A stretch of DNA of 20,000 bases from an uncultured virus (IMG/VR IMGVR_UViG_3300011885_000055) (taxonomy: Duplodnaviria > Heunggongvirae > Uroviricota > Caudoviricetes), in IMG/VR virus record IMGVR_UViG_3300011885_000055, one strand, 5' to 3'. Positions 1 through 20,000 of the stretch are shown here, piece after piece. The notes below the pieces were generated by a model. It was not told the origin of the DNA, ran no database searches, and worked only from the letters and a program-made list of their open reading frames with translations. The stretch's first letter is position 1; every line of letters begins with the position of its first letter. Both the position numbers and the translations under genes were made by a program.

Positions 1-1001
1 CTGATAGCTTTTTTCATACCACTAAAAGCTATCTCTGTATTTACTCCAGCTTTTTCCCAACTAGAGAATATTGCAATACTCTCTTGGGTTTCAAATCCTA
101 AAGCTCTCATAGGAGCACCATACTTAGTAAGATTTTCAGTAAGTTTATCTATGCTTATTCCACTTGCTTGTGCTGCTACTGCTAAACTATCTAATACACT
201 AGAATATTCACTAGAATCTATACCAGCATCACCCATAGCTCTACTAACTAATTGCACAGATGTTAATGCATCTGTTCCGGTAACTTCTGAAAACTTCATA
301 AATTTTTCTGTACAGTTCTCTAATTCTTCACCTGTAAAACCAAATCTAGTATTTACTTCACCTAAAGTACTTCCTATATCTCCAAAATCACCAACTACAC
401 TTTGTGCTACTTTTTTATAACTATTTTCTAGCTTTTCTGCTGCTTCTCCAGTTGCTCCAGTTGCTCTGATTACATTGTCAGCACCTTCATCTACAGCATT
501 AAATGCAGCTACTCCTGCTGTACCTACTGCTGCTATTCCTGCAGTAACAGGTAATAATGCTTTACCTACTTTTGTAGTTTTAGTTCCAAACTCATCAATT
601 TTATCTTTTGCATTTGTAAGACTTGAGCTCATACCAACTCCGAAATCTTTAGCTTCATTGGTTAACGATTTTAATTTATTTTCTGTACTTGCAATTTCTC
701 TTTGGAAATCTCTATATTGTTCTGATGTTATTTCACCTTTATCAAATTGAGCTTGAACCTGTTCTTGTGTGCTTTTTAGTATAGTTAGCTTACCTTTTGT
801 ATTAGTTATACTTTCAGTTAATAGGTCTTGTTTTTGTTTAATTAAATCAACATTGCTTGGATCCATTTTTAATAAACTATTAACGCCTCTTAATTCCCTC
901 TGTAAAGACTTACTGTTGGAATCTACTTCATTAAGAGCCTTATTAAGTTTCGTAGTATCTCCACCAATTTCAACTGTTATACCTTTTATGCTTCCTGCCA
1001 T
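1..1001 (-). CDS. Tail tape measure protein, 5' part (runs off the window start)
   Basis: Absent from the ORF track. ATG at 1001-999 follows an AAGGAGGG SD and reads MAGSIKGITVEIGGDTTKLNKAL..., a typical Firmicutes tape-measure N-terminus followed by coiled-coil and Ala/Gly-rich sequence. It lies directly after the tail chaperones. Confidence 0.93.
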   Translation of the reverse strand, partial: MAGSIKGITVEIGGDTTKLNKALNEVDSNSKSLQRELRGVNSLLKMDPSNVDLIKQKQDLLTESITNTKGKLTILKSTQEQVQAQFDKGEITSEQYRDFQREIASTENKLKSLTNEAKDFGVGMSSSLTNAKDKIDEFGTKTTKVGKALLPVTAGIAAVGTAGVAAFNAVDEGADNVIRATGATGEAAEKLENSYKKVAQSVVGDFGDIGSTLGEVNTRFGFTGEELENCTEKFMKFSEVTGTDALTSVQLVSRAMGDAGIDSSEYSSVLDSLAVAAQASGISIDKLTENLTKYGAPMRALGFETQESIAIFSSWEKAGVNTEIAFSGMKKAI

Positions 1002-1018
1002 ATTACCCTCCTTTCTTA

Positions 1019-1054
1019 AAATAAAAAATGAGCTATGTAATGATAGCTCATTTT
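1019..1054 (-). terminator. Intrinsic terminator-like hairpin between the chaperone GT gene and the tape measure gene
   Basis: Perfect 12-bp inverted repeat AAAATGAGCTAT (1025-1036) / ATAGCTCATTTT (1043-1054) with a 6-nt loop. On the minus strand the stem ends in TTTT and continues TTATTT. Confidence 0.7.
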
Positions 1055-1316
1055 ACTTCTTACCTACTTTTTTTCTTAAAGCTTCTCTTTGAGGTTTTGT
1101 TTGTTCTATCCTCCAACAATTATCTAAATATTTTCGTCCTTCTTCTGTCTGCATATATCTATAAATAATTGCATCACGTAATAATAACCAAAACTCAAAT
1201 ACTTCTAATTCATCAATCCTATCAAAGTTATAACCGGTATATTCACTAACTATTTTTTCTTCAATGGTATTAACTTCATAATGCCCCTCTTCTCCTTCAT
1301 CAGGGTAATAGGGCAC
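1053..1316 (-). CDS. Tail assembly chaperone, T-like segment (probably made as a G-T frameshift fusion)
   Basis: Lies between the gpG-like ORF and the tape measure gene. Its GTG has no SD, and it is in the -1 frame relative to the upstream ORF at a CCCAAAC heptamer. Confidence 0.8.
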   Translation of the reverse strand: MPYYPDEGEEGHYEVNTIEEKIVSEYTGYNFDRIDELEVFEFWLLLRDAIIYRYMQTEEGRKYLDNCWRIEQTKPQREALRKKVGKK

Positions 1317-1318
1317 TT

Positions 1319-1615
1319 TTAGTTTGGGGAGTTTTTACTATTTGCAATCCATTCAAAATAAGCTGTTAAAATTTCATTCATCTCATCTAAATCTAGCTCC
1401 TCTACTAAATCATCACTTACATTAATATTATTTTTATTTTTTCTTAATATCATTTTAATGGCTTCCGATAAGTTTTCCATTGTATCTTCACCTTTTGATT
1501 TTGAAAGTGTAGTAAGCTTTTTTAATGCTTTAATTTTAGGGGGTTCAACCTCTAGTGTTGTATCCCCTATCTTTATACCAAAATATCTTTTATTTACTGT
1601 TTTTACATCAAACAT
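1319..1615 (-). CDS. Tail assembly chaperone (lambda gpG-like)
   Basis: 98-aa ORF immediately downstream of the major tail protein, with a GGAGGG SD, ending at a slippery site. Confidence 0.82.
   Translation of the reverse strand: MFDVKTVNKRYFGIKIGDTTLEVEPPKIKALKKLTTLSKSKGEDTMENLSEAIKMILRKNKNNINVSDDLVEELDLDEMNEILTAYFEWIANSKNSPN
1322..1328 (-). other. Programmed -1 ribosomal frameshift slippery site C CCA AAC
   Basis: X XXY YYZ heptamer immediately before the TAA of 1319..1615. The -1 frame reads CCC AAA CTA AAA GTG CCC TAT TAC straight into the 1053..1316 ORF. Confidence 0.8.
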
Positions 1616-1629
1616 TGTCTATCCCTCCA

Positions 1630-2184
1630 TTATACTCCTGGTTCTGTTACTGGTATTTCTTCTTCATATAATATTAAAGTTCCCTCAGAATCCATTGGAA
1701 GTGCTTTAAATTCTACATCTATAACAGTTTCTTTATCTTTTGCGAAACTAAAGCTAAACCCAGCTTGGTTATTACCTACAATGGTAATTCTGATATCTCC
1801 ATCTGCTTTATCTTCATGCAAAAATCGTATTACATACTTCTTTCCATCTTGATTATTTATTCCACCTATTTTTACAGTTCTCTTCCCAGCTTCTTCTTTT
1901 ACAATTGCAGTACTGCATATCTTTTTTAATGTATTCCCACACCACGTCATAATACCACTTTTAAGAGTAGCTTCTTCATCTGTTAAAATAGTTTTTTGAA
2001 CCATTCCTAGATCATCTTTAGCATCATAGAACTCTGGTTTATACTCTAATGTAGCACCACCTTGTATAAATCCTAAAAGATTTTTTTCAGCTTCTATTAC
2101 CGTATTTTCCGGAATTTCTCCAGTGAATTCATCTACAAAAAGTTTTCCACTACCTAAAACAATTTTCTCTCCTGCTGTTGCCAT
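1630..2184 (-). CDS. Major tail (tube) protein
   Basis: 184 aa with motifs IVLGSGKLF, LGFIQGGATLEY and FSFSFAKDKETVIDVEFKA typical of siphoviral tail tube proteins; synteny. Confidence 0.88.
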   Translation of the reverse strand: MATAGEKIVLGSGKLFVDEFTGEIPENTVIEAEKNLLGFIQGGATLEYKPEFYDAKDDLGMVQKTILTDEEATLKSGIMTWCGNTLKKICSTAIVKEEAGKRTVKIGGINNQDGKKYVIRFLHEDKADGDIRITIVGNNQAGFSFSFAKDKETVIDVEFKALPMDSEGTLILYEEEIPVTEPGV

Positions 2185-2195
2185 ATGAATACCTC

Positions 2196-2510
2196 CTATA
2201 TCTTTTCAATTAAATTAAAATCGTACACAGTTTGAAAGTATTCCTCACTTTCTATCCATGTACGATATTTCTCATATTCTATTGATTTATCTCTTAGCAA
2301 GGTTTCAATATTACTCTCAACCTCTTTATCTATTTTATTTGAATATAGCTCAACGCTTATATTTCTATTTGCTATACAAACTTTTAGATCTGCACCTACT
2401 ATATTTCTTTTTTCAGTAAAAATTATATATGGAAGACTTGGTGCCCTTGAAAACTTTTCTTCTTCAACCTTTAAGGTCAAGGTTTCTAACCAGGGTTTAA
2501 CGTCCAGCAT
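2196..2510 (-). CDS. Tail completion/terminator protein
   Basis: 104 aa with APSLPYIIF...VELY...WIESEEYFQTVYDF; position just before the major tail protein. Confidence 0.75.
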   Translation of the reverse strand: MLDVKPWLETLTLKVEEEKFSRAPSLPYIIFTEKRNIVGADLKVCIANRNISVELYSNKIDKEVESNIETLLRDKSIEYEKYRTWIESEEYFQTVYDFNLIEKI

Positions 2511-2901
2511 TTTCTATTATCTCCTTTGTTAATTGTTCCATTCGCTTTATTGCCAATTCCTCTCCATGCTTAATATGCGGAAATGCTCTAGTTCTCCCAC
2601 CTTGTTTTATAGCATGGCCATTCTCAAGTAAATGAGTTAACCTGTGTTGTCCATTAGCAACATACCAAGTCTTTGTTTTATCAAATCTCTTTTCTCTAGT
2701 TGTTTTTATTCTAAAAGACTTAACATACTTACCTGTATGTTCTTTAAAAGAAATATTCTTTTTAATTTCTTCATTAGTTTCCTTTGCTACCACATCAACA
2801 GCCTTTTTTATTCCTTCTGTAACTTCTTCTGAATAAGTATTCAGCTCTTTCTTTATTTCGCTAGTTAGTTCATCAATACTTATTTTATTCATTTCATTCA
2901 C
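2497..2901 (-). CDS. HK97 gp10-like tail/neck protein
   Basis: Motifs TGKYVKSF and HRLTHLLENGHA...GGRTRAFPHI are characteristic of the HK97 gp10 family. The true start may be a slightly downstream ATG. Confidence 0.88.
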   Translation of the reverse strand: MNEMNKISIDELTSEIKKELNTYSEEVTEGIKKAVDVVAKETNEEIKKNISFKEHTGKYVKSFRIKTTREKRFDKTKTWYVANGQHRLTHLLENGHAIKQGGRTRAFPHIKHGEELAIKRMEQLTKEIIENAGR

Positions 2902-3233
2902 CTATCCATTTCTAGATGTCTTAAAGTTAAATCCTTACTTAAAGGATTTGTATCAAACTTATCTTGAATTAATTGAATACTATACTTACCCATACCTGGT
3001 ATTTCTAACGTATCATAACTATCAACCCCTGGTACATTAGGTATGCGAATTACTAAGTCGGTTTTTATTTGTACTGCTTTGGCTGCAAAATATCTATTAA
3101 ATCCTAATATACGATTATTAAACCCTAAACTTTTAAATTTATAAACTTTGTTTCCATCTTCATCTTCCGTATATATATTACATACTCCATCTGAAAAACT
3201 TATAAAATCAATGTTATCTACTTTTATCTTCAT
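2898..3233 (-). CDS. Head-closure / head-tail adaptor protein
   Basis: 111 aa, beta-rich (SFSDGV...GFNRYFAAKAVQIKTDLVIRIP); lies after the gp6-like connector. Confidence 0.75.
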   Translation of the reverse strand: MKIKVDNIDFISFSDGVCNIYTEDEDGNKVYKFKSLGFNNRILGFNRYFAAKAVQIKTDLVIRIPNVPGVDSYDTLEIPGMGKYSIQLIQDKFDTNPLSKDLTLRHLEMDR

Positions 3234-3563
3234 TTATGAGCTCACCTCTGTAGTATCTTCTATAGTTACAGCTTGATATTTAAGATGTAAGGATAATAAA
3301 TCACTTTGAAAGTTCTTTTCAAACATTTCTAAAGCTTGAGAATTAGCATATCTACAATAATCCATGAGTAAACTTTTTTCTATATCTTCTTCTGTAAACA
3401 CAAGAGTAGGCATACCTGCTACATCTTGCAAATATGCCATACCTCTTTTTATCATGCCAGTAAGATTTTTATTTGTAATTTCATCCTCCCAGGTTATATG
3501 CAAATAACATTTTATATCGCCTAATAATGTTTTTAAATCTTCTTCTGATATATTTACTGACAT
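3234..3563 (-). CDS. Head-tail connector (HK97 gp6 / SPP1 gp15-like)
   Basis: LLGDIKCYLHITWEDE...LLMDYCRYA...FEKNF helical pattern; immediately after the capsid gene. Confidence 0.82.
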   Translation of the reverse strand: MSVNISEEDLKTLLGDIKCYLHITWEDEITNKNLTGMIKRGMAYLQDVAGMPTLVFTEEDIEKSLLMDYCRYANSQALEMFEKNFQSDLLSLHLKYQAVTIEDTTEVSS

Positions 3564-3578
3564 TCTATCACCTCACTA

Positions 3579-4772
3579 TTAAACCTGTTCTTTAGTTGCC
3601 ACGGTACCTTTAACTTTTACTGCAACTGTTGCCTCTTCTAGTTCAGATATATCTAATAGTATAAATGCATTATTATCTAACGCTCTACCATTACCATATA
3701 GCTTGGTTAAATAAACTCTCTCGTCATCTAAGAACTTGTATTCATCAGAATACTCTATTTTCCCTCCATTAGTTCCAGCACCAATACCCATAAAATACTT
3801 TTCTGGTAATCCAATTATAGCTTTTCCAGCATCTACTCCACATGATTGAATAGGGTCTGTTGGGAATGGGAATACATTATTTTTATAAGTTCCATCAGCT
3901 GATCTTATAGTAGTCGCTGGCATTACTTTTGTAAAATAATCTGTTGGATTTACAACCAAAATAACTTTATTAATCGGTCTTGACTTCCCATTAGGAGCCT
4001 TGGCTAATGTACTTAATAGTGCACCATATGTTTTAGGGGATAGATCTAATATTTTCACTTCTTCTTTTTTAGGATATACACCACCAGTTACAGTAACATC
4101 ATCTGATACATTTCTATCCATTCCTATTGGTTCATTATTACCAGTACCAGTAACTATTGCAGTTTCTAAAGCTAAAGCTATAGCTTCACTTAACGTTCCC
4201 CTTACATAAGCATCAATCCACTCTGGCCCTACTTCAAGCATATCCTTTGAAATTGGCATAAATGCACTAAGTTTACAAAGAGTTAAATCAATTTTACCTA
4301 TTGCCCCTTCAAGCTCTTTTGCAATTGCAGAACCTAAAGCTCCCCATTGTGCTAATTGCATCCCTTTTTTATTAACAATTATCTTTGTTAATACAGTTGT
4401 ATTCATAAAGTTTATCATAGATAAAAGTGGATGCTGCTCCTTAATGTCTGCTATTACATTGTCTATTACAGTTTCAGGGAAAGCATTATTAAGTCCTGTA
4501 AATGCTTGTCTAACATCATTTGACTTCATAGCATCAATAACACTTTGATAAAATTTATTCTCCTTTGCTGTTAATTGATGAACTCCTCTCTTTGCTAAAA
4601 TAGTTGCATCTGCTGTCTGCTGATATGCTTTAAATTCCTCAAGTACATTCTGTTGAACTGACTCTGCAAATTCCGTGAACGCTTGTGCTATTGCACCTTC
4701 ATCCTCCGATTTCATCGCATTTGATAAATTTGCCATCAATTCTTGTTTTAAAATATCTTTACTTTTCATCAT
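3579..4772 (-). CDS. Major capsid protein, HK97 fold
   Basis: 397 aa with an N-terminal helical delta-like region, PETVIDNVIADI...HPLL, and ALALETAIVTGTGNNEPIG. Confidence 0.95.
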   Translation of the reverse strand: MMKSKDILKQELMANLSNAMKSEDEGAIAQAFTEFAESVQQNVLEEFKAYQQTADATILAKRGVHQLTAKENKFYQSVIDAMKSNDVRQAFTGLNNAFPETVIDNVIADIKEQHPLLSMINFMNTTVLTKIIVNKKGMQLAQWGALGSAIAKELEGAIGKIDLTLCKLSAFMPISKDMLEVGPEWIDAYVRGTLSEAIALALETAIVTGTGNNEPIGMDRNVSDDVTVTGGVYPKKEEVKILDLSPKTYGALLSTLAKAPNGKSRPINKVILVVNPTDYFTKVMPATTIRSADGTYKNNVFPFPTDPIQSCGVDAGKAIIGLPEKYFMGIGAGTNGGKIEYSDEYKFLDDERVYLTKLYGNGRALDNNAFILLDISELEEATVAVKVKGTVATKEQV

Positions 4773-4776
4773 AATA

Positions 4777-5520
4777 TTATTTTCCCTCCAAATTTTTTAT
4801 TTTAAATGCTGCCATTAATTTTTCAGCATTTGTCTTTTGAGTTATTAATTGCTCTGGTACTTTTATTTCTTGTCTTAAACTCTCCATTTGTTGCTTTATA
4901 GCTTTATTTAATCTTTGTTGTGCCTTTGATATATTTTCATTCTCTTTTCCTGCTATTTCATCACATAATCCATATTGCAAACATTGTTCAGCATTTAGCC
5001 ATGTTTGATTATCAAGCAGCTGATTTAATGTTTCTCCTGAAAGTTTATCTCCTGCTTTAGCTAAATAACTTGAGCAACTTGCTTTGTCTATTACTTCAAC
5101 ATCATTAGCTGCTTTTCTAAGTTCTTCAGCATTGCCCCAGGCTCCCATTGATGCATGATGTATCATCATTAATGTGTTATTACCCATAATTACTTTGTCA
5201 CCTACCATGGCAATAACTGATGCTATAGAACAAGCAAATCCATCCACATATACTATCTTTTGTGCTGAATGCCTTTTTAATTGATTATAAATTGCTAACC
5301 CTTCTTTTACTTCTCCACCATAAGAATTTATAAATATATTTATTTGAGAAATATCTTTAGAGTTTTCTAATTGCTTTTGAATATAATTTGCTGATGTTTG
5401 ACTTTCTATTTTTTCATCTGTCCACCAATCGTAACTATCACCTTCTACATAGTCATAAATATATAAGTCTAGTGCATTAGGTTCTGTAGATTGTTTTATG
5501 AAATATATTGCTTTATTCAT
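4777..5520 (-). CDS. Prohead maturation protease, ClpP (S14) family
   Basis: Motifs INSYGGEV, VDGFACSIASVIAM (catalytic Ser) and MMIHHA (His). Start moved to the ATG at 5520 behind the GGAGGTGA SD. Confidence 0.93.
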   Translation of the reverse strand: MNKAIYFIKQSTEPNALDLYIYDYVEGDSYDWWTDEKIESQTSANYIQKQLENSKDISQINIFINSYGGEVKEGLAIYNQLKRHSAQKIVYVDGFACSIASVIAMVGDKVIMGNNTLMMIHHASMGAWGNAEELRKAANDVEVIDKASCSSYLAKAGDKLSGETLNQLLDNQTWLNAEQCLQYGLCDEIAGKENENISKAQQRLNKAIKQQMESLRQEIKVPEQLITQKTNAEKLMAAFKIKNLEGK

Positions 5521-6673
5521 CCTTCTCACCTCCTTCCATATCTTCTATAACATTGATATCTGAATAATTCTTTGTAATCCAATGCTTCTCACTCCAATCT
5601 GTTTTTAATAATGTATCTTTAAGCTTCTTTCTTAGTTCATCAATGCTATACATACCACTAGCTATTAACTTATCTACCTTTTCAGCTATAGCAAAAATAT
5701 CTATGTGTTTTATACAAGTTGTATCAATTCTTAAGTAAGATCCTTTAAAATAAGCTTTTTTTCCATATCTCTTACGATTAATTTCTTCACATATCATATC
5801 CACTAGTGGATCTATACAAAATGTTAAAAAATTATTTGTAATCTTTTCTATGTCAGCAATATCTCCTCTTAGAAGTGCCGGTGGTATTTTAAAGGCTTGA
5901 GCTGCTCTTTCAAAAGCTTCTTTAATTAAACTTTGAATATCCACCATTTCACTAGTGGATTTCTTGCTTCCTTCTCCATTTTTCTCCTCATACTCAACAC
6001 CTTTAGGTAAATCAACTATTGCATTTTCTGATTCAAAATAAGTCTTAAACTTTCTTGTAAATAAATCTTCAATTTCCTTTTTCTTTTTCTCATCACCTTT
6101 TGCAATTGCATCTAACTTAACTACACCTTTTCTTCCACCAGAACGTTTATATTTCCCTGTGGCCATTTGTAGCAAGTTATTATATCCTGACATTAGATTA
6201 GATAGTAAAACCCTCACATCTTTGTTATTTAACTTAAAATAAAGTACCTCACTCATCATGAATCTCTTCCCGAAAGTAAAATCTTTTCTAGTTACATTAT
6301 CAAAGTAATTTTCATTTATCGCATTCTCATGCTGTTCAAAGCTATCTGCAATGATTAACTGACCTTTTACTTCTACAATTAAACATTCATTTTTGAATAG
6401 TAGTTTAGATACAAACTCCTGGATAAACTCACTTGAATTTTGATTTGTATTAGGTTCAATATTCCACAAATAATATTCATCTTGTATTACTTCATTGTTG
6501 TTTAAATATGTCTTAAATTCACATTTAGAAATACACCCAGCTATTAGATTTATTGCTGTATTAATAGCAAAATCTTCTACTGCAAGTTTAGTAGCATCAC
6601 TATATATTTTTTCATTCAGGTATACCGTGTCTTTTGTTCCAAACATATCTCGTAAAAACTCTATTATTTTCAA
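5513..6673 (-). CDS. Portal protein, HK97 family
   Basis: AINLIAGCISKCEF, YLWNIEPN.NQ.S and AFKIPPALL...FCIDPL...EEINRK. Start moved to the TTG at 6673 behind the AAGGGGGTGA SD (ORF track start 6739). Confidence 0.93.
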   Translation of the reverse strand: MKIIEFLRDMFGTKDTVYLNEKIYSDATKLAVEDFAINTAINLIAGCISKCEFKTYLNNNEVIQDEYYLWNIEPNTNQNSSEFIQEFVSKLLFKNECLIVEVKGQLIIADSFEQHENAINENYFDNVTRKDFTFGKRFMMSEVLYFKLNNKDVRVLLSNLMSGYNNLLQMATGKYKRSGGRKGVVKLDAIAKGDEKKKKEIEDLFTRKFKTYFESENAIVDLPKGVEYEEKNGEGSKKSTSEMVDIQSLIKEAFERAAQAFKIPPALLRGDIADIEKITNNFLTFCIDPLVDMICEEINRKRYGKKAYFKGSYLRIDTTCIKHIDIFAIAEKVDKLIASGMYSIDELRKKLKDTLLKTDWSEKHWITKNYSDINVIEDMEGGEKDE

Positions 6674-6694
6674 ATTCTCACCCCCTTTCAGGGC

Positions 6695-6722
6695 AAAATA
6701 AAAAGCCTTATTTCTAAAGCTT
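6695..6722 (-). terminator. Intrinsic terminator-like hairpin between terL and portal
   Basis: Minus strand AAGCTTTA-GAAA-TAAGGCTT (8-bp stem with one G.U pair, GNRA loop) followed by TTTATTTT. Confidence 0.55.
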
Positions 6723-8387
6723 CTAATACGTGTAAACACCTAAGTCTAAATCATCTATACTTATTCTTTCACCACTATCCTCCAAGTCTGTACTTCCACA
6801 CATTGCTGCAATAAATGCTTTAAATCCATCTGTTTTACGACTTTTAGGTTCTATCTTCCCATAGGTTATGTTTCCTGCTTGAGAAGTTATCATACAAGTA
6901 TTATTTGTATACCACCTCATAAGTGGATTATCTCCCCAAACAATATTATGATTAACAAATGCACTTGTTATTACTGGAGCTATCAGCATTTCATTACTTG
7001 GTCTAGTTAGTCTTATATTATTAGCTCCTTTTTTATCTGTATCAAATCCAGCATCTCTAAGTGCTTTCGCTAGTAATGTATACCTATAATTATCCATCCA
7101 CATTGTAGTTACATTGTATTTTTGAGCTTGTTCTGCTAGCCACCTGGCTGGAATATCCGGTGGGATCTCTGGTCCACTTATGAAAGTTAGAAATTTAGCT
7201 TCCTCCCATTCTCTCAATGGAGCTTTTATTCTACCTAAATCATTACTACTTTCACATACCCACGAATGAGAAATCCATATATACTTCCCGTTATATTTAA
7301 AAAGTAACCCAGCACAAAGAAAATCTGTTGTTTTCATATAGTCTATACCTGCTATACAAGTGCATCCCGTTAAATCAGGAATATCTTGATTTGTTGCAAG
7401 AATGTTTTCCCATGAAGTAACTTCTACATCTTTATTTCCTTTAGGAATATTCATTCTTTTGGTCATAAAAGCTGAGTTGCTAATAGGATCATCTTTGTAG
7501 TTTATATATTCTTTTTTCATTTCTGCTTGTAGATGTGGAAAATGATGCAATGACGGATTAGCTTTATCCCACATTTTAGGCTTATCAACTTCCTTTTCAT
7601 CATCTAACTTACAAATAAACGGCAGCATTCCATTATCATCTATAGCACCATTAAGTATTTGTTCTGACCTGGCTATTAATTTATCCAGTGGCCCATCTCT
7701 TACGTCTCCATTGGTAGTTGTTATAGTTGTCCTTGGGTCTGCTTTTTTACCTAATCCAGTTAAAAATACATTTATAGTTTTATAATCTTCATACTGGTGG
7801 TATTCATCAAAATCTACTTTACCCTGCCTTCCACCATCTTTGGTTTTAGCATTACTAGTTCTAAATCTTAACTCACTACCAGTCTTTTTATTTTTTATTA
7901 CTTCTTTATTCCATGTAAAATGCTTTTCTAGCTTTGTTTTGTTTTCTTCTAAAACATCATAAACATCATTAAAACTAGTCATAGCCTGTTCTTCACTGTT
8001 AGCACATATATCAATATGATATTTTTTAACTTTGTTGTATTGACTTATAAGACAAAAATCTTCAAATGCTAAATAACCATTCTTTCCAGCTCCACGACCT
8101 ACCAAAATAAATAAGTCTGGCCACCTTAATATACCCGGTTTTGAATAAGTACAATTATGAAGTGTAAAGCAAAATACTTCCCATTCTAATAATTCAAATG
8201 GAAAGTATTTTTGTAATCCTAAATACTTTTTAAGTTGTTCTTCATCAATAAATAAATTTTCATCATTAAAGCACTTTTCAACATAGTCACATAATAAAAG
8301 CTGCTCCTTACAAACTTCTATGACACCACTTCTACCTAAATCTATATAATCCTGAATCTCTGGTATTAGCTTCTTATAACTCGTCAT
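6723..8387 (-). CDS. terL: Terminase large subunit
   Basis: Walker A GRGAGKNG, Walker B VDFDEYH, nuclease-domain acidic motifs GIDY...D and KTDGF. The start is one of the ATGs at 8405, 8393 or 8387. Confidence 0.95.
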   Translation of the reverse strand: MTSYKKLIPEIQDYIDLGRSGVIEVCKEQLLLCDYVEKCFNDENLFIDEEQLKKYLGLQKYFPFELLEWEVFCFTLHNCTYSKPGILRWPDLFILVGRGAGKNGYLAFEDFCLISQYNKVKKYHIDICANSEEQAMTSFNDVYDVLEENKTKLEKHFTWNKEVIKNKKTGSELRFRTSNAKTKDGGRQGKVDFDEYHQYEDYKTINVFLTGLGKKADPRTTITTTNGDVRDGPLDKLIARSEQILNGAIDDNGMLPFICKLDDEKEVDKPKMWDKANPSLHHFPHLQAEMKKEYINYKDDPISNSAFMTKRMNIPKGNKDVEVTSWENILATNQDIPDLTGCTCIAGIDYMKTTDFLCAGLLFKYNGKYIWISHSWVCESSNDLGRIKAPLREWEEAKFLTFISGPEIPPDIPARWLAEQAQKYNVTTMWMDNYRYTLLAKALRDAGFDTDKKGANNIRLTRPSNEMLIAPVITSAFVNHNIVWGDNPLMRWYTNNTCMITSQAGNITYGKIEPKSRKTDGFKAFIAAMCGSTDLEDSGERISIDDLDLGVYTY

Positions 8388-8682
8388 CGTCATCACTCTT
8401 AGCATTCTTAGTTGTTAATTGTAATTCCTTTAATATCGCTAGTTTCTGCTTATTGTACATTATTGCATTTTTAATGGAGGGATTATCTTTTTCATATTCA
8501 TATCCCTGGCTAGATGTAGTTTTATAACTTCTTCCACGTTCTTTTATATCCTTTTGCATAGCTTTTTCTTGATTAAAATACCAAATATAATCATCAATTA
8601 ACCCTAAAAAATGTTCTACATTTGCTCCTTTATCTTTAAGCTGCTTTATTAAAGAGTCCTTTATTTTTCTAGCATTTGCCAT
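8374..8682 (-). CDS. terS: Terminase small subunit (P27-like)
   Basis: 102 aa with LIDDYI...DIKERG...KDNPSI...NKQKLAILKELQL; overlaps the terL start. Confidence 0.88.
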   Translation of the reverse strand: MANARKIKDSLIKQLKDKGANVEHFLGLIDDYIWYFNQEKAMQKDIKERGRSYKTTSSQGYEYEKDNPSIKNAIMYNKQKLAILKELQLTTKNAKSDDDDEL

Positions 8683-8699
8683 ATTTTTAAATCCCTCCT

Positions 8700-8811
8700 T
8701 TTTTTCTGTTTTTTTATTTTTTTCTCACACGCGTAGGTGAGTTGTTTTGTCTTGAATCTCTCCCCGGTCTCTTAAATGCTATAGTTTTTTCGTTTTTTTA
8801 ACCAGGGGGTA
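8700..8811 (-). other. Probable cos/packaging-site region
   Basis: Non-coding gap between HNH and terS. It holds GC-rich islands (minus strand TACCCCCTGG ... GAGACCGGGGAGAG ... CCTACGCGTGTGAG) among long A-tracts, the usual layout of cos sites in HNH-TerS-TerL phages. Confidence 0.6.
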
Positions 8812-9132
8812 TTACCATTTTTCCTCATTTAACTGTAGTTTCGGTTTATTTTTATGATGTATTTCAAAGTGACAATTATCACATAGTGCCATTAGGTTGC
8901 TATCTGTTAAAGCTAATTCAGGATGCTTTCGTAAGTACTTAATGTGATGCACTGTATCAGCTTTACTATATAAACCTTTTGCTTTACACACCTGACATTC
9001 ATTATTCTGTTGGTATAATATCTCTAACCTTTTATGCTTCCATGGTGTTGACACATAAAAGCCATGAACATTATTATTCCTTATAAATGTATTAACCCAT
9101 TGTACTAGCTCGGTAGTATCCATTTCTTTCAT
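8812..9132 (-). CDS. HNH endonuclease (terminase-associated, HK97 gp74-like)
   Basis: FYVSTPWKHKR, CQVC, TVHHIKY and NLMALCDNCHFEIH; upstream of terS. Confidence 0.92.
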   Translation of the reverse strand: MKEMDTTELVQWVNTFIRNNNVHGFYVSTPWKHKRLEILYQQNNECQVCKAKGLYSKADTVHHIKYLRKHPELALTDSNLMALCDNCHFEIHHKNKPKLQLNEEKW

Positions 9133-9350
9133 CTTTGCTCTATAGCTCCTCTAGAATTTCTCTTATACTTTCTAGCCTTCATGACTTCTCTTAGGTCGTC
9201 TGTTGCAAGTTCTTTTCTTACGCATCTAGCTCCACAATATGGGCAAGCTATGTACTTACCACTATTGACCGCATTTCTCAAATCAGAGTTTAATAATATA
9301 AATCCCCTATTGCAACCTCTGCATGCATAACTAGCATATATAGCTTCTAT
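9129..9350 (-). CDS. 73-aa zinc-ribbon protein with a non-canonical ATA start
   Basis: Absent from the ORF track. Reads (M)EAIYASYACRGCNRGFILLNSDLRNAVNSGKYIACPYCGARCVRKELATDDLREVMKARKYKRNSRGAIEQR, with two CxxC pairs. An AAGGTGGTGA SD precedes the ATA, and the stop overlaps the HNH start (ATGA). Confidence 0.75.
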   Translation of the reverse strand: MEAIYASYACRGCNRGFILLNSDLRNAVNSGKYIACPYCGARCVRKELATDDLREVMKARKYKRNSRGAIEQR

Positions 9351-9366
9351 ACTATCACCACCTTAT

Positions 9367-9413
9367 AAACATAAAAGAAGAAGGCATCCAGCTTCTAACT
9401 GAATACCTTCTTC
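9367..9413 (-). terminator. Intrinsic terminator in the late-transcript leader
   Basis: Minus strand GAAGAAGGTATTCAG-TTAGAAG-CTGGATGCCTTCTTC followed by TTTTATGTTT. The 15-bp stem has two G.U pairs that form only on the minus strand. Confidence 0.75.
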
Positions 9414-9449
9414 CTAATCATGGAGGACTAACCAAATCTTTATAATATT

Positions 9450-9506
9450 ATATTACTATTGATTTTTACATCCTTCAATGGCATGTTTTGTGCACGTTTT
9501 GTGCAT
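9450..9506 (-). promoter_or_regulatory. Putative late promoter with upstream direct-repeat activator site
   Basis: TTGAAG (9478-9473)-17 bp-TAATAT (9455-9450), preceded by ATGCACAAAAC GTGCACAAAAC ATGC, 11-bp-periodic direct repeats at 9481-9506. Confidence 0.65.
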
Positions 9507-9631
9507 TTAGTTTTTAATTATTATATATGTTTCCTTCTTGTTTTCAAATCCATATAGATATTTAAGTGAATTTAAAGGATATTTCTTTGAATTACCATAA
9601 TAATATTAATAAACCTTATTACTTTTTATAA

Positions 9632-10114
9632 TTAATATCCTACATCATACGGATATAATGTTATCGTTTTACTCTGTGACCCTGATAATACAGAAGTTGC
9701 TTTCGTCACAACTTCACATGAATACCTTGATTTTGATTTTACTGAAACAGAACCTGTAGTTCCAGGAACAGTACTATAAGACGTAACTTTTACATCTTTA
9801 TCAGGATCTATATATACGTCTACACCAATATATCTTAATTTATTACCTCTAGAATCAACTTCCCAATTTTCAGCACGTACAGTTGGTATAGAAATCTTAG
9901 CTGTTCCCACAGTTATATTAAATAATTTAATATTTATTGTTGGAGTAGTATCGTATCTATGATAAAATTTTTTAGTATAAACTGCTCCTCTAGTTGAAAT
10001 TTCTGTACTATTATCACTAATATCAGCAGCGAAAGCTGGTGTACAAGTTAATATTGAAAAAGCTGTTAAAATCAAACAGATTATCTTATTAAATTTTTTA
10101 TTAATTTTTCTCAT
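9632..10114 (-). CDS. Secreted protein of unknown function (moron)
   Basis: Sec signal peptide (basic N-terminus, hydrophobic core, AFA-AD cleavage site) and a Ser/Thr/Val-rich mature part; AAAGGGGG SD. Confidence 0.8.
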   Translation of the reverse strand: MRKINKKFNKIICLILTAFSILTCTPAFAADISDNSTEISTRGAVYTKKFYHRYDTTPTINIKLFNITVGTAKISIPTVRAENWEVDSRGNKLRYIGVDVYIDPDKDVKVTSYSTVPGTTGSVSVKSKSRYSCEVVTKATSVLSGSQSKTITLYPYDVGY

Positions 10115-10134
10115 GAATTATCCCCCTTTAATAA

Positions 10135-10215
10135 TTATCTGAAAATTCTTTTTAAAGTTGCAACAATAGCTCCTATTATAAGAAAAAGAATAAGTAACAT
10201 TATAAAAGTATCCAA
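10135..10215 (-). CDS. 26-aa single-transmembrane peptide
   Basis: Absent from the ORF track. TTG start behind a GGAGGGG SD; MDTFIMLLILFLIIGAIVATLKRIFR; ends 20 bp before the secreted-protein gene. Confidence 0.6.
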   Translation of the reverse strand: MDTFIMLLILFLIIGAIVATLKRIFR

Positions 10216-10246
10216 AATATCCCCTCCAAATTTCTAAAATATCCAC

Positions 10247-10282
10247 ATTATAGTACTTCTACTTCAATATAAAAATACCTTC
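10247..10282 (-). promoter_or_regulatory. Candidate promoter of the moron
   Basis: Perfect TATAAT at 10252-10247 with a weak -35, overlapping GAAGGT-N14-GTAGAAGT, which loosely resembles sigma-H promoters (AGGA-N17/18-GAAT). Confidence 0.35.
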
Positions 10283-10330
10283 TTTTTTCATCAATAAAAT
10301 AATCTCTTTATAGATAAAGACTTATATAAC

Positions 10331-10888
10331 CTAAATATTAAACTCTCTTATACTCTCAGGAAAAAGAATTGTTTTCATAGTATTTATAAGCCTACTTTTA
10401 TTCCTTGTTATGGTACTTCTATCCCTATCAAGCTTCTCTGCGATTCTTTCTTCGTTGTATCGTTCCCCATGATCTGACAAATACTTAAGCTTTATTATTG
10501 GATAATATCTATCATTTTTAATCTTATCTAATGCATTTTCTATCCTTTTAATTTCTCTTAATGTCTCAAGCTTCTCCAACTCGTACTTTTCTATTAAGTT
10601 CATATATCTATCTTGTCCACTAATATTTCCTCCTGAGGTTTGATAAACTACAATTGAACCGCTCTTTTGAGGAAGTCCATGGTCTTTTATATATTTAATA
10701 TCTTCATCCTTTTGTTTAAGTGCAGCTTTTAAATTATTATAGTTATATAACAATAATTCAACTTTTTTAAAATAACTCATTTCATTCTTAATCATCTTCG
10801 AGTTCCTAAGCTCCTGGATAACTTCCTTCGCTGTTTCCTTTGCTGTTTTCGCTATTGCATCTTCAATATTTACTGTCTTATTACCCAT
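10331..10888 (-). CDS. Late transcriptional regulator, RinA/ArpU-like
   Basis: VELLLYNY N-terminal motif and a C-terminal sigma-region-4-like HTH (IIKLKY...EERIAEKLDRDRSTITRNKSRLI); last gene of the early operon. Confidence 0.8.
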   Translation of the reverse strand: MGNKTVNIEDAIAKTAKETAKEVIQELRNSKMIKNEMSYFKKVELLLYNYNNLKAALKQKDEDIKYIKDHGLPQKSGSIVVYQTSGGNISGQDRYMNLIEKYELEKLETLREIKRIENALDKIKNDRYYPIIKLKYLSDHGERYNEERIAEKLDRDRSTITRNKSRLINTMKTILFPESIREFNI

Positions 10889-10889
10889 A

Positions 10890-11411
10890 TTAATTTCCTC
10901 CCCCGTGTATATAATTTAAGAAAAGTACATTACCATTAAAATCAATCTTATATTTTTGAACATCCTCTATACTTACATATTGCCTACCATATATCTTTTT
11001 CATATCTCTCCATACTTCCCATGGTATAAAAAAGAAATCATCTTTTATTCCTATGCATACTGCTGATAGAGCTCCTAGCTCCATGTGATAATTCAATGAC
11101 TCCATTTGTTCTTTAGTTAGCACTTTTCTTTGCATTTTATCTGTCCTTGTATACTTAGCTTCAAACACTATAGAACGACCACCTTTTAAAGTACCTTGAA
11201 AATCAGGTTCAGCATGTGAAGTAAAGTATCCATAGAAGCTTCCATCATTATTTTTTCTTTTCACTCTAAATGGCTCAGGCATCTTGTCCACTTTTGCTAT
11301 ACCCCTATTTTTATAATACTCACAAGCTCCTTCTATATATTTTTCAAAGGAAAGTCCCCTTGCATTATTAATACCATTCCTATAGCTTTCCAGTAACTTC
11401 TTATCTTCCAT
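10890..11411 (-). CDS. recU: Holliday junction resolvase RecU
   Basis: RGLSFEKYI, KMPEP, PDFQG, FEAKYT and QMESL motifs (PD-(D/E)xK RecU family). The ORF track starts at GTG 11414. Confidence 0.9.
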   Translation of the reverse strand: MEDKKLLESYRNGINNARGLSFEKYIEGACEYYKNRGIAKVDKMPEPFRVKRKNNDGSFYGYFTSHAEPDFQGTLKGGRSIVFEAKYTRTDKMQRKVLTKEQMESLNYHMELGALSAVCIGIKDDFFFIPWEVWRDMKKIYGRQYVSIEDVQKYKIDFNGNVLFLNYIHGGGN

Positions 11412-11413
11412 CA

Positions 11414-11590
11414 CTATCTCTCCCTTACTCCAACTAACTTAAATTCATCTGAGATAATGCGTACAATGTACACACTATCTCCTACTTTTAATGAATTATA
11501 TATTTCTGGTCTATGGTCTATCTCTAATAAAAATTTGCCATCCTGAACTCTATCAAAGTTTCTTTTTATACAATAAACCTTATATCCCAT
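11414..11590 (-). CDS. 58-aa hypothetical protein
   Basis: Absent from the ORF track. AAGGGGA SD; MGYKVYCIKRNFDRVQDGKFLLEIDHRPEIYNSLKVGDSVYIVRIISDEFKLVGVRER; the stop abuts the recU start. Confidence 0.7.
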   Translation of the reverse strand: MGYKVYCIKRNFDRVQDGKFLLEIDHRPEIYNSLKVGDSVYIVRIISDEFKLVGVRER

Positions 11591-11594
11591 AGCT

Positions 11595-11684
11595 CTATCC
11601 CCTTTTATAATTTTTATATAGTGTTAATACTAGTAGCATATTGAATATTAAAATTCCTAATATTGCTCTTATTAGCCACTTCAT
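11595..11684 (-). CDS. 29-aa hydrophobic peptide
   Basis: Absent from the ORF track. MKWLIRAILGILIFNMLLVLTLYKNYKRG; fills the gap after the DUF3102 gene, and its 3' end carries the next gene's SD. Confidence 0.55.
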   Translation of the reverse strand: MKWLIRAILGILIFNMLLVLTLYKNYKRG

Positions 11685-11689
11685 ACTTC

Positions 11690-12706
11690 CTACAACCTTT
11701 CTTGCATTTTAGAAACTAATGTTTTTGTAGCAATAATATATTTATCTTTAACTTCTTCAGGCAGTTCACTTAATATTGAAAATAGGTCATTAAAATTCTT
11801 TACAAGAATATCAAAGTTAACTTTGAACTTACTAGTTATTTCTCCTAAACTAACTTTCTCTCTAAGTTTCTTTAACTCATTCTCTACTTCTTCTGGTACT
11901 TTTTCTATTGTTTCTACATCAACAGGCTTTTCTTTTAACTTTTCTTCTAGCTCCTGAATTTGTTGTAAGTAGTTATTTTCTTCATTCTGTTTTTTATTAA
12001 GTTCAGTTTGTAATCTCTCAATTTCTTCATTATCTCCACTTCCTTTAGCTTCTTTTAACTGCTTCTTTATATCTTTAATAGACTTATTAAGCTTATTAGC
12101 CTCTAACTTAGTTCCTTCTCGTTCTCTCTCCAAAATGTCCTGAAGCTTATCTATATTCTCTTTGCTAACCTTTAAAGATTCTTCCTTAACCCTTATATCC
12201 GATTCAAGGATTGCTTTCTCTTGTTCTATTTTCTGAGCTTTTTCTTTAAGATCCTTAGCTAGTTTAAGAGCTTCTTCTTTTTCCTTCTCAGCTTTTTCTT
12301 TAGCCTTAATTACCTGCTGCAATTCTCTACTAGACATATCTTCTACATTATTTTCTTTTATAAAAGCTTCTCTTTCCTCTATATCTGGTATTCCTAAAAG
12401 TGCTACTGCTTGGCTATAGCTCAAATTCGCAAACGCTTGCGAATTTGAAGCTCCAAACAAACTAATTTGATTAGACCCATACTCCTCAAAAATCCTCATT
12501 AAGTTATTGGCCGTTCTTTGAGAATAGTTAACTGATTCTTCTAACCATCTTCCCCATTGTCCATGCTGAATAATACTTTTAGCTTCTACTAGCCTTCTAC
12601 CAATTTCAATAGAATTATTTAATACCATTATTCTAGTTTGTTCTTTTATATTATTTATTTCTGCTGCTATAACTTCTATGTCTCTTATGTTTACTAATTC
12701 ATTCAT
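11690..12706 (-). CDS. DUF3102-domain protein with a long coiled-coil C-terminus
   Basis: IEIGRRLVEAK...HGQWGRWLEE...YSQRTANNLMRIFEEY matches the DUF3102 pattern, followed by Glu/Lys-rich heptads. Confidence 0.85.
   Translation of the reverse strand: MNELVNIRDIEVIAAEINNIKEQTRIMVLNNSIEIGRRLVEAKSIIQHGQWGRWLEESVNYSQRTANNLMRIFEEYGSNQISLFGASNSQAFANLSYSQAVALLGIPDIEEREAFIKENNVEDMSSRELQQVIKAKEKAEKEKEEALKLAKDLKEKAQKIEQEKAILESDIRVKEESLKVSKENIDKLQDILEREREGTKLEANKLNKSIKDIKKQLKEAKGSGDNEEIERLQTELNKKQNEENNYLQQIQELEEKLKEKPVDVETIEKVPEEVENELKKLREKVSLGEITSKFKVNFDILVKNFNDLFSILSELPEEVKDKYIIATKTLVSKMQERL
12421..12448. repeat. Perfect 12-bp inverted repeat inside the DUF3102 gene
   Basis: TCAAATTCGCAA-ACGC-TTGCGAATTTGA. 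Confidence 0.9.
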
Positions 12707-12718
12707 CTTTTACTCCCC

Positions 12719-14269
12719 CTATGCTGTTAACTTCACTTTTTTATTTTTAAGTCTTTCCATTTCAAACAACTCTATAAATTCAGCCACTTCATTTTTAGGA
12801 TTGCAGTTACGCTTCCCATGGACTTGTTTTATACTATTGTCCTTAACTTCAACTGTAAAAAATGGCTCATTAGGTTTATTCTTATATCTAATTACCAATA
12901 TGTTAGTTTCCCCACTAGCATATTTTCTTGAATAACCACCAACACAGTGATTCAATGCTTTTCCTTCATCAATTAGCTCTAGTGAACTCGTTACTGGTCT
13001 TATGAATAACTCTTTATATTCAAAACAATATAATTTGTTTAGTTCATCTAATCTCTTCTCTATTTTTTTATTAAGAGCCTTGTCCTCTTTATACTTAATT
13101 TGCCTTATGGTATTTTGATGAGCTATTACAACATCTTTAGGGAACAGAACATCTTCCTTATTTAAATCCATTTTTAATTTTTTACAGTCTTCTATATAAT
13201 CACGCCATGTGATTATTAATGAGCCATTATTACTTTTTCCCTTTTGCTTTTGTTTTGCCAAATACTTATATGCTTTTTTTGTGTTGCAGTATTCCAATAT
13301 TTCTTCTAATTTTTCATACCCATATGAATCTGATATAGCTCTCTCTATCACTTTCACTTCATGAGGTCCTAAATTACTGTTATCTCTTATTGCTCTTTGA
13401 TATAACTTTAAAAACAATGGTGATATGAATACCTTGGATTCTCTTATATCCTTTAAATCTTTCTTTCCTATTTTCAGCATCTTATATATAGTTTTTCCTC
13501 TCCAATTTATACACCTCATCATGTTTTCACCATGAATTTTACATCTTATTAATTCTTTCATACCTACTTTTGTTAATGACTCAATAAGCGGATACTTTGT
13601 GTATAATTCAAAGAAACTCAACATATCACTACCAACATATTCTTCCCACATACTATATTTAAAAGGAGTATTCTTTACAGCTTTATCAATACTGTTATAG
13701 CTAATGCTATATGGATAATTTGCTAGTGAATTAATATTAAAACTATATATACTCTTAGCTTTTTCCCACCTCTCACCATAATAGTAACTAAACAATCTAA
13801 CTGCCATTTCTGCCGAACCTGGTTTAAATACATATACAGCTTCTTTCAAAAAGCTCGTTTTTACTTTTTTATAATCACCGCCATAATATCTTTCTGCATA
13901 AAATCCATTTGCTACTATAGCATCAGGATCTACTACAGATTTTTCATAATAAATAAAGCAAGCTCTATCAATTAATGATTTTCTTCCATACCTAGTAAGC
14001 TTTACTACACATTCACTACCACACTCTTTACAATGAGTAGTACTATTATGCTTTAGCTTCTCCACTTCATATTCATGGCCACAATGTGTACAATGCCCTA
14101 AATATTTAGTTTCTCTACGTTCAACAAACAAATACCTGCTCTTTAAAAAGACTTTCTCTATAGCATATTCTTTTATTTCATCACTAACATGTTCTTCTGT
14201 ATGCATCAATATATTTTCAATGACTTTTTCTGAATATAGCTTATTATCGTGAGCTCCCATCATGCACAT
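12719..14269 (-). CDS. PcfJ-like domain protein
   Basis: N-terminal Zn ribbon (CTHC...CKEC); C-terminal WRDY...LFPKD...AH and ELIDEGKALNHCVGGY...ILVIR...PFFTVEV...QVHGKRNC, the PcfJ signature. Confidence 0.88.
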   Translation of the reverse strand: MCMMGAHDNKLYSEKVIENILMHTEEHVSDEIKEYAIEKVFLKSRYLFVERRETKYLGHCTHCGHEYEVEKLKHNSTTHCKECGSECVVKLTRYGRKSLIDRACFIYYEKSVVDPDAIVANGFYAERYYGGDYKKVKTSFLKEAVYVFKPGSAEMAVRLFSYYYGERWEKAKSIYSFNINSLANYPYSISYNSIDKAVKNTPFKYSMWEEYVGSDMLSFFELYTKYPLIESLTKVGMKELIRCKIHGENMMRCINWRGKTIYKMLKIGKKDLKDIRESKVFISPLFLKLYQRAIRDNSNLGPHEVKVIERAISDSYGYEKLEEILEYCNTKKAYKYLAKQKQKGKSNNGSLIITWRDYIEDCKKLKMDLNKEDVLFPKDVVIAHQNTIRQIKYKEDKALNKKIEKRLDELNKLYCFEYKELFIRPVTSSLELIDEGKALNHCVGGYSRKYASGETNILVIRYKNKPNEPFFTVEVKDNSIKQVHGKRNCNPKNEVAEFIELFEMERLKNKKVKLTA

Positions 14270-14281
14270 AATTTCTCCCCC

Positions 14282-14677
14282 TTACAGATTGTCCAATATA
14301 TCATCTAAATTTATATCTATGCCTTCCAGAGTTGATTTTTCTTTATAATCATTTATGCTTACAACCTTCGTTTCATTATTTTTTATATCTATTTTTTTAT
14401 TTATCCCAAAGTAATCCATAACTATTTTAAATCCTTCTGCATCCTCTATTACTGCACACCCATTTATTGCTCTTTGCTTTGCTACCTTCTTCATTTCATC
14501 TAGGCTTTTCATTATAGTCTTTCCTTCAGTAAGAATTGCTTTGGCTACCTCTTCATTTCCATTAACCTGTTGAATCAAAAACTCACCTATAACTCTTATT
14601 TCCTTCTTATCTTCTTTATCCATTTCTGAATTCAACTTTTCTATTGCCTTATTTATTAACTCTTTATTCTTTTCCAT
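14282..14677 (-). CDS. PcfK-like / AcrIIA9 (Cas9 inhibitor) family protein
   Basis: IGEFL...AKAILTEGKTI..SLDEMKKVAKQRAINGCAVIEDAEGFKIVMDYF pattern; position directly upstream of pcfJ. Confidence 0.7.
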   Translation of the reverse strand: MEKNKELINKAIEKLNSEMDKEDKKEIRVIGEFLIQQVNGNEEVAKAILTEGKTIMKSLDEMKKVAKQRAINGCAVIEDAEGFKIVMDYFGINKKIDIKNNETKVVSINDYKEKSTLEGIDINLDDILDNL

Positions 14678-14715
14678 GATTACCCTCCATAAATATAAAA
14701 TTTAAAATATATAAA

Positions 14716-14913
14716 TTATGCCTTTAACCTTATACACCCTGCTGCAAAATCTTTTAGCATATATGTCTCTACGTAGTTCTTATGTTTAACTACTATAAAG
14801 TTTTGTGTTTCATCTAATACTATTCCTGGCTTTTCAATCCACACTTTAGTCTTTCCTGTTATTCTACCTCGTTCTAGTACTGTTACCTTACTTCCTTTGG
14901 TTAAATTCTCCAT
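14716..14913 (-). CDS. Hypothetical protein (small, beta-rich)
   Basis: 65-aa ORF with an AAGGAGG SD, directly after rep. Confidence 0.75.
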   Translation of the reverse strand: MENLTKGSKVTVLERGRITGKTKVWIEKPGIVLDETQNFIVVKHKNYVETYMLKDFAAGCIRLKA

Positions 14914-14932
14914 GTTAAATCCTCCTTAATTT

Positions 14933-15742
14933 TCATTCCTTTTTCCACATTTTCAAATATACTGACCAGCCTATTAACTCCTGATAAACTGGACTAGCTT
15001 CAACTACCCTATATCCTTTGTACTGCTCTTCCCAAAATCTAAAATCATTTTCTTTTATAAGCTTCTCTATTTTTCTCTTACTGTACTTATAATCATTTTT
15101 TATAGATTCAGGTCTTATTAAATTTCTTGAAGAGCTCCATCTCTTTTTACCTTTTTTGTTATTTCTGCTTTTGGTTATATATCTACTTATTCCTTCAAGT
15201 CCATTTTCATTAGGTTGTAATCTATCGGCATTTATAAATCCTATAGTGTCCCCTTCTTTTTCGCCCTTCTTTTTACGTTTACTCCAAAGCTCCTCAACTT
15301 CATCTCTGCTTAAACCTTTATTCATTAAAATGTGGTGATGTATTCTTATTGGCTTGTCCTCGTTTTCATCTGCCATAATATATTCTGTTACTAAAATGTA
15401 TTTCAAGGGTTCTAATCCTTTTTTCTTTCTTCTATGATTTAATCTTCTAAAAAAATTACTTATCTCTTTTTCTGCTTCTTCTGGTGTTTCAGGAAGATAT
15501 TTATCTTTATAAGTACAAGTAACATGTAAATCCCCCTTACCAAAATTTCCATTTGCAAGTTGAGTAATATATCTCTTAGAGTTTTTATCATTTAAGTTTT
15601 TCTGTTTAGGTTCAGATTCTTTTACTCTTTTTGCCCTTTTCCCCTTTACCGTTTTTTCTTGCCATATTGTCCTGGGGATTATATCCACTTCTAAATATTT
15701 TTTGCCACAGTATATCTTCTTCTCTCTCATGAAGTTTCTCAC
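14933..15742 (-). CDS. HUH-superfamily rolling-circle replication initiator (Rep)
   Basis: Motif I LHVTCTY, motif II RIHHHILM (HUH) and motif III ISRYITK (catalytic Tyr) in Rep order; GTG start behind an AAAAGGGGG SD. Confidence 0.8.
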   Translation of the reverse strand: MRNFMREKKIYCGKKYLEVDIIPRTIWQEKTVKGKRAKRVKESEPKQKNLNDKNSKRYITQLANGNFGKGDLHVTCTYKDKYLPETPEEAEKEISNFFRRLNHRRKKKGLEPLKYILVTEYIMADENEDKPIRIHHHILMNKGLSRDEVEELWSKRKKKGEKEGDTIGFINADRLQPNENGLEGISRYITKSRNNKKGKKRWSSSRNLIRPESIKNDYKYSKRKIEKLIKENDFRFWEEQYKGYRVVEASPVYQELIGWSVYLKMWKKE

Positions 15743-15832
15743 GGTACCCTTCCCCCTTTTGTCTCCTTATCAATCTGTATTGGTTTAAATCTATAACTAT
15801 ATTTCTTTTATTATTTTTAAATAGTTATAATG

Positions 15833-15867
15833 TTAATACCTCATACGAGCTCTTTAAGAGGTATTAA
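15833..15867. other. Candidate double-strand origin (nick-site hairpin)
   Basis: Perfect 10-bp stem TTAATACCTC / GAGGTATTAA around a 15-nt loop that reads GAGCTCGTAT on the minus strand, about 90 bp upstream of rep. Confidence 0.45.
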
Positions 15868-15882
15868 ACTCTCTAATTTTGA

Positions 15883-15911
15883 TTGATTAGTACCGTGAGT
15901 TTTGATATACT
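15883..15911 (+). promoter_or_regulatory. Sigma-A promoter antisense to the rep leader
   Basis: TTGATT (15883-15888)-17 bp-TATACT (15906-15911), with an extended -10 TG at 15903-15904. Confidence 0.7.
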
Positions 15912-15917
15912 TAAATT

Positions 15918-15992
15918 GGTAATATAAATATACTTTCACGGTATATTTAGGAAATACTTTTCACGTCAATGGAAAGTATTTCCTTTTATTTT
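15918..15992 (+). ncRNA. Putative ~75-nt antisense (countertranscript) RNA
   Basis: Lies between the promoter and a terminator, with no ORF. Stem-loop 1 is TAAATATAC-TTTCACG-GTATATTTA (15925-15949). Stem-loop 2 is AGGAAATACTTTTCA-CGTCAA-TGGAAAGTATTTCCT (15949-15984), followed by TTTATTTT. Confidence 0.65.
15949..15992 (+). terminator. Intrinsic terminator of the antisense RNA
   Basis: 15-bp stem with one U.G pair that forms only on the plus strand, followed by a T-tract on the plus strand. Confidence 0.75.
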
Positions 15993-16279
15993 CATCTTGT
16001 ATTTTCACATTTAGATATTCCTCCACACTTAGTACACTTAGTATTGTATTTTAAAGACCATGTAGAATATCCACAACTTGTACACACCTTTATCCACAAC
16101 ATATCTTTTCTTGTTACTAACTTATAAGTTGCTTGACAAAGCTCTGCTAACTTTTTAAAATTAGTAAATTTACTAAAATTAATATTATTCAATTTGATAT
16201 CATCCGTTACTATATTTAATATTTCATTAAACTCATCTTTGGTTGTATTTGCTGATAGATAATTTAAAAGCTCTATCAT
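15992..16279 (-). CDS. Hypothetical protein with a C-terminal zinc ribbon
   Basis: CTSC...CTKC; AAGGAGGG SD. Confidence 0.75.
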   Translation of the reverse strand: MIELLNYLSANTTKDEFNEILNIVTDDIKLNNINFSKFTNFKKLAELCQATYKLVTRKDMLWIKVCTSCGYSTWSLKYNTKCTKCGGISKCENTR

Positions 16280-16303
16280 AGTTCATCCCTCCTTGAAATA
16301 AAT

Positions 16304-16669
16304 TTAATGAAAATATTCTGTAAGTTTTTCACACATTGCTTTTATGGAATCATAAACCTCTACTTTGTTATATTTAGAACTATTGATTTTAACATCAATT
16401 TTTATAGCTTCTGATGAATCAATTACCGTACTATCTTCTAGCATGGCCATTCCATCATTAATTGCTCCTACTAAAGAAATCTGAGTTGGATATATATCGC
16501 AAAGCTGCTCATGAGCTTTACTCTCTTGAACAGCTTGTTTTAATATTTCTATTGCTACATCTAATGCTTTGATATCTTCTTCCTTAGTTTCAATACTTTC
16601 ATATTCTTTGTATAAATCTTTAAGAACATGCAAATGCTCCATAGCTTCTTTTGCATAATTATTATTCAT
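16304..16669 (-). CDS. Hypothetical early protein
   Basis: 121-aa acidic ORF with an AAGGGAG SD, overlapping the upstream gene's stop. Confidence 0.75.
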   Translation of the reverse strand: MNNNYAKEAMEHLHVLKDLYKEYESIETKEEDIKALDVAIEILKQAVQESKAHEQLCDIYPTQISLVGAINDGMAMLEDSTVIDSSEAIKIDVKINSSKYNKVEVYDSIKAMCEKLTEYFH

Positions 16670-16874
16670 CCTTATTCTCCCTTTTTAAAAGTTCATATAT
16701 CTTGATGCCTTCATCCATACCAGGAGAATTTTCAACATACTTAAGCTTATATTTTTCAAAGTAAATATATCCTACTGGAACATTATTCTTATTACATATA
16801 AATGCAACATTAGGTTCCATCTTGCTCAAGCTACATCTTAATGATCCAAACTCTCCAGTTATTCTAATTTCCAT
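16662..16874 (-). CDS. Hypothetical early protein
   Basis: 70-aa ORF in the early operon with an AAGGAG SD upstream. Confidence 0.65.
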   Translation of the reverse strand: MEIRITGEFGSLRCSLSKMEPNVAFICNKNNVPVGYIYFEKYKLKYVENSPGMDEGIKIYELLKRENKDE

Positions 16875-16890
16875 TCTTACTCACAACTCC

Positions 16891-17088
16891 TTATAAATTT
16901 ATATAAACAATGTTGTCCAATGCTTCTCTAATTAAATTTCCTAAAACTGAATCGTTAAAAAATTTAATCTTATACTCTTTTTCTAAAGTGTTTTTTATAG
17001 CACATAAATCAACCTCTTTATTTATTTCTAGTACACTCTCTGTTGCCTGTTGAACTTTTACCTTTATATCTTTAGATATTGTTTTCAT
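16891..17088 (-). CDS. Hypothetical early protein (65 aa)
   Basis: Start moved to the ATG at 17088 (MKTISKDIK) behind an AGGAGGAG SD, overlapping the xis end. Confidence 0.72.
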   Translation of the reverse strand: MKTISKDIKVKVQQATESVLEINKEVDLCAIKNTLEKEYKIKFFNDSVLGNLIREALDNIVYINL

Positions 17089-17305
17089 GTTGCTCCTCCT
17101 TACTAATGTCTCTAATATCCCTAGGATTTGTAATATCCTTTCCTTCATATCTAGATAGAAATTCCTCAAGTGATACTTTCCTAATTTTATAACTTCCTAG
17201 TTTTAATACTGGAAGTAATCCTGCCTTTATAAGTTCATATACATAGGTTTTATTAGTTTTAATTAGCTTTGAAACTTCTGGTACTGTATAAAGAATATCC
17301 TCCAT
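17072..17305 (-). CDS. xis: Excisionase-like HTH (HTH_17) protein
   Basis: LYTVPEVSKLIKTNKTYVYELIKAGLLPVLKLGSYKIRKVSLEEFL, the MerR-like excisionase pattern. Confidence 0.82.
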   Translation of the reverse strand: MEDILYTVPEVSKLIKTNKTYVYELIKAGLLPVLKLGSYKIRKVSLEEFLSRYEGKDITNPRDIRDISKEEQHENNI

Positions 17306-17324
17306 GTTTATACCTCCCCCTTAA

Positions 17325-17534
17325 TTAACATCTCATATTAGATGATTTAAACAATTCCTTAAAATCACATTCCGGAAAAAACTTTTCATGGATTAGCAAT
17401 GCCTCTTCATAAGTAAATGGATATTTTCCGGCAACTTTCAAGTTGAATGTATTATAGGTGCGACCTATTTCTTCTGCTATTTCAGGTTTTTTAATTTTTT
17501 TTCTAGCAATTTCAGCTTCTAAATTGTTATACAT
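17325..17534 (-). CDS. Cro-like XRE HTH regulator
   Basis: MYNNLEAEIARKKIKKPEIAEEIG...KVAGKYPFTYEEA; start moved to the ATG at 17534 behind an AGGAGG SD; divergent from the repressor. Confidence 0.85.
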   Translation of the reverse strand: MYNNLEAEIARKKIKKPEIAEEIGRTYNTFNLKVAGKYPFTYEEALLIHEKFFPECDFKELFKSSNMRC

Positions 17535-17549
17535 ACTATTTCCTCCTCT

Positions 17550-17693
17550 GAACGTTATTTCGTTTGTTACACCCATATTAAACTCTATTTCGTTTATTGT
17601 CAATGATTTTTTATTTGATTTATTAAAAATTCAATCATTTAAAACGAAATTTCATTTAAAATGATTGAAATTTCATTTCTTAAGTGTTATTAT
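17550..17693. promoter_or_regulatory. Lysis/lysogeny switch: divergent promoters and four operators
   Basis: Leftward TTGACA (17603-17598)-17-TAATAT (17580-17575); rightward TTGAAA (17665-17670)-17-TATTAT (17688-17693, extended -10 TG). Four 16-bp variants of the palindrome AAACGAAATTTCGTTT start at 17550, 17580, 17642 and 17663. Confidence 0.8.
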
Positions 17694-17719
17694 ATGTAAT
17701 TAGAGAGGTGAGTTAATTT

Positions 17720-18187
17720 ATGACTAAAACAGAAAAATTAAAAAACATTATATTAAGTAGATATGGAAGTATTAGAGAATTCTCAAAAATTGTTGGAATA
17801 CCAAGCACGACATTAACAAGTGCATTAGATAGAGATATTGGTGGCATGGCTGTAGATAGAGTTATAAAAATATGTGATGTTCTAGATCTTAATGTTAAAA
17901 CTTTCGAACCTTTGGATACACATTCAAAAGAAAGTATTCTATCCAAGGAAGAGTCCATGATACTTTTTAATTTCAATAAACTAAATGATTTAGGAAAAAA
18001 TGAAGCTAATAAAAGAGTTGCTGAGTTAACTGAAATAGCTAAATACTCATATACTCATGAAACCAAGAATAATGATGAATCCTATATTCCTACTACTTTT
18101 GCTGCTCATGATGATAATGATCCTGAAATTGCAAAGCATGATGCAGATGTAGCAAGAAAGTTTTTATCTAAAATTAAAAAGAAATAG
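17720..18187 (+). CDS. Prophage repressor (ImmR/CI-like XRE HTH)
   Basis: N-terminal HTH (SIREFSKIVGIPSTTLTSAL...VIKICDVL) and a C-terminal FAAH motif; no S24 autoprotease domain; followed by ImmA. Confidence 0.88.
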   Translation: MTKTEKLKNIILSRYGSIREFSKIVGIPSTTLTSALDRDIGGMAVDRVIKICDVLDLNVKTFEPLDTHSKESILSKEESMILFNFNKLNDLGKNEANKRVAELTEIAKYSYTHETKNNDESYIPTTFAAHDDNDPEIAKHDADVARKFLSKIKKK

Positions 18188-18210
18188 TTTTACAATTGGG
18201 GTGGGGTTAT

Positions 18211-18687
18211 ATGACACAATATGAAAAAATGGTTGCAACAGCTAATACTTACGGAATAGAAGTCTATGAACTAGAAGAATTTAGAGGTAGGAGCGGCTTT
18301 TATTCCGATAATGTAATAATGCTAAATAAAGATTTAACTGATAAAGAAAAATATTGCATTATGTTTGAAGAATTAGGACATCATTTTACTACTGTTGGAG
18401 ATATATCTGATCAAACTAAAATTGAAAATAGAAAACAAGAAGTGATTGCACGTAGGTGGAGTTATGAAAAAATTATCGGTATAGTAGATTTAATAAATGC
18501 TCATAACAATGGATGCAAAAGCAAATACGAAGTTGCTGAATATTTAAATGTTACAGAAGAGTTGTTAGAAGAAGTTTTAGGTTATTACAAATGTAAATAT
18601 CCTGATTATTTTCAAATTGATAATTACTATCTCATATTTAATAATGGGTTAGAGGTTATAGAAAAAATTCAATTTACCTATAAATAG
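18211..18687 (+). CDS. immA: ImmA/IrrE family metallopeptidase (anti-repressor)
   Basis: GFY...I.LN..L...EK.C...EELGHH...GDI...KQE..AR pattern; between repressor and integrase; ATG at 18211. Confidence 0.9.
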   Translation: MTQYEKMVATANTYGIEVYELEEFRGRSGFYSDNVIMLNKDLTDKEKYCIMFEELGHHFTTVGDISDQTKIENRKQEVIARRWSYEKIIGIVDLINAHNNGCKSKYEVAEYLNVTEELLEEVLGYYKCKYPDYFQIDNYYLIFNNGLEVIEKIQFTYK

Positions 18688-18716
18688 GGGTAACTTTATA
18701 TTTTTTTAAATTCAAT

Positions 18717-18730
18717 AGAACATATATTTG
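18717..18730 (+). promoter_or_regulatory. Possible LexA (DinR) SOS box upstream of the integrase
   Basis: AGAAC-ATAT-ATTTG versus the Firmicutes consensus GAAC-N4-GTTY (one mismatch), about 30 bp before the int start. Confidence 0.4.
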
Positions 18731-18758
18731 TATTTTATAAAAGAAAGGATGATAGTAT

Positions 18759-20000
18759 ATGTCTCAAGTAAACGTTAAAAAACGAGGGACTAAATGGCAA
18801 TATATATTTGAAGGTGCTAAAATCGATGGAAAAAGAAAAAGAATCACGAAGAGTGGATTTAGAACTAAAAAGGAAGCTTTAGAAGCAGGGGTAGCAGCTC
18901 TAGCTGAATATAATAATGCAGGAGCACATTTTGAACCATCTGAAATTTCAGTATCAGATTATATGGACTATTGGTACAAAAATTATACTTTGACCAATTG
19001 TAAATATAATACTCAACAAGGATATGGACGCATAATAAAAAATCATATTAAACCAGCAATAGGACTTTACAAATTAAAATCACTTACACCTTCTATTCTT
19101 CAAGAATTTATAAATGGTAAATATAAAAGCGGGTATTCAAAGAATTATCTTATAAATATGATTACAGTTTTAAGTGGTTCTCTAAAATATGCAGTACACC
19201 CTTGTAAATTTATTAAAGATAATCCAATGCAATATGTAAGATATCCTAAATACGAACATTCAAAGTTAGAAACCAATCATAAACTTATTTCACAAGATGA
19301 TTTTAAAAAGATCATAGATAGATTTCCTTTTGGTTCATCATTTTATATGTCATTGATTTTAGGATACTATACTGGGTGTAGAATTGGTGAGGTTATGGGG
19401 CTAACTTGGGATGATGTTGACTTCAATAATTCTAGTATATATATAAATAAAATTATGTATAAAAGAGATAAATCTATGTGTTTTGGAAGCACTAAAACTT
19501 TATCTTCCGTAAGGACAATTAAAATAAGTAAGACATTAATTAATATCTTAAAGGCCCAAAAGAAATGGCAGATAGAAAATAGGATGAAATATGGTTCTCA
19601 TTATACTCAACAATATATTAAAGAAGAGCATATTGGTAATGAGGTAATTAAAAGATTATATTCCTTCCCTTCATCTTTTGATTTTCCTTTTGAAAAAGTT
19701 AATCTAATTAATACAAAGGAAAATGGTGAAATGATAACACCTGACTCCTTTAAATATGCATCACGAGTTATTCATAATGATTTAGGACTTACATTTAACT
19801 TTCATTCACTTAGACACACTCATGCTACAACTCTTATTGAAAATGGAGCAAATATTAAAGATGTTCAAACAAGACTTGGACATTCTAAAGTTCAGACAAC
19901 ACTTGATACCTATACCCATGCTACTGAAAAAATGGCTGAAGAAACTGTTGAGATATTTGATAAGGCAATAAATGATGATTGTTGCCCAAATAAAATTTAG
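18759..20000 (+). CDS. int: Tyrosine recombinase / phage integrase
   Basis: Arm-binding N-terminus (KRKRITKSGFRTKKEA) and catalytic motifs TGCRIGE, HSLRHTHAT and RLGH...TTLDTYTH. Confidence 0.97.
   Translation: MSQVNVKKRGTKWQYIFEGAKIDGKRKRITKSGFRTKKEALEAGVAALAEYNNAGAHFEPSEISVSDYMDYWYKNYTLTNCKYNTQQGYGRIIKNHIKPAIGLYKLKSLTPSILQEFINGKYKSGYSKNYLINMITVLSGSLKYAVHPCKFIKDNPMQYVRYPKYEHSKLETNHKLISQDDFKKIIDRFPFGSSFYMSLILGYYTGCRIGEVMGLTWDDVDFNNSSIYINKIMYKRDKSMCFGSTKTLSSVRTIKISKTLINILKAQKKWQIENRMKYGSHYTQQYIKEEHIGNEVIKRLYSFPSSFDFPFEKVNLINTKENGEMITPDSFKYASRVIHNDLGLTFNFHSLRHTHATTLIENGANIKDVQTRLGHSKVQTTLDTYTHATEKMAEETVEIFDKAINDDCCPNKI

What the first reader, a model, noticed from the sequence alone, without database searches (positions are those of the whole stretch)
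15738..15992. Antisense-RNA-controlled translational attenuator in the leader of a phage HUH Rep
Seen in the sequence: (i) a plus-strand sigma-A promoter (TTGATT-17-TGaTATACT, 15883-15911) fires against the rep leader into a ~75-nt non-coding unit with two stem-loops and an intrinsic terminator (15918-15992). (ii) The rep mRNA (minus strand) has three complementary boxes: A = TACCGTGA (15943-15936), B = CTCACGGTAC (15899-15890) and C = GTACCGTGAG (15747-15738). C contains the GTG start codon of rep. B pairs perfectly with C (10 bp) or with A (8 bp), but not both. (iii) The antisense RNA covers A but not B or C. (iv) Two internal hairpins (15792-15829 and 15833-15867) would bring B close to C. 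Established: antisense RNAs that refold the rep leader control replication of Gram-positive plasmids (pT181 and pIP501 at transcription, pSK41 at translation). Inference: without antisense RNA, A:B pairing frees the start codon; with it, A is masked and B:C blocks Rep translation. This would silence a dangerous nickase in the lysogen or set replication timing. I do not know of such a switch described for a tailed Firmicutes prophage.
Basis: partly seen in the sequence, partly recalled or inferred. Interest (0 to 1): 0.9.

Follow-up and report, generated by a model that had tools for sequence, protein, structure and literature searches.

The report
Antisense RNA and origin before phage rep
The gap upstream of a prophage rolling-circle replication gene holds a small antisense RNA gene, the likely replication nick site and a fold that can hide the gene's start codon, and this plasmid-style control unit recurs in many Firmicutes prophages.

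Summary
All boxes, hairpins, the promoter-like site and the terminator sit at the stated coordinates. Comparison with about 120 relatives of the Rep gene shows they are conserved features.

1. A near-consensus promoter points away from rep in 83 of 116 loci. The sense-strand control gave 0 of 116.
2. A hairpin plus T-run terminator follows about 78 nt later in 79 of 81 loci. Its wobble pairs fit the antisense strand.
3. The A:B helix recurs with quite different sequences. Its wobble pairs fit the rep-sense strand.
4. The promoter spacer (box B) pairs best with the rep translation start in 28 of 73 loci, against about 1.7% expected.

The hairpin at 15833-15867 carries a 17-nt motif found upstream of rep in 117 of 127 loci. 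This is probably the Rep nick site, and the antisense promoter sits a fixed 31-34 nt from it.

Best reading (about 0.6): a plasmid-type countertranscript governs Rep translation through A:B versus B:C pairing, with the origin embedded in the leader.

Not shown:
- Expression of the RNA.
- The 5' end of the rep mRNA.
- A switch at equilibrium: the window's leader folds B:C with or without the antisense RNA.

Verdict: a new variant of a known kind.

The parts
14933..15742 (-). rep: 269-aa HUH-type rolling-circle replication initiator with a GTG start
   Evidence: PF23343 at E 3.7e-9 and phrog_3584 at E 1.4e-82. Homologues are annotated as replication initiation proteins in Clostridium, Latilactobacillus and Faecalibacterium phages. 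The start position agrees with homologues.
15738..15747 (-). Box C (GTACCGTGAG), covering the GTG start codon. It is the partner of box B.
   Evidence: Perfect 10-bp complement of B (I7), reached in 0 of 200 shuffles. It is the best partner of the B region among 53 control windows, at -19.9 kcal/mol. Compensatory changes are seen in L084.
15792..15829 (-). Second hairpin between the nick motif and the ribosome-binding site. It may be a Rep-binding inverted repeat (inference).
   Evidence: Inverted repeat I4. In L084 the arms are conserved while the loop differs by an 11-nt indel.
15821..15849 (-). Conserved origin core: the 17-nt motif CTCGTATGAGGTATTAA (15849-15833) plus a conserved flank. 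This is the probable Rep nick site (dso).
   Evidence: The motif lies on the rep-sense strand within 330 nt upstream of rep in 117 of 127 unique loci, with Rep identity of 36-97%. The flank is conserved in alignment A2. It resembles the phiX174 origin CAACTTG|ATATTAATAAC.
15833..15867 (-). Hairpin whose 3' arm is the nick motif
   Evidence: Inverted repeat I5, 13-nt arms, 92% complementary. The two arm changes in L084 keep T:G wobbles on the sense strand.
15883..15911 (+). Promoter of the antisense RNA: -35 TTGATT (15883-15888), 17-nt spacer holding box B, TG (15903-15904), -10 TATACT (15906-15911)
   Evidence: Found. An equivalent antisense promoter scores at least 10 of 12 in 83 of 116 loci, against 0 of 116 on the sense strand and 1 of 116 inside rep. 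Of those 83, 69 lie 31-34 nt from the motif, 62 carry TG and 78 have a 17-nt spacer.
15890..15899 (-). Box B (CTCACGGTAC on the rep-sense strand). It lies in the promoter spacer and is not part of the antisense RNA. It pairs with either A or C.
   Evidence: I7, I12. The family-wide position is 9-14 nt from the -35 box. The B arms used in A:B and in B:C overlap by at least 3 nt in 12 of 21 loci.
15918..15992 (+). Predicted antisense RNA (countertranscript) of about 75 nt. It has stem-loop 1 (15925-15949) and an intrinsic terminator (hairpin 15949-15984, T-run 15985-15992). The start point is inferred as 7 nt after the -10 box.
   Evidence: Folds at -23.5 kcal/mol, z = -7.25. A terminator lies on this strand in 79 of 81 loci, ending a median of 78 nt after the -10 box. 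All 10 terminator pairs show compensatory changes. No Rfam family matches.
15936..15943 (-). Box A (TACCGTGA on the rep-sense strand). It lies inside the stretch covered by the antisense RNA and competes with C for B.
   Evidence: I12. The A:B helix scores at least 16 in 43 of 67 unique loci, against 8 and 2 of 67 in the two controls. Wobbles on the sense strand: 20 G:U against 5 A:C.
15992..16279 (-). Upstream early ORF (95 aa, C-terminal Cys pairs). Its stop codon abuts the terminator of the antisense RNA. rep is probably co-transcribed with it.
   Evidence: phrog_7199 at E 3.7e-13. No sigma-A-like sense promoter lies between it and rep.

Best explanation
The 249-bp gap upstream of rep is a compact replication-control module of a temperate tailed phage. 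It has three parts.

1. The phage's rolling-circle origin. A conserved nick-site motif (15849-15833) sits on the rep-sense strand in the 3' arm of a hairpin.
2. A small gene for a terminated antisense RNA (countertranscript) of about 75 nt. Its strong promoter lies 34 nt from the nick motif and fires away from rep.
3. A leader switch in the rep mRNA.

Proposed working: rep is read through from the upstream early genes, so its leader carries A, B, the origin and C. As the leader is made, A pairs with B. This leaves the GTG start (C) free and Rep is translated. The antisense RNA is complementary to A and to the loop of the A:B hairpin, but not to B. When it binds, B is freed and pairs with C, burying the start codon.

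The antisense RNA carries the same sequence as B, so it might also pair with C directly. Its amount should follow genome copy number. It should also be made in the lysogen, where it would keep the nickase off and then throttle or time replication after induction.

Shown here by conservation: the RNA gene, the motif, the A:B and B:C complementarities, and their strand-specific wobble signatures.

Inferred: expression of the RNA, nicking at the motif, co-transcription of rep, the kinetic order of folding, and the direction of regulation.
For: - Elements present in the window.
- Motif in 117 of 127 unique upstream regions.
- Antisense promoter scoring at least 10 of 12 in 83 of 116 loci, against 0 of 116 (sense strand) and 1 of 116 (inside rep).
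- Terminator in 79 of 81 loci, with 71 of 79 ending 60-92 nt after the -10 box and 67 different hairpin sequences.
- RNAalifold finds the terminator with compensatory changes in 10 of 10 pairs. There are 33 C:A cells against 8 G:U cells on the sense strand, so the hairpin is selected on the antisense RNA. Neutral scoring gives 67 G:U against 18 A:C on the antisense strand.
- A:B helix in 43 of 67 loci against 8 and 2 of 67 in controls. Wobble bias is 20:5 towards the sense strand.
- The B region pairs best with the translation start in 28 of 73 unique loci (about 1.7% expected), through 21 different helices that cover the start codon or the Shine-Dalgarno site.
- Compensatory B:C changes in the 97%-Rep relative.
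- The nascent window leader folds A:B; the masked leader folds B:C.
- The logic matches pSK41 RNAI and the pT181 pre-emptor as described in PMC5703833, section 17.
Against: - No expression data. No RNA run is listed for this sequence, so the RNA is predicted only.
- At equilibrium the window's leader already has B:C. The MFE is -60.7 against -56.7 kcal/mol with A:B forced. Masking the antisense target does not change start-site accessibility: 0.399 against 0.398.
- Across the 28 B:C loci, masking lowered accessibility in 14, raised it in 5 and left it unchanged in 9.
- B:C is not top-ranked in 45 of 73 unique loci, including the large Oscillospiraceae-type group. A:B is conserved there too, so A:B must have a role that does not need C.
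- By cluster, only 24 of 38 upstream-sequence clusters show a promoter scoring at least 9.5, and only 12 of 38 show B:C.
- The promoter keeps a fixed distance to the nick motif, not to the start codon. This may mean it serves the origin.
- The 5' end of the rep mRNA is unknown.
- Loci were de-duplicated only by exact sequence, so the counts are not independent events.
Confidence: 0.6

Rival explanations
1. The antisense promoter and its transcript serve the origin, not Rep synthesis. Transcription away from the nick site could supply negative supercoiling that exposes the nick motif. Alternatively, the RNA could prime complementary-strand synthesis on the displaced sense strand, acting like a single-strand origin. 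On this view the A, B and C complementarities shape origin DNA.
For: - The -35 box lies 31-34 nt from the motif in 69 of 83 loci, while the motif-to-start distance ranges from 39 to 322 nt.
- The distance from the terminator to the motif is nearly constant at about 129-157 nt.
- The RNA has the polarity and position needed to anneal near the 3' end of a displaced sense strand (my own reasoning).
- In rolling-circle plasmids the sso works in one orientation only, on single-stranded DNA, and is primed by RNA polymerase (PMC5703833, passages).
Against: - A conserved intrinsic terminator, with wobble pairs selected on the RNA strand, marks a discrete released RNA.
- The promoter is a canonical double-strand promoter, not one formed by folded single-stranded DNA.
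- B's partner tracks the start codon or Shine-Dalgarno site at whatever distance it lies. Nothing about origin function requires that.
Confidence: 0.15
2. The antisense RNA represses rep directly. Its box A' (the same sequence as B) pairs in trans with the start-codon region C, as a seed-pairing small RNA would. The intramolecular B:C helix would then be incidental.
For: The antisense RNA carries TCACGGTA in the loop and 3' side of stem-loop 1. This is complementary to C.
Against: - This does not explain why B, which is not transcribed into the antisense RNA, is kept complementary to both A and C.
- In L139 the B:C helix uses a part of the B region that shares only 4 nt with the arm used in A:B (sequences), so there C is not simply a copy of A.
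- The predicted RNA:start-region duplex (-20.3 kcal/mol) relies partly on tail pairing of doubtful meaning.
Confidence: 0.12
3. Boxes A, B and C are three copies of a protein-binding site, either Rep iterons (the 'bind' locus) or an operator. Rep or a repressor would bind them on double-stranded DNA to regulate the origin, the antisense promoter and rep.
For: - There are three copies of the core TACCGTG, one of them inverted.
- The boxes vary between lineages while the nick motif is conserved, as with the bind and nic loci of rolling-circle plasmids (PMC5703833, passages).
- B lies in a promoter spacer and C lies over the start codon.
Against: - Mismatches are biased to G:U on the sense strand (20 against 5 for A:B). 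Protein sites on double-stranded DNA would not be expected to show such a bias.
- In several lineages the A:B and B:C helices use different, only partly overlapping registers of B.
- The partner of B always falls on the ribosome-binding site or start codon.
Confidence: 0.08
4. Chance complementarity in AT-rich intergenic DNA.
For: The promoter-like count in the window equals that of shuffles.
Against: None of 200 shuffles reached the 10-bp match. All elements are conserved family-wide, with controls.
Confidence: 0.01

Closest known systems
pSK41 RNAI control of rep (staphylococcal RepA_N plasmids)
   Same: In pSK41 an antisense RNA of about 83 nt is counter-transcribed against the rep leader, well upstream of the translation start. 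Its binding is proposed to induce a stem-loop that hides the ribosome-binding site, without stopping transcription (PMC5703833, section 17). The size, placement and proposed output are the same here.
   Different: - pSK41 is a theta-replicating plasmid with an unrelated initiator, and its origin lies inside rep.
- Here the element is a tailed prophage with an HUH Rep. The origin nick motif lies inside the leader, between the competing boxes, and the hidden element is the GTG start.
- There is no sequence or Rfam relationship.
pT181 RNAI / pIP501 RNAIII transcription attenuation
   Same: A countertranscript binds the rep leader, and a 'pre-emptor' pairing is replaced by an inhibitory stem-loop just before rep (PMC5703833, section 17). 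A:B against B:C follows the same three-box logic.
   Different: The inhibitory helix in those plasmids is a terminator. In the window, C is followed by GAGAAACTTCATG with no U-run, so the output would be translational.
pC194/pUB110 (Rep_1) and pMV158 (Rep_2) rolling-circle plasmids
   Same: These have an HUH Rep, a dso upstream of rep, and antisense RNAs against the rep translation start (PMC5703833).
   Different: - Their antisense RNAs overlap the start site itself. Here the RNA lies about 180-250 nt upstream.
- No CopG-like repressor is evident.
- The Rep family differs (PF23343).
- A small Bacillus plasmid with a distant Rep (30% identity) lacks the motif upstream of its rep.
Phage lambda tO-oop-pO (OOP RNA)
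   Same: OOP is a 77-nt self-terminating antisense RNA. It is transcribed against the early rightward transcript, lies immediately upstream of the replication genes, and its 3' end overlaps the end of the upstream gene. oop together with ori-lambda affects replication (PMC3349717, passages).
   Different: OOP targets the cII mRNA, not the replication gene's start site. Lambda's origin lies inside O and uses iterons and theta initiation. No three-box switch is known there.
phiX174 gene A origin
   Same: The record marks the start of viral-strand synthesis at the A after CAACTTG, followed by ATATTAATAAC. The family motif here is CTTGTA...GGTATTAA on the strand that also encodes Rep. Microvirus Reps are distant hits of this Rep (about 30% identity).
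   Different: Six extra bases separate CTTG from the TATTAA part. The cleavage position here is unknown. The genome is a tailed double-stranded DNA prophage.

Membership tests
Plasmid-type countertranscript (ctRNA) control of rep | A small RNA gene with its own promoter and terminator, antisense to the rep leader | tested here: met
   Present in the window. Conserved in 83 of 116 loci (promoter) and 79 of 81 (terminator), and the wobble signature lies on the antisense strand. Expression was not tested.
Plasmid-type countertranscript (ctRNA) control of rep | The rep mRNA leader spans the region complementary to the ctRNA | not testable with these tools
   There is no conserved sense promoter from 250 nt upstream of the terminator to the rep start: 8 scattered hits across 79 loci. 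Co-transcription with upstream genes is inferred.
Plasmid-type countertranscript (ctRNA) control of rep | Mutually exclusive leader pairings, one of which hides the translation start | tested here: met
   In the window, A:B is 8 bp and B:C is 10 bp on the same B. Family-wide, B:C is top-ranked in 28 of 73 loci and the B arms overlap in 12 of 21. Not met in 45 of 73 loci.
Plasmid-type countertranscript (ctRNA) control of rep | ctRNA binding shifts the leader to the inhibitory fold | tested here: inconclusive
   The nascent leader folds A:B and the masked leader folds B:C. But the full-length free leader also folds B:C at equilibrium, and accessibility is unchanged in the window.
pT181/pIP501-type attenuator | The induced stem-loop is an intrinsic terminator (U-run after the stem) | tested here: not met
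   No U-run follows box C on the sense strand, and no minus-strand terminator was found.
HUH rolling-circle Rep (PF23343 / phrog_3584) | Profile match above the curated cut-off, plus a histidine cluster and a catalytic Tyr | tested here: met
   PF23343 scores 37.2 bits against a 27.8 cut-off. phrog_3584 matches at E 1.4e-82. HHHILMN and RYITK are visible in the translation; assigning these as motifs rests on recall. No solved relative was found by sequence.
Double-strand origin (dso) of a rolling-circle replicon | A conserved nick sequence near rep, on the strand to be displaced, often in a hairpin | tested here: met
   The 17-nt motif occurs in 117 of 127 loci, always on the rep-sense strand. 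In the window it lies in a hairpin arm. Cleavage itself cannot be tested here.
RNA-polymerase-dependent single-strand origin (sso) | Lies close to the dso (position recalled), is orientation-specific, and has a promoter formed by folded single-stranded DNA that makes a short primer | tested here: inconclusive
   Position and polarity fit. But the promoter is a canonical duplex promoter and the product is a terminated RNA of about 75 nt.
Any Rfam family | Covariance-model match | tested here: not met
   There is no meaningful match in window 14500-17000 at E up to 10. In 18 related loci at E up to 1, the single hit is a plant microRNA model far below its threshold.

The most novel reading that the evidence does not exclude
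The antisense promoter may be an integral part of the origin. It is fixed 31-34 nt from the nick motif and fires away from it. On this reading it licenses nicking in cis, through negative supercoiling or opening of the nick hairpin, or by priming the displaced strand. Its released RNA would at the same time shut off Rep translation in trans. A single promoter would thus act as both accelerator and brake of rolling-circle replication, forming a self-contained replication governor shared by many Firmicutes prophages and phage-plasmids.
Probability: 0.15. Interest if true: 0.8.

Novelty: new variant of a known kind. Interest (0 to 1): 0.65.

Why it matters
Control of replication by a countertranscript is a hallmark of plasmids. 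Five full-text searches found no description of it for the HUH-Rep module of tailed temperate phages, and Rfam has no matching family.

If the reading holds, three things follow:
- It defines a new small-RNA family together with the nick site of the PF23343/phrog_3584 Rep family. Origins could then be predicted in many prophages of Clostridia, Lactobacillales and Paenibacillus, and in 37-40 kb Clostridium perfringens episomes.
- It explains how a chromosome-nicking enzyme could be kept silent in a lysogen.
- It gives a concrete, mutable switch for testing how phage replication is timed.

The strand-specific wobble signatures are a useful internal control. The terminator fits the antisense strand and the A:B helix fits the sense strand, which argues against reading the boxes as protein sites.

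Tried and rejected
- **RNA-seq evidence.** No RNA holder is listed for window 15500-16300, so no reads were laid. This says nothing about expression.
- **Own genome.** The window's assembly is not held.
- **DNA similarity.** Searching the leader against phages in distant mode gave no match. The leader is too diverged, so loci were found through the protein instead.
- **Rfam.** Nothing useful.
- **PDB by sequence.** No hit for Rep.
- **Small plasmids with distant Reps.** The Bacillus cereus 4.8-kb plasmid has no motif upstream of its rep. The only match has one mismatch and lies on the other strand, and 25 of 200 shuffles did as well. The Priestia plasmid was fetched but not examined. Rejected as members of this origin family.
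- **A sense promoter for rep inside or just upstream of the module.** None is conserved.
- **Equilibrium accessibility as a test of the switch.** Weak and mixed.
- **RNAalifold on the MAFFT alignment.** It recovered only the terminator, because the A columns are not aligned by MAFFT. A:B was therefore scored with an alignment-free helix search plus controls.
- **A possible attenuator in the Oscillospiraceae-type group.** The B region may pair with the origin-proximal hairpin. I saw this by eye but the stems are short and I did not pursue it.
- **Literature.** Seven searches were run. Five of them looked for a phage countertranscript and found none. Subscription journals are mostly absent from the library.
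Full report
**Setting**

The window is a prophage of a low-GC Firmicute.
- An integrase (18759-20000), an ImmA/IrrE-like peptidase and an XRE-type regulator lie on the + strand.
- A leftward early operon on the minus strand runs into a 269-aa ORF (14933-15742).
- This ORF matches Pfam PF23343 REP_ORF2-G2P (E 3.7e-9) and phrog_3584 'replication initiation protein' (E 1.4e-82).
- Its relatives are annotated as replication proteins in Clostridium phage Saumur (55.6% identity), Latilactobacillus phages (about 50%) and phiSM101 (43%). More distant relatives occur in microviruses.
- The closest locus is in a Clostridium sulfidigenes genome record (L084, Rep 97% identical).
- The window's own assembly is not held.

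**Checking the observation**

- B:C is a perfect 10-bp pair (15890-15899 with 15738-15747).
- A:B is 8 bp (15936-15943).
- The hairpins are at 15833-15867 and around 15792-15829.
- The + strand has a TTGATT-17-TG-n-TATACT site (15883-15911).
- The only terminator-like site of the region is the + strand hairpin 15949-15984 followed by a T-run.
- The 78-nt + strand unit folds into two stem-loops at -23.5 kcal/mol, z = -7.25.
- The MFE of the 272-nt sense leader contains B:C, z = -5.3.
- A 10-bp complement of the start region was reached in 0 of 200 shuffles.
- The promoter-like match by itself is no more than chance within the window: 11 sites against 11.7 expected.

**Relatives and which rows were kept**

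I fetched 80 viral and 77 genomic loci that encode relatives of Rep, plus three phage records.
- Of 161 sequences (160 loci plus the window), 148 had a usable start with at least 330 nt upstream.
- Of these, 127 were unique and free of N.
- Single-linkage clustering of the upstream regions gives 38 clusters, one of them with 59 members.
- De-duplication was by exact sequence only, so the counts below are not independent events. Cluster counts are given further down.

A 17-nt motif, CTTGTA(A/T)(T/G)(G/A)GGTATTA(A/T), lies on the rep-sense strand within 330 nt upstream of rep in 117 of 127 unique loci. Rep identity in these loci ranges from 36% to 97%.
- The window's copy is CTCGTATGAGGTATTAA at 15849-15833. 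It forms the 3' arm of the hairpin 15833-15867.
- About 12 further bases are also conserved.
- The motif is far better conserved than Rep itself. It resembles the phiX174 origin, where the record marks viral-strand synthesis starting after CAACTTG and followed by ATATTAATAAC.
- I read it as the Rep nick site (dso). Cleavage is not shown.
- Its distance to the rep start varies from 39 to 322 nt, with a median of 144.5.

**The antisense RNA gene is conserved**

The tests below used the 116 loci with the motif and enough upstream sequence.
- Promoter. On the antisense strand, within 110 nt upstream of the motif, a promoter scores at least 10 of 12 in 83 of 116 loci. The sense strand of the same region gives 0 of 116, and the antisense strand inside rep gives 1 of 116.
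- Of those 83, 69 have the -35 box 31-34 nt from the motif, 78 have a 17-nt spacer and 62 have the extended -10 TG.
- Terminator. Downstream on that strand, a hairpin plus T-run is found in 79 of 81 unique loci. It ends a median of 78 nt after the -10 box, 71 of 79 end within 60-92 nt, and there are 67 different hairpin sequences. The sense-strand control gave 32 of 81 hits at scattered places, some of them the same hairpins read backwards.
- Covariation. On a MAFFT alignment of 36 of 46 candidate modules, RNAalifold recovers this hairpin, and all 10 pairs show compensatory changes.
- Strand. On the sense strand of that alignment there are 33 C:A cells against 8 G:U cells, so the stem is selected on the antisense RNA. 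A neutral helix search gives 67 G:U against 18 A:C on the antisense strand. The hairpins in that search were first picked by folding that strand, so it is biased. The RNAalifold count is not.
- No Rfam family matches, in the window or in 18 loci.

**The leader pairings**

A:B recurs with wholly different sequences. Examples are TACCGTGA, TTCCGCCG, TTCATCGCTTTAAT, TGTGATATGA, AACTTTGTTGTC, GCCTTATAGCA and AATGCCGTAT.
- B always lies in the promoter spacer, and A lies about 20-30 nt into the antisense RNA. The loop is 22-45 nt in most strong helices.
- The helix scores at least 16 in 43 of 67 unique loci. Controls gave 8 of 67 (B reversed) and 2 of 67 (a window further upstream).
- In 31 strong unique helices there are 20 G:U against 5 A:C on the sense strand (binomial p = 0.004, not fully independent). 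This is the opposite bias to the terminator.

B:C also recurs.
- The spacer region pairs better with the translation start (-20 to +12) than with any other 32-nt window, from the motif to 220 nt into rep, in 28 of 73 unique loci. About 1.7% is expected.
- These loci use 21 different helices that cover the start codon or the Shine-Dalgarno site.
- The B arms used in A:B and in B:C overlap by at least 3 nt in 12 of 21 loci. They do not overlap in 8, of which 7 belong to one Clostridioides difficile-type group.
- Between the window and L084 the leader is 88% identical overall. The 30 nt before C are strongly diverged, yet B:C is kept at 10 bp through paired changes.

**Counts by cluster (38 clusters)**

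| Feature | Clusters |
|---|---|
| Motif | 33 |
| Promoter scoring at least 9.5 | 24 |
| Terminator | 22 |
| A:B scoring at least 16 | 9 |
| B:C top-ranked | 12 |

The most distant Reps (about 44% identity or less) often keep the motif without a recognisable promoter.

**Does it switch?**

For the window:
- The transcript up to B, or up to just before C, folds A:B.
- The full leader folds B:C at -60.7 kcal/mol. Forcing A:B costs 4.0 kcal/mol.
- With the stretch covered by the antisense RNA masked, B:C forms.

At equilibrium, then, the antisense RNA is not needed for B:C. Start-site accessibility is 0.399 free and 0.398 masked. Across the 28 B:C loci, masking lowered accessibility in 14, raised it in 5 and left 9 unchanged. 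In the other 39 loci the figures were 13 lowered and 9 raised.

No conserved sigma-A-like sense promoter lies between 250 nt upstream of the terminator and the rep start: 8 scattered hits across 79 loci. rep is thus probably read through from the early operon. That puts A and B in its leader, but the 5' end is not known.

**Rival readings**

- Origin function. The fixed spacing between promoter and nick motif, and the nearly constant distance from terminator to motif (about 129-157 nt), suggest the promoter may also, or instead, serve the origin. It could do this by transcriptional activation or by priming the displaced strand. The conserved terminator, and the way B's partner tracks the start site, argue that regulation of Rep is at least part of the function.
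- Direct pairing. The antisense RNA could pair with C directly, because it carries the same sequence as B.
- Protein sites. Binding sites for a protein fit poorly with the strand-specific wobble biases and with the shifted registers.

**Comparison with known systems**

- The logic is that of Gram-positive plasmid countertranscripts. The closest is pSK41 RNAI: about 83 nt, acting about 100 nt upstream of the translation start and inducing a fold that hides the ribosome-binding site. The pT181 pre-emptor scheme is also close (PMC5703833, passages and section 17 read).
- It is not a pT181-type attenuator, because no U-run follows C.
- In phages the nearest analogue by position is lambda tO-oop-pO, which encodes a 77-nt antisense RNA just upstream of the replication genes (PMC3349717, passages). 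OOP targets cII.
- Five searches found no description of a countertranscript on a tailed-phage HUH rep module. Two further searches were background on phiSM101 and phage HUH Reps. For papers other than the three named in this report I saw only search listings or abstracts. PMC5714925 was read in passages.
- Rep homologues also sit on 37-40 kb circular Clostridium perfringens records filed as plasmids. Copy-number control would matter directly for those.

**Verdict**

This is a new variant of a known kind of control. It is widespread and testable.

Noticed in passing
window 11690-14677 (minus strand): Downstream of rep lie a PcfK-like protein (weak, E 0.0011), a 516-aa PcfJ-like protein with an N-terminal zinc ribbon (E 6.4e-38) and a DUF3102 protein (E 9e-51). 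These families are named after conjugative-plasmid genes, yet here they sit in a phage replication region.
   Followed up: no
window 15992-16279 (minus strand): The 95-aa ORF just upstream has two C-terminal Cys pairs. Its N-terminus matches phrog_7199, which is labelled 'RNA polymerase' (E 3.7e-13). Its stop codon abuts the antisense RNA's terminator.
   Followed up: no
L003 (phiSM101) about 1308-1330 and 1417-1440: phiSM101 carries a second partial copy of the origin motif (ACTAGATATTAAC) about 110 nt upstream of the full motif. The simple scans found no clear terminator and only a weak promoter there.
   Followed up: no
L013, L018, L021, L025 and relatives (Oscillospiraceae/Lachnospiraceae-type group): In this large group B does not pair with the rep start. 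However, part of the B region (AAAAACGGCG in L025) is complementary to the 5' arm plus T-run (CGCCGTTTTT) of a small GC-rich hairpin between the -35 box and the motif. This could be a different output of the same switch. I saw it by eye.
   Followed up: no
plasmid records H30-H35; L164: Rep homologues (about 43% identity) lie on 37-40 kb circular Clostridium perfringens records and on a 34-kb Paraclostridium sordellii record, all filed as plasmids. L164 (H30) shows the same gene order around rep as phiSM101, so these are likely episomal phages.
   Followed up: partly
loci L010, L088, L015-L017, L001, L047, L105, L106, L068, L069, L125, L129, L078, L133, L141: In these 16 of 81 loci the antisense RNA's terminator hairpin also has a T-run on the sense side, making it a two-way terminator. 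That would stop read-through into rep unless it is overcome.
   Followed up: no
L146-L151, L121, L132, L152, L073, L124: These loci (11 of 127 by this list; one search counts 10 of 127) lack the 17-nt motif by the regular expression used. They are mostly the most distant Reps at about 35% identity, some from records labelled as non-Firmicutes MAGs. They may use a different nick sequence.
   Followed up: no
window 17720-20000: The lysogeny module is complete at the window's right end: an XRE-type regulator, an ImmA/IrrE-like metallopeptidase and a tyrosine integrase. They face away from the early operon that leads into rep.
   Followed up: no
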